This document shows, one piece after another, positions 1-52,740 of a stretch of DNA of 52,740 nucleotides. This stretch comes from a virus (lineage: Duplodnaviria > Caudoviricetes): positions 1 through 52,740 of the IMG/VR virus record IMGVR_UViG_3300031673_000065; one strand, written 5' to 3'. The notes below the pieces were generated by a model. It had not been told where the DNA came from and did no database searches. It saw nothing but the letters and a program-made list of their open reading frames with translations. Made by a program: the position numbers and the translations under genes. Every line of letters starts with the position of its first letter. Position 1 is the first letter of the stretch.

Positions 1-145
1 GGTGTTAACCCTGGCACAAGAGTTGGGTGTGCCGTTGCGTGAGTTGGCGCAGATATTGGGTGTCAATCTTACGCCGATTGACAACACCACGGCGGAAGCC
101 ATTGGCGACTTGGCCGTGTCTTTGGGCGCCGACATTTTTGAATTG
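1..145. repeat. Terminal direct repeat (copy 1), identical to 52596-52740 except one base; circular or permuted assembly overlap
   Basis: ggtgttaaccctggcacaag...gacatttttgaattg occurs at both ends; only difference is C127 vs T52722 (GGC/GGT, both Gly). Confidence 0.97.
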
Positions 146-1153
146 CTGGACGCGTTGGGCGTTGACCTGTTCGCATTGGCGAAAGTGAGCGGTGTCCACA
201 TTGACGAAATGTCAGCCGACCTGGTGGCCGCGTTGGGCGATTTCGCGGAAGCCTTGGGCGTTGACGTGCTAAAACTAATTGACAAAATGGGGATACCGAT
301 TGCTGAGTTAGCCAAAACGTTCGGCATCGGCATCGATCAATTCAGCGCCGAACAATTCAAGGCGCTGGTCGCTTTCTCGGAATCACTTGGAGCCGGGATA
401 ACTGATGTGGCCGAAGCGTTGAATATTAACTTGGGCGATATCCGCGATGCTACGTCCATTCTGAGTCAGGCGCTAGGAATTGCAATCGGTGAATTGCCGC
501 CAGACATTCAAGTCGGATTAGGGCCGTATCTGGAAGCCATTCGTGAAGCGACCAACGATGCTGATGCGAACAACGCAATCGACGATTTGGGCAAGTATGT
601 TCTGAGTCTGCCACCCGACATCGCGGCACCATTAATTCCTTTCCTTGAAGCGATGGGGTTCGAGAACATCGCGCCGGAATTGTCGATGTTGTTTGACATT
701 GAGAAAAACACCCGCAACACGGTGGAGGCAATTCTGAAACAGAAACTTACTCCGACGCAGAACAAAGTGGTTGACATTGCGGATAAGATCAAACCGTATA
801 TGGCCCCTGCCCCGGTTAATCCATACGTTAAACCGCCACCGCAGAAGAACAACCTTGATCCAATCAAGTACGACCCGTACAAGAAAGGGTTCGCAACTGG
901 CGGCTATGTTGGGCAAACGGGATTGCACCAGTTGCATGCCGGGGAATTTGTGATCAACAAATCCGCCAACAATGTCAGCCCGGCGCAGGACAACGAACTG
1001 ACGGTTGCCGAGTTGTCCCAGATACGCACCGTGCTGTCAGATATCCGCGACCAGCAACGAAGGTATCAGGAAGCCGATTTGGCTTCGTCACGCAACATTG
1101 AATCCAGTATGAAACAGCAAGCCGAACAGACCAGGCGGACATCCAATGGTTGA
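2..1153 (+). CDS. Tape measure protein, C-terminal part (continues from 48589 across the end/start junction)
   Basis: In frame with the open frame 48589-52740 through the terminal repeat; helical LAxxLGV repeats; C-terminal FATGGYV...LHAGEFVI motif typical of TMP ends. Confidence 0.88.
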   Translation: MLTLAQELGVPLRELAQILGVNLTPIDNTTAEAIGDLAVSLGADIFELLDALGVDLFALAKVSGVHIDEMSADLVAALGDFAEALGVDVLKLIDKMGIPIAELAKTFGIGIDQFSAEQFKALVAFSESLGAGITDVAEALNINLGDIRDATSILSQALGIAIGELPPDIQVGLGPYLEAIREATNDADANNAIDDLGKYVLSLPPDIAAPLIPFLEAMGFENIAPELSMLFDIEKNTRNTVEAILKQKLTPTQNKVVDIADKIKPYMAPAPVNPYVKPPPQKNNLDPIKYDPYKKGFATGGYVGQTGLHQLHAGEFVINKSANNVSPAQDNELTVAELSQIRTVLSDIRDQQRRYQEADLASSRNIESSMKQQAEQTRRTSNG

Positions 1154-2795
1154 CCGTTACTCAAGCGAGATTCTTGCGGTTGTCACTGCTGTTGAATGGG
1201 ACAGCGCTCCTGCCCTGTCGGTGCTGCGGGTAGCGTTGTTTGGTGGCTTGTATGCCGAACCGGATAACCCAACCAACCCGGCAACCCATTACCAGGGTTG
1301 CATCAAGTCGGACATTCTTTTCAAGAAACAAATCGGAATTGAGTTCTGGAAAGAAGATTCAGCCATCGACTTCGGTTATCTTGACCTGGCTTTGGAGAAT
1401 CAGTCGGACGAATTTATCAATTTCGGCAAGAACGTCACAGTCGCATCAGTAGACATTTACCGCGTCAACCTTTCGAACACAGTTGCCACTCAACTGGAAA
1501 TTCTGGCATCGGCGCGTTGTTCAGACATCGGGTTCGCTGATGAAAACACTTTGCGCTTGCGGCTGGAATCTATTTTGCAAACGGGGTTTGATGGGCCGAT
1601 TAACGAAAGATACTACGGTTATGAATACCCGCAACTTACTGGCAAGCCCTACCCAATCGCGTGGGGACTGATTACCGACCCGCAACAAATCCTTCCGACC
1701 ATTGAGGTGGACGGTACAACCCTGCTTTACCACATCACCGATCTGGAAATCGACAGCTTTGAAACGGCGATCTATGATCGCGGAATCCAGCTGTTCGAGC
1801 CGACATCATTCAATGCTACGACTTATGGGTTCACCCTGAATCAGAATCCAAACGGGCGCATCACGTCGGGCCGGGTGTTGCTGTTTGACCCGTATGAAAC
1901 AGGACAGCACATGCACGGGCTGTTCCGCTTTGTGCGGCTGGCAATGACCCGTTCCGGTATCTGGACGTATGCCAACCAGGCCGAACTTACCCAACTGGAA
2001 ACGGACATCGGATTCGGCGATTTGTTCCCGCAATTCTTTACGTTTAACGTGGTGTCGCTGGAAAGTTTTCTGAAAATAATATTCGCAGGCGTGACCGGCT
2101 GGTATTACGTTGACGAACTGACAGAAATTCATTTTGGCAGGATGACCGACCCGGACGCCGAATCAGCCCCGCCGTTTGACTTCACCGACACAAACGTGGT
2201 CGGGAAAATAAAGGTCGAGGATGACAAGGCGCCGGGCCTCACCATTAACTTGAGTTATGCCTACAGCCCTGGCGCTTATGGCCCGGACGAAATTGCGGGC
2301 GGTGTGTACGGCGAAGACCGTGTTGACCTAACGAACGAAAGTCGCAAGGTGACGACGGCCGGATACTTCCAGACTTTATTATGGAAGGCTGATGCCGCGG
2401 ACTGGACAGTCGACAATATAATTTACAGTGCTGACGGTTATGCCGGGGAAGAATTTGTTGACCCGGTAACTAAGACTTATTGGGCCAAAATCGAAACTAG
2501 AACCCCGGTTTGGATTCCGATTGCTTATTCGGACGGCAGTCCATCGTCCTTTGACCTGGCTGAAGGTGAGGTCACGCGCTGGTGGTCAGAACTTTATTAC
2601 AAGCGCCGCAGGTTCTACACCTTCACCGTTAAATTGAATGATCCGCAATTCAATTCGGTTCTGCCGCAGTTGGGTGATTTTTGCACCTTGCAATCTGATC
2701 GTTTCAAATTGCTTGACGATCCCAAGAACCTGTTTATCCGGCGCATGGAATACAACTACAGCAAGAATCAACTCACTATTGAGGGCTGGGGATAA
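1146..2795 (+). CDS. Tail tip/hub-like virion structural protein
   Basis: 549 aa directly after TMP with overlapping start; GKPYPIAWG motif and C-terminal LGD...LTIEGWG resemble siphophage tail tip proteins. Confidence 0.6.
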   Translation: MVDRYSSEILAVVTAVEWDSAPALSVLRVALFGGLYAEPDNPTNPATHYQGCIKSDILFKKQIGIEFWKEDSAIDFGYLDLALENQSDEFINFGKNVTVASVDIYRVNLSNTVATQLEILASARCSDIGFADENTLRLRLESILQTGFDGPINERYYGYEYPQLTGKPYPIAWGLITDPQQILPTIEVDGTTLLYHITDLEIDSFETAIYDRGIQLFEPTSFNATTYGFTLNQNPNGRITSGRVLLFDPYETGQHMHGLFRFVRLAMTRSGIWTYANQAELTQLETDIGFGDLFPQFFTFNVVSLESFLKIIFAGVTGWYYVDELTEIHFGRMTDPDAESAPPFDFTDTNVVGKIKVEDDKAPGLTINLSYAYSPGAYGPDEIAGGVYGEDRVDLTNESRKVTTAGYFQTLLWKADAADWTVDNIIYSADGYAGEEFVDPVTKTYWAKIETRTPVWIPIAYSDGSPSSFDLAEGEVTRWWSELYYKRRRFYTFTVKLNDPQFNSVLPQLGDFCTLQSDRFKLLDDPKNLFIRRMEYNYSKNQLTIEGWG

Positions 2796-3823
2796 TGGCA
2801 ACGCAAAATTCGATCATCAGTTACACACCGCAACCTTATTATGATTCCGGCACAGCTACGATTGCCGGGTACACGGCGATCAATTCGATTGAGAACACAG
2901 GCGGAATTTTCGACCCTGACCTGTCAAACTACACCACCGTCGTGCCCAACATTAGCGCGGCCACCTTTGCTGTGAAAATCGACTTCAATAAACAAAGCGC
3001 ACACTTGACTGCGGTAGATTTGTCGTTGGCCTTTATCGGGTGCAGTTTGCTGACATACGAGAACAGCGGTGGTAGTCCCGTGCTGGCTTCCGAATTCTCC
3101 GAAAACATCAATGCGGTGATGTCGTCCAACGTTGGTGCGTTGGCTTCGGAACTAGCCAGCTTCGCGCACAATTCGCAGGACAGCATTCAAACGTTCAACG
3201 CGACAGCCATGCCGTCTGTGATCAGTGGCGGCCGCGCTAATGTGCTGTTCAATGGCATTGGCTACAGTACCGCCGGAACCACCGCCACGGTCTATCTGAC
3301 TGTCACACGCAGCGCAGCAGACGTTACCGCCAGGCCGCATTCGCGCCTGATCCTTGGTAACCTGTTCATCGGAGTGGACATCCCGGTCACGATTGACCCG
3401 ACGACGTTTAGCTGGACGATGCTGGTTGAGAACATGCGCTTTGTCGCTCGGGACTTTGGCGCAATCAGTTCAGACGGCACGCTGGTCAAACGGTCAGCCG
3501 GGGAAATTATCAAGATTCCGAATAGCCGCCTGATTGGTTCTGTAGTGTCAGCGGTTTCACCCAGCATGACGGTTTCTAATGTTGCGAATTATTTTGACCT
3601 GATCAAAGTCAATACATCTTACCCGTTGCTGTTCAACCCGTACCCGTTGGGGCCGGTGATTGATAGCATAATTACGATAAGCGAAGCCAACCTGACGGCG
3701 CGACAGAACTTCTTCTCAATCTATGGATTCATGGAAGACCCGCTTGAATTGTTGGTCGGCGAATTCCGTGACGGCCTGAATTCCGAATACCGCGCCAGGT
3801 TCCGAATTGTCGAGACCCGTTAA
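2795..3823 (+). CDS. Putative tail structural protein
   Basis: 342 aa, beta-rich, translationally coupled to the previous gene; last gene of the late arm. Confidence 0.5.
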   Translation: MATQNSIISYTPQPYYDSGTATIAGYTAINSIENTGGIFDPDLSNYTTVVPNISAATFAVKIDFNKQSAHLTAVDLSLAFIGCSLLTYENSGGSPVLASEFSENINAVMSSNVGALASELASFAHNSQDSIQTFNATAMPSVISGGRANVLFNGIGYSTAGTTATVYLTVTRSAADVTARPHSRLILGNLFIGVDIPVTIDPTTFSWTMLVENMRFVARDFGAISSDGTLVKRSAGEIIKIPNSRLIGSVVSAVSPSMTVSNVANYFDLIKVNTSYPLLFNPYPLGPVIDSIITISEANLTARQNFFSIYGFMEDPLELLVGEFRDGLNSEYRARFRIVETR

Positions 3824-4029
3824 AGGGTCCACTTGCCTTCAAGCTGCTCTGTGCCGTCTAAATTTATATGAAACCACTGGGCATTTACCAGTTCTAAAAA
3901 ATCACCAGATTCAAGCCAAAGCGGCTCGTCAAATACAAACCGAACCTGGTTGCTAACGACCCCAATTCCAATTTCGTTGAGAACGCCAGCACCTTCAATG
4001 CAATAAAGATCGCGCGGCTTAGTCTTCAT
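3820..4029 (-). CDS. Hypothetical protein
   Basis: ATG at 4029 with AGGAGG upstream; stop overlaps the convergent late-arm stop. Confidence 0.55.
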   Translation of the reverse strand: MKTKPRDLYCIEGAGVLNEIGIGVVSNQVRFVFDEPLWLESGDFLELVNAQWFHINLDGTEQLEGKWTL

Positions 4030-4378
4030 CGATCCTCCTGCTGAACGGTTCGCCAACTTCGCCGGTTAGTGTGTCCTTGATCTTGCCGTTGCTGAGTGTG
4101 CGGTGTGGCGGTTCCGGCACGTAGCCTCCCAGCGCTTTGTCCAGCATCTTCACGGCATGTGCGTTTGTGCATTGGGTGTCCAGGTCGACAATCACCCGTT
4201 CAACATCACCCAGTTTGGCTTGAAGTTCTTCGGCTTTCGTTTTCCAGAAATAGACATCGCACTCAAGGTCGCTGATCAAACCCTTCTGCGCTTCGTTATG
4301 CTCACGCAACATCCGGCAGCTTTTCTCTAATTCAGGCCGTGTGCGCACTTTCTTCGGTTCGCGGAAATAGTCACTCAT
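4019..4378 (-). CDS. Hypothetical coiled-coil protein
   Basis: ATG at 4378 preceded by AGGAG; heptad-like central region. Confidence 0.6.
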   Translation of the reverse strand: MSDYFREPKKVRTRPELEKSCRMLREHNEAQKGLISDLECDVYFWKTKAEELQAKLGDVERVIVDLDTQCTNAHAVKMLDKALGGYVPEPPHRTLSNGKIKDTLTGEVGEPFSRRIDED

Positions 4379-4896
4379 TTCGTCTCTCCTGCTGGTTTCT
4401 TCCAAGCCAACGCCAGCCGCGGCATTGCGCTTTCTATGTCACCTTGCTTCCATTCCAACCGGGTAGCCACGCCTGCAATTTTGCCCATCCACAGCACGCT
4501 CTCAAGATGTTGTTTGCGTTGTGCGTCGTCAAACACCAGCCACCCGCCAGGCTTCAGCAGCCGCCACGCGTTCGTCGTTGCCTGATATCGATGAGCTTCA
4601 GCACAGTCGATCAGGATCAGATCAACGCAATTATCTCCCAAGTCGCGGCAAACATCAGCCACTTGTTTCGTCAATCGCAATTCCAGATTACAATTGGCAC
4701 CTTGTAGATCATTCGAGACTTTCGTGAACCAGCGCGGATCAGTTTCGATTGATATCAGTCGCCCACACCGGTCAGCGAACCAGCGCGATGACCAGCCTGC
4801 ACCGTACTCAAGCACGAAGGATTCTGGCGATAGTTTATCGTCCATAAAATCTAGCACCGATTGATTCAAGCAAATTCGTTTCATATTTGTACCCAT
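4375..4896 (-). CDS. Class I SAM-dependent methyltransferase (Methyltransf_24-like)
   Basis: Motif I VLEYGAGWSS, then ISIETD, LILIDC and LKPGGWLVFDD. Confidence 0.82.
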   Translation of the reverse strand: MGTNMKRICLNQSVLDFMDDKLSPESFVLEYGAGWSSRWFADRCGRLISIETDPRWFTKVSNDLQGANCNLELRLTKQVADVCRDLGDNCVDLILIDCAEAHRYQATTNAWRLLKPGGWLVFDDAQRKQHLESVLWMGKIAGVATRLEWKQGDIESAMPRLALAWKKPAGETK

Positions 4897-5606
4897 GATT
4901 CAGGTTTCTCCATTAATTGACGCCAGGTGTAAAGCGTGCGGTGAAAATCGGATAACGTGTGAATAGCACGACCTTTTCTGGCTTGCCACTTCACCTGGTA
5001 TCGTTTCGGAAAATACTTTGCATAGTACTCACAGGTATCTTCCCAATGTTGAATGGACAGGCATTTGCCATAGTGCCTGACATATACCGGAGCAAGCGCT
5101 ATGCTCCCCGCCACGATGGGTTCACGCTGGTCCAGACCTTTGTACTGGGCGCTGTCTGTTCTGAACAGCATCAGGATGTCGCGATATTCTGGCCCCCAAA
5201 GCCGCGGCAATTTAGCCAGAGAACCGCGTCGGTGTGGGTCGCAAAAGGCGGATGTCATATAGCCATCAAATAAACGAAAACAGAAACCAGCCCCACGCAA
5301 TTCAGGCAGTTCACCTTCAAGCCGCTCGTCAGCGTCAAAGCACAACACCCAATCAGCCCCCATTGAACGGGCCTCACCCAACAGGAGAGACCGGTGTCGG
5401 GTTTCTTCTGCCACCCGGTTGAGGCTCCAGTGATCGCCGCGGATCAGCGACAGCCGGTCTCCACCGGCGCTCAGAGCAAGCGCAACCGTGTCATCAGTTG
5501 AACAGTCGTCATACAGGATGACGTGGGCGCAGTATCCCAGGAAATGCTTGATCGTGTCTTCGATGATAAGTGCTTCATTTCGAACCCGTGTTATTCCGAT
5601 TAACAT
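4881..5606 (-). CDS. Glycosyltransferase family 2 (GT-A fold)
   Basis: ITRVRNE, YDDCSTDDT and DxD motif FDADE; GGAGG RBS before ATG 5606. Confidence 0.85.
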   Translation of the reverse strand: MLIGITRVRNEALIIEDTIKHFLGYCAHVILYDDCSTDDTVALALSAGGDRLSLIRGDHWSLNRVAEETRHRSLLLGEARSMGADWVLCFDADERLEGELPELRGAGFCFRLFDGYMTSAFCDPHRRGSLAKLPRLWGPEYRDILMLFRTDSAQYKGLDQREPIVAGSIALAPVYVRHYGKCLSIQHWEDTCEYYAKYFPKRYQVKWQARKGRAIHTLSDFHRTLYTWRQLMEKPESWVQI

Positions 5607-5740
5607 TACCACACACCTCCATTCAAAAAGTCATTGGCTAGTGCAACCAAGGCATAAGCCATGATAAGCAAAACCGCCACACCAACGGCGTCGAAAAACA
5701 CGTCAATGATGAATTTCAGACGGCTACGAGGTCGGTTCAT
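5606..5740 (-). CDS. Small membrane protein
   Basis: ATG 5740 with AGGAG RBS; one hydrophobic segment (AVGVAVLLIMAYALVALA). Confidence 0.55.
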   Translation of the reverse strand: MNRPRSRLKFIIDVFFDAVGVAVLLIMAYALVALANDFLNGGVW

Positions 5741-5853
5741 TTCATTCTCCTGTAAAATAGTCCGGGTGCACTCCAACAAACGAACTTGGCCAGCGTGTTG
5801 GAGTGCTTGCCGCTTCCCGGCGAGCGTTAACAGGATCGCTGGCCTGACTTTCA

Positions 5854-7425
5854 TTAACTCAAAAACAACTTGCTAGCTTCAACATCACCAACAAGCGTCC
5901 TGACTATATTATCTTTTCGTTGCAACGCGGCGACAACCTGTTCTTCAATTGTACCTTCCGCTATGAAGTCATGGTACACAACGTGCACGTGCTGACCGAT
6001 GCGATGTGCCCTATCTTCAGATTGCAAGCGGTGTTCCAGGTTGAAAGAGTTGCTGTAATAAAAAACATGCTCAGCAGCGGTCAACGTCAAGCCAACCCCA
6101 CCAGATTGCTGCTGACCTATGAACACTTGCGCCGTGCCGTCTTGGAATTCATTGATGGCTGCGTCTTTTGCAGCATCACCAACCCCACCGTGATATTCAA
6201 CAGCCTTGATGCCTAGCTCTTTGCAAACTTTGGCGATGTCTTTCAGCTCCTGACGCAGCAAGCCCCATATGATTACAGATTTGCCGCAGAGATCTTCCAA
6301 GCGTTCTTTCAACACTAGTAATTTTGGGTTGTCTCCTGCGATGCGTTGCACGCCGTCGTCTGGTGTTATGAAATATCCCGAACAAACTTGCGACATCTTC
6401 TGCATGGCTGTGAGCTTGATCATTGGCAACACGGTCTCGTCGTCAAACATCAATCGCAACCGGTGCTTCAGCTCATTGTATATTTTTGTTTGCTGCGGAG
6501 TCAGTTCAAAGAATGTCTGCGTGTAAATTTTGTCTGGCAGATCCAAACATTCTTCCTTGGTGACGCGAAACGAATAGTGCGACACCGTTTCCTTCAGCTC
6601 CAACAAATTTTTGTAAAGTGGACTGCCATCAAATCCTTTGCGTACCATCTGCGGAGCTCTTTGCTCTGTAACTTTGTCAACCCAAGCTTCCGGTTTATCT
6701 GGGTTGCTGCGCTTCAGCTTTGCGCGGATTTGTCGCTTGATTGCTGCGTACACGTGGTCCGCATCGTCCATCATAGCAGCGTGCCGGGCACAGAATGCCC
6801 GGTAAGAAATGCCATCCAATATAGCAGGGCTCAAGAACATCATCTGCGACCAAAAATCAAACGGCGATCCAGTACTAGGCGTGCCGGTCAGCGCTCTGCG
6901 GTAACCACATTGCCGGGCTAACCGTAATGCTGCTTTGGTGGTTGCTGCTGTTGGCGTTTTGATGCGGTGGCTTTCATCCGCGACAATCATAGCAGGACCT
7001 CCCGTCACAAACATCTCCGCGCAGCGCCAGCCGCGCTCGGAACGTATGGCTTCCCAATTCATGCACAGGATTTTGAACCGTTCGTATTCAAACAAATCCG
7101 TTAGCTCTTTGATCTTGGCTTTGGTTTTTTGCGGACGCCAAAGCGCAGCGTGCCAATGGAAGCTTGCGTGGTCTGGCGCGTGCGCTGGAAGTTCCTTGCG
7201 GAACCAATTTGAGTCTACGCCTTTCGGCGCCAGCACCAGAACGCGGTCGATTTCTCCGAGCTGATTCAATGCGAACATCTCCGCTATGGTGCTCCATGTT
7301 TTGCCGGTGCCTTGCTCAGAGAAATTTGCAAAAGCCCGCACCAGATTCGCCTTCAGCAAGGAGTTGATTTGGTGCTCGTAAGGTTTCGTACTCATGACCG
7401 AAACGAGTTCTTTAATGTCGTCCAT
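5854..7425 (-). CDS. SNF2-family (SF2) DNA helicase
   Basis: Walker A-like EQGTGKT, DESH box, LTGTP, SGGVGLTL, QSEDRAHRIGQ. Confidence 0.93.
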   Translation of the reverse strand: MDDIKELVSVMSTKPYEHQINSLLKANLVRAFANFSEQGTGKTWSTIAEMFALNQLGEIDRVLVLAPKGVDSNWFRKELPAHAPDHASFHWHAALWRPQKTKAKIKELTDLFEYERFKILCMNWEAIRSERGWRCAEMFVTGGPAMIVADESHRIKTPTAATTKAALRLARQCGYRRALTGTPSTGSPFDFWSQMMFLSPAILDGISYRAFCARHAAMMDDADHVYAAIKRQIRAKLKRSNPDKPEAWVDKVTEQRAPQMVRKGFDGSPLYKNLLELKETVSHYSFRVTKEECLDLPDKIYTQTFFELTPQQTKIYNELKHRLRLMFDDETVLPMIKLTAMQKMSQVCSGYFITPDDGVQRIAGDNPKLLVLKERLEDLCGKSVIIWGLLRQELKDIAKVCKELGIKAVEYHGGVGDAAKDAAINEFQDGTAQVFIGQQQSGGVGLTLTAAEHVFYYSNSFNLEHRLQSEDRAHRIGQHVHVVYHDFIAEGTIEEQVVAALQRKDNIVRTLVGDVEASKLFLS

Positions 7426-7823
7426 TTTTCTTTCCTCATTGGTTTTGGTTCACAGAACAAACTCACTTCAGCAAGCTCTGCCACCGTCATAAAATTGATG
7501 CGCTCCGCAACACAGCCAGAAACCACCAGCACCCGCTGATCAGTATCAATCAGGAAGTAACTCCTGCCGCCGCACTGCCATTGATGTAGGTGCCAGTTTA
7601 TCTGCTGGCGGCTTACGTCGTGGTTGGATCCGAACAGCGGCGTCGCAGGGCGCTTTGGCTCTGTTGGTGCTTTTATTTCCACCCAGAATTCACCGATGCC
7701 TTGGAAGCAGCAGTTGGTGTCTGGCATGCCGGGCGTGATTGGGTTCTCAACCCGATTGATGCGGTTGAAGCGTCCTGCCAGGTTATTGCGGAACCGGTCG
7801 TGCGCTGTTTTTTCGCTAGGCAT
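7392..7823 (-). CDS. PD-(D/E)xK nuclease (VRR-NUC/Holliday junction resolvase-like)
   Basis: RVEN...GMPD...WVEIK...QINW pattern; lies between polymerase and helicase. Confidence 0.75.
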   Translation of the reverse strand: MPSEKTAHDRFRNNLAGRFNRINRVENPITPGMPDTNCCFQGIGEFWVEIKAPTEPKRPATPLFGSNHDVSRQQINWHLHQWQCGGRSYFLIDTDQRVLVVSGCVAERINFMTVAELAEVSLFCEPKPMRKEKWTTLKNSFRS

Positions 7824-10578
7824 CAATCCTCCTCCACTTCACAACCCAACCGAACCGATAGCCAGGCACCAGCCTCACGCGAATCATCAACACAGCTCCG
7901 ACGGGAACTTCGTTGAACAACTGCTTGCCCATACGCTCATAATCAAAGCGCCCAATCCGCACTAGCAATTGCTCAGTGTCGTCGTGCACTCGGAAATCCA
8001 AATAAGTCGTAGGTTCAGAAACAACCTCTCCTCCGCGTTTCTTGATGTTGATTTCCTCGTTGGCATCGCGCAAGTTCTTGTAGATGAGTTTGCCTATCAA
8101 CACACACATTCCATCCTGCTCGCCGGTAATCTGTTCCAGCCGGACAACGTCTCCAACAACCTTTTCATCCCCGTCGTAATAGTTGGCGTATGCATGTTCA
8201 ATCGGAAACAAATCGTCAAAGTCCTTTTGCGCAGACTCAATTTTCTCTATCTGCTTTGCTGTCAGCGTTCCAGCTTCACGGTCTTTGATAAACTTCTCAG
8301 ACAGCTTTGGGCCGAAACCTTTGGCAGAGTCCAAGCCGGGCATCAGTGCTCCGTTCTGCACCGACCAGCTGGCATCCGCTTTGCGCCAATCCAGTGGCTG
8401 GTGCTTGATCCTGCCGGCAGTCACCATCTCACGTATCAGCTTGATGCCTTTGTCGGAGTCCATGCCGGAGCGCAAGCAACTCAAAACAAACGGAAGCGGG
8501 TGGTGCGCCTTGAGCCATGCGGTCCAATAGCTCAGCACGGCATAGCTGTAGGTGTGCGCTTTGTTCATCTGCCAAGCGCCCATCGTGTTGATTGAGTCCC
8601 ATATCTGCCGGGCGTCCTCTTCACTCAAGCCATTTTCCAATGCGCCTTTGCGGAACTTGTTCCAGAATGTTTCAAAGTACTCCACACCCATACGCTTGGA
8701 GATCAACTTGCGGATGCGGGCTGAATCTGCCCAGCTGAACTTGCCGATGTTGCGAACAATGATCAGCGTTTGCTCCTGATAGATTGGCAAGCCTTCCGTG
8801 TTCAGCATGTGGTCTGCGACCAGCGGGTGCGCCTTGATCTTTTTGCCGGAGTTGCGTGACACAAGGTACTGCGCCGTGATGCCAGAACCGAATGGGCCGG
8901 GCCGGGCTAGCGCTGTCACAGCATCAATGTCGTGCATGGATTTGAACGGTACGATCTGCTTGGCGATTGAACGCATGGCATCCCCTTCAAACTGAAATAT
9001 GCCGGACAGCGCTTGGTCGTCGAATATCTTCAATGTTTCAGCATTGTCCAGCGGCAACGAATACCACTCCTCATTGCTCAGCACGTTAGCATTGTCCAGC
9101 ACGGAAAGCGTACGCAGGCCCAACACATCTATCTTCAATAGGTTGAGGTCCTCTGCGCTGTACTTTTCGATCTGTGCTATGCCTTCCGCTGTGACGGAGC
9201 AGTAATTGGTTATGGGGTCGTTGCAGATCAGCAACCCTGCTGCGTGCACGCCGGTGTGTGACGCGTGACCTTCAATCTCTGCCGCAACCATGACCTCTGG
9301 GAACATGCGCTTGAGCTGCTTGCCGGGGTCTGTTGTTTCAAGCGTATCGCGCAAACAATCACTCACCCGCGAATCCGCACTGCTACGTTCAATCATGGCA
9401 ACCTTGACCGAGGCAGTCGCCGCGGCTGGAATGCCGAGCCGCTTGCACGCTGTTATCAGCGATGACTTGGCTTGGTAGCGGGAGATGGTGCCGATGTGCG
9501 CTACGTTTTGGCTGCCGTACTTGTCTGCCATATATTCAAACACAAGATGGCGCTTTGCGTCTGGGAAGTCCAAATCGATATCCGGCAAATCCTCTCGCGT
9601 CGCATCAATAAAACGTTCGAAGATCAAGCCCGGTGGAATTGGGTCGATCTCTGTGATGCGTGTCAAGTAGCAAACCAACGAGCCAGCAGCGCTGCCGCGT
9701 GACGGTCCAACCAACATGTATTGCTTGGCGAATTCGCACATGTCCGCAACCACCAGGAAGTAGCTGGCGAAATCTTTGTCTTTGATCAGGCCCATCTCCT
9801 TCTTCAGCCGTTGCTCATATTCATCCGTCCACTCCAGCCCATTCAACTTTGCGCGGTACTTGATGCCTGCGCGGCAAAGTTTCCACAGCTTGCGGTGTGC
9901 GTCTGGCACCGAGATGATTGGGGCTGTTGGCAGATCGAAATCTTCCGGCAACAACTCAGTTTGATTTTCCCCTGTGTCATAAAGGTGCTGCGCAGATGGC
10001 TTCAAGTTGCGAGGTGCAACAATGTCCAGCAGCGTCTTGTCAGGTTCCCTGGAATAAGCATTATCACAGCACTGGACAACGGTCAAACCGTGCGCCGCAG
10101 CTATGCGCTTTTTTGAGTGCTGGGCGATTATTGAAGCGGGAGAAAGGTCAATCCAAGCTCCAGCTCCGACAAGGAATTCTTCGTCCAGGACGTCGCCGGC
10201 AAACTTGATGACATTGTCGCTGATGCCAAGCACATCAGAGCGGTAAAGCCTTGGCACCTTGCCGCGTTTGGTCGAGAGCATCTGGTCGTGCGCACGGCTG
10301 GTAAAGCCGTACAATTCTCGCAACCCGGCTGGGTTGCGCGCGACGAACGCCATAGTGTTTTGCTCGTCATTTTCCGCCACAACCAGTTCCACGCCGTACA
10401 TCGGCATAACCCCAGCCTCCCTGCACGCTTTCTGCCACGGGAGATGTCCCCAGGTTCCGTTTTTGTCCACTATCGCTGCAGCCCTACAGCCTAGTTCCTG
10501 CAACCGCTCCACGACCACCTTAATTGGTGCGAATGTTTCACCAAAACTGTACTCTGTCCTAACTCGCCACTGAATCAT
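7816..10578 (-). CDS. dnaE: DNA polymerase III alpha subunit-like (family C) polymerase
   Basis: RGSAAGSLV, PDIDLDF, HAAG, KIDVLGL, GIFQFEG, YQEQ, NKAH motifs; true start likely ATG 10578 (GGAGG RBS), not 10758. Confidence 0.95.
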   Translation of the reverse strand: MIQWRVRTEYSFGETFAPIKVVVERLQELGCRAAAIVDKNGTWGHLPWQKACREAGVMPMYGVELVVAENDEQNTMAFVARNPAGLRELYGFTSRAHDQMLSTKRGKVPRLYRSDVLGISDNVIKFAGDVLDEEFLVGAGAWIDLSPASIIAQHSKKRIAAAHGLTVVQCCDNAYSREPDKTLLDIVAPRNLKPSAQHLYDTGENQTELLPEDFDLPTAPIISVPDAHRKLWKLCRAGIKYRAKLNGLEWTDEYEQRLKKEMGLIKDKDFASYFLVVADMCEFAKQYMLVGPSRGSAAGSLVCYLTRITEIDPIPPGLIFERFIDATREDLPDIDLDFPDAKRHLVFEYMADKYGSQNVAHIGTISRYQAKSSLITACKRLGIPAAATASVKVAMIERSSADSRVSDCLRDTLETTDPGKQLKRMFPEVMVAAEIEGHASHTGVHAAGLLICNDPITNYCSVTAEGIAQIEKYSAEDLNLLKIDVLGLRTLSVLDNANVLSNEEWYSLPLDNAETLKIFDDQALSGIFQFEGDAMRSIAKQIVPFKSMHDIDAVTALARPGPFGSGITAQYLVSRNSGKKIKAHPLVADHMLNTEGLPIYQEQTLIIVRNIGKFSWADSARIRKLISKRMGVEYFETFWNKFRKGALENGLSEEDARQIWDSINTMGAWQMNKAHTYSYAVLSYWTAWLKAHHPLPFVLSCLRSGMDSDKGIKLIREMVTAGRIKHQPLDWRKADASWSVQNGALMPGLDSAKGFGPKLSEKFIKDREAGTLTAKQIEKIESAQKDFDDLFPIEHAYANYYDGDEKVVGDVVRLEQITGEQDGMCVLIGKLIYKNLRDANEEINIKKRGGEVVSEPTTYLDFRVHDDTEQLLVRIGRFDYERMGKQLFNEVPVGAVLMIRVRLVPGYRFGWVVKWRRIDA

Positions 10579-11117
10579 AACACCTCCAATAACCCGGATG
10601 CTGCACAGCAGGTGAATAGAGCTTGCGCGTCGTCCAGTGCCCTGTGCGTTTGCTGCAGCTTGTTGCCTGTGAAATACTGGTATGCGTCCAGCAGCCGGGG
10701 CCGATAACCCATCAACACATGGAATTCCTGCGCCGTGCAAACAATGCGCTTGGGCCACGGGAAATCCTCACACTGCAGCCTTGCCAATTCCAGCTGCAAC
10801 ATGGTCTTGTCGAACTGAGCGTTGTGGGCGATCAACACATCTGCGCTGCGGAACAATTCGGTCAGCTCCGGCAGGAACTGCGCAAAGGTGCGCTTGCCTG
10901 CCAAGTCCGCGTCCACGATGCCGGTGATTTTGGTGATTACTTCTGGCAACTTGGTTTGCGGGTCAAACAGCTCGCTAACCTCAAGCACACACTGCCCGCG
11001 CTCCACCACCACAGCGCCGAATTCGATCACTTGCGGTTGCCGGCTGAGTGGCACGGCGTCTGGCTGCGGCAGACCGGTTGTTTCCGTGTCAAAAATTATT
11101 ATCCTTGGCTCATCCAT
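10575..11117 (-). CDS. DEDDh 3'-5' exonuclease (DnaQ/epsilon-like)
   Basis: ExoI FDTETTG, ExoII AHNAQFD, ExoIII HRALDD; coupled to dnaE. Confidence 0.92.
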   Translation of the reverse strand: MDEPRIIIFDTETTGLPQPDAVPLSRQPQVIEFGAVVVERGQCVLEVSELFDPQTKLPEVITKITGIVDADLAGKRTFAQFLPELTELFRSADVLIAHNAQFDKTMLQLELARLQCEDFPWPKRIVCTAQEFHVLMGYRPRLLDAYQYFTGNKLQQTHRALDDAQALFTCCAASGLLEVL

Positions 11118-11871
11118 TTAACAATTCCTCCATCATCGCAGCATACACCATCAAGTCGTGTACGGAGTCCGAGTGCTGCATATCCGCATTGGCGAACCGG
11201 GTGAGCTTGGAAACAATTTGTACAAATACTCCGAGCCGGTTCCAGTCCTCAGCAGTGCGCACTTTCAACCCCATCGGGAACATGCTCTCCATGGTATACC
11301 CAAAGCGCTTGTAATTGTCGCCGTAAGCTGCATTGCGGGCCGCATAGGTTGCTGCGCCTTTTTGCAGTATCTCAGCCGCGCTAGGATGGTCCAGGAGCCC
11401 ATCATTTTCTCCGGCCACAGCCTCGGCAGGGTTATCGGAGCAAGTGGTGACGTGAGTCACAGGGTAGCCTTCCTGCCGCAGCACGGAACAAACGTCCTCC
11501 CGATCTTCATAAATCTGAACGATGTCGTATTCCTCAGCGATCGACTGCACCATCATCAGCTTAACTTCTGGGGACGGTCTGGCGTCCTGCAATGCGCGCA
11601 TTACCAGCATGTGCGGCGTGTTAGAGAATGCCCACCGCACCCAACGAGATGTTGCCTCGTAGTAATTGATTGGACGGCTGGTGGCGAACAGGATATTGTT
11701 GCCAGCCAAGACGTGTTTTTCAAGCAGGTGCCGGTTGATCGGCTCGTCTGCCGCAGCAGCGCAATGATAACGCTCGTAGCGTTTAACCCTGTCCGTTGTG
11801 TTATAGTCAATCAGGTTCCTGCGCCAACGGTCATCCGCAACAGTTCCATCAATGTCAAAGATTGCGATCAT
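11110..11871 (-). CDS. HAD-family phosphatase fused to an all-helical nucleotide-modification-associated (Nmad1/DUF6378-like) domain
   Basis: N-terminal FDIDGT, TSR, K and YEDR HAD motifs; C-terminal RNAAYGD...KLTRF...DSVHDLMVYA pattern. Confidence 0.72.
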   Translation of the reverse strand: MIAIFDIDGTVADDRWRRNLIDYNTTDRVKRYERYHCAAAADEPINRHLLEKHVLAGNNILFATSRPINYYEATSRWVRWAFSNTPHMLVMRALQDARPSPEVKLMMVQSIAEEYDIVQIYEDREDVCSVLRQEGYPVTHVTTCSDNPAEAVAGENDGLLDHPSAAEILQKGAATYAARNAAYGDNYKRFGYTMESMFPMGLKVRTAEDWNRLGVFVQIVSKLTRFANADMQHSDSVHDLMVYAAMMEELLNG

Positions 11872-12626
11872 GATGCCATCCCCTTTTTTGCGATTGGGTT
11901 GGCGGATTTGATGCTTGTGTTCCAGAACATTGCCTTGGTGTCACGCTTCACGGCATCGTTGTCCATCCGTAAATCCCAGAACGGGCAATCCGCACGACCA
12001 TAGCGCGGGAACGCACAGGTGCCGGTGCTGACGCAGTGCACTTGGATGAACGGTTCTGTCCACGGATGAACGGCTAGCACCGCTTCGCGCATTGCGCGGA
12101 ACACTTGCTGATATTCGCCTTGAGTGCGGGTGCAGAGCCTGACCTTTGCCATTTCGTGCAGGCAGCGCAGGTCGAACTTCGCTACGATGCTGGTGAGAGT
12201 TGCGGTCGGCAAGACACCGCGTGCGTCCTGTATCTCAGCGCCTTCCTCAATCAACCAGTTGTAAGATTGGAAAGCCGCGTGGCAAATCTCGTCATATTCT
12301 TCTCCGAGGTGCGGTCTGTTACTCAAGGACTCCGGGATCAAATATCCGTTTTTAGCTACGACCGTTCGTTGAGACTCCTGAGCGTAGGAACCGGTGCGGG
12401 TGCGCACCAACTGATGGGTGAATGCGCGGGTCACGCCGCTGATGCGGAAAACATAGTCAACGAATTCCCAGGACGACTTGATCGTGCCCAACATGTAAGC
12501 CAGGTGCTCGGCCTTTTGCTCATCCGTCCAACCTTCTGGGTCCTCATCAAAGGCCAGCCGGGTGTTCTTGGTGCGCAGCAAAAGGTTGAGTGCGTCGGGC
12601 GTGCAGGACAATAATTCGACTTTCAT
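11868..12626 (-). CDS. thyX: Flavin-dependent thymidylate synthase-like protein with variant motif
   Basis: RAFTHQLVRTRTGSYAQESQR (canonical RHRx7S, here RTR), DARGVLP, RLC..TQ.E; ATG 12626 with GGAG RBS. Confidence 0.85.
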   Translation of the reverse strand: MKVELLSCTPDALNLLLRTKNTRLAFDEDPEGWTDEQKAEHLAYMLGTIKSSWEFVDYVFRISGVTRAFTHQLVRTRTGSYAQESQRTVVAKNGYLIPESLSNRPHLGEEYDEICHAAFQSYNWLIEEGAEIQDARGVLPTATLTSIVAKFDLRCLHEMAKVRLCTRTQGEYQQVFRAMREAVLAVHPWTEPFIQVHCVSTGTCAFPRYGRADCPFWDLRMDNDAVKRDTKAMFWNTSIKSANPIAKKGMAS

Positions 12627-12654
12627 TTCGTTCTCCAGTGTTTTGGTTTGTAAA

Positions 12655-12692
12655 AACGAGAAAAGCCCTGCCACCGAAGCAGCAGGGCTTTC
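12655..12692 (-). terminator. Rho-independent terminator ending the early small-gene operon
   Basis: Minus strand AAAGCCCTGCTGC-TTCG-GTGGCAGGGC followed by TTTTCTCGTTTTT, just after the stop at 12701. Confidence 0.8.
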
Positions 12693-12700
12693 TCAAATTA

Positions 12701-13306
12701 TCAGCTTTCTTGCTGATGTGCTGTGAAGTTGTATTTTTTGCCGTCATGCTCGAAGACTTTCTTGCCTTCGGCTTTCAACGCCATCCGGAACCCAATGTGC
12801 TTGCCGAGTGGCAACCCAAGTTCCTCGAACGCTTTGGCAACGGAGTTGTAGGTCGTTTTGTTGACCGTCACAGCATGCCGGGTAGTGCGTGCTTTGAACA
12901 CGTTTGCGTCGGTCCAGGACTTGGCAATGGCTACGCTGGAATTGCGCGGCTCTGTTGGAGCTTTGGGCGCTTTGGGCGCTTTGGGCGCTTTGGGCGCTTT
13001 GGGCGCTTTGGGCGCTTTGGGCGCTTTGGCTGGCTTGTCGGTGGACTCGAACATCGGCACATCAGCCGCTGCCAACGCTTTCTCCACCCGCTCCACGGCG
13101 TAGGGTTTGCTGGGGAACTTCTTCACGTCCGAGCTGGAAGTGGCGTTGTAGATTTTGGCAAGTTCTGCCAGCGTCAAATTTTCCAGCTTGTCACAGAAAC
13201 CGTTGGGAATGCTTTCGCACGCCGCGTCGATCTCGCTGTTGGTTGCATTTGCTTTCATGCGGAAAGCGACTTTGTGTGTCTTGCTGTTGTATGTGATCAA
13301 TGTCAT
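12701..13306 (-). CDS. Basic putative DNA-binding protein with (KAP)8 repeat
   Basis: ATG 13306 with AGGAG RBS; K/A-rich; histone H1-like KAP repeat; C-terminal YNSVAKAFEELGL HTH-like segment. Confidence 0.7.
   Translation of the reverse strand: MTLITYNSKTHKVAFRMKANATNSEIDAACESIPNGFCDKLENLTLAELAKIYNATSSSDVKKFPSKPYAVERVEKALAAADVPMFESTDKPAKAPKAPKAPKAPKAPKAPKAPKAPTEPRNSSVAIAKSWTDANVFKARTTRHAVTVNKTTYNSVAKAFEELGLPLGKHIGFRMALKAEGKKVFEHDGKKYNFTAHQQES
12960..13030. repeat. Perfect 9-bp tandem repeat (gctttgggc)x7 plus a partial copy
   Basis: Read directly; encodes KAP repeats on the minus strand. Confidence 0.95.
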
Positions 13307-13328
13307 TTCATTTCTCCTGCGATTTAAG

Positions 13329-13721
13329 TTAACATCCCATCCGGATTTCTGCCATACGCTCTGCGTCATAATAAGCGTCGTCTTCAAGTTGCTGCCTGTA
13401 CGCTGCAGATTGCTCGTTGGTCATGCGGTCCCAATCGGCCACCTTGACGACACGCTTGCCGCCGCAGTGTTCGCAAACCACATCATACACTCCGCCAAAA
13501 TAGCTCTCTTCAAACTCAGGGTCATCCGCAAACTGTTCAGCGGTTATGCCGCTTGCGTCGATGGAGGGATTTACGTACTTGCCCTCACCGTCACAAACGT
13601 CACAAACTTCCCAACACGTTGGGAGTTCTTGCTCGGTGCCGTCCTCGCACTGCAGCGTCGGCTTCTTGGCTTTGCCCTTGGTGCGCGGGTCGCTGTAATA
13701 ATTGAGGTCATCAAGTGTCAT
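13329..13721 (-). CDS. Early protein with DnaJ-type zinc-finger motifs
   Basis: CDVCDGEG and CEHCGGKR; preceded by the conserved leader. Confidence 0.75.
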   Translation of the reverse strand: MTLDDLNYYSDPRTKGKAKKPTLQCEDGTEQELPTCWEVCDVCDGEGKYVNPSIDASGITAEQFADDPEFEESYFGGVYDVVCEHCGGKRVVKVADWDRMTNEQSAAYRQQLEDDAYYDAERMAEIRMGC

Positions 13722-13740
13722 TTCGTGCTCCTGTTAAGGT
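13719..13740 (-). promoter_or_regulatory. Conserved 22-bp start-associated leader ACCTTAACAGGAG(N3)GAAATG (also at 14654, 15257, 15605)
   Basis: Four near-identical copies, each containing the RBS and ending at an early gene's ATG. Confidence 0.85.
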
Positions 13741-13925
13741 TGTGGGTGGCGCTGGGAAAATGTTTCCATCCAATAAGCAAGGATGGTCCTGGCTGCCCAT
13801 GATGGTAGTGAAAATTCGTTGGCGACATAAGGAGCTGCACCGAACATATTGGTCTCTCCTGATTCGCGCAATTCGTCCAAATAAACAAGGTGTTCTTCAG
13901 TAACGATCTCTGGTTTCAGTTGCAT
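13734..13925 (-). CDS. Small early protein (RESGxxNMFGA family), paralogue of cargo module 4 of the head protease
   Basis: 63 aa with AAGGAG RBS; aligns by eye with the protein encoded at ~28850-29020. Confidence 0.8.
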   Translation of the reverse strand: MQLKPEIVTEEHLVYLDELRESGETNMFGAAPYVANEFSLPSWAARTILAYWMETFSQRHPQP

Positions 13926-14128
13926 TTCATTTCTCCTTCAGGTGTTGCAGTGAACGTGAGAAAACCAACATGGCTGATGTCCATTTGCACATGGAACAGG
14001 TCGTGTTGGATAGCGACCTCCGTAAAATCTTCAATGGCACGAACGAACAGTTCGGGATTTTTTACCATCCAGCCGGTGCTGATTTCAGTCGCATATTTCG
14101 TCGTGCACCCGATGCCGTTTCGTTTCAT
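13916..14128 (-). CDS. Hypothetical early protein
   Basis: 70 aa, GGAGG RBS, in tightly packed operon. Confidence 0.65.
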   Translation of the reverse strand: MKRNGIGCTTKYATEISTGWMVKNPELFVRAIEDFTEVAIQHDLFHVQMDISHVGFLTFTATPEGEMKCN

Positions 14129-14129
14129 T

Positions 14130-14348
14130 TCATTCCTCCACGTCGGCGCATTGCCGGCAATAAGCGTATGGGTTGTCTTCCGAGATTTGGTAGCTGTTGT
14201 AGGGAGCTACCGTTGCCCCACAATCAGGACAACCGTTCAAAATGGCAACACCGACTCTGGCCAACTCGCCACCCGTCATGCTGCCGTCTGCGCTTTCCTT
14301 GGCGCCGCGTTCCAGCGCGATTGTGTACCATGATTTTGGATAGTTCAT
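14130..14348 (-). CDS. Small zinc-ribbon protein
   Basis: CPDC and CRQC pairs; ATG at 14348 overlaps the upstream stop. Confidence 0.65.
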   Translation of the reverse strand: MNYPKSWYTIALERGAKESADGSMTGGELARVGVAILNGCPDCGATVAPYNSYQISEDNPYAYCRQCADVEE

Positions 14349-14656
14349 TGTTGCATCCCCATGGCAGTTGGGCCTGAGCGTAAATCCAAAGCCCGGTAAA
14401 AACAAGCCTCCCGTTCATAGTCAGCTTCAATCACAGCAAACTCCACAGCACCAACAGGCACGCTGAAGCGCTCTGCCACGTACTCGGCAACTTCACTCTC
14501 CACCCTCTGCCAGTTGTCACCCCATGCGGGGCCGGACCATTCGCCTGCGTCGTATTGGCTGTCGCAAGCTTCTGCTTCTTCCCAGCCTTCCGTGCGCTGG
14601 GCCAAAATGCGGTTGTAAGCCCGCACGATGTATTTGGATCGTTGCAATGTGTTCAT
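14345..14656 (-). CDS. Hypothetical acidic early protein
   Basis: 103 aa; preceded by the conserved leader. Confidence 0.72.
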   Translation of the reverse strand: MNTLQRSKYIVRAYNRILAQRTEGWEEAEACDSQYDAGEWSGPAWGDNWQRVESEVAEYVAERFSVPVGAVEFAVIEADYEREACFYRALDLRSGPTAMGMQQ

Positions 14657-14679
14657 TTCATTCTCCTGTTAAGGTTGGT

Positions 14680-14901
14680 TTAACACGCTTCGCATTCAAT
14701 CAATGTGGTTCCATTGCGCTGGGCGTAGGACGCAAGTTCTTTAACAGCTTCCGTCCAGTTCTTGGCGCCATCGGCCCAAATGCCGTCAAAGGCTTCGTCG
14801 GCAAACACTGCAGTGCAGTTGCTGTCTTCAAGCCATTCGCCGTAACAGTGGACCTTTGGGTGGCCATTGCCAGGTTTGATGATAGTTACTTTTGGCCTCA
14901 T
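14680..14901 (-). CDS. Hypothetical early protein
   Basis: ATG 14901 with GAGGAG RBS and partial leader. Confidence 0.62.
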   Translation of the reverse strand: MRPKVTIIKPGNGHPKVHCYGEWLEDSNCTAVFADEAFDGIWADGAKNWTEAVKELASYAQRNGTTLIECEAC

Positions 14902-14911
14902 TTCATGCTCC

Positions 14912-15259
14912 TCAATAGTTGACTTCATAAAGCCGCGTGCCGCTATTCACACGAGACCGCAAGTAACCTTTCCTGACCATCCTGCTCATAACTTTCTGTG
15001 TCAGCCCGATGTCCCACGAGATGCCTTGGTTGAGTGCTTCGGCGAGTTTGTGCCAGTTGGCAACGGTGTTGGACAGCGAGTGAGCTGCGATGAAAGCACG
15101 GGCGAGTGACATTTGAACCATCGCTTCGTTCCATGACTTGGTTTGAACGTTGGCAAGCTCCCAGGCTTCGCTCATGATTTCGCGGGTCTTGAGTTCGAAC
15201 TCATGAACCTCCAGCAGGGAGTTGAATTCTTCCGGGTTGGTTTGGTATGTTGTTTTCAT
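14912..15259 (-). CDS. Hypothetical early protein, possible winged-helix C-terminus
   Basis: 115 aa; conserved leader; ends SRMVRKGYLRSRVNSGTRLYEV. Confidence 0.7.
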   Translation of the reverse strand: MKTTYQTNPEEFNSLLEVHEFELKTREIMSEAWELANVQTKSWNEAMVQMSLARAFIAAHSLSNTVANWHKLAEALNQGISWDIGLTQKVMSRMVRKGYLRSRVNSGTRLYEVNY

Positions 15260-15298
15260 TTCGTACTCCTGTTAAGGTGTGTAATAATAAAAGGTCAA

Positions 15299-15607
15299 TC
15301 AGCCGTAATAGTACCTAGCGATCAGTTTGGCTGCCTCCCGGAATTCGGGACAGTAATTGCCTTTGTGCTCGTGGCACTCGCCGTCGCAGATGCGGTCAGC
15401 CATGCAATCTGTCAGCGTGTCGCGCATTACGGTGTCGTCCGGTTCGCGGTCATACTCTTGCGTCACGAATTCGTCTCCAGAAGCTTCTGCTTCCATCCAA
15501 GCCGCTGTGACATCAACGACGCCAACAGAGTCTATCAGGTCCGGCAGAAGCTGTTCTGCCAACTGCCTGTACTCATCAACCAACAATTCAACTAATAAGT
15601 TGTCCAT
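15299..15607 (-). CDS. Hypothetical acidic early protein (first gene of early operon)
   Basis: 102 aa, very D/E-rich; conserved leader. Confidence 0.7.
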   Translation of the reverse strand: MDNLLVELLVDEYRQLAEQLLPDLIDSVGVVDVTAAWMEAEASGDEFVTQEYDREPDDTVMRDTLTDCMADRICDGECHEHKGNYCPEFREAAKLIARYYYG

Positions 15608-15639
15608 TTCATTCTCCTGTTAAGGTGTGTGTAATAAAA

Positions 15640-16180
15640 AGGTGTAAAATGCGGATTCTCGATCACGCCCGATCCGGCCGGGTGCTCACCATTGGGTGGT
15701 GTCATTTTGTGCGGTGGTATTTGATTCTAGCCATGCCCTTTAAAAAAGGTCACATCAAACATGGCACCGCGTTTGCGTGTATGCCGCCCGGATGGCTAAT
15801 CCGGAGGAGCGCTTTGCCGTGCTGCTCCCGCGTGCGGGCCGATCTTTCACCGAATGCTGAGCTGCTACTGAAATCCGAATGGATAGCACTGATCAAAACT
15901 ATATTGCGGTTGTGCCTTTCGCGGGGCCGCCTTTGTTGCGCGGCGCTGCTCGGCGCTCGTCAGAGATCGACTGCGACACCCCCAACGCCCGCCCGGTTGG
16001 CTTGGGCCCGCCTCGCGTTAGGTTTTTTTGTTGCCGTCGCCTCCCGGCGATGGGTCTTGGTACCTAACTCGGCGGTCCCCTGCCCCTGGTTGGGTGGAGA
16101 CTTTTGGCCTCGCGGCCTGGGCGCGCATGCCCAGCAGGCTTCTTGTATCCCGGTCCTCGTGGCCCGGCTCCCCTAAGGGA
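15640..16180 (-). ncRNA. Candidate structured leader or non-coding RNA
   Basis: ~540 nt between a sigma70-like promoter and the first early gene; multiple hairpins, two with GNRA loops on the minus strand; no convincing ORF. Confidence 0.4.
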
Positions 16181-16185
16181 CTTTA

Positions 16186-16214
16186 ATTATGCGCCATTTT
16201 CACAAAAAAGGCAA
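16186..16214 (-). promoter_or_regulatory. Sigma70-like early promoter
   Basis: TTGCCT-17 bp-CATAAT on the minus strand with AT-rich upstream element. Confidence 0.65.
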
Positions 16215-16252
16215 AACTTTTTGAATAATTATATATCAGCATAAACAATCAG

Positions 16253-17164
16253 TTACACAGCCCTTGCGCGGCCTCTGGCATAGCTATCCGCCAGCAGTAG
16301 CCGCTTTATTACGGCGCAGTCGTGCACTACGTCGTCCAAAAGTATGTTGCGCCAAGTGCCGAATCGGCCCAAGGAATAAACACCAAACTGGTCTGACAAA
16401 CGGTAAATGAAGCCACGGCGGAAGGCTTCGTCGATTGGGGCGATCTTGCCGTAACGCTGCGAAGAGATTTCGCACTGGTTCAAACGAACAGGTCCCAAGC
16501 CAAAAGCCAACTGCACGGACACAAGGTCTCCTTGTTGCAAATCGTCCACAGCTTCAATGATCAACGTGCTGCCAGTGATGCTTGCGCGGTAAACCAGCGT
16601 GTCGACGAATGGAAAGTAAACGGTCTGGTGCACGTCGCAGCCTGTTCCCAGGTCCAGCCGATAGACTTTGATTGGGTTGAAACTGAATGTTGGTGCGGCT
16701 TGCTCGCCAACCTGCTTCGCCACGATGCCCATCGGCACGGTGGAGATCACACTTGCTGCTGTTGGGAGCGCTTTGAAATTGAAGGGTGTGCCGTACTCAA
16801 CCCGGCTGCTAAGATTTTCTCGCAACTGCTGAATGAAGTTCATCGGCGCGATCCAGCGGTGACAAGCATCAACGTTCCATACGCTGCGCGGCAGGATCTT
16901 GCCGGTGCACTTCATGGAGTAAGAGTTTGCGGCGCAAATGTTCGGCTCAATAAAACGGTTGCCGTCCCAGATGCCCTTGCGCACTGTCACAGCGCGGAAC
17001 GGAATGCCCGTAGCCTCACTCACAACCTCCGAACGGAACCGCAACAATGCCCTGTGCTGTCCCAGCTCTGCTTCCGGTGTTGCTTCTAGCACGCGGGCCT
17101 GCGGGAAGATGTGCGCGGCTATCATGCCGGTCAGCCCGGCGCCAACTATGGTTATGTTGTTCAT
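16253..17164 (-). CDS. FAD/NAD(P)-binding oxidoreductase
   Basis: N-terminal Rossmann IVGAGLTG; VISTVP; C-terminal SLGRFGTWR..LDDV resembling the UDP-galactopyranose mutase/amine-oxidase superfamily. Confidence 0.78.
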   Translation of the reverse strand: MNNITIVGAGLTGMIAAHIFPQARVLEATPEAELGQHRALLRFRSEVVSEATGIPFRAVTVRKGIWDGNRFIEPNICAANSYSMKCTGKILPRSVWNVDACHRWIAPMNFIQQLRENLSSRVEYGTPFNFKALPTAASVISTVPMGIVAKQVGEQAAPTFSFNPIKVYRLDLGTGCDVHQTVYFPFVDTLVYRASITGSTLIIEAVDDLQQGDLVSVQLAFGLGPVRLNQCEISSQRYGKIAPIDEAFRRGFIYRLSDQFGVYSLGRFGTWRNILLDDVVHDCAVIKRLLLADSYARGRARAV

Positions 17165-17613
17165 GCCGTCCCCAGGGAGTGGTGTGGTTTGGAGTGTGAC
17201 ACATAGTCCGGCCTATACCACCACCCTCCAGTAACCTCCCAAACCAACAGACACTCTCCTTCAAACCTCTGCACTGAGTTGCGGTATGTAACGACATATT
17301 TTTGCAATTGAATTTCACCGCGCAAAAACTTGAGTGCTTTCTCAGTCAACACCCAACAACCACCTTTGCCTTCGTTGTCGTCTCCGGGTGGCTTTTCGAT
17401 CAAGCCCCAATACTTCAACTTGTGCATGTTTGACAATTGATTGTGTGTCAGCTTTATTAGCTGACACACCTCAAACTCTGCGCAGCCGTTTTCAACCGTC
17501 ACGCGCAAAATGCCAACCAGCACGCGCAGCAGGCTTTTTGAAATTGAATGTTTGTATTCAACCATCTTTGCTCCGCAGCATTCACAATATGCCAATTTGT
17601 TTCCTTCATTCAT
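17161..17613 (-). CDS. Hypothetical protein with CxxC and winged-helix-like region
   Basis: CECCG at N-terminus; KLKYWGLIE...GCWVLTEKA. Confidence 0.65.
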   Translation of the reverse strand: MNEGNKLAYCECCGAKMVEYKHSISKSLLRVLVGILRVTVENGCAEFEVCQLIKLTHNQLSNMHKLKYWGLIEKPPGDDNEGKGGCWVLTEKALKFLRGEIQLQKYVVTYRNSVQRFEGECLLVWEVTGGWWYRPDYVSHSKPHHSLGTA

Positions 17614-17614
17614 T

Positions 17615-19813
17615 TCAAAACTCCTGTTTCAAATCTGATATCTTTTCAACGGCTTCTTTCAACTGGACCTTGTCCGGGTTGTAGTAAACTTGCACCCGCG
17701 CCATCCTGCCAAGATCCGACTCCAACCTCCAACGTCCATCACGGATGGCCGGGTTGACCAGCCGCACATAACCCAACCGGCGCAATGCGTGTTGTGCACA
17801 ACCGTTAAACTTCTTGCGGGACATCTCAGGATCAACCTGTTGCACGGCGCTCCATAGGTTGTCCGTGCGCAACACGGATTCGTCCTTCAACAAATCAATC
17901 GCGTCCGCTGCCCATTGGTCGTGCGTCATGCCGATCTGAATCAACTCCCTGTGTGCTGCGGTGGAGCGCTGGCCGGAGTTGGCGGAGAACTTGCTGATGT
18001 CGCGTTCCAGCAGTGCCGCATAAACGCTGGCAGCGCCATTTTGCTCCTCGTACCAACGCCACAGCCCGTCGAAATAATCCCGCCGCTGCTCCAACGACAT
18101 CAAGCACATCTCCCTCCTCGTAGCACAATCAATCACGTCATAGCGCCGGTCATCGTCCGGAATATAAAGCCCAGAGCTGAGATGGTTGGTGGTGATGATC
18201 ACGCCGCAATGCAGCCGCACCGAATACTTGTGGCCGTACTTTGGGTTGATGGTCAGATAATCCGGCTGGCCTGCAATCAGGACTTTGAGCCGCTCGTTGA
18301 ATGCCCACTTGCTCATGTCTGCGCTGTTGGCAGCTTCGGAAACAACCACCAACACCGATGCCGCGTGCTCATTAAAAGATGAGTCCAGGTGCGCAGCCTC
18401 AATGGAAGAAATGTTCCAAACGCCAATGCCAGCGCTCGCCATAGTGATTGCGGTGTCCTTGCCTACGCCTTGCTCGCCTCCAAGCAACAATGCAAAACGG
18501 GGCTTCTCGCCGGGGTTCTGGATGCGGTGCGCCATGTAATCCAAAAATTGGTCTGCGTCGCCCGGCCCAGGCATCAACCTGCGCACATGCTCAATGTAAG
18601 GTCCTGCGTGGCGCGGATCGCCGCGGGTGATGCTTGGTGGACGGTAGGCATTGTAGAGACACGCTCCTTCGTTTTCGATGAAATCGCCGTCGCGGTAATC
18701 CACGTTCGCAGTCAACATGTCCGGGATCAACGGATCGGAAGACATGCTGGTGACGGTGCGGTTGCGTTTCAGCCATTCTGTTGGGTTGACGATTTCGCCG
18801 TCTACGTTCTGACAGGCTGCTGCACTGTTGACACTTTCCGCTGGCCAGAAGGAGCCGGTGGGGATGTAGATGTAGTTGTTGCCCGGCGCAAAGTAAACGA
18901 ACCGATCCGTCGGCACCTGCCCGGTCTTTGGCACCCAGCCGCCTTCCAACGCTTCGTAAACCAACGTGCCCATGCTGAGCTCGCCTTCATCCATGGACAG
19001 CTCGTAAAATGCCTCCCGCATTATTTCGTCGTGGTTGCGTCCTTTTGCCCCACCCCAGGAGTCTGCCCACTCGTTGTAGACTTCCCAGGCAGCGTCGGCC
19101 CTGCCAAACTCCCTGCCCATAATGATGCCAACGTTGCGCCACAACGTGCGGTCATCCGCTGGGACGAACTGTAGCATGTTTTGGACTTCTTCCAGGGTGT
19201 ACTTCCTGCGGGTGGGGTCATGCTTGCGCGGGCGACCGGGCTTGCGCTTGGCCTTTTGGGTTAGGTGCGATGGCAAGTCGCCCACTGGCAATTCATTGAT
19301 CCAGCTGTAAGCGTTGCCGGAACGGTGGGAGGAAGGTGGCGCCACAACGTAGCCTTTGTCGTTGCGGGTGTCTACGCCGGGTCCGAGGGTATTGGTGCTG
19401 GTGTTGATGGAGGAGTTGTACTTGAAATAAGCGTGCACCCCACCGGAGCCGGTTTGGGCCATTAGGGTTTGCGGCTCGCCGCTGTCTTTGTTGAGCTTGG
19501 CCCATGTGTCATCGCCTTGCTTGTTGGGGCCGATGTCGATGTCTATTACGGTGATGCCGGAAAGCTGGCCAGTCACCACACCGATGCTGCGGTCGCCTTT
19601 TTTGAACCAGTTGGTTATGCGCTCTTTGTCGCGGGTTGCGTCCCGCAGACCTGATGTTGTTGATGGATGTTTACCCGCGTCTGGGCAATTCTTGATGCCG
19701 CACGAACATTGTCCCGCTGAGTTCACTGAGTGAAGCGGAAACACGTGCCAACCAAGATCTGCATAGCCCAACGCGGCGGTCAATACTGCTGATTGTTTTT
19801 TCTCCACGGTCAA
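17615..19813 (-). CDS. Bifunctional primase-polymerase (Prim-Pol, PriCT-2) fused to an SF3/DUF5906-like NTPase helicase
   Basis: GWHVFPL, GKHP, VIDID, TGSGGVHAYF, GYVVAPPS; PriCT-like DDRTLWRNVG; Walker A GEQGVGKD; ITTNH, DDRRY. Confidence 0.9.
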   Translation of the reverse strand: MTVEKKQSAVLTAALGYADLGWHVFPLHSVNSAGQCSCGIKNCPDAGKHPSTTSGLRDATRDKERITNWFKKGDRSIGVVTGQLSGITVIDIDIGPNKQGDDTWAKLNKDSGEPQTLMAQTGSGGVHAYFKYNSSINTSTNTLGPGVDTRNDKGYVVAPPSSHRSGNAYSWINELPVGDLPSHLTQKAKRKPGRPRKHDPTRRKYTLEEVQNMLQFVPADDRTLWRNVGIIMGREFGRADAAWEVYNEWADSWGGAKGRNHDEIMREAFYELSMDEGELSMGTLVYEALEGGWVPKTGQVPTDRFVYFAPGNNYIYIPTGSFWPAESVNSAAACQNVDGEIVNPTEWLKRNRTVTSMSSDPLIPDMLTANVDYRDGDFIENEGACLYNAYRPPSITRGDPRHAGPYIEHVRRLMPGPGDADQFLDYMAHRIQNPGEKPRFALLLGGEQGVGKDTAITMASAGIGVWNISSIEAAHLDSSFNEHAASVLVVVSEAANSADMSKWAFNERLKVLIAGQPDYLTINPKYGHKYSVRLHCGVIITTNHLSSGLYIPDDDRRYDVIDCATRREMCLMSLEQRRDYFDGLWRWYEEQNGAASVYAALLERDISKFSANSGQRSTAAHRELIQIGMTHDQWAADAIDLLKDESVLRTDNLWSAVQQVDPEMSRKKFNGCAQHALRRLGYVRLVNPAIRDGRWRLESDLGRMARVQVYYNPDKVQLKEAVEKISDLKQEF

Positions 19814-19825
19814 TCCCTGAGTTAT

Positions 19826-19850
19826 AGCAGGGAACGCTGGGTTCCCTGCT
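19826..19850. terminator. Hairpin between SSB-like gene and primase (terminator or attenuator)
   Basis: AGCAGGGAAC-5 nt-GTTCCCTGCT perfect 10-bp stem; U-tract weak. Confidence 0.5.
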
Positions 19851-19866
19851 GTTGTTGTAGGATGAA

Positions 19867-20685
19867 TTAAAATGCTTCACCGTTATCTTCTGCTGCTGCG
19901 GAGTCCAGGTCTTCGTGTTGGACTCTGACCTTGCCGGCGACGATCTGCTCATAAAACTTTTTGCCGAGCATGTAAACTTCCGCATTGATGACCCCACCGG
20001 GGTTGGTGTTCAACTCTTCATTGGGCCGGATGGCAATGCCGTGCCACTCGCCTTTGTTGTTGGATTCCTTTTGGGAGGAGACGGTGTATGCGCGGGCCCA
20101 ACTGGGAGGTGTGATCACCTGGTCACCGTGCTCAATCTTGAAGTTATTGATCTGGGTGATCCAGTTTTTGGACTTTTTGATCTGGGTGGAACCGCATGCC
20201 AGTACCGCAGGGGTCCAACCGCCAACCGCGTCCTGCATCAGCACGTAATGCTGCCGGGTGTCTTTCAAGGATTCAATCTCACTAGCCCGAATGTCCAAGC
20301 CGTCCGGCGAACGCTCTGCTTCGCCGTCAGCCAACATCTCTTCCACTTCCAGCGGGGAGTAGGAACCTTTGAACCCACCGCCTGCTGCACGGTCAACCCA
20401 ACGCAAAAACTGCCGCTCAAAATAAACGGGTATCACGTTGACGGTTTTGAACAGCTCGTTGGTGACGGAATTGATGAACAAACCGGGCCGTGCGCCTTCC
20501 ACTGTTTCCAACTGCGGGGAGAGACCTTGGAGGCAAATGATGAAGGGTACGGCGAATGAATCTTTGTCTGCGTTTTCGATGCCTTTGCCGGCGTCGGAAA
20601 GCATTGTGGAGAACAGGTCATCGGGTGCGAGTTCTTGCTTGCCTTTGGCCTTCAATGCGGTGGTCTTCTTCTTTGTTGCTGTCAT
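19867..20685 (-). CDS. Putative ssDNA-binding/annealing protein
   Basis: LQGLSPQ, TQIKKSKNW, NNKGEW and acidic C-tail ending in F; replication context. Confidence 0.6.
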   Translation of the reverse strand: MTATKKKTTALKAKGKQELAPDDLFSTMLSDAGKGIENADKDSFAVPFIICLQGLSPQLETVEGARPGLFINSVTNELFKTVNVIPVYFERQFLRWVDRAAGGGFKGSYSPLEVEEMLADGEAERSPDGLDIRASEIESLKDTRQHYVLMQDAVGGWTPAVLACGSTQIKKSKNWITQINNFKIEHGDQVITPPSWARAYTVSSQKESNNKGEWHGIAIRPNEELNTNPGGVINAEVYMLGKKFYEQIVAGKVRVQHEDLDSAAAEDNGEAF

Positions 20686-20708
20686 GATTGTTGCTCCTGT
20701 TGTGTGTG

Positions 20709-21254
20709 TTAAGAGATTACTGCTTTGGTGATTGGCATTGCGCCGAATAATTCTAACGGTACTGCTGTACCGCGCTCCAGCTGCTCCTTGAGGAAGCTGG
20801 CTAGTGTGGAGGGATGGACGGCTTCCTTGGAGCTGACTTTTGCACCGGAAGCGGTGAGCTCGTCGTAGATGGTTTTGGCTTGGGTGTATTCGTCCTTGCC
20901 AAACTGACCGGTGACAGTCAACTTGATCAGGTCTGCGTGACCGTTGTTGACCAGCCAGTCCATCGCCTCCTCGTAGTGCTTGGCGGGGATTGAAGCGTAG
21001 ACTTTGGTTGTGAGCTTGATCTTCTTGCCGTCTGTCAGGGTGATGGAACTTAGACCTAGCTCCTGCATGAAAGCGGGAATGGACTCCTGCTCTATTGAGA
21101 CCAGTTCTTTCTTCAGCTGCTTGAGTTGTTCTTCAGCTGCTGCTACTGCTGCTTGCTTGTTTTGCATTAGGTTGGCGTAACGCGCAAGTTGTCCGAGCCG
21201 TTCTTCATTGATTGCGGTAATGCTCGGTGCCGCGAATGGATCTGTTCTTGCCAT
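20709..21254 (-). CDS. Conserved replication-module protein with coiled-coil N-terminus
   Basis: ATG 21254 with GGAGG RBS; IPAFMQELGL...WL...GHADLIK...VHPSTL pattern typical of genes beside phage SSBs. Confidence 0.7.
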   Translation of the reverse strand: MARTDPFAAPSITAINEERLGQLARYANLMQNKQAAVAAAEEQLKQLKKELVSIEQESIPAFMQELGLSSITLTDGKKIKLTTKVYASIPAKHYEEAMDWLVNNGHADLIKLTVTGQFGKDEYTQAKTIYDELTASGAKVSSKEAVHPSTLASFLKEQLERGTAVPLELFGAMPITKAVIS

Positions 21255-21419
21255 GATGGCCTCCTTTGGTTGCATAAGAAGGAACCTCCCCAGCACCCAG
21301 TGAGGGACAAAGGGTTGGCCCGGCACGGAGCGCCGGGAGTGTTACTGGGGTGGTTCCTTCAAGAATAATTATCCTGGATATTTTCTGGCAAAGCAAATTT
21401 TGTTCCGGACGAAATTCGT

Positions 21420-21800
21420 TTTTATCCGTGCGAATGTTGGACGGCTTGGACGTGCTTTTTTCGATGTTGGCCGTGGTAGCCGTGCTTGGGTGGAAACTTC
21501 CTGAATAATCGGCCCGGAGCGCATCTGACCTAAGTCGTTGATAACTGTGGCCGTGCTTGAAAAAATGGCCGTGCTCCCCACTTTTTGCACAAGTCCATGA
21601 AGTTAAAAGGAAAAACACCATTTTCAAGGAATTGTGGCCGTGCTGGCCGTGGGCTACTAACGAGGCATCTAAAAATAGTATTTAATGGATACAATTATAA
21701 TTATATAGGAGGCGTAATAGCGTCACGGCCAGCACGGCCAATGTTTCGGCCTTATCCGTGCGAAATAACCAGAAAAGTGCGAATAAGCACGGCCAACACT
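21420..21800. promoter_or_regulatory. Putative replication origin or control region with iterons
   Basis: About 8-9 GGCCGTG copies in both orientations, a 17-bp inverted repeat around an AT-rich core, and a 13-bp direct repeat; lies between the divergent arms. Confidence 0.6.
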
Positions 21801-21889
21801 TTTTGCCTTTTTTGTTGAATTGGTTGAATTATTTTCCAAAGTGGCGCAAACTCGTGCTAATAACCTTTGCCCTTAAAAGGTTGGTGGGG

Positions 21890-22378
21890 ATGGCCAAGCG
21901 CAGACCGGGAAGACCAACAAAATACAAACCAGAATACGTGCAACAATTGTTGGACTTTTTTGGTCGTGAATCTGGTGAGTGGGTTGAAGTTGAAAACAAA
22001 AAAGGCGACATGCAATTCGTCCGCAAAGCCGCTGACCTTCCACTTTACGAAAGTTTTGCCCGCAGCATCGGTGTCAGTTGGGTTACGCTCAGGTCCTGGG
22101 CGCTGGCGCTGGACGGTGATGGTGGCACGCTTTACCCAGAATTCCGTGAAGCCTACGATTCAGCCAAAGGCGATCAGCTGCGCATCTTGATCGAGAACGG
22201 TTTGTGCGGCGGTTATCAACAATCATTTGCAATCTTTACGGCAAAAAACATTTTAGGATGGCGCGATGCAATGTCGCTTGAACATTCCGGAACAGATGGT
22301 GGTCCTATTCAAACAATAACTTCTTCAATGACTCCGCAGGAAGCTGCAGAAGCATATGCAGATACTTTGCGACAATAA
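21890..22378 (+). CDS. terS: Terminase small subunit
   Basis: GRPTKYKPEY N-terminus, HTH, AIFTAKNILGWRD, EHSGTDGGPI; first late gene. Confidence 0.85.
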   Translation: MAKRRPGRPTKYKPEYVQQLLDFFGRESGEWVEVENKKGDMQFVRKAADLPLYESFARSIGVSWVTLRSWALALDGDGGTLYPEFREAYDSAKGDQLRILIENGLCGGYQQSFAIFTAKNILGWRDAMSLEHSGTDGGPIQTITSSMTPQEAAEAYADTLRQ

Positions 22379-22393
22379 CAAGGAGGTTGGGCT

Positions 22394-22669
22394 GTGGCTG
22401 ATGAGGTGGGAAAATGGCACCTAGACAAGCGGGTGTCAGTGGGGCATTTGATCACGACATTGGCAATGGTGGGTGCGGCGGCGTTGTGGATGTTACGAAT
22501 AGAAGGACGTATTGACCTAGTGGATTTGCGTGACCTTCAAACCGAGCGGCGTATAGAGCAAATGGAATTGAGCAGGCAGAGCAGTGACGCTGAAATCATT
22601 CGTCGTTTGGAACGCATACAAGACACGCTGGCAGAACACGAACGGTCAACAAAGAAGGAACATGAATGA
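22394..22669 (+). CDS. Putative holin or membrane lysis protein
   Basis: One TM segment plus coiled-coil, immediately upstream of the endolysin. Confidence 0.5.
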   Translation: MADEVGKWHLDKRVSVGHLITTLAMVGAAALWMLRIEGRIDLVDLRDLQTERRIEQMELSRQSSDAEIIRRLERIQDTLAEHERSTKKEHE

Positions 22670-23061
22670 TTGACGTTACTGACCTTGATTTCGTGGCCAG
22701 GACGGTGATGGCAGAAGCGGAAGGCGAAGACTATGAAGGCAAGGTGGCTGTGGCGGCAGTGATCTACAACCGGGCACGTCAACCCGGCTGGTGGGGTGTC
22801 AGCATCAAGGACGCGTGCCTGACGGCAAAGCAATTTTCAGCATGGAACGACGACAGTTCCAGAAGAAATAAGATCGGTGAATGGACATTGGAGAACAGAA
22901 CCTTTCGTGAAAGTTTTATGGCCGCGGTTGATGCTTATGGCCGCGACCCCACGGGCGGGGCAGACCACTATTTCGCCCATGATATTGTCAATCCATCATG
23001 GGCAGAGGGATTCCACGTTCGCGTCATTGGCAACCATAGCTTCCTGAGAAGATATGTGTAA
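22666..23061 (+). CDS. Endolysin, cell wall hydrolase (SleB/Hydrolase_2 family)
   Basis: ARTVMAEAEGE, AVAAVIYNR, QFSAWN, DPTGGADHY, IGNHSF. Confidence 0.9.
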   Translation: MIDVTDLDFVARTVMAEAEGEDYEGKVAVAAVIYNRARQPGWWGVSIKDACLTAKQFSAWNDDSSRRNKIGEWTLENRTFRESFMAAVDAYGRDPTGGADHYFAHDIVNPSWAEGFHVRVIGNHSFLRRYV

Positions 23062-23136
23062 ATGAAATGGCATGCGAACATCAGGGACGATAGACCGGCC
23101 AGGGACGGCCACTGATTTTAACCACAGGAGATTGAA

Positions 23137-23682
23137 ATGGCAGATGTAAGAACGAAGATCGAAGTTGCGCTGGAAGCAGCGGCGGAACGTATTATCAACG
23201 CAGTGGCGGAATCATTCGCCAGTACCGCGGCAGCATCAAGCGGTGGTGCAGCTTCCGGTTCATCTGAATCGGCAACTGGTGCACAGGCCGGAACCGGTGG
23301 CACTTCCGGGCAGTCAGGGCAGGTGACGCAAGGTTCGGCTGGTGAAGTGAAAACCAAAGACGATGTTGGCGCACCGGAAGTGATTGAATCCTTCAACGTG
23401 CAGGCACTCAAAGATGCGGTCATCGCTAACAAGATGCTCGTTGACGGTTATGGCTCACGGCTTGCAAGCAACAGCAAGCTATTTGACATCACGGCAACTT
23501 CACTTGGCATGCTGACACTGGGTGCAACGCATAACCAGACGCTGATTCAGCAAATGGGTGTTGATCACCGCGACCAAAATCACGACAAACAAATCAATCT
23601 GGATGAGCAAATCGCGGCGGCAGCGGCTTTGTATGGTCGGTTGATTGAACGTCTCAACAACCCGACACCACCGGTGGTGTAA
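23137..23682 (+). CDS. Hypothetical protein with Gly/Ser/Ala-rich linker
   Basis: Strong AGGAG RBS; 181 aa; followed by a hairpin. Confidence 0.7.
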   Translation: MADVRTKIEVALEAAAERIINAVAESFASTAAASSGGAASGSSESATGAQAGTGGTSGQSGQVTQGSAGEVKTKDDVGAPEVIESFNVQALKDAVIANKMLVDGYGSRLASNSKLFDITATSLGMLTLGATHNQTLIQQMGVDHRDQNHDKQINLDEQIAAAAALYGRLIERLNNPTPPVV

Positions 23683-23697
23683 AGGACGCACAGGATT

Positions 23698-23727
23698 GGG
23701 GAGTGGCGATGGTTGCTCCCCTATTTT
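23698..23727 (+). terminator. Possible rho-independent terminator
   Basis: GGGGAGTGGC-GATG-GTTGCTCCCC followed by TATTTT (stem includes G-U pairs). Confidence 0.45.
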
Positions 23728-23739
23728 GAGGACAAGGGA

Positions 23740-24096
23740 ATGTCTAAGTTTATTGAAATACCCAGTTTGAACTTTGATGATGACAGTGTCGATTTTATCT
23801 TGGAGGAGCGGTTGGTGTACCAGTCTGATTTAGCCGGTTTGATAATTGTGCCAGCCGGGTTCCAAACAGACCTGGCGTCCATTCCGCGCATCTTCCAAAC
23901 GCTGGTCCCGAAGGTGGACAAGCACATGTTACCTGCTATCGTTCATGACTACCTGGTGCGTCAGCCGGACTTTAGTCGCAGGCTGGCCGATCGTGTTTTC
24001 CTTGAAGCGATGAGGCTGAAAGAAGTCAACCGGGTGCGCAGGCGGCTGATGTACTGGGCAGTCCGAATTGGTGCCATGGTTAGGAGAAAGAAATGA
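23740..24096 (+). CDS. DUF1353-family protein
   Basis: VPAGFQTDLASIPR, AIVHDYL, ADRVFLEAM, MYWAVR. Confidence 0.85.
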   Translation: MSKFIEIPSLNFDDDSVDFILEERLVYQSDLAGLIIVPAGFQTDLASIPRIFQTLVPKVDKHMLPAIVHDYLVRQPDFSRRLADRVFLEAMRLKEVNRVRRRLMYWAVRIGAMVRRKK

Positions 24097-24416
24097 CTGT
24101 CCGAGTGACCAGAAATCTATATGCCATTTTGTTTGTTGTCGCGTGGATGTACCTTGTGCTTTTGCTTGCCGGGTGTTCTATGATCACGATGGAGCAGGGC
24201 GCAGAAGGTACGGATTCGTACGAAAAGATTTCGTTCAAAGGGCCACCGAAGGATTTTCAATCGCTTGATTTCAAGTTCGGTCACGACACTCGCCTTAAAG
24301 CAGGCACAGCAGCAACCGCTGAACAGCCGTGGGCCGATGTGGTGGGTGATCTGGCACCACTGTTGCTTAACGTTCAAGCGTATTGCAAAGCATACCCGGT
24401 GATGTGTGTACAATGA
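24093..24416 (+). CDS. Lipoprotein, possible spanin component
   Basis: Hydrophobic signal followed by LAGC lipobox; in lysis region. Confidence 0.6.
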   Translation: MTVRVTRNLYAILFVVAWMYLVLLLAGCSMITMEQGAEGTDSYEKISFKGPPKDFQSLDFKFGHDTRLKAGTAATAEQPWADVVGDLAPLLLNVQAYCKAYPVMCVQ

Positions 24417-24694
24417 CTGTTGACCTCAAATCAGTGTCCATGCACGGGAAGTTCAACCATTCCCGGGTGCGGGTGCTGTGGCGCGATGGCTTATTGCGCG
24501 CCTTTGGCGGCGTTGGGTTGTTGCTGGAACTGAAAACGGCAGAGCCTGTGAGGGTGAAGAAATCTATCAACCGCTGGATCGTCAGCACCGATCTTGGCCC
24601 GCTGATTTTGAAGGGCAAATGTATGACGTGTGGTGGGCCAAGATGGTGGCGGTTAATGCGGATGCCGGAGGATGAGTTGTGGGAAACTCCGTAG
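24413..24694 (+). CDS. Hypothetical protein
   Basis: ATGA-coupled to the previous gene; CMTC motif. Confidence 0.5.
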   Translation: MTVDLKSVSMHGKFNHSRVRVLWRDGLLRAFGGVGLLLELKTAEPVRVKKSINRWIVSTDLGPLILKGKCMTCGGPRWWRLMRMPEDELWETP

Positions 24695-26346
24695 CGCGCA
24701 AGTTAGAGGGCACCCCGCCAATCACGACCAATGATTGGCCGGTTGACGTGCTTTCCATTTTGGCCTGGCGGCAACAGCAAGTCATCCTTTTGAAGAATAG
24801 CCCTGCCTTGGTAAAAGGTGCCAAGGCATATTATGCAGAGAATCCTGTTGATTTCATCAACCACTGGTGCGACACATACGACCCGCGCAAGGCAGGCGGC
24901 GGGATGGCAAAAGGACCGTTTGTGTTGTTTAAGCGCCAGGAAGAGCTGGTTGATTTTCTGTTTGCCTGTTTACGCGCTGAAGAACCAGGTCTGATTGAGA
25001 AGTCTCGTGATATGGGCGCGACTTGGGTGTGTTCTGCCTTTTCGGTGTGGCTGTGGTTATTCTGGCCGGGTGCTGCCGTGGGCTGGGGTTCACGCAAGGA
25101 AATCCTGATTGATAAATTGGGGGATCCAGACAGCATCTTTGAGAAGATGAGAATGTTGATAATGGCACTTCCGAGTTTCTTTTGGCCGGTTGGGTTCAAG
25201 ATAAACGAACACATGTCTTATATGAAGTTTGTCAACCCGGAAACCGGCGCGACCATCACTGGCGAAGCGGGCGACAACATCGGCCGCGGCGGGCGTAAGT
25301 TGATTTATTTTAAAGATGAAAGTGCCCATTACGAACGTCCCGAGAAAATTGAAGCCTCACTGTCCGATAACACACGTGTTCAGATAGACCTGTCCTCGGT
25401 GAACGGGCTTGGGAATGTTTTCCATCGCAAACGTGAAGTCGGGGCCGACTGGCACGGCAAGATTGAACCAGGTCGCACACAGGTGTTTGTCTTGGATTGG
25501 CGCGACCATCCGGAAAAGAATCAAGCCTGGTACGATACCCGAAAGAAACGGGCAGAAGACGACGGTCTGTTGCACTTATTTGCACAAGAGGTTGAGCGCA
25601 ATTATAGTGCTGCGGTAGAAGGTGTTCTGATTCAACGGGAATGGGTGCAGGCTTCGATTGACGCTCATATCAAGTTGGGTCTCCAGGAGACCGGGCCATG
25701 GTCGTCGGCATTGGATGTTGCAGACACCGGCGGCGATACAAATGCACAGTCCCAGCGTCAAGGTGTGATATTACGTGAACTTGATGAATGGGGTGCGCGT
25801 GATCCGGCACAGACCGCCAGAAGAGCTATTGCTAATGTCGCTAACAGGGGTAAAATTGAACTTCAGTACGATTGTATCGGTGTTGGTGCAGGCGTCAAAG
25901 GTGAAGTCAATAACCTTGAAGATGCCGGCCGGTTGCCAAGAGGCGTTCGATTGATTCCTTGGAATGCAGGCGGCAAGGTATTGAAACCAAAGGGTCGGGT
26001 GATTGAGTATGATGCGGACAGCCCAACGAATGAGGACTTTTATACGAACCTGAAGGCACAAGGCTGGTGGGAATTGCGCAACAGATTCTATCGTACCTGG
26101 CGTGCAGTGAATGAAGGCGCAACGTATGAACCGGATTCACTTATAAGCATTGACTCTCGGCTCAAAAGGCTTTGGCAACTGGAGAAGGAATTGTGTCAGG
26201 TTACAGCCAGCAAAGGCGCAAGGCTTAAACTGTTGATCGACAAAACACCGCCTGGCACTCGGTCTCCCAACTTGGCTGATGCGGTGATGATGGATTATTG
26301 GCCGATCACAAGTGGTTACGATTTAGAGGCTTTTATCAATGGATAA
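24679..26346 (+). CDS. terL: Terminase large subunit
   Basis: EKSRDMGAT Walker A region, FKDESAH Walker B, nuclease LDVAD, YDCIGVG, SPNLADA. Confidence 0.92.
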   Translation: MGNSVARKLEGTPPITTNDWPVDVLSILAWRQQQVILLKNSPALVKGAKAYYAENPVDFINHWCDTYDPRKAGGGMAKGPFVLFKRQEELVDFLFACLRAEEPGLIEKSRDMGATWVCSAFSVWLWLFWPGAAVGWGSRKEILIDKLGDPDSIFEKMRMLIMALPSFFWPVGFKINEHMSYMKFVNPETGATITGEAGDNIGRGGRKLIYFKDESAHYERPEKIEASLSDNTRVQIDLSSVNGLGNVFHRKREVGADWHGKIEPGRTQVFVLDWRDHPEKNQAWYDTRKKRAEDDGLLHLFAQEVERNYSAAVEGVLIQREWVQASIDAHIKLGLQETGPWSSALDVADTGGDTNAQSQRQGVILRELDEWGARDPAQTARRAIANVANRGKIELQYDCIGVGAGVKGEVNNLEDAGRLPRGVRLIPWNAGGKVLKPKGRVIEYDADSPTNEDFYTNLKAQGWWELRNRFYRTWRAVNEGATYEPDSLISIDSRLKRLWQLEKELCQVTASKGARLKLLIDKTPPGTRSPNLADAVMMDYWPITSGYDLEAFING

Positions 26347-27736
26347 CGTTTTGAAGCTAACCGTCGACTCATTCAAAAACTTTGTTGCAGGGCTTGGTAC
26401 GGATCGTGACAAACAGGTCGGTGGGGAATATGCGCTTCTTACGCTGACCGATCAGCAGTGGTCTGTTATCTATCGCACTTCCTGGATGGGCCGCAAGGTC
26501 GTTGACATCCCGGCTGAAGACGCCACACGCAAGTGGCGGAATTGGCAAGCTGAAGAAGACCAGATCGAGGAAATTGAAGAAGAAGAGAAACGTTTGTTGG
26601 TGCCACAGAAGGTCAAACTGGCGCTACAACAAGCCAGACTGTTTGGGGGGTCTGGGATTTATTTCAGTATAACGGGGGACGACCCTGAGAAGCAGCTTGT
26701 ACTTGAGACGATCAAGAAAGGCTCTTTGGCCTTTGCCACCGTGCTGTCGCGCAGCATTTTGGTGCCGGGGCAGATTGAGCTTGATCCGATGGCAGAAGGC
26801 TACGGCAAGCCGCAATATTATGAAGTGAGTAGCACAGGTCAGGGCACTGTGCGAATTCACCCTTCGCGGCTTGCCATTTTTGTTGGCAACGAAGTTCTCA
26901 CGCCAGAAGAGATGATTGGGCGTTATCAAGGTTGGGGCGACAGCGTCTTGCAATCCGTTTATGAGGCTTTGCGCAATGCCGATTCAACAGCGTCCAATAT
27001 CGCTTCACTCGTCTATGAATCTAAAATTGACGTTCTACAGATTCCGAACCTGGCGGCTTTGATGGCGAACCCACGGCACCGGGAATTGTTAGAGCAGCGC
27101 GTTGCGTTGAGTGCCCAACTCAAAGGCAACAACGGAATGCTGATTATCGACGGTGAAGAAAAATACGAACAAAAGAGCTTCACCTTCTCAGGCCTGACAG
27201 ACATCAATTCACAAGCCATGCAAGCTGTATCAGGCGCAGCCGATATTCCCATCACACGCTTCTTGGGACAATCGCCTGGCGGCTTGAACGCAACCGGGGA
27301 AGGTGATCTCAAAAACTATTACGATTCTGTCGCTAGCAAGCAAGCACTTGGAATGACCCCGGCGCTGTTCAATCTTGACGAGGCGCTGATACGCTCTGCG
27401 CTGGGTGACCGGCCGGAAGACATCTGGTATGAATGGGCTTCCTTATGGCAGATGAGTGATGAGCAGCAATCAAGGATCAGTAAAGAAACCGCAGACACTA
27501 TTGGGGCGCTGGTTGCCGCGGGAATATTCCCGGAAGCCGAGTTGGGTGAAGCCGCTGCAAACCTGTTGGTGGAACGCGGCGTGTTCCCGGCGTTTGATAT
27601 TGATGCCGCTATGTTGGAAGAAGTTGCTGAAGAGAAAGCGGCTGTCGCGGAAGCTGAATCTGCTGCGGCAAAGGAACATGACATTGCGCTGAAGTCGACA
27701 GCGCCACAGCCTAAGGAGAAAGACAGTGGAAATTAA
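26339..27736 (+). CDS. Portal protein (DUF1073 family)
   Basis: Follows TerL; VVDIPAEDATRKW, ARLFGG, IHPSR, WGDSVLQ, GAADIPITRFLGQSPGGLNATGEGD. Confidence 0.9.
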   Translation: MDNVLKLTVDSFKNFVAGLGTDRDKQVGGEYALLTLTDQQWSVIYRTSWMGRKVVDIPAEDATRKWRNWQAEEDQIEEIEEEEKRLLVPQKVKLALQQARLFGGSGIYFSITGDDPEKQLVLETIKKGSLAFATVLSRSILVPGQIELDPMAEGYGKPQYYEVSSTGQGTVRIHPSRLAIFVGNEVLTPEEMIGRYQGWGDSVLQSVYEALRNADSTASNIASLVYESKIDVLQIPNLAALMANPRHRELLEQRVALSAQLKGNNGMLIIDGEEKYEQKSFTFSGLTDINSQAMQAVSGAADIPITRFLGQSPGGLNATGEGDLKNYYDSVASKQALGMTPALFNLDEALIRSALGDRPEDIWYEWASLWQMSDEQQSRISKETADTIGALVAAGIFPEAELGEAAANLLVERGVFPAFDIDAAMLEEVAEEKAAVAEAESAAAKEHDIALKSTAPQPKEKDSGN

Positions 27737-30242
27737 CAAGGTGCGTCACGCCATCGTTGACGAGTACGACCCCAACCAGCCGCGTGCTCCGAAAGGTGAC
27801 CCAGACGGCGGGAAGTGGACGAGTGAAGGTGGCGGGTCAAAACGTGAAGGTGGGTTCGTGGTTCCAGGTTTGCCGGGCGTGTTTTACAGCCAAGAAGAAT
27901 ACAAGGCTGCTAGTGAAAAACAGGAAGCGGAGTTAAAAAAGACCACGTTCAAGACAAGCAAATTTCGGGACGACGACAACGGTGAGAAAGTTACGGTAGA
28001 AAGCTGGAAGGCTGATAACCGTGGACTGTACCGTGTCAAAATCATAAGCCCGAAGTATGGTGAGTACAGCGGTCTCCACCGTGAAGACTCCAGAGGCGAC
28101 GCTGAGTATAAAGCGTGGTTTGTTTGGAATTCAACAAAGACGGGAAAGATCAGTTGGGGCGACAGCGCCATCGTTGACGAGTACGACCCCAACCAGCCGC
28201 GCAAGTCTAAAGGCGATCCCGACGGTGGGAAGTGGACGAAGTCGGGCGCTGGTGGTGAGAAAGGGGAAGGCAGCACGGAGATTAGCGCTGTCTTGAAAAA
28301 GAGAGCGAAGATGTACAATACATCTGCCAAGATTATAGAGTTGAGCGGCGACCGCTTTGGGAAACGCGGACTGTACCTGAACAACCGGGACAACCGGCGT
28401 TCCACAACTTTCACACTTCCCTTTTCAGAAGCGAAGGCGACAGCATGGATCGTGAAGAACGGCCGGAAGTATGGCGACAGCTCAACCGTTGACGAGTACA
28501 ACCCCAACCAACCCCGTGCTCCCAAAGGGGATCCGGACGGCGGCCAGTGGACGAGTGAAGGTGGTAGTGGTTCTTCTGAGAAACCGATCGGTAAACCTAC
28601 AGAAAAACAAAAATTAGATATTCAGGCCATCCGCCAACAGATCGAAGCTCTGGTCGCTGTAAATGCATTCGCCAAAAATCCTGATATCACAAAGACAATT
28701 AATGAATACCGGAAAAGCATTGACCAAATAAAGGCATCATATGGCGACAGCTCAACCGTTGATGAGTACAACCCCAACCAACCCCGTGCTCCCAAAGGCG
28801 ATCCCGATGGCGGCCAGTGGACGAGTGAAGGCGGTTCTTCCGGTGATCCTGACAGACCTGCCAGCGTCAAAGAGGAACATCTCAGGTGGCTGAATTCAAT
28901 TCGTGAGTCAGGGCAAATAAACATGTTTGGCGCGGGGGAATACCTTCGGCAAGCCTATCCTGAATTGAACAAGAACCAGGCTCGTGAGGTTCTCAGCTAT
29001 TGGATGAAATCGTTTGGTGGTCGGCAAAGAGCACTTGGATATAAAGAGGCGGGAGGCGAACTCAAAGCGCTAGGAATTAAGCCTGTGGGAGGTGAACGTA
29101 GAGCACTTGGCTATCGTTATCCGGGTGGCGACAGCGCGATGATGATGTTTGACGCTGTTACCGTTGATGCCTCTCGTGCCAGGTGGACCAAGGACGGCTA
29201 TGTGGTGGCGGAAGCTTCTGTCGCACGCACGGGCGTCCAGTTATACACCGCGGCTGAGTTGGGGATGGACGGTGATCCCGACAAAGTGATCCGGGTCTAC
29301 AGGCCACCGGAAGAAGTCTTCTCCAAAGACGCAATGGCGTCCTACGCGCATCGACCTGTTACGGTTGATCACCCTGGCGTGATGGTTGATGCGTCGAACT
29401 GGAAACAATACGCCAAAGGGCAGACCGGCGACGAAGTTGTGCGGGATGGCGATTTTGTCCGGGTGCCGCTAATGTTGCTGGACGCTGACGCTATTTCAGA
29501 ATGGAAGAATGGGCGGCGTGAATTGTCAATGGGTTACACAATGGACCTCAAGATTGCTGATGGGGTCACTGATGACGGCCAGAAGTACGATGCCGTGCAA
29601 ACGAATTTACGTATGAACCATCTAGCGCTTGTTTCCCGCGCTAGGGGTGGTTCTCAATTGAGACTGGGAGACACTAAACTAGAGGACAGAAGTATGGATG
29701 TGAAGCTGACCACGATTACGGTGGACGGGCTTTCCGTTGAAACTACTGATGCCGGTGTGCAGGCCATTTTCAAGCTCAATAAGGAATTGGTCGACACACG
29801 TAAGGTAGCAGAAGATTCAGCGGTTGCTCATGCTGCAACCCTTGCCGCCAAGGACAAGGAACTTGCAACAAAAGATGCCGAGATTGATCTGCTGAAGGGC
29901 AAAGTGCTTTCAGATGCAAACTTGGACAAGATGGTCAAGGAACGGGCTGATCTGATTTCAGTAGCCAAACAGGTTGCTGATAAGGATTACACCGGCATGG
30001 CCGCCAATGACATTCGCAAAGCCGCGGTTGTTGCTCAACTTGGGCAAGCAGCGGTTGATGGGAAGTCGGAAGAGTACATCACGGCTCGGTTTGATATCCT
30101 GGCTGAAGATGCAAACCAGGATCCAGTGCGCAAAGTTCTTCGCACCGGTGACGCAAACAGGACGACAACGGTTGATCAGGCGCACGCAGGCCTGGTTCAG
30201 AACCTTGAGAATGCCTGGAAACAGACGAAGGAGGTGGCGTAA
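27726..30242 (+). CDS. Head maturation polyprotein: four tag+cargo modules, DUF2213 protease and C-terminal scaffold
   Basis: DUF2213 motifs from ~29139 (ARTGVQLY, VYRPPEEVF, PVTVDHP, ELSMGY, NHLALV..ARGG); coiled-coil scaffold at C-terminus; N-terminal 470 aa has four repeats. Confidence 0.88.
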   Translation: MEINKVRHAIVDEYDPNQPRAPKGDPDGGKWTSEGGGSKREGGFVVPGLPGVFYSQEEYKAASEKQEAELKKTTFKTSKFRDDDNGEKVTVESWKADNRGLYRVKIISPKYGEYSGLHREDSRGDAEYKAWFVWNSTKTGKISWGDSAIVDEYDPNQPRKSKGDPDGGKWTKSGAGGEKGEGSTEISAVLKKRAKMYNTSAKIIELSGDRFGKRGLYLNNRDNRRSTTFTLPFSEAKATAWIVKNGRKYGDSSTVDEYNPNQPRAPKGDPDGGQWTSEGGSGSSEKPIGKPTEKQKLDIQAIRQQIEALVAVNAFAKNPDITKTINEYRKSIDQIKASYGDSSTVDEYNPNQPRAPKGDPDGGQWTSEGGSSGDPDRPASVKEEHLRWLNSIRESGQINMFGAGEYLRQAYPELNKNQAREVLSYWMKSFGGRQRALGYKEAGGELKALGIKPVGGERRALGYRYPGGDSAMMMFDAVTVDASRARWTKDGYVVAEASVARTGVQLYTAAELGMDGDPDKVIRVYRPPEEVFSKDAMASYAHRPVTVDHPGVMVDASNWKQYAKGQTGDEVVRDGDFVRVPLMLLDADAISEWKNGRRELSMGYTMDLKIADGVTDDGQKYDAVQTNLRMNHLALVSRARGGSQLRLGDTKLEDRSMDVKLTTITVDGLSVETTDAGVQAIFKLNKELVDTRKVAEDSAVAHAATLAAKDKELATKDAEIDLLKGKVLSDANLDKMVKERADLISVAKQVADKDYTGMAANDIRKAAVVAQLGQAAVDGKSEEYITARFDILAEDANQDPVRKVLRTGDANRTTTVDQAHAGLVQNLENAWKQTKEVA
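27750..28835 (+). repeat. Four dispersed ~80-95 bp repeats encoding DEY(D/N)PNQPRxxKGDPDGG(K/Q)WT
   Basis: Copies at ~27750, ~28158, ~28470 and ~28740. Confidence 0.95.
29694..30242 (+). CDS. Putative internally initiated scaffold protein
   Basis: In-frame ATG at 29694 with GAGGA 7 nt upstream, right after the protease domain. Confidence 0.55.
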   Translation: MDVKLTTITVDGLSVETTDAGVQAIFKLNKELVDTRKVAEDSAVAHAATLAAKDKELATKDAEIDLLKGKVLSDANLDKMVKERADLISVAKQVADKDYTGMAANDIRKAAVVAQLGQAAVDGKSEEYITARFDILAEDANQDPVRKVLRTGDANRTTTVDQAHAGLVQNLENAWKQTKEVA

Positions 30243-30676
30243 TGCCTACTTTACAAAGCACTTATGCTGACAATATTGGCGCAGCTTATAAAGGTGCACT
30301 CGCTAATTTGGAGCCGAAGGTTATCATTTCACGCACCGTGGAAGATTCCGGCGGAATAGACTTCGGCCTTGCGGTTATGCAGGGCACTGAAGACATGGGT
30401 TGCGTGGTCAGCGACGCCAGCGCGTTCCTCGGTGTTACCGTGCGCGATCAGTCGGTTGATCCGACAGCGCCAGATACGTTTGAATACCAGGCTGAAGCCC
30501 GCATCATCACGAAAGGTGTGATTTGGGTGGCAAATTCTGGCGGTGTTGCGGCGGGTGATCCTGTTGTAGCGCTGGCAGACGGCGCATTGGGAACGGGTTC
30601 TAGCCCGTTAGTGGAAGGTGCGCGGTGGGATACCACGGCAACCACCGGCAATCTTGCGCAACTGCGTCTGGGCTAA
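30242..30676 (+). CDS. Head decoration/cement protein
   Basis: Between scaffold and capsid; FGLAV, KGVIWV, VAAGDPV. Confidence 0.75.
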   Translation: MPTLQSTYADNIGAAYKGALANLEPKVIISRTVEDSGGIDFGLAVMQGTEDMGCVVSDASAFLGVTVRDQSVDPTAPDTFEYQAEARIITKGVIWVANSGGVAAGDPVVALADGALGTGSSPLVEGARWDTTATTGNLAQLRLG

Positions 30677-30687
30677 GGAGAGAATAC

Positions 30688-31611
30688 ATGAGAACTTTTG
30701 ACGCACAAGCTGCACTCGGTTTCGTAATTTCACAAACCGCGCATGTTGAATCCAGTGTTTACGCTATCAAGTATGCGGATATTCAGTATCCCGCTTTGAT
30801 TCCTGTCGACACTTCCGCTCACCCGTTTGCAAAGACGGTGACTTACTTCTCGTCTGACAAAGCTGGCGCGGCTCGCTGGTTGAACGGCAACGCTGACGAC
30901 ATTCCGATGGCCGATACTGAGATGACTCAGTTTGAAACCGCGGTTTGGACAGCGGGTATTGGCTATGGTTACGGCTGGGAAGAAATCAACCAGGCTCAAA
31001 TGCTGGGTATTGGTCTGGCTAATGATAAGGCCAACGCTGCCCGTCGTGCTTCTGAAGAGATGATTGAACGAATCGCTCTTGAAGGTGACACGACCAAAGG
31101 CATTGAAGGTCTGTTTGATCATTCTGCTGTTACCGCTACTGGCGCAACAACCGGCGATTGGAACGGCGGTGTGACCACTCCGGACGAAGTGATTGAGGAC
31201 GTCAACGACGCACTGACCAATGTGCAAACGGCGACTAATAACATTGTCCTGGCTGACACTCTGTTGCTGCCGTACAGCAAATGGAACTACCTGGCTTCCC
31301 GGCGCTTGACCGACACCAATATGACCATTCTTGAGTTCATCCGGCGCAACAATGTGTACACCGCGCAAACGGGTTCGCCATTGGTCATTCGTGCGACTCG
31401 TAAGCTTGATACCGCTGGTGTCAGTGCCACGGCACGTATGGTGGCTTATCGTCGCAACCCGGAAGTGCTGAAGCTGCACATGCCAATGCCGCACCGCTTC
31501 TTGCCCGTTTGGCAGGCCGGTCCATTGCGTTGGGAAATCCCCGGTGTGATGCGTCTGGGTGGGCTTGACATCCGCTTGCCGAGTGAAGTCTCCTACGTCG
31601 ACGGCATTTAG
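30688..31611 (+). CDS. Major capsid protein (DUF2184-like, HK97 fold)
   Basis: AAGGAG RBS before ATG 30688 (MRTFDA); GYGYGWEEI, GLFDH, RMVAY, GGLDIRLP. Confidence 0.88.
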   Translation: MRTFDAQAALGFVISQTAHVESSVYAIKYADIQYPALIPVDTSAHPFAKTVTYFSSDKAGAARWLNGNADDIPMADTEMTQFETAVWTAGIGYGYGWEEINQAQMLGIGLANDKANAARRASEEMIERIALEGDTTKGIEGLFDHSAVTATGATTGDWNGGVTTPDEVIEDVNDALTNVQTATNNIVLADTLLLPYSKWNYLASRRLTDTNMTILEFIRRNNVYTAQTGSPLVIRATRKLDTAGVSATARMVAYRRNPEVLKLHMPMPHRFLPVWQAGPLRWEIPGVMRLGGLDIRLPSEVSYVDGI

Positions 31612-31628
31612 CATCAGGAGTAAATGAC

Positions 31629-32036
31629 ATGAAAGTAATCACCAACAAGGGCAGGCGGCGACTCGGGGTTCCGGGTCGTCCTGCCCTAATTTTGGATCCT
31701 GGACAATCGGCTTCGGTTGATAGCCAACAGCTGGAAAGTTTTCGTCGGAACAGGACAGTTTCTCGCTGGCTGGAAGCGGGTGTGCTGGTACTGTCTGACG
31801 AAGTGGGTGTGGTTGAAGTTCCGAAGCCGCAGCCGAAAGTCAGGCCGGGTATACGGGTTGCTGTGGAACGCGATAAGCGTGTTGAGGAGGTTTTGCCGGA
31901 AGGCGTAACAGGTCAAGGCGTTGAGATTTCGCAATCTGGTGGCGGTTGGTATCAAGTTTACGTGAATGGCTTTAAAGTGACGGATCGCAATGTCCGCAAG
32001 GACGAAGCAGAATCAATTTCAGCCGAGTATGAATGA
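31629..32036 (+). CDS. Hypothetical head-associated protein
   Basis: AGGAG RBS; follows the capsid gene. Confidence 0.65.
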   Translation: MKVITNKGRRRLGVPGRPALILDPGQSASVDSQQLESFRRNRTVSRWLEAGVLVLSDEVGVVEVPKPQPKVRPGIRVAVERDKRVEEVLPEGVTGQGVEISQSGGGWYQVYVNGFKVTDRNVRKDEAESISAEYE

Positions 32037-32566
32037 TGAGCCTAATTGTTGAAGACGGCACCTGTGTTCCGACAGCAAATGCGTTTGTTACGCGCGATGA
32101 GCTGATTGAATATGCGGTGGACTATTATCCTGCCACCATAGTGGGCTATGATGAAACCACCGACAGCGCGATCCTTCGTGCAAGCCGGTGGTTGTCAAGC
32201 TATCCGGAGTGGGATGGTACGATGGCTTGCGGCCGCGGTCTTCAAGGACTGGCCTGGCCGCGTTTAGGTGTGATTGATTGTAATGGTGACAGTATCCCGG
32301 ACGACGAGATTCCGATCGAGGTAAAACAGGCAACATTCTTAGCCGCTCTCGCGGAACTTTCAAGTCCGGGCATACTGGAGCCAACTATCGACCCCGGCAA
32401 ACGCCAGACGAGTGTCAAGGTGGACGTGATTGCTGTCACTTATGCAGAACCGACTAGCTCTGACATTGATGCGTTGCGTCCGGTGATAACGTCGATCAGC
32501 GACATTCTAAAATGTATCGCAACCTTACCGGATGGATTGAAAGTCCCATGGCCGTGGGTAGCTTGA
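32033..32566 (+). CDS. Head-tail adaptor (DnaT-like annotated family)
   Basis: LIVEDGT..ANAFV, QGLAWPR, IPIEVKQA, VKVDVIAVTY. Confidence 0.8.
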   Translation: MMSLIVEDGTCVPTANAFVTRDELIEYAVDYYPATIVGYDETTDSAILRASRWLSSYPEWDGTMACGRGLQGLAWPRLGVIDCNGDSIPDDEIPIEVKQATFLAALAELSSPGILEPTIDPGKRQTSVKVDVIAVTYAEPTSSDIDALRPVITSISDILKCIATLPDGLKVPWPWVA

Positions 32567-32567
32567 A

Positions 32568-32939
32568 ATGGCGTTTGATTACACAGGACTGAAGCTTGGG
32601 GTGGTGGAGCCGCTGATTGCTGACTTTGGGAAAATCCTGGGTGATGCATGGTTGATATCGCCAGGTGTTAAGACTGGGCCAGCGTACGACCCGCAGACTG
32701 CCGCTTCCGCAACAGTGCCGGTAGATGTTGTGCAAACGCGATTTACGAAAGACAACAATAACGGCACGCTAGTTGAGAAGGATGACGTGCTGTTTTTGGT
32801 TAGCACAAAAGGCGTGACGATTGATCCAATTTTGGTCAACCAGATACACGTTGATGGCGTAACTTATGAAGTGATTCGGGTTGACCCATTGCGGCCTGGC
32901 CCCATTATAATGCTGTGGAAAGTGCACGCGAGAAAGTGA
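32568..32939 (+). CDS. Head closure/stopper protein
   Basis: Position; GTLVEKDD, DGVTYEVIRVDPLRPG. Confidence 0.7.
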   Translation: MAFDYTGLKLGVVEPLIADFGKILGDAWLISPGVKTGPAYDPQTAASATVPVDVVQTRFTKDNNNGTLVEKDDVLFLVSTKGVTIDPILVNQIHVDGVTYEVIRVDPLRPGPIIMLWKVHARK

Positions 32940-32940
32940 A

Positions 32941-33165
32941 ATGAATGACGCGTTGGAACCGATCGAAGTTGAGGATGTGACACGGGTGGAATTGAAAGTG
33001 CGCAATATAAATGGAGAAGGTGTTTTGTTCACCGAGGATGGCCAGATGATTGGTCACCAGATTGCGCACATGGGGCATTATTATTACATGGGGCACGGCA
33101 AAGAACGGGTGAAGATGTATCGCGCCACGTTCCGGGTTGACACGATGAAATCCGATGTGCCCTGA
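32941..33165 (+). CDS. Hypothetical protein
   Basis: 74-aa ORF exactly filling the gap. Confidence 0.5.
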   Translation: MNDALEPIEVEDVTRVELKVRNINGEGVLFTEDGQMIGHQIAHMGHYYYMGHGKERVKMYRATFRVDTMKSDVP

Positions 33166-34832
33166 TGCCTGTAACCCGTTCACAGATGGATGCTTTGCTA
33201 AAACGGCTGGAGGGGCCAGTCAAGCAGGCATTCGAGAAAGCGATGAAGACTGCCCAAGGTCGGGCAAGTATAGAAGCAATGATCGCGGCTATTATATCTG
33301 GCGATGAAAACGCCATTTGGGCCGCGGCAGGAATGCGTGATGGGATGTGGACGAATCTAACAGAGACAATTCGCAGTGCTTATGTGCAAAGCGGTGCTTT
33401 CTATGTTGGCGCGACAATTCCAAAGAACATTGGGATGGAATTCAGCATCACCAATCCCCGCGCTGAAGCCTGGCTGCGGAATATTTCGTCCCAGTTAATC
33501 ACCGGTGATGATAGAGGAAGTTTGTTTGCTGGCCAGCGCGAAGCGATTCAGGTAATGCTACAAAACAGCATGGCGCAAGGTATAAATCCGCGCACCACGG
33601 CGCTGGACATCATTGGGCGCATCGGCGAGAATGGCAAACGTTCTGGCGGTGTGATTGGGCTGACAGGGCAACAGGCCGATTATGTTTTGAATATGGCTGA
33701 CGACCTGGTTGAATTCAATGAGCGCTATTTTGATCGTGCTTTGAGGGATAAGCGTTTTGATAAAATGGTTCGCAAGTCATTTGACAGTGGCGTGCCGTTA
33801 CCGGAAGCTGTGCGCAACCGGATCGTTCAGCGTTATGAGAATCGCATGCTCAAGCACCGCGGCGATAACATTGCGCGCACAGAAACGCTGAAGGCGATCA
33901 ATGCCGCGAATGATGCCGCGATGCACCAGGTGGTTGATGAAGGTTTAGCGCCAGCAAACGCCATCACGAAAATATGGCGACATAGTTTTAGTAAGAACGA
34001 ACGTCCTGGGCACCTGGCAATGAGTGGTGAAGTGAAGAAGCTGGGTGAAGCATTCACTAACCCTGTGACAAAATTCTCGCTACAGTACCCTGGCGACAGT
34101 GACGAGGCCAGTGAGGTTATCAATTGCCGCTGCTACATCGAAAACAAGATTGACTTCTTCGCGGTTGAAGTGCCCGCAACTGCTGAACAGGCATCTGCGT
34201 ACGTGCCTGCGTTTAGACTTGGCAGCACCAGTTCAGAGACAGTGGATCAAATCTTTGACGCTCTCGGAGAAATACCAGGAGTGAAAGAACGATTGGCTAC
34301 TATTTCAGATTTCGTTTCTCAAAGAAAAATTGGGACTGTATTTTTCGACGAAATAAAATCAATTGAAGAAAATACAAAACAAGTTGTTTTATGGACAGAA
34401 AAATATTTGAACAATTCTCCTTTGCGAATGGAACTTCTTGACATTCCAAAAAATGTTGGAGGGTTAACCGATCCAGGCTGGGATTTCATAATAGTTCAAT
34501 CTAAAGGATCGATCATTGAGGGTCTTGCCCAAACTTTACGCGATGTCAAGAGAAACTTTAATTTCAAACAAGACAACGCGGGAGGATATACGCCCCTGTC
34601 TGCGTGGTTACATGAACTAGGGCATCAGATTCATTTCAAGGCGACTGTCCCACGCAAATATCTTGATTTTACTGGTTCCGGAATGAAATCTCTCACAGTT
34701 TATGGAGAAACGAATTCTGAAGAATTTTTCGCAGAACATTTTGTTCTTTGGGCAATGGATAGAAAAGGACTCGTAAAAATCCGTCCAGAAATCGCGGAAA
34801 TGATTGACGTAATAGTGGGTAATTTGAAATGA
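33165..34832 (+). CDS. MuF-type minor head protein with C-terminal zincin metallopeptidase domain
   Basis: MuF motifs IARTE, R..H..M.G, YPGD, INCRC; extension with HELGH and YGETNSEEFFAE. Confidence 0.82.
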   Translation: MPVTRSQMDALLKRLEGPVKQAFEKAMKTAQGRASIEAMIAAIISGDENAIWAAAGMRDGMWTNLTETIRSAYVQSGAFYVGATIPKNIGMEFSITNPRAEAWLRNISSQLITGDDRGSLFAGQREAIQVMLQNSMAQGINPRTTALDIIGRIGENGKRSGGVIGLTGQQADYVLNMADDLVEFNERYFDRALRDKRFDKMVRKSFDSGVPLPEAVRNRIVQRYENRMLKHRGDNIARTETLKAINAANDAAMHQVVDEGLAPANAITKIWRHSFSKNERPGHLAMSGEVKKLGEAFTNPVTKFSLQYPGDSDEASEVINCRCYIENKIDFFAVEVPATAEQASAYVPAFRLGSTSSETVDQIFDALGEIPGVKERLATISDFVSQRKIGTVFFDEIKSIEENTKQVVLWTEKYLNNSPLRMELLDIPKNVGGLTDPGWDFIIVQSKGSIIEGLAQTLRDVKRNFNFKQDNAGGYTPLSAWLHELGHQIHFKATVPRKYLDFTGSGMKSLTVYGETNSEEFFAEHFVLWAMDRKGLVKIRPEIAEMIDVIVGNLK

Positions 34833-35026
34833 TACAGCCAGATAACATTGACAAGGTGTTTTTAAACGCTCAACAACTTTGCAGACCGCCTATTTTGCCA
34901 GACGCGCAAGAGCAATTGGACATGTTAAGGAAACATGTTCCTATTGAAAAATTAAAGAGCTTTGACTGGTACTACGAAGCGCTATTCATAGCAAAAGGAA
35001 CACAACGAATTAATGAACAAATTTAG
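34829..35026 (+). CDS. Small protein, candidate immunity/partner of the MuF peptidase
   Basis: 65 aa, ATGA-coupled to MuF, same AT-rich patch. Confidence 0.5.
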   Translation: MIQPDNIDKVFLNAQQLCRPPILPDAQEQLDMLRKHVPIEKLKSFDWYYEALFIAKGTQRINEQI

Positions 35027-35489
35027 TCAACAAGTGGAAGCATTCACGCGGAAGGTTGAAGCGCGGTTTCGGGCAGTTGTCAGGGAATCAGTCCAGGAGA
35101 CGGTATCTAAAGCGCAACGTGTGGCAATCAAATCCGATGCCAGCCCGGAAGCGATATTGCAAAGTGCATTGGAGGGCGGGAATGGAAGGATGCGCGTTGA
35201 CACCGGGTTCTTACGAGCTAGCATCCTGGCAGCGGTAGGGAATATCCCCAGCGGTCAATCGGACAACCCAGGGAAAGAGAAATTTGCGATAGGCAAGTAT
35301 GTGGGGGAACCTGTTGGGGTTACGCTTTTGAAGTGGGACCCATACAGGGGTGAAACTTTATACATTGGCTGGACCGCCCATTACGCAAAATACCGGGAAG
35401 CGTACGACGGCTTTATGCGCGGCGCGATTGAACAGTGGGATGTAACAGTGGCGAAAGCACTTAAGAAAGCGGAGAAGACTATTGGCTAA
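35013..35489 (+). CDS. Tail completion protein (HK97 gp10-like)
   Basis: VDTGFLRAS, IGWTAHYAKYRE, GFMR. Confidence 0.75.
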   Translation: MNKFSQQVEAFTRKVEARFRAVVRESVQETVSKAQRVAIKSDASPEAILQSALEGGNGRMRVDTGFLRASILAAVGNIPSGQSDNPGKEKFAIGKYVGEPVGVTLLKWDPYRGETLYIGWTAHYAKYREAYDGFMRGAIEQWDVTVAKALKKAEKTIG

Positions 35490-36060
35490 CTGGTGGGCTA
35501 TTATTGCGTGTGGACCGTCACTCATTCGTGATGACGTTGAAGCATTGCGCGGCCAGGTCGATGCGGTCGCAGTCAACTGCGCTGTGTTCTTCGCACCGTG
35601 GGCTGGCTATCTGTTCGCTGCCGACTCGGTTTGGTGGCGGCATTACGCGGTAAAGGCAACTTGGTATAAAGGCAAGCGCGTAAGTCGCACCCACAAAGCG
35701 CCAGGCATTGAAATGTGGCGTGGGCAAGGTTGGGCGCGTACCGGGGGAAATTCCGGTCATATGGCGATCCAGTACGCGGTAGACCAGGGCGCAAAGAACA
35801 TCGCCCTACTCGGCTTCGATCAACAACGCACTGCAGCAAAGGCCCACTTCCATGCCGACCATCCAAAAATGGAAAGTGATGGCAGGCGCACCAACATGGC
35901 AAACGCTGGTGGAATTTTAGCGTGGCCACGGCTCATGACTAGGACGGCACAGGACTTGGAACAGCGCGGAGTCCGGGTTGTGAATTTAAGTAGAGCGACC
36001 GCGCTTAAATGTTTTGAACGCATGACGATTGATCAATTTTTAAATCACATACAGGAGTAA
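35482..36060 (+). CDS. Putative glycosyltransferase (DUF115/Maf/sialyltransferase-like fold)
   Basis: IIACGPSL, VAVN, GGNSG..AIQYA..GAKNIALLGFD, HFH, VVNLS. Confidence 0.6.
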   Translation: MANWWAIIACGPSLIRDDVEALRGQVDAVAVNCAVFFAPWAGYLFAADSVWWRHYAVKATWYKGKRVSRTHKAPGIEMWRGQGWARTGGNSGHMAIQYAVDQGAKNIALLGFDQQRTAAKAHFHADHPKMESDGRRTNMANAGGILAWPRLMTRTAQDLEQRGVRVVNLSRATALKCFERMTIDQFLNHIQE

Positions 36061-36066
36061 TACAAA

Positions 36067-36435
36067 ATGTCTGTTGTTTACATTGCAACTTTGAAGAACA
36101 CCCGTCTTGATGCGGTCACTACAGCATTAGGCGCGACCGCTGAACTTGAGATCGGTGATACCGGTTTCGCTCAAGTGCTCGCCACCATTCCGCTCGCTAA
36201 CCCGGTCGCACCTGGCGCGGCTGCTGGTGTGTTGACGTTCACCATGCCTCAGTCGGATACCAATGCTGATAATACTGGTACGGCAGCGGAAGCCAGGATC
36301 ACCGATGGCGCGGCTTCCAATATCGTCACCGGTTTGACGGTTGGCTTGGCTGCTGCGGATGTGATCCTGGACTCGCTGTCCATCACTGCGGGCCAGACGG
36401 TGACCATCAACTCAGCTACCATCACGCACGGGTAA
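36067..36435 (+). CDS. Small virion structural (fibre/appendage) protein
   Basis: AGGAG RBS; A/T/G-rich beta protein; GTAAEARI, ITAGQTVTI. Confidence 0.65.
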   Translation: MSVVYIATLKNTRLDAVTTALGATAELEIGDTGFAQVLATIPLANPVAPGAAAGVLTFTMPQSDTNADNTGTAAEARITDGAASNIVTGLTVGLAAADVILDSLSITAGQTVTINSATITHG

Positions 36436-36467
36436 GGTAATGCCGATCGGCGGGATTGAATTCCACA

Positions 36468-36497
36468 AAGTGTCCACTCAGCAATGGGTGGACGCTT
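36468..36497 (+). terminator. Stable hairpin with GCAA tetraloop (terminator or mRNA-stabilising element)
   Basis: AAGTGTCCACTCA-GCAA-TGGGTGGACGCTT; no long U-tract. Confidence 0.5.
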
Positions 36498-36523
36498 CCT
36501 TGCGACCTGATAAGGAGTAAATC

Positions 36524-36844
36524 ATGGCAAGAACATTAACCACTCCAGAAGTCAAAACGATAACCGAACAGGCTATCTGGCGATTCAGATTTGAAGTACC
36601 TCAAAAGCGAAATGTCGGTGATACAGGTATGGAGGTGGATACTGATGGAATCTATGTCCATTTTGAGGTGCAATCTTTTGATGCTGATGGCAATGTCATC
36701 AACACTTCTTTTGCGGTGGGTAACTTTGCAGATTGGCCTGCGAACTTCAAGACTGATGTTCAATCGGTCTATTCGATACTGACCAATTATGCAACGTCAC
36801 TTGGACTGATAGCGGGTCCGGGCACTGATGATCCAATAGGATAA
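36524..36844 (+). CDS. Hypothetical protein
   Basis: TAAGGAG RBS; 106 aa. Confidence 0.7.
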   Translation: MARTLTTPEVKTITEQAIWRFRFEVPQKRNVGDTGMEVDTDGIYVHFEVQSFDADGNVINTSFAVGNFADWPANFKTDVQSVYSILTNYATSLGLIAGPGTDDPIG

Positions 36845-36848
36845 TCTG

Positions 36849-37121
36849 ATGACCATGTGTTCTGGTAATTCAGTGTCGATTTGCTGCGTGTTTAACGGGC
36901 AGCAATGCAAGTATCTGGAAACCAATACCATGCCGGATCGTGTCTGGGTGTGCGGCTTAATGCGCCAGTACGGGCAGGACTGGGATACGGTTATCGCAAG
37001 CCCTGAATACCAGGCAGACGTGATTCCGTTGTATGAAAAATTTGTTTGGCCCTTCAATGAAGTGAAGCATGATTGCAAGACTTGGCCCTCATACACCTGT
37101 GATTGTAAAGGCGGGAAGTAA
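36849..37121 (+). CDS. Small Cys-rich protein
   Basis: Eight Cys in 90 aa, including CC and CxC; coupled to the next gene. Confidence 0.65.
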   Translation: MTMCSGNSVSICCVFNGQQCKYLETNTMPDRVWVCGLMRQYGQDWDTVIASPEYQADVIPLYEKFVWPFNEVKHDCKTWPSYTCDCKGGK

Positions 37122-39922
37122 TGACTGTCGCATACCTAGTCCCCAGTGCAAACGCTTCCCCAGCTACCATACTCAGCACTAATACCTATACGCTGATAGA
37201 TGATGGTGGAACGAATGGGTTAGTAGCAGATGCTGATGGCTCTGTTAATACCACAGGTATTAATGAACAGACGGGCACAGCAACTTGGGCACTTACCGAT
37301 TTAACAGAAACACCGACTTCTGTTAGTTCAGCCACGTTTCGGGTACGGGCGCGGTTGGTTTGTCCTGCCAATAATGATGATACAGGAACGTGGCAATTTC
37401 GCCTGTCCGTTGGGGGCAGTACCTACGACATAAACTGGGTTGCAACCACGGACAACAATGCGGGATTCGCAAATCGCACGATTGCAGTAGGCACTGGTTT
37501 TACCAAAGCAGAATACGATGCGGCTACAGTAACGCTCGACCAGACTGCTTACAGCAGGACCAAAGGTGGTGATGGTTTCTACATCGACATTGATGCCTTT
37601 GAACTGGAAATTGATTACTCGGTACTCACTCCAGCATTTTACGATCAGGCAGATTTCCACTGGCGTGATGACGATGGAACGGAGAGCGCAGCAACTTTTA
37701 TAACTGGCGATATTCCAGACGTGTGGACGCAAGCTGCTACCCCCAGCTTTGGTACAGATCATATTCAAGGTGTCACTTACGGCAATGGACTGTATGTAGC
37801 AGTATCCTTCGCTGGAAAAATAGCTTATAGCACTGATGGCGACGCTTGGACACAAGCTGCCACCCCAAGTTTTAGCACGACTGCTATTAACGGTGTCACT
37901 TACGGCAACGGGTTATATGTAGCAGTAGCTTTTTCAGGAAAAATCGCTTATAGCACAGATGGAGATACATGGACACAAGCTACAACGCCTAGCTTTAGTA
38001 CGACTACTATTTACGGTGTTACTTACGGTAACGGATTATATGTAGCCGTAGGTGCTTCAGGAAAGATTGCTTATAGCTCAGACGGGGATAGTTGGACTCA
38101 ATCCACCACCCCAAGTTTTGGTACGGATACTATTCGCGGTGTCACTTATGGTAATGGATTATTTGTAGCAGTAGGTCTTTCAGGAAAAATCGCTTATAGC
38201 TCAGATGGAGATACATGGACACAAGCTGCTACCCCCAGCTTTGGTGGGACTACTGTTTTAGGTGTCACTTATGGCAATGGATTATATGTAGCAGTAGGTT
38301 TCACAGGCAAGATTGCTTACAGCACAGACGGAGATGCATGGACACAAGCTACAACGCCTAGCTTTAGTACGACTTCTATTTATGGTGTTACTTACAGTAA
38401 TGGCTTATATGTAGCAGTAGGTGCTTCAGGAAAGATTGCTTATAGCTCAGACGGGGATAGTTGGACACAAGCCACTACCCCAAGTTTTGGTACGACTATT
38501 GTTCGCGGTGTTACTTACGCTAATGGATTATACGTAGCTGTAGGTGACACAGGAAAAATAGCCAGTGCAGATGCGGCTCTAACATTAAATATCGGTGCGG
38601 GGAACGTTCAAAAGCGACTACGTTTTCTGGTACAAAATTTAGGGGATGAGGGAAGCAGCATTGCGCCTCAACTTGAAGTGGGGATTGATCAAGACCCTGC
38701 TACATGGACTCAAGCTGCTACCCCCAGTTTTTCTGGGGTTACTATTTACGGTGTTACTTACGGCAACGGATTATACGTAGCGGTAAGTACTGCAGGAAAA
38801 ATAGGTTACAGCACCGACGGAGATACGTGGACACAAGCAGCTACACCAAGTTTTAGTACGTCTGGTGTTTACGGTGTTACTTACGGTAACGGACTATTCG
38901 TAGCTGCAGGTGCTTCAGGAAAAATAGCTTATAGCTCTAATGGGGATACATGGACACAAGCCGCTACCCCTAGTTTTGGTACGACTGCTATTTACGGTGT
39001 CACTTACGGTAATGGACTATTCGTGGCAGTAGATGCTTCAGGAAAAATAGCTTATAGCACCGACGGAGATACGTGGACCCAAGCCACTACTCCCAGTTTT
39101 GCTACAACTGCTATTTACGGTGTCACATACGGTAATGGCTTATACGTAGCAGTAGGTCTTTCAGGAAAAATAGCTTATAGCACTGATGGCGACGCTTGGA
39201 CTCAAGCTGCCACCCCTAGTTTTAGTACGACTGCTATTCGAGGTGTTACTTACGGTAATGGTTTATATGTAGCGGTAGGTGGCTCAGGAACAATAGGCTA
39301 TAGCACCGACGGAGATGCTTGGACGCAAGCCACTACACCTAGTTTTGGTACGGATACTATTCGCGGTGTTACTTACAGTAATGGGCTATATGTAGCTGTA
39401 AGTCTTTCAGGAAAGATAGCTTACAGCACTGATGGTGATGTGTGGACACAGGCTACTACTCCTAGTTTTGGTTCGGATGATGTTTACGGTGTTACTTACG
39501 GTAACGGATTATATGTAGCTGTAGGTCAATCAGGAAAAATAGGTTCATCACCCAACCCTGTATGGACTAACATCACAACCAGTTCGTCTCTTGCCAAAGC
39601 ATTCAATAGCACGAATCTAACAGACGGTGCAGATACTACTCAGCAGATAGGCGGGGGGACGTTTGTAACAAACAACAACGGCGTTTGTGAGGATGGGTTG
39701 GCAGGCTCGACCACCTTTACGGGTACAGATGAAGCAGAATATGAATTTACAATAGAGTTGGTTGCTGCGGATTTAACCGCTAGTGACAGACTACAGTTCC
39801 GGCTAGTGATACTGGACAGTTACACCGAAGTTGGGCCGTTTGTGAATATCATAAGTATTGCAACCGGCAAAGCATTTATTTATAACCCGGCGCAACGATA
39901 CGCGCCCTTCCTAGTGAGGTAA
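37121..39922 (+). CDS. Putative receptor-binding/appendage protein with two 7-bladed beta-propellers
   Basis: 14 copies of a 41-aa repeat containing Asp-box-like YSxDGxxW, in two blocks of 7. Confidence 0.8.
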   Translation: MTVAYLVPSANASPATILSTNTYTLIDDGGTNGLVADADGSVNTTGINEQTGTATWALTDLTETPTSVSSATFRVRARLVCPANNDDTGTWQFRLSVGGSTYDINWVATTDNNAGFANRTIAVGTGFTKAEYDAATVTLDQTAYSRTKGGDGFYIDIDAFELEIDYSVLTPAFYDQADFHWRDDDGTESAATFITGDIPDVWTQAATPSFGTDHIQGVTYGNGLYVAVSFAGKIAYSTDGDAWTQAATPSFSTTAINGVTYGNGLYVAVAFSGKIAYSTDGDTWTQATTPSFSTTTIYGVTYGNGLYVAVGASGKIAYSSDGDSWTQSTTPSFGTDTIRGVTYGNGLFVAVGLSGKIAYSSDGDTWTQAATPSFGGTTVLGVTYGNGLYVAVGFTGKIAYSTDGDAWTQATTPSFSTTSIYGVTYSNGLYVAVGASGKIAYSSDGDSWTQATTPSFGTTIVRGVTYANGLYVAVGDTGKIASADAALTLNIGAGNVQKRLRFLVQNLGDEGSSIAPQLEVGIDQDPATWTQAATPSFSGVTIYGVTYGNGLYVAVSTAGKIGYSTDGDTWTQAATPSFSTSGVYGVTYGNGLFVAAGASGKIAYSSNGDTWTQAATPSFGTTAIYGVTYGNGLFVAVDASGKIAYSTDGDTWTQATTPSFATTAIYGVTYGNGLYVAVGLSGKIAYSTDGDAWTQAATPSFSTTAIRGVTYGNGLYVAVGGSGTIGYSTDGDAWTQATTPSFGTDTIRGVTYSNGLYVAVSLSGKIAYSTDGDVWTQATTPSFGSDDVYGVTYGNGLYVAVGQSGKIGSSPNPVWTNITTSSSLAKAFNSTNLTDGADTTQQIGGGTFVTNNNGVCEDGLAGSTTFTGTDEAEYEFTIELVAADLTASDRLQFRLVILDSYTEVGPFVNIISIATGKAFIYNPAQRYAPFLVR
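37718..39560 (+). repeat. Two arrays of 7 x 123-bp coding repeats (~37718-38578 and ~38699-39560)
   Basis: Unit WTQAATPSFxxxxxxGVTYGNGLYVAVxxxGKIAYSTDGD. Confidence 0.92.
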
Positions 39923-39926
39923 CAAC

Positions 39927-40394
39927 ATGGGCAGAATATACACGGCATCATTCAACGGGCAGGCCGAAACTGTCCAAGTGGATTTGATCGAATTGGTTGC
40001 GCCGTCAACGGCAACTGTCATCGTGCATGAAATCGGCATCAGCCAGTTGCTTGAAATCAAAGACGCGGAAGAAGAAATGCTTTTGTTATTGTTAAAACAA
40101 GGGCAAACCACTACCGGTTCAGGCGGCAATACCATGACGGCTATTCCGCGAATGTTCGGTGATACCGCGTTCGGTGGCACATTGAAGGACACCAACACGA
40201 CGAAAGCCACAGCGGGGACTATTGTCCAACATTATGCGTGGTATTGGAATGTTCGCATTCCGTTCCAGATGATCTGGACACCCGAAACGCGCCCGGTGGT
40301 AGCGCCGTCACGACGCATGACGCTGGAATTGGCAACGACACCGACCGATTCTGTCACGTTCGGCGGTTACATCGTGTTTGAGTCTGAAAGCTAA
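39927..40394 (+). CDS. Hypothetical structural protein
   Basis: 155 aa beta-rich; GAGG RBS; within fibre island. Confidence 0.65.
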   Translation: MGRIYTASFNGQAETVQVDLIELVAPSTATVIVHEIGISQLLEIKDAEEEMLLLLLKQGQTTTGSGGNTMTAIPRMFGDTAFGGTLKDTNTTKATAGTIVQHYAWYWNVRIPFQMIWTPETRPVVAPSRRMTLELATTPTDSVTFGGYIVFESES

Positions 40395-40400
40395 AAGCCG

Positions 40401-42860
40401 ATGTCTGTATTTCGCCCATATTGGAGGCAACCGCCGAAACCCAGCCCGCTTGCCGCGCTGACCCTAGCTGATGGGGCAATTCACGGTACCCTGGCGGTAA
40501 CAGAAGCAGCGGATACCCTGGCGGCAACGGGCGACGTTTTCATTCAGGGCGACTTGGCAGTATCCGAGGCCACGGACAGCGCAGCCTTTGCCGGTCAGGT
40601 TATTGTCCAGGGCGATTTAAGTACTACGGAAAACAATGACACGGCAGCGTTCACCGGTGACGTCATCGTTGCGGGCGATCTGGCGGTAACGGAAACCCAG
40701 GACACGGCAAGTCTCGACGGGCTGGTTATAACTACCGGTGATCTAGCTGTTACGGAAAGCGCGGATGCGCTGGTCGCTGCGGGTGTGGTGCTGGTTCAGG
40801 GTGATCTGGCTGTTTCTGAAAATCCCGATGTGCTGGCCGCGGCTGGCATTGTGCTTGTCCAAGGATCGCTTGACACGACAGAAGCAGTAGACACGGCAGC
40901 TGTTGCTGGTGCGGTCCTGGTTCAAGGTGATTTGGCTTCTACGGAAGTCACGGACACCTTTGCCGCTGATGGCGACTTACCCAACACCGGTGACTTAGCG
41001 GTTACCGAAGGCACAGACACCTTCTCCGCCAACGGTGAAATCCTGGTCAGTGGGGACGTAGATGCCACCGAGCAACCAGACGTCCTTGCAGTTGCTGGTG
41101 CGGTGGCCGTACAGGGTGATATCGCTGCAACTGAAACACCCGACGTCTTGGCAGCAGCCGGGGTTGTTGTTATTGCAGGCGACTTGGCAGTAACTGAAAC
41201 ATCCGACACCCTTGCGGCTGCGGGCGTACTACCGACGAACGGTACACTTGATGCCACCGAACAACCCGACACTGTTGTGGTCGACGGTGATGTGATTGTT
41301 ACGGGCAACCTTGCTGCCACTGAACCAGTAGACACGATCGCCGTACTGGGTGACATTGTAGTTCAAGGTGACATGGTTGCCACCGAGCAGACCGACACGT
41401 TTGCCGCCGATGGCAGTCTTATTGTTTCCGGTAATATTGACGCAACCGAAACCCAGGACGCCGCCGCCTTCACAGGCGCTTCGCAAATCGTGGGAGACCT
41501 TGCCGTCACAGAAGGACAGGACACCGCGGCCATTACTGGTCAGGTGGTGGTTGCTGGTGACCTAGATACCACGGAAGGGCAAGACACGTTGGCCGTGGTT
41601 GGTGACGTTATTATTTCCGGGACGCTTGGCACTACTGAACAACCAGATTCAGTGGATGCCACCGGCGCGATTACTGTGGCTGGCGATTTGGCAGTTACAG
41701 AATCTGCTGATGTGGTGGCTGCAGCTGGTCAAGTGATTGTGGCTGGAGATTTGGCTGCTGCCGAAACACCTGACACGTTCGCTGCCGCCGGGTTGGTTAT
41801 CACCAAGGCGGATCTAGCGGCCACGGAAACCCCTGACGCGGCGGCGCTGGCTGGACAGGCGGTAGTTGCCGGTTCACTGGTCACAAGTGAAACACCCGAC
41901 ACCGCTGCCCTCACAGGCAAGGTAGCCGTCCAAGGTGATCTGGCAGCGACAGAAACAGCGGACATAGTGTTCTTCTCGGGGACGTTTTCGGTAGCCGGTG
42001 ATCTTGCTGTTACAGAGGGCAGCGATATAGCCGCCTTGGCTGGCGTTGTACCGGTCGTTGGCAGCGTTGCGGTAACGGAAAGCCCAGACGTCCCGGTGGT
42101 GTCTGGCGTGGTACTGGTGACCGGTACCCTGGCAACCACGGAACAACAGGATACCGCGGTCCTTGCGGGCAAGGTGGTTGTCCAAGGCGATTTGGCAGCG
42201 ACAGAGGACCAGGACGTTGCCGCGCTGAATGGAAGTAGCGGTATCCTCGGTGCTTTAGCCGTCACGGAAAGCCAGGACAGCGCGGCCATTGCCGGGGTTA
42301 TCAAGGTTGCTGGTGATTTAGTTGCTACGGAAGCTGCCGACAGCGCTGTTGTAACAGGTGTGGTTGCGATTGCTGGAGACGCCATTTTAACAGAGCAACC
42401 AGATATCGCGGCGTTCAATGGTGGCTTCGCGGTTATCGGCAATCTGGCGGTCACAGAGATCGTGGATGTTGCGGCGCTGATTGGCAACGTTTACGTGCTG
42501 GGTGATTTGGTTGCGACAGAGGCTCAGGATACGGCGTCTATTGCTGGCCAGCTCACTGACATAACGACAGGTGACTTGGCTGCGACAGAGGCTCAAGACA
42601 CAGCCAACGCGACGGGTGTTGTGCTTGTCGTTGGTGACGTTGCCACCAGTGAACTGCCCGACCAAATGGCTTTCGTTGGGGCTGGGCTGATTTTTGGTGA
42701 CTTGGCAGCATCGGAAAACACGGATGTACTGTCCTTCTTGCAGACGGTATATGGCCAGCCGGTGATCAATATAGTGGTCGAATCGGACGTCGTCAACGTG
42801 GAAGTTCCTTCCGACAGTATCAATATCATAGTGCGCAATGCGCGGGGAAATTCATGGTAA
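40401..42860 (+). CDS. Long acidic repeat fibre protein
   Basis: About 35 tandem ~21-aa repeats GDLAxTExxDxxAxxGxVxVx; almost no basic residues in the repeat region. Confidence 0.75.
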   Translation: MSVFRPYWRQPPKPSPLAALTLADGAIHGTLAVTEAADTLAATGDVFIQGDLAVSEATDSAAFAGQVIVQGDLSTTENNDTAAFTGDVIVAGDLAVTETQDTASLDGLVITTGDLAVTESADALVAAGVVLVQGDLAVSENPDVLAAAGIVLVQGSLDTTEAVDTAAVAGAVLVQGDLASTEVTDTFAADGDLPNTGDLAVTEGTDTFSANGEILVSGDVDATEQPDVLAVAGAVAVQGDIAATETPDVLAAAGVVVIAGDLAVTETSDTLAAAGVLPTNGTLDATEQPDTVVVDGDVIVTGNLAATEPVDTIAVLGDIVVQGDMVATEQTDTFAADGSLIVSGNIDATETQDAAAFTGASQIVGDLAVTEGQDTAAITGQVVVAGDLDTTEGQDTLAVVGDVIISGTLGTTEQPDSVDATGAITVAGDLAVTESADVVAAAGQVIVAGDLAAAETPDTFAAAGLVITKADLAATETPDAAALAGQAVVAGSLVTSETPDTAALTGKVAVQGDLAATETADIVFFSGTFSVAGDLAVTEGSDIAALAGVVPVVGSVAVTESPDVPVVSGVVLVTGTLATTEQQDTAVLAGKVVVQGDLAATEDQDVAALNGSSGILGALAVTESQDSAAIAGVIKVAGDLVATEAADSAVVTGVVAIAGDAILTEQPDIAAFNGGFAVIGNLAVTEIVDVAALIGNVYVLGDLVATEAQDTASIAGQLTDITTGDLAATEAQDTANATGVVLVVGDVATSELPDQMAFVGAGLIFGDLAASENTDVLSFLQTVYGQPVINIVVESDVVNVEVPSDSINIIVRNARGNSW

Positions 42861-43156
42861 CTCATACAACAGTCACATGGAAGCAGGGGTTGACGCTGCC
42901 ACACGACCCGGACGATATCAACGACATCACGCTTGATATGACCGCGGTGGTCGGAACGACCGACAGCTTATCCGCTGCCAACGTCAGCGCGGTTGGTGTG
43001 ACCGGGGCGCTGCTGACTTCAACGCCACAGGGTCTCGTCACCTTCCGGGTCAGTGGTGGCGCTACAGGTGCGGACAGCGCGGTCACCGTACAGATAACCA
43101 TGACAGCGGGCCGCAAGCAAAGCCGAACTGTCAACTTCAACGTATTGGAGCGATGA
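42854..43156 (+). CDS. Putative fibre-tail adaptor (small Ig-like protein)
   Basis: HDPDD..DITLD, VTFRVSGG..G, GRKQSRTV pattern. Confidence 0.55.
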   Translation: MVTHTTVTWKQGLTLPHDPDDINDITLDMTAVVGTTDSLSAANVSAVGVTGALLTSTPQGLVTFRVSGGATGADSAVTVQITMTAGRKQSRTVNFNVLER

Positions 43157-43157
43157 A

Positions 43158-43661
43158 ATGCCGTTAACACTTACCGCCGTCAATGTCGGCTCAGCGCCAG
43201 GTGATAACACCGGCGATCCTGGTCGGACAGCGTTTCAAACGGTCAACACGAACTTTGCCATAGTCGCAGGTGCGATTGAAGATGCTGAATTGAAAGCGTT
43301 CGTCGTCGGTTGCACCGGCAAAGGTGTGGACCTCGTCGTTGAGGATGTTGTTGAGTATTTCCCAATGCCGTACTCATTCGTACTATTGGACGCACGGGCC
43401 GAAGTGTTCGTTGCCCCGACCGGTGCCGACATCGTGCTGGATATTCAGGAAGGTGGATATTCCGTTTTACAAAGTGGTGGCTTGATCATCCCAGACGGCA
43501 CGTTGACCAGTGAATCAACCGCGGGGAATCCGGTCACGCCTTATACGATTTTGAACACAGGTTCAGTGATCACCATTGACGTGAATGGCGTCGGTTCAAC
43601 TGCCGCCGGTCAATGGTTGAAAGTCACCTTTATCGGTTATGTAATTTGGACGAGTTGGTAA
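43158..43661 (+). CDS. Fibre-associated structural protein
   Basis: N-terminal VGSAPGDNTGDPGRTAFQTVNTNF resembles the GxxDGTGDxxRxAFxKxNxNF attachment motif. Confidence 0.6.
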   Translation: MPLTLTAVNVGSAPGDNTGDPGRTAFQTVNTNFAIVAGAIEDAELKAFVVGCTGKGVDLVVEDVVEYFPMPYSFVLLDARAEVFVAPTGADIVLDIQEGGYSVLQSGGLIIPDGTLTSESTAGNPVTPYTILNTGSVITIDVNGVGSTAAGQWLKVTFIGYVIWTSW

Positions 43662-43662
43662 C

Positions 43663-45306
43663 ATGACACAGATGCTGATCAAATCGCCGATAGCCGCCCT
43701 GCTGGAAAGTTGGGCGACCCCGGCTTATTGCTTTTATACCATCGCAGATAATTGGCCCGTTTCTGGTTTTGCGGTTGCTCAATTTGAACTTCAATATTTG
43801 GACGGGGCATATTATTATGGCACCCTTCCGGGTTATCCATGGCTGGTATACCCGCCATTTTACGGCGATTTCGTATCCTACGGCCAAATCGTTTTCAAGG
43901 CAGACATTATTTCTACAACCGGCGTTGCCGATAATAATTACATCAATGGAAATGCAACCCGGTTTGGACAGTGGTGGGATTACAATACTTATTGGAGAAT
44001 CGAAGTCGATGACAGCCGCAAAAATGGCTTGGCGGTTTCCGCACTGATAAATATTTCCATTGCTGAAGGCGACGGCGCAGGCAACCCCATAACCGGAACC
44101 ATTGTTACGAAACCCGTCACCTTTTACGCTTATCGTGGTTATAAGGAAACCATTTTGCGTGATGAGTTCACCGACACAAATCGCGCTTTGAACACGCACA
44201 CGCCGAACCTGTATCGCAACCCCTATACATCCACTGGAACAACACCTTGGATTGACTTATACCAAGCCGAATCAAATTACGATGCCGGGCAATTTCGCAT
44301 TGCATCAAATAACGTTTATGCAACCGTTGACGGAACGACCGCTTTCCCCGGTGCCATCAGTGTTCTGGATACCTTGATTACTGACTTTTCGTTCGGTGTC
44401 GGAGTGGACTATGGCTTCGGCGGCGAGGGTGGTTTTGGAATCCTTGGGCGCGTTCAGGATTCAGAAAACTTTTGGCTATTGCAAGCGGACGGCATACTGA
44501 CGGCGAACCCGGTATTGAGTTTGATCAAAATGTTGGCCGGGACGCCAACCACCGTTGCCACTTATACGATGACCGGATACGGCCCACTTGCTTGGTCGCA
44601 ATTCAAGGCTATGCGCTTGGAATTTGTAGGCGACAATATCACCGGAGCATATGACATCGACGAAGGCAACCCCGGCATCGCCATCGAACCGATTCAAGTC
44701 ACTTATACCGACAGCGCGTTCAATACAGAAACCCGCTGCGGCTTGTATTCTGATGGAACCAACGCGGGCACATCCGGCTGTCATTTCCGGCGGTGTACTG
44801 TTCTTCCTGCCGTTATGGGATTCGACGCGATTGTCTGGAGTGCTAGTCCATTTACAGCAACTTGCAGCAATCCGCAAACGACCTCGAACAATCAGAGCGC
44901 ATATTGCTTTCTGTACTTTTACCCCGGCTCAAATGGGTTAACCGTGGAACCTTATGATTCATCGTGCTTTTACAATGTCCCTCCCGGAGACACCGGCGAA
45001 GCGTTTGCCCATGTCATTGACTGGAGGTGCGTTACATTATCATTCCCTTCACCGTTTATTGTGAAATATGAAAATGTTTCTGGCGACACTGGTCGGCTTT
45101 CGTGGAAATATACAGGGCCGAATCCCGGCGTGTGGATTGATTTGTATAACGCGACGATCGACCTCGACGCAGATGCAAATTACCCCGGCGAATATTTGAC
45201 AGCGGTTGTCGATATTACCGTCGCGCTGGATGACGGAACCGGGAATCCGGTAGCAGGAACCGAGCACACGAAACGTGTGACGATGAACGCGGATAATACG
45301 GCATGA
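43663..45306 (+). CDS. Putative lectin-like virion protein
   Basis: 547 aa, aromatic and beta-rich; internal duplicated segment. Confidence 0.55.
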   Translation: MTQMLIKSPIAALLESWATPAYCFYTIADNWPVSGFAVAQFELQYLDGAYYYGTLPGYPWLVYPPFYGDFVSYGQIVFKADIISTTGVADNNYINGNATRFGQWWDYNTYWRIEVDDSRKNGLAVSALINISIAEGDGAGNPITGTIVTKPVTFYAYRGYKETILRDEFTDTNRALNTHTPNLYRNPYTSTGTTPWIDLYQAESNYDAGQFRIASNNVYATVDGTTAFPGAISVLDTLITDFSFGVGVDYGFGGEGGFGILGRVQDSENFWLLQADGILTANPVLSLIKMLAGTPTTVATYTMTGYGPLAWSQFKAMRLEFVGDNITGAYDIDEGNPGIAIEPIQVTYTDSAFNTETRCGLYSDGTNAGTSGCHFRRCTVLPAVMGFDAIVWSASPFTATCSNPQTTSNNQSAYCFLYFYPGSNGLTVEPYDSSCFYNVPPGDTGEAFAHVIDWRCVTLSFPSPFIVKYENVSGDTGRLSWKYTGPNPGVWIDLYNATIDLDADANYPGEYLTAVVDITVALDDGTGNPVAGTEHTKRVTMNADNTA

Positions 45307-46100
45307 GAATCCTACTCGCCGCCAAGCACGCACCGCACGGTAGCCGACCGATCGGCGGCGTTCAATCGTGGTGTCGTACGGTGGCGAATGAACTGACGTT
45401 GCGCGGATACGATGTGACGACATGGGGGCCGGAACAAGGCATCCCGGTCGGCGGGTTCGACTTGGGTATAATCGCCAACGCGTCTGACACATCACGAGCG
45501 TTCGCGTGGTGTCGTAAAACCTTAAACATATGCCACGGTATCATCCCGGCAGAAAAGCCCGCCACAAACGATTTGACGGTCTTCACTTCCGAAGAAATCC
45601 GCGACCACTGGCACGGCGAAGGGCCGATTATTCGTCAACCTATCGACACCGCGTTCTGGTCGCCAGGGCAATGGCCTTTGCGAATCAATCTGACTCGCTT
45701 CAGCTATCGCGCCGGGTTGCCGTTCGTGCGCAACATCGCACAAGCGATGGAAATGCCTTACCACCATTTGCGCGATCAGAACGAAAATGCCGTGCGTAAC
45801 GTGTTGCAAAAATCCGGCTGTGTACTGGCAACCGGCCGTGCCGCGCTGGAAGCGATGTCGTGTGACGTGCCGGTGGTGCTGTGTGACCATCGCAGCGCGT
45901 ATCAAGGCCCATTGATGGACTTGGATATTGAAAGCGCGATGACCCGCAATTATTCCGGGCGTGGCGGCACCGCACCGACGGTTGAGAATGTGCGCCAGGC
46001 GATTGAATCGGCAATGGAATCAAAAACGCTGCGAGATCACGTTATCAAGCATCATCGGGTCGAAGATACCGTCGATCAGTTGCTGGGGGTTGCTTTGTGA
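45303..46100 (+). CDS. Glycosyltransferase, GT-B (GT4-like)
   Basis: MRILL, GGVQSW...L..RGYDV, PIDTAFW, GRAALEAMSCDVPVV. Confidence 0.8.
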   Translation: MRILLAAKHAPHGSRPIGGVQSWCRTVANELTLRGYDVTTWGPEQGIPVGGFDLGIIANASDTSRAFAWCRKTLNICHGIIPAEKPATNDLTVFTSEEIRDHWHGEGPIIRQPIDTAFWSPGQWPLRINLTRFSYRAGLPFVRNIAQAMEMPYHHLRDQNENAVRNVLQKSGCVLATGRAALEAMSCDVPVVLCDHRSAYQGPLMDLDIESAMTRNYSGRGGTAPTVENVRQAIESAMESKTLRDHVIKHHRVEDTVDQLLGVAL

Positions 46101-46795
46101 ACGTTTACGCACTCACACCCACAGGGAACAGATCCGAAGGGTTGGCGTTGCTTGCCGAATATCTCAACGAGCAAACATATTGCGGTGAACTGACTTGGAT
46201 TATTGTCGACGATTGTTATCCGTTTTCACACGTGCCAAAAATGCGCAACGGTATCCGGGTTGAGTTCATTCATCCTGATTGGCTGTGGGAGCCCGGAATG
46301 AATACTCAAGCGATAAGCCTGGCGGCGGGATTGGGGCACGTGCCGGATGACGCTGCTGTTTTGGTGCTAGAGGACGACGACGTTTATTTGCCGGGGCACG
46401 TTTTGAATTTGGTACAAGCTCTTGAGAATTCAGACCTGGTGGGCGAAAAGGTTTCGAGATATTATAACGTTGCAGAAAATCGCTATCGTGTGTTGCCCGG
46501 AACGCGCCACGCATCGCTTTGCTCAACCGGGGCAAGAGGAAAGGCGCTAGATGCGTTTAAAGCCACCTGTAAGGCTTTTAGCACCCGTATCGACTTCTTG
46601 CTTTGGCAAAGGTACACAGGCACCAAACGGTTGCTTAATAGCGCAAATGTAGTGGGGATAAAAGGCTTGCCAGGACGACCAGGTATCGGTGTCGGGCACC
46701 GCAAGAATTTTGGGTCACCAGACGACGGCACAGTGTTGAAAAAGTGGATTGGGGATTTAGCGTATAATTACAGCATCTTCAGGGAGGTTGCATGA
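46097..46795 (+). CDS. Glycosyltransferase, GT-A (GT2-like)
   Basis: LTPTGNR, QTY, WIIVDD, LEDDDVY. Confidence 0.8.
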   Translation: MNVYALTPTGNRSEGLALLAEYLNEQTYCGELTWIIVDDCYPFSHVPKMRNGIRVEFIHPDWLWEPGMNTQAISLAAGLGHVPDDAAVLVLEDDDVYLPGHVLNLVQALENSDLVGEKVSRYYNVAENRYRVLPGTRHASLCSTGARGKALDAFKATCKAFSTRIDFLLWQRYTGTKRLLNSANVVGIKGLPGRPGIGVGHRKNFGSPDDGTVLKKWIGDLAYNYSIFREVA

Positions 46796-47193
46796 GCACC
46801 ACCGACATTACAGAAACGGCATTCCAGTTGCTGGAGACGTTCGTGTATGTACCGCAGCCAGCCATCCTTTATCCTGGCGTCCAAAATGATCCGCCGCAGA
46901 CGGGTATGTGGTTGCTGCCGAGTGTCTTTCCTAATGAGCCGAATGATATTGCGTGGGACAATGATTCATGCGTTGATACCCGCGGCTTTGTACAAATATT
47001 AGTTTATTTTCGACCGGGACAGGGTGTTATTGAGCCGTCGGAGCTGGCCGACGCTTTGATTGCGTTCTTCCCAAAAGGATCTCAACTTGGGCCTGTACGG
47101 GTGCGCAAGCGTCCTTGGCAGTCACCTGTTGTAGTTGAAGATTCCAGCAAGCTTTTTATTCCGGTTACGATACCGTATAAAGGCTTAACATAA
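46792..47193 (+). CDS. Tail terminator protein
   Basis: GFVQILVYFRPGQG, ADALIAFFPKG, IPVTIPY; directly upstream of the tail tube gene. Confidence 0.75.
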   Translation: MSTTDITETAFQLLETFVYVPQPAILYPGVQNDPPQTGMWLLPSVFPNEPNDIAWDNDSCVDTRGFVQILVYFRPGQGVIEPSELADALIAFFPKGSQLGPVRVRKRPWQSPVVVEDSSKLFIPVTIPYKGLT

Positions 47194-47255
47194 ATGAATG
47201 ATGCCCCTGAAATGGGTTTCGCGAAACCATTTTTTATTAACTGGAGGATTTAATC

Positions 47256-47720
47256 ATGGCAAGTTGTGGTGCAACAAACTTTGGAGGTACGTTTTCGATT
47301 TCGACGACTGCCACCAATCTTGATCTGACGCTGTCAGAATTCCTGGGATTGAGCTATACGGAAATCCCGAACCTTGTAACCAGTGACCCAACGGGTATCA
47401 CACAGAATGTCGTTAGCGACAGCACGTGGGATCGCCCGGTGGTTTGCAAAGGCAAGGGTGAAGCGAATGCGGGCGATCCGAATGTCGAATTCCAGGATAC
47501 CGCATCAGCGGGAATGGATTTGATGGTGGCTGCTGCGGCATACGATAACACCAGCTCGTATGCGTTCTTGTTTCAATGGGCCGATGGCAGCGAAGAATAC
47601 AATCGCGGTCTGGTAACGGGTCCGCAACGCACCAAGGGCGGCAACGAAGATTTCAAGCATGTCATTTTCACGCTTGGGCTCCAACAGCCGCCTGAAGTTG
47701 TAGAAGCAACCTCAGTATAA
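47256..47720 (+). CDS. Major tail (tube) protein
   Basis: GGAGG RBS; KGKGEANAG, YNRGLV, FTLGLQQ; position before chaperones. Confidence 0.8.
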   Translation: MASCGATNFGGTFSISTTATNLDLTLSEFLGLSYTEIPNLVTSDPTGITQNVVSDSTWDRPVVCKGKGEANAGDPNVEFQDTASAGMDLMVAAAAYDNTSSYAFLFQWADGSEEYNRGLVTGPQRTKGGNEDFKHVIFTLGLQQPPEVVEATSV

Positions 47721-47735
47721 CGGGTGCTGAGTATT

Positions 47736-47766
47736 GTTCCCGGTTCATCAGGACCGGGAACCTTTT
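47736..47766 (+). terminator. Rho-independent terminator after the tail tube gene
   Basis: GTTCCCGGTTC-ATCA-GGACCGGGAAC followed by CTTTT. Confidence 0.65.
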
Positions 47767-47786
47767 AACGTAATGAGGAAAATGAA

Positions 47787-48197
47787 ATGAACTTAAATGA
47801 AATCAAAAATGCAGTGCAGACCGTCAACCGGGAAGTAGAATTCAAACCGGCAGGAACATCAACGGGTTGGTTCTTTGAATTGCGTCACGAATCCGCACAG
47901 GAAGTGCAGGAAGTGATGCGTAGATTCCAAGCCAAGATTCGTGACTTGACACTGAAAAGAAAGACCAGTCAGTATCAAGCCCTGGTGACGGCGCATGAAG
48001 ACACGTTGCGGATTGCACACGTCGCCGGGTGGAAATGGGAAAATGGCGTCGACGAAGAAGCCGGGCGACCAGCTTTCACGAAGCGGGAACTCAAGACGCT
48101 ACTGAATGATGAGACTTTGAGTTACCATTTGAAATCATTCATTGACGAGGAGATTGGAAGCCTTGACGATTTTTTATCGAGATCGGAGAACAGCTAG
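47787..48197 (+). CDS. Tail assembly chaperone (lambda G-like)
   Basis: Between tail tube and TMP; ends just after a slippery site. Confidence 0.8.
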   Translation: MNLNEIKNAVQTVNREVEFKPAGTSTGWFFELRHESAQEVQEVMRRFQAKIRDLTLKRKTSQYQALVTAHEDTLRIAHVAGWKWENGVDEEAGRPAFTKRELKTLLNDETLSYHLKSFIDEEIGSLDDFLSRSENS

Positions 48198-48589
48198 GCG
48201 ATTGCCTGGCGTGGCATGCCCGCTATGAACTCAATTGGGGACATAAGGTTGCTGCCAGAGGCGGTCCTGTTGAAGTTACTCGTAAAGAGTATAACGAACA
48301 GGCCGGGGCTGAGACGCCGGAGCAACCCGCTGTCCCCGAATGCGGGGATCATGTTTGGAAATGGTGGTGGGAACTTAACACACGCCGTCCACCGGGGTTT
48401 GATAACCTGGCTCCGATTTCTTATAGCGAAATTTGTGCTTGGATTTCGTTGTTTGGAAAGTTTGTGTCACCGGAAGAAATTGGTTGGTTGATCCAAATGG
48501 ATAATGCATGGATGGCCGCGATCGCCGACGAACGCAAAGCGCGGAGTGACCGTGAGAAGGAAGAGTCGGATCGCAAAAGGAGTAAGTGA
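48170..48589 (+). CDS. Tail assembly chaperone -1 frameshift extension (lambda GT-like), absent from the ORF track
   Basis: T-TTT-TTA at 48170-48176; -1 frame open to TGA 48587-48589, encoding PAVPECGDHVWKWWWEL...PISYSEICAW...PEE...QMDNA. Confidence 0.82.
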   Translation, partial: FFIEIGEQLGDCLAWHARYELNWGHKVAARGGPVEVTRKEYNEQAGAETPEQPAVPECGDHVWKWWWELNTRRPPGFDNLAPISYSEICAWISLFGKFVSPEEIGWLIQMDNAWMAAIADERKARSDREKEESDRKRSK

Positions 48590-51500
48590 TGTCAGTTGAT
48601 CTTGCACAGCTAGGATTTTCGGTCGACAGCACGGGCGCTATCAAGGCCACCAAGGATCTTGAGAACCTGACGGAAGCCGCGAATGACGCTGAAGGTGCTG
48701 TTGACGATTTAGGCAAAACATCGGAGAAATCTGCCGACGCTCAAGCGCGACTAGCAAAGTCTGCCGAACGGTATGGAAAGATCCTGGGTAAGACTATCAA
48801 GTGGTCCATTGTTGCCATGACCGGATTGGCGGCCAATTCTTTGCGACTCGGCATAGCGGTAGAAGAGACTGCCAATAAGTTTCAAATGGTGTTCCGCGGG
48901 TCGGTGGAGAAGGTTAACAACGAGCTGATAGCACTGACCAAAACGATCCCCATCACAGTTTCACAAGCCCGTGAACTTGCGTCCGGTATTCAGACGGTGC
49001 TTGTCCCAATGGGGATGGCACGTGAGGAAGCCGCGAACTTCTCGGTTGAGGCTGTCAAGATGTCCGGCGCTATCGCGACTTTCAACAAGACTAAGGCGGA
49101 CGTCGTACTCAAGGATATCCAATCTGCCCTGGCCGGTTCTTCCCAGCAGTTGCAAAAGTACGGTATCGACGCAACCCAAGCCCGGTTGAAATCCCTTGCC
49201 TATGAGAAAGGCTTGATTGGTGTGGGTGAAGAACTTACCCGGACGGCACGGGCGCAAGCTTTATTCATTGCGATCACACGAGACGCGAGCGACGCACTCA
49301 AGGCCACCGACGACGCTGTACTTTCTACAAGTGACCAAATGGATTTCCTACGCCGTGATTTCACCCAAGCGTCAGAAGATTTGGGGCAGGCGTTGGTGCC
49401 TGCATTCAGGTCCCTGCTTGAAGTGTTGCTGGAAGTAGACGCGGAAGGGTTAACACCGTTACAAAGGGGCATGCAAGCTATAGCAACATTTATTCTCCTG
49501 GTCACTAAGTATGTGTTGCTGATGGTGGCCGGATTCCTGAAAGCGGAATACGGGATAATTCAGTTCATCAATACAATTGACAACGCCTTAACACGGCTGT
49601 CCGAAATGTCCCCGAAAGACTGGTGGGACGATGCGATGGCCGGTATGAATTTCCTTAACACGGGTGTTGATACTACTAACACGGAAGAAGTGGATGCTGC
49701 AATAGAGGACGCTCGCAAAAGCAGTGCAGAACTCAACGCTGAACTTGAAACTAGGTTGGCCGGGATCTTCGCGCTCGTTGATGGTGTTAATGCCTCTATA
49801 GTAGAACTGGCCAGTGGGGTTGACCGTTCCTTGGACGACGTCAATGCGGGAATGCTAGAATTGCTCGACACAGAGGCGGCGCTAATCCAGTTGACACCGG
49901 AGGAAGCCAAGGCGTTTGAAACTTTGCGCGGCGTCCTAGACCCAACCGGCAAAGCGGTGAAAGCATTGGCGGCCGCGAAAGTATTGCTGAAGAAGGCATT
50001 TGATGCAAAAGCTATTAATGCCAAAGAATACGAAATGCTTGCCAAAGCACTCGACAAGTCTGCGCTGGCCCTGGCAGCTTACGGGGAAGAGGCGTTCAAG
50101 CTGAGGGAAATGAACTTCACCATCAAAGCCACTCTCGAAACAAATATGGAATTCGTTGACGGGCTTGAGGAAGCGGAGAATGCTTTCAATGCGCTGGAAC
50201 GTTCACTGATTCCAAGCATGGGCGCATTGCAGGATTGGCAGGACACCTATAACGAGGCGTTCCAAGCTTATGTTGACGGGGACATCGACCCGGAACGCTG
50301 GGATCGATTACAGAAAGCATTGAATGAGGCGGAATTTGCCGCTGGGAAATGGGGTGATTCTTTCGAGGAAGCCGCCCGCGGCTGGTTGACCACCTTGGAA
50401 AGTCTGCGCGATTCTTACGACGAAGATTCCCGCCAGGCGCTAATGCTGAATTCAGTCATTCAATTATTGAATGTTGCGCTGGGTATTCAGGCGGTCATTA
50501 AGCAACTTGCCGGTGGAGATGTCTGGTCAGCAATTCCGCGTGCACTGGGTGTGGCGGCAATGATCGGATCAATGGGTGTGTCCACCGGGGCATCCGGCAG
50601 CGCAGTAGCAGAACGCACGCGGCAGGAAACTCAAGGGACGGGAAGTGTGCTAGGGGATGCCGAAGCCAAATCAGAATCTATTTTGAACGCATCCGAAATT
50701 ACCGCGAAGGCAACCACAGAGCTAGTCGGTATAAACCGGGGCATGCTCAACGCCTTGCAAAGTCTCACAGCCGGGGTGGGTGGCGCGTCAACACAATTGG
50801 TGCGCGGTGGTGTAGGCGATACCAGTTTCGGTGGGTTGCCCAAGGGTTTTGATTTTGAAACCGCTGGCGCTGTTGCTGGCGGTGGTCTCGGTGCTTATGC
50901 TGGCGCGGTTTATGGCGCAATACTTGGTGGACCGATCGGCTTGGCTATTGGCGCGGTGCTTGGCGCGTTATTTGGCAGCATTGTCGGGAAGATACTCGGA
51001 AAAATAATCGGCAGTAAATCTAAGGTATTAGACCAAGGGATACAAATAATCGGTGGCACGCTTGGCGACTTGTCGAACGAAGTTCTGGTGCAGGCGTTTC
51101 AAGATTACAAGACGAAAAAATGGTGGCTTGGCGGCTGGAAAGAACACACTACAACGCAAGGTTTACCGGATGAAATCGGCGCGCAACTGGCGCTTGTATT
51201 CGGCGCCATTGGGCAAACCGTAATGGAGGCGGCTGTTGCTTTAGGGCTACCGCTGGACCTCATAGAGGAACGCATATCGAAGTTTGAAATAGCAACGACA
51301 AAAATCAGCCTCGAAGGACTTAGCGGTGAAGAACAGCAAGAGGCAATTATAGCGGTATTCTCAAAGATTTTTGATGACTTGGCTGGAGACGTTGTGCCGT
51401 TCATTGGGCAATTTCAAAAGGTGGGCGAAGGGCTGGGTGAAACCCTGGTGCGGGTGGCAACGTCGGTACAGGTGTTCCGGGAAGCGGTCGATGCCTTGGG

Positions 51501-52740
51501 CTTCGTTATTGATACCGCTGACCCTGAGTTGTTTGCGCAAATCGCGGTGGGCTTGGTTGAACTCACTGGCGGCGTGGAAAACTTCATCAGCATGTTCACC
51601 ACTTTCTTTGACCTGTTCGCCAGCGAAGAACAGAAGCTGGAATTCATCACGAACCAAGTCACCCGTGCCTTTGAAGGCGTGGGCTTGACGCTGCCGAAAA
51701 CACGTGATGCAATTTTTGATCTGATGATGACGCTGGACGCAACGACCGAAGAAGGCCGCAGACAGATAGCGATGTTGCTGGAACTGGCCCCGGTGCTGGA
51801 CGAGTATTATAGTTTGATGGAAGAAGGCACCGAGGACCTGGCGGCACAGGCACGCGAGTTTGCCGACATCGTTGGTGCCTTTATTGGCATCGGTGACAGC
51901 AGCCAATTGCGTGCGCTGAAGAACTCTTTCAACGAAGCAATGGACGCGGCCAAAGCGTTGAACGCCACCCAGAAAGAATACGCCATGATCACCCGTGCCT
52001 TTAATATGCAGTTGAAACGGATGGCGGCTGAACTCACCTTGAGTGTGTTGTCGCTGGTACAACAACTGTTTGGGGAAGATAGCACATACGGTGACCCCAT
52101 CAACGACGGTCTAGAAGAAACTAGAGAAGTCGCCAACAGCGTGTTCACCGAGTGGCAACGCGCACTGGAAGACATTTACGATTACACCCAACAATTGTTG
52201 CTGGACGAAAATCTGACAACGCTGACCCCGGCGGAACAGTTATCCGAAGCCCAAAAGCAATTCAATGAAATCCTTGCCAAAGCACAGGCGGGTGATGTGG
52301 AGGCGGCAGCGGCGTTACCGGATGCTGCGCAAGCCCTGTTGGAAGAAGCGCGGTTCATGTTCGCCAGCGGCCAACAATATACCGACATTTTTGATATGGT
52401 GCTGGCAGCTTTGAACAGCGTTAAGATCCCGGCAAACGTTCCTGAATTCATCAAAGAAGAAGAAGACAAAAACGCAGGAATCGTTGATCCCATTGTTACC
52501 GCAATTGATGAACAGACCAAAGCATTGCAACGTTATCTTCAGGCTCTTGACCTGGCGGCTACGTTACGTGACTTGTCGCGGGTTCTGAATGTGTCGGTGT
52601 TAACCCTGGCACAAGAGTTGGGTGTGCCGTTGCGTGAGTTGGCGCAGATATTGGGTGTCAATCTTACGCCGATTGACAACACCACGGCGGAAGCCATTGG
52701 CGACTTGGCCGTGTCTTTGGGTGCCGACATTTTTGAATTG
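48589..52740 (+). CDS. Tape measure protein, N-terminal part (~1,719 aa in total with 2-1153)
   Basis: ATG 48589 (MSVDLAQLGFSVDS) overlaps the chaperone stop; frame appears open to the window end; helical Ala-rich; Gly-zipper hydrophobic segment near 50860-51015. Confidence 0.88.
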   Translation, partial: MSVDLAQLGFSVDSTGAIKATKDLENLTEAANDAEGAVDDLGKTSEKSADAQARLAKSAERYGKILGKTIKWSIVAMTGLAANSLRLGIAVEETANKFQMVFRGSVEKVNNELIALTKTIPITVSQARELASGIQTVLVPMGMAREEAANFSVEAVKMSGAIATFNKTKADVVLKDIQSALAGSSQQLQKYGIDATQARLKSLAYEKGLIGVGEELTRTARAQALFIAITRDASDALKATDDAVLSTSDQMDFLRRDFTQASEDLGQALVPAFRSLLEVLLEVDAEGLTPLQRGMQAIATFILLVTKYVLLMVAGFLKAEYGIIQFINTIDNALTRLSEMSPKDWWDDAMAGMNFLNTGVDTTNTEEVDAAIEDARKSSAELNAELETRLAGIFALVDGVNASIVELASGVDRSLDDVNAGMLELLDTEAALIQLTPEEAKAFETLRGVLDPTGKAVKALAAAKVLLKKAFDAKAINAKEYEMLAKALDKSALALAAYGEEAFKLREMNFTIKATLETNMEFVDGLEEAENAFNALERSLIPSMGALQDWQDTYNEAFQAYVDGDIDPERWDRLQKALNEAEFAAGKWGDSFEEAARGWLTTLESLRDSYDEDSRQALMLNSVIQLLNVALGIQAVIKQLAGGDVWSAIPRALGVAAMIGSMGVSTGASGSAVAERTRQETQGTGSVLGDAEAKSESILNASEITAKATTELVGINRGMLNALQSLTAGVGGASTQLVRGGVGDTSFGGLPKGFDFETAGAVAGGGLGAYAGAVYGAILGGPIGLAIGAVLGALFGSIVGKILGKIIGSKSKVLDQGIQIIGGTLGDLSNEVLVQAFQDYKTKKWWLGGWKEHTTTQGLPDEIGAQLALVFGAIGQTVMEAAVALGLPLDLIEERISKFEIATTKISLEGLSGEEQQEAIIAVFSKIFDDLAGDVVPFIGQFQKVGEGLGETLVRVATSVQVFREAVDALGFVIDTADPELFAQIAVGLVELTGGVENFISMFTTFFDLFASEEQKLEFITNQVTRAFEGVGLTLPKTRDAIFDLMMTLDATTEEGRRQIAMLLELAPVLDEYYSLMEEGTEDLAAQAREFADIVGAFIGIGDSSQLRALKNSFNEAMDAAKALNATQKEYAMITRAFNMQLKRMAAELTLSVLSLVQQLFGEDSTYGDPINDGLEETREVANSVFTEWQRALEDIYDYTQQLLLDENLTTLTPAEQLSEAQKQFNEILAKAQAGDVEAAAALPDAAQALLEEARFMFASGQQYTDIFDMVLAALNSVKIPANVPEFIKEEEDKNAGIVDPIVTAIDEQTKALQRYLQALDLAATLRDLSRVLNVSVLTLAQELGVPLRELAQILGVNLTPIDNTTAEAIGDLAVSLGADIFEL
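52596..52740. repeat. Terminal direct repeat (copy 2)
   Basis: Matches 1-145 with one mismatch. Confidence 0.97.

Follow-up and report, generated by a model that had tools for sequence, protein, structure and literature searches.

A candidate cargo array of tag-headed modules fused to a DUF2213 scaffolding prohead protease

Described carriers and the present locus

Polyvalent phage proteins combine several unrelated modules in one chain, are encoded among the virion late genes and are thought to be packaged and delivered; according to the main text of their description, an assemblin-like peptidase, when present, is always C-terminal, with a probable role in processing during assembly (Iyer, Burroughs, Anand, de Souza and Aravind 2017, PMC5512222). 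That main text never names DUF2213 and does not describe a repeated tag with a G-D-S junction. The T-even internal proteins Ip1, Ip2 and Ip3, as outlined in part of PMC12373910, are small and variable, have a common N-terminal signal and are injected after packaging in the head, each one blocking a restriction system of the host. MuF polymorphic toxins join a virion anchor to variable effector domains (Jamet et al. 2017, PMC5576092), and a term search of that article's text returned no linker or motif of the sort described below. The T1-like protein is presented in a portion of bioRxiv 10.1101/2023.05.21.541620 as an N-terminal protease (catalytic S121) with a C-terminal scaffold, and the scaffold part of the DUF2213-type family is reported there to set off CBASS. 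In the sections of the Pa193 study that concern gp24 (PMC11456595), a gp24 pentamer built from residues 286-326 lies against the inner capsid surface at the five-fold vertices of mature virions, and LC-MS detects the protein; whether it is cut could not be decided in that study.

We analyzed a 52,740-nt Caudoviricetes record of a soil phage, IMGVR_UViG_3300031673_000065 (positions 1 to 52,740; hereafter the window), in which an 838-aa ORF without cysteine (27726..30242, plus strand, as are all features below) joins a candidate cargo array to a DUF2213 protease and a scaffold. The ORF shares its domain, gene position and C-terminal scaffold with the T1/PB1-like scaffolding prohead proteases (Bas11/Bas13 protein; Pa193 gp24, PDB 9b40), whereas the nearest cultured and uncultured relatives are ~365-450 aa long and lack the array. 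Polyvalent proteins are recognized by at least two distinct modules in one late-gene polypeptide, and here four cores and the protease-scaffold stand together in a head-module gene; in addition, the tag that heads each module is common to typical polyvalent members with ART, zeta toxin, topoisomerase IB, portal or MuF anchors. Unlike those proteins, the carrier is a DUF2213 scaffolding protease and the cargo consists of four small domains without a known enzyme family, and searches of Pfam, PHROG and NCBIfam placed none of the recurrent polyvalent effector families (MPTase, ART, ParB, methylase, PBECR and others) among the four cores. The link to the polyvalent class is through the shared tag and logic, not domain content.

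Many of the portal- or MuF-fused toxins that we found carry the same tag at the joint. In MuF toxins, however, an N-terminal anchor precedes a C-terminal effector, whereas the order in the window is reversed and the anchor is a scaffold-protease. We regard the T-even internal proteins as the best functional analogue of the modules, not as a family to which the window belongs: the T4 proteins are encoded by separate genes, whereas the window modules form one polyprotein on a protease-scaffold. The T4 signal is a short leader removed by a protease (gp21); the window tag, which we take to be unrelated to it in sequence, would instead stay on the cargo in our proposed reading.

Architecture of the 27726 ORF

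The ORF lies between the portal gene (PF06381) and the cement and capsid genes, and phages CUB19 and Silvergun have an identical gene order (portal, DUF2213, cement and major capsid). Its GTG start overlaps the portal stop codon (27734-27736) and is preceded, at 7 nt, by the Shine-Dalgarno sequence AAGGAG (27713..27718). The initial annotation had described four tag-led modules with unrelated cores and G-D-S closings, followed by DUF2213, and the ORF, tag, BLASTP and Pfam results confirmed this layout. Behind a leader of only 10 aa (MEINKVRHAI), the tag core VDEY(D/N)PNQPRxxKGDPDGG(K/Q)WT occurs in four copies, at 27756..27821 (aa 11-32), 28173..28238 (aa 150-171), 28488..28553 (aa 255-276) and 28758..28823 (aa 345-366). 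The motif [NSTD]QPR matched 14 times in a six-frame scan of the window, with the full tag in only four, all in this ORF, and a tag profile run against the record returned the same four copies and no others. At the DNA level, the tags belong to a 96-nt repeat present four times (73-95% identity to the reference copy; spacing 417, 315 and 270 nt), and the unit at 28740-28835, comprising junction 3 and tag 4, shares 95% identity with the one holding tag 3. The copies differ mostly synonymously (copies 1 and 4 by nine synonymous and two non-synonymous codons), and the tag sequence is under purifying selection as a protein. Since the differences are synonymous, DNA identity for recombination is not the conserved property.

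The cores between the tags are 105, 70, 55 and 97 aa long as cut and mutually unrelated (best pairwise BLASTP E 9.8). They comprise cargo 1 at 27840..28154 (aa 39-143), cargo 2 at 28260..28469 (aa 179-248; basic, pI 10.3 for aa 179-252), cargo 3 at 28575..28739 (aa 284-338) and cargo 4, whose core at 28845..29021 (aa 374-432) is followed by three 12-aa repeats, (R/K)ALG(Y/I)xxxGG(E/D)x, at 29028..29135. Three of the four are basic as cut (pI 8.7, 10.3 and 9.0), the exception being the cargo 4 core at 6.8. None of them matched a family in Pfam, PHROG or NCBIfam, the hit of cargo 4 to DUF5049 (E 0.13) not being significant; in a predicted-structure search, the cargo 4 core resembled small free-standing phage proteins. 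The G-D-S closings are junction 1, (W)GDS, at 28158..28166 (aa 145-147; proposed cut after Asp146), junctions 2 and 3, both (Y)GDS, at 28473..28481 (aa 250-252) and 28743..28751 (aa 340-342), and junction 4, GGDS, at 29127..29135 (GDS at aa 468-470), in which the last of the 12-aa repeats ends. The fourth has no tag behind it and stands directly before the ancestral start.

Residues 472-838 are, on sequence grounds, a member of the T1/PB1-type scaffolding prohead protease family. The DUF2213 protease-like domain (29139..29672, aa 472-649), which ends in a conserved LRLGD (Gly648-Asp649), matched Pfam DUF2213 (PF09979) over aa 488-649 (E 2.5e-52, 177.7 bits against a curated cut-off of 22). Four PHROG families labelled 'head maturation protease' matched the ORF, among them PHROG 530 over aa 472-836 (E 1.8e-101). 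His549, Ser601 and Asn631-His632 (domain H78, S130 and N160-H161) were invariant in 40 of 40 aligned sequences. The acidic C-terminal scaffold part (29673..30239, aa 650-838) contains a second LRxGD(A) motif (G-D at aa 808-809) and is the equivalent of the capsid-interior-bound part of Pa193 gp24: the DUF2213 profile matched PDB 9b40 chain G, the Pa193 gp24 'scaffolding protein' (E 1.1e-22), in an alignment that extends into the scaffold part of gp24. With a capsid-bound scaffold as homologue, the earlier placement of the array on a head-interior protein is supported.

The window's DUF2213 domain was matched in 1831 of 50,697 cultured phage records, including T1-like E. coli and Klebsiella phages. 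Its similarity to 11 S78 domains in hhalign was weak (E 0.022, probability 2%; reversed control, E 0.42), with the Ser motif aligned, and DUF2213 is placed in the clan SH (HK97 / assemblin-like) of Pfam. In eleven relatives a true S78 protease domain precedes DUF2213, which in these fusions may not be the working protease. Other relatives have N-terminal ChaB, Acb1 anti-CBASS, NUDIX or zinc-ribbon domains fused to DUF2213 proteins; the Acb1 fusions join an anti-CBASS enzyme to a protein family whose scaffold reportedly triggers CBASS.

Cassette variation and the tag in other phages

A variable cargo set had been predicted, and the N-termini of relatives are indeed not invariant: near-identical phage backbones differ in cargo, both in fragment P0117, from another data set, and in soil runs X4 and X5. 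P0117 starts with MEINKVR and continues with a tag, a different cargo, '...PDS', STVDEY with a second tag, and a homologue of cargo 1. This arrangement, set against that of the window, is consistent with a crossover within a tag. In X4 and X5, the flanks had a depth of 10-14, against 0-3.4 for cargo 1 and 0 for cargo 2, and loose ends ran in frame from the tags into other sequence. Variant contigs from other soil samples kept GDS behind different cargo; in three single contigs (X3 and X5, translated by hand), other sequence stood directly before the same GDS, and one X3 contig showed this at junction 2. The array is a cassette system in which the tags and GDS junctions are retained in other samples around different cargo. 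As far as can be told, it is not an assembly artefact: contigs from soil runs X2 and X3 tiled 27300-29600 at 99-100% identity and even depth, breaking at the tags without bridging, exact matches between tag copies were at most 36 nt, and the protein cluster of the ORF was present on three contigs.

The tag itself extends well beyond this phage. Its profile matched at least 1364 protein clusters (E up to 0.001), most of them multi-enzyme "polyvalent" phage proteins with a portal or MuF fusion; the anchors were Portal_Mu, PF04860, PF06381 and MuF, and the tagged effectors included ADP-ribosyltransferases, zeta toxin, topoisomerase IB, Acb1 and RNase toxins. The four window copies fit (K)(Y/F)(D/N/S)PxQPRxPxGxPxGG(Q/R)W, the consensus of 331 instances, which heads each module. 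PHROG yielded no match to the tag at E up to 10, and we found no description of it in the published literature. None of 80 sampled related head loci, with capsid proteins 55-86% identical to the window's, had the tag, and the longest possible N-terminal extension was 58 aa among the 70 of these with a visible DUF2213 start; the window's own separate MuF-like gene also lacks it. The tag neither originated with this phage nor is tied to this protease family, and this lineage appears to have gained it recently. The expectation of differing cargo upstream of DUF2213 in relatives was borne out among near-identical backbones, and the tag is a generic header of cargo modules, many of them on portal or MuF anchors.

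Processing, loading and delivery

By comparison with relatives, the G-D-S junctions look like processing sites, as first suggested. In 39 of 47 relatives with an extension of at least 30 aa, D[SAGTH] occurs just before the DUF2213 domain (a 13-residue window of 12 upstream residues and the first domain residue), against 26% of control windows, the other 13-aa windows of the same 47 extensions; the pattern was picked after the data had been seen, and the 47 relatives are not independent. The Gly-Asp of the domain-end LR(I/L)GD is conserved at 90% or more, and the variant contigs keep GDS. The portal also has a conserved WGDS, presumably buried, so the motif alone cannot define a cut site.

It is rather likely, in our view, that the gene encodes a head-interior 'polyvalent' protein, with four tag-headed cargo proteins on the N-terminus of a T1/PB1-type scaffolding prohead protease. 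Judging from homologues, the C-terminal scaffold part would co-assemble with the capsid protein, and the whole chain would therefore be built into the procapsid. DUF2213 (His549, Ser601, His632) would then cleave behind the Asp residue at each of the four G-D-S junctions and in its own LRLGD. The products would be a protease that begins SAMMMFD, close to the native N-terminus (MMLFD in relatives), together with four free proteins of ~90-146 aa, each still tag-headed. By analogy to the T4 internal proteins, these would remain in the filled head, exit with the DNA and act at an early stage in the next cell, with host defences as the most likely target; because no cargo core matches a known family, the counter-defence role is proposed by analogy only. 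The array most likely serves loading into the head and carriage to the next host. A point against this reading is that the head would have to accommodate a large amount of additional protein if every scaffold copy carried the array.

The initial annotation had assigned loading to the tag, as a T4-like targeting peptide. Such a tag would itself bind the capsid, portal or scaffold, the protease fusion being secondary, which we consider unlikely. Tags do lead modules and rarely trail them (of 137 tag-bearing proteins, 41 have their first tag starting no more than 40 aa from the N-terminus and only 7 end in one), complete small genes in bacterial genomes encode a single domain behind one tag and a short N-terminal stretch, tag 1 of the window follows just its short leader, and purifying selection on the tag would also suit a targeting role. 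However, in many tagged proteins a portal or MuF domain is already part of the chain, which makes targeting superfluous, and the motif is nearly unchanged among phages that differ in portal family and protease type and whose capsid proteins share little sequence. Because head modules with capsid proteins 55-86% identical to the window's lack the tag, no co-adapted docking site is evident. The scaffold alone would suffice for loading here, its Pa193 homologue lying on the capsid inner face, so that the tag would not be needed for it, and the targeting role proposed for this generic header is not supported in that form.

In other proteins, Asp-Pro and Asn-Pro bonds are known to undergo self-cleavage, and the residue before the invariant Pro of the tag is most often D (54% of the 331 instances), followed by N (26%) and S (15%). 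The tag might accordingly be a portable processing or exit element, self-cleaving at the (D/N/S)-Pro bond or acting as a leader that threads unfolded cargo through portal and tail, and also a cassette recombination boundary, like the VENN motif in CdiA toxins; we give this little credence. Portal-fused toxins (CdiA-CT RNase) need release and have the tag as the only conserved element at the joint, its apparent function in a lineage that gained it recently favours a partner-independent role, and the P0117 arrangement suits a boundary inside the tag. Yet Ser before Pro does not fit the same chemistry, a separate G-D-S at every junction would be superfluous with self-cleavage, and the synonymous differences between copies speak against conserved DNA identity for recombination.

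Many phages lose their scaffold fragments following cleavage, and the array might likewise be a scaffold or inner-core extension, cut up and expelled or degraded in maturation, or tethered with a structural or DNA-condensing role. The cores, small, mostly basic, without an enzyme signature and matching no known effector family, would suit such a part. This is nevertheless improbable: close relatives build heads without the extension, cargo differs between near-identical backbones, a pattern of conflict genes and unlike structural parts, and the same tag marks clear effectors elsewhere. That the long form is not made or is mis-assembled, and only a 367-aa protein from 29139 is real, is very improbable: the ancestral ATG codons are kept (three, at 29139..29147, the gene start of relatives, MMLFD...) and the X2 and X3 contigs break at the tags, but the sole SD-like element there is a weak GGTGG 10 nt upstream, the GAGGAG-type SDs of relatives having been lost, whereas the long form has a 471-codon open frame with a canonical SD and start, tags conserved as protein, the same start and architecture in P0117, and even depth of all parts in two further samples with only short exact repeats. 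Initiation at 27726 is favoured over translation only from near 29139; internal initiation at 29139 may occur.

Returning to the array as head-loaded cargo on the scaffolding protease, we also put forward, tentatively and doubting that it will hold in full, that tag and cut site together act in tailed phages as a portable unit to 'load, cut and carry'. As a self-sufficient header, the tag would retain a protein in the head and start its exit through the tail, or it would be self-processing; any small protein behind it on any head-interior anchor (portal, MuF or scaffold-protease) would become injected cargo, arrays would be fast-swapping counter-defence arsenals, and G-D|S would be an Asp-specific cleavage rule of the very common DUF2213 proteases.

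Phage proteins injected with the DNA act before any phage gene is expressed, and for this reason they are prime counter-defence tools; to our knowledge, few are known outside T4, P1 and N4. This locus is a compact natural example in which carrier, junction and cargo boundaries are all readable from the sequence. It offers a testable cleavage rule, Gly-Asp followed by a small residue, for the protease family of the 1831 matched phage records, and its natural cargo-swapped variants on one backbone are a ready list of candidate anti-defence proteins. It also adds another context for a very widespread tag that, if understood, could serve to direct proteins of choice into phage heads.

Layout and assembly of the array ORF

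The window is a linear record of 52,740 bases with an estimated completeness of 78%. Its head genes run in the order large terminase (24679-26346), PF06381 portal (26339-27736), an 838-aa ORF (27726-30242, + strand), cement protein (30242-30676), and then the PF09950 major capsid protein, an adaptor, a head-closure protein and a MuF-like protein. The ORF starts with a GTG at 27726, preceded by AAGGAG 7 nt upstream and overlapping the portal stop. As described in the initial annotation, and at the same positions, its N-terminal 471 residues form an array of four modules, each led by the tag VDEY(D/N)PNQPRxxKGDPDGG(K/Q)WT (cores at aa 11-32, 150-171, 255-276 and 345-366) with a Gly/Ser-rich stretch behind it, and closed, in order, by WGDS, YGDS, YGDS and GGDS. 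The four cargo cores are mutually unrelated (lowest pairwise BLASTP E = 9.8), and the DUF2213 domain of the following scaffold-protease part, the carrier (aa 472-838), begins at MMMFDA. The full 838-residue protein (27726-30239, +) contains no cysteine. Between cargo 4 and the protease (29028-29135, +) lie three 12-residue repeats, (R/K)ALG(Y/I)xxxGG(E/D)x, each closing in Gly-Gly-acid and resembling weaker copies of the junction.

At the DNA level the tags are four copies of one 96-nt repeat. The copies differ mainly by synonymous changes (copies 1 and 4 differ synonymously at 9 codons and non-synonymously at 2), indicating that the tag peptide has been kept by selection in each copy. The GC content across the array revealed no foreign island. 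The longest exact match between tag copies is at most 36 nt, too short to mislead an assembler with ordinary reads. In two further soil sequencing runs, X2 and X3, the stretch 27300-29600 is evenly covered by contigs of 99-100% identity; these are short pieces ending at the tags, so that all parts are present and the repeats are not bridged. In addition, the identical protein is on record from three contigs, and P0117, a 214-aa fragment of a relative from another data set, shares its start and array type with the window.

The DUF2213 carrier and the G-D-S junctions

The carrier is a typical representative of a very widespread phage protein family. Among 50,697 records of cultured phages, 1831 contain a match to its domain; T1-like phages of E. 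coli and Klebsiella and PB1-like phages of Pseudomonas are among them. The closest cultured relatives, Stenotrophomonas phage CUB19 and Acinetobacter phage Silvergun, share the gene order and carry a protein of ~370 aa without the extension. The family profile also matches PDB 9b40 chain G, gp24 of Pseudomonas phage Pa193, of which a helix-turn-helix is reported to form pentamers on the interior surface of the mature virion's capsid vertices; gp24 was detected by LC-MS, and the authors of that study state that they were unable to tell whether it is cut (PMC11456595).

The T1-like protein is described as having an N-terminal protease part, whose catalytic residue is Ser121, and a C-terminal scaffold (bioRxiv 10.1101/2023.05.21.541620, on CBASS escape). 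An alignment of 40 sequences shows no variation at His549, Ser601 or Asn631-His632 (window numbering). Because DUF2213 compared weakly by profile with genuine S78 domains (E 0.022, against 0.42 for the reversed control), we grade the DUF2213 domain of the window as a likely protease. Eleven relatives (P0027-P0030, P0032-P0034, P0037-P0039 and P0043) have an S78 (HK97-type) domain directly before DUF2213, which counts against DUF2213 as the protease. DUF2213 keeps its His/Ser/His in these eleven proteins, placing two protease-like domains in tandem and raising the question of which one is active.

N-terminal fusions in relatives indicate that the family is commonly used as a carrier: ChaB, Acb1 (anti-CBASS), NUDIX, zinc-ribbon and ParB-like parts occur at the position of the array, and three relatives with N-terminal fusion parts have a tag-like motif. 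The Acb1 domain (PF23474) is fused, tag-free, to the N-terminus of three DUF2213 scaffold-proteases, P0041 (E 5.4e-39), P0031 (only 5.1e-6) and P0049 (precomputed match). The scaffold part of a T1-like family member is reported to trigger type I CBASS (bioRxiv 10.1101/2023.05.21.541620); if this is true, these fusions join an antidote to its trigger.

The initial annotation had the head protease cutting at the junctions. Three sequence comparisons favour this reading of the junctions and point to a probable cut after the Asp of G-D-S. First, D[SAGTH] occurs in 39 of the 47 relatives with an extension of at least 30 aa, within a 13-residue window closing on the domain's first residue, compared with 26% of the other 13-residue windows in the same extensions; since the pattern was picked after viewing the data and the 47 sequences are related, this enrichment is suggestive and carries no statistical weight. 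Second, the DUF2213 domain ends in LR(I/L)GD, with Gly-Asp conserved in at least 90%, beyond which lies the scaffold part with diverging sequence; here the protease would release itself from the scaffold. Third, no tag follows the fourth GDS, which lies two residues ahead of three Met codons that are the gene start in relatives (MMLFD...), so that a cut at this site would give back a near-native protein. In other samples, different sequences run straight into the GDS motifs of the array, at 28473, 29124 and 29127 (single X3/X5 contigs, X5 being a further soil run; hand translation). A literature search for the cleavage rule of the DUF2213 protease family found none. The portal itself carries W-G-D-S, identical to the residues of junction 1, at aa 199-202 (26933-26944, +); among 33 aligned sequences W199 is invariant and G200, D201 and S202 are conserved in at least 90%. 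The portal motif is presumably buried, and sequence alone therefore cannot define a cut site.

Cargo content and age of the array

The variable cargo set expected in relatives was found, and their N-termini are not invariant. P0117 begins MEINKVR, then has a tag and a cargo that the window lacks, and after '...PDS' continues with STVDEY, a second tag and a homologue of cargo 1. In the soil runs X4 and X5, depth is 10-14 over the portal end and over the DUF2213 part, with a few percent differences there, 0-3.4 over cargo 1 and 0 over cargo 2. Joints in these runs omit whole modules, for example from 27748 to 28166 (417 nt, exactly one unit), and loose ends lead from a tag end in frame into unrelated sequence, one of which resembles the P0117 linker. 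X4/X5 contigs also match the pre-protease repeat region at 29057-29137 with 4 differences and then enter a diverged DUF2213 start, PTMLFDSVEA (hand translation); therefore, such arrays are also found on a second carrier allele.

None of the cargo cores gave a significant match in Pfam, PHROGs or NCBIfam at loose thresholds, and a feature-based search of the ESM Atlas produced no usable match. By structure, cargo 1 reached TM 0.39-0.47 in the Atlas, and cargo 4 was the only one to resemble small free-standing phage proteins in this search of predicted structures. Downstream, the MuF-like head morphogenesis protein (33165-34829, +; 555 aa) matches a PHROG to aa 337 and Phage_Mu_F to aa 324; its ~220 C-terminal residues match no family, carry no tag, and may be a second, MuF-borne cargo.

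The array is young in this lineage. Of 80 IMG/VR loci with a capsid protein 55-86% identical to that of the window, 73 have the DUF2213 gene; no extension could exceed 58 aa in the 70 with a visible DUF2213 start, and no frame of the 80 loci encodes a tag. Searching the 50,697 phage records by tblastn returned nothing with the N-terminal 471 aa and one weak match (E 6) with a 30-aa tag, for which the low-complexity filter may hide matches. In viral contigs, a peptide-pattern scan found no close array relatives, and a tag alignment found one unrelated locus (L007) and no close array relative; the DNA pattern for VDEY(D/N)P(D/N)QPR had 0 matches there and 0 in metagenome contigs.

Distribution and role of the tag

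A search with the N-terminal 471 aa retrieved 24 other proteins, which have the tag alone in common, and no cargo homologues. All 24 are large phage proteins; they bear ADP-ribosyltransferase, topoisomerase IB, zeta-toxin, Acb1/2H and other domains, and several are fused behind a portal. A four-tag profile run against 1.84 billion cluster representatives matched 1364 proteins at E<=0.001 (81 at E<=1e-10), with up to 11 tag copies per protein. Among 49 of the best 150, Pfam assigned ART-type domains to 16, zeta toxin to 5, MuF to 5, Portal_Mu to 4, topoisomerase IB to 3, ChaB to 2 and DUF2213 to none, while 20 had no family. The consensus of 331 instances is (V)xK(Y/F)(D/N/S)P(N/D/S)QPRxP(A/K)G(S/T)PxGG(Q/R)W followed by Gly-rich residues, and a shorter variant reads QPRDxxGRW. 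Tags lead modules: in 41 of 137 proteins the first one starts no later than residue 40, and in only 7 of 137 does a tag stand at the end; the median spacing is 246 residues.

Among 185,579 species genomes, the exact motif YDPNQPRxPxG turned up in 109 stretches. Judged by titles, the 80 stretches among the matches listed come almost all from Alphaproteobacteria, mainly Hyphomicrobiales, and their 84 motif ORFs comprise 5 portal fusions, 5 CdiA-CT RNases, 1 lysozyme, 1 DUF6883 protein and 72 without a Pfam family. A head gene was detected in 19 of the 109 loci (HK97-type portal, 13; S78, 14; PF06381 portal, 1); with a small HMM set and short windows, only these 19 are informative. The tag is therefore not tied to DUF2213, and it is generic. 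By keyword, the accessible text of the polyvalent-protein paper (PMC5512222) and the MuF-toxin paper (PMC5576092) has no mention of the motif, which may stand there under another name or in supplements; likewise, NQPR returned no phage paper among the full-text matches listed, another name again being possible. Many small alphaproteobacterial tag proteins (loci L088-L196; proteins P0178, P0267, P0293, P0344, P0352 and P0360) have a short helix-like stretch with a recurring E(V/T)KL...L(R/K) just before the tag and one domain after it, which in some looks HNH-like or RNase-like; the stretch may be the minimal anchor of a free-standing cargo.

Taken together, the array most likely works by loading, cutting and release. 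The chain would be translated from 27726 and brought into the procapsid by its scaffold part, and the protease domain would then cut the G-D-S junctions and LRLGD. Four small proteins (about 90-146 aa), each with a tag in front, would stay in the head and exit with the DNA. The best functional parallel is the T4 internal proteins, reported as three small proteins that are injected, inhibit type IV restriction enzymes and share a packaging signal (PMC12373910).

Because the tag leads modules, is present in anchored proteins and works in a lineage that gained it recently, its function seems independent of a co-adapted partner; it could process the chain, lead the cargo out or act as a general retention signal. 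That it is a peptide docking specifically to this capsid seems less likely. Of the initial interpretation, the carrier, the junctions and the variable cargo are supported, and the tag as the loading signal of this system is not. The array ORF would belong to a known class, the polyvalent, virion-delivered phage proteins.
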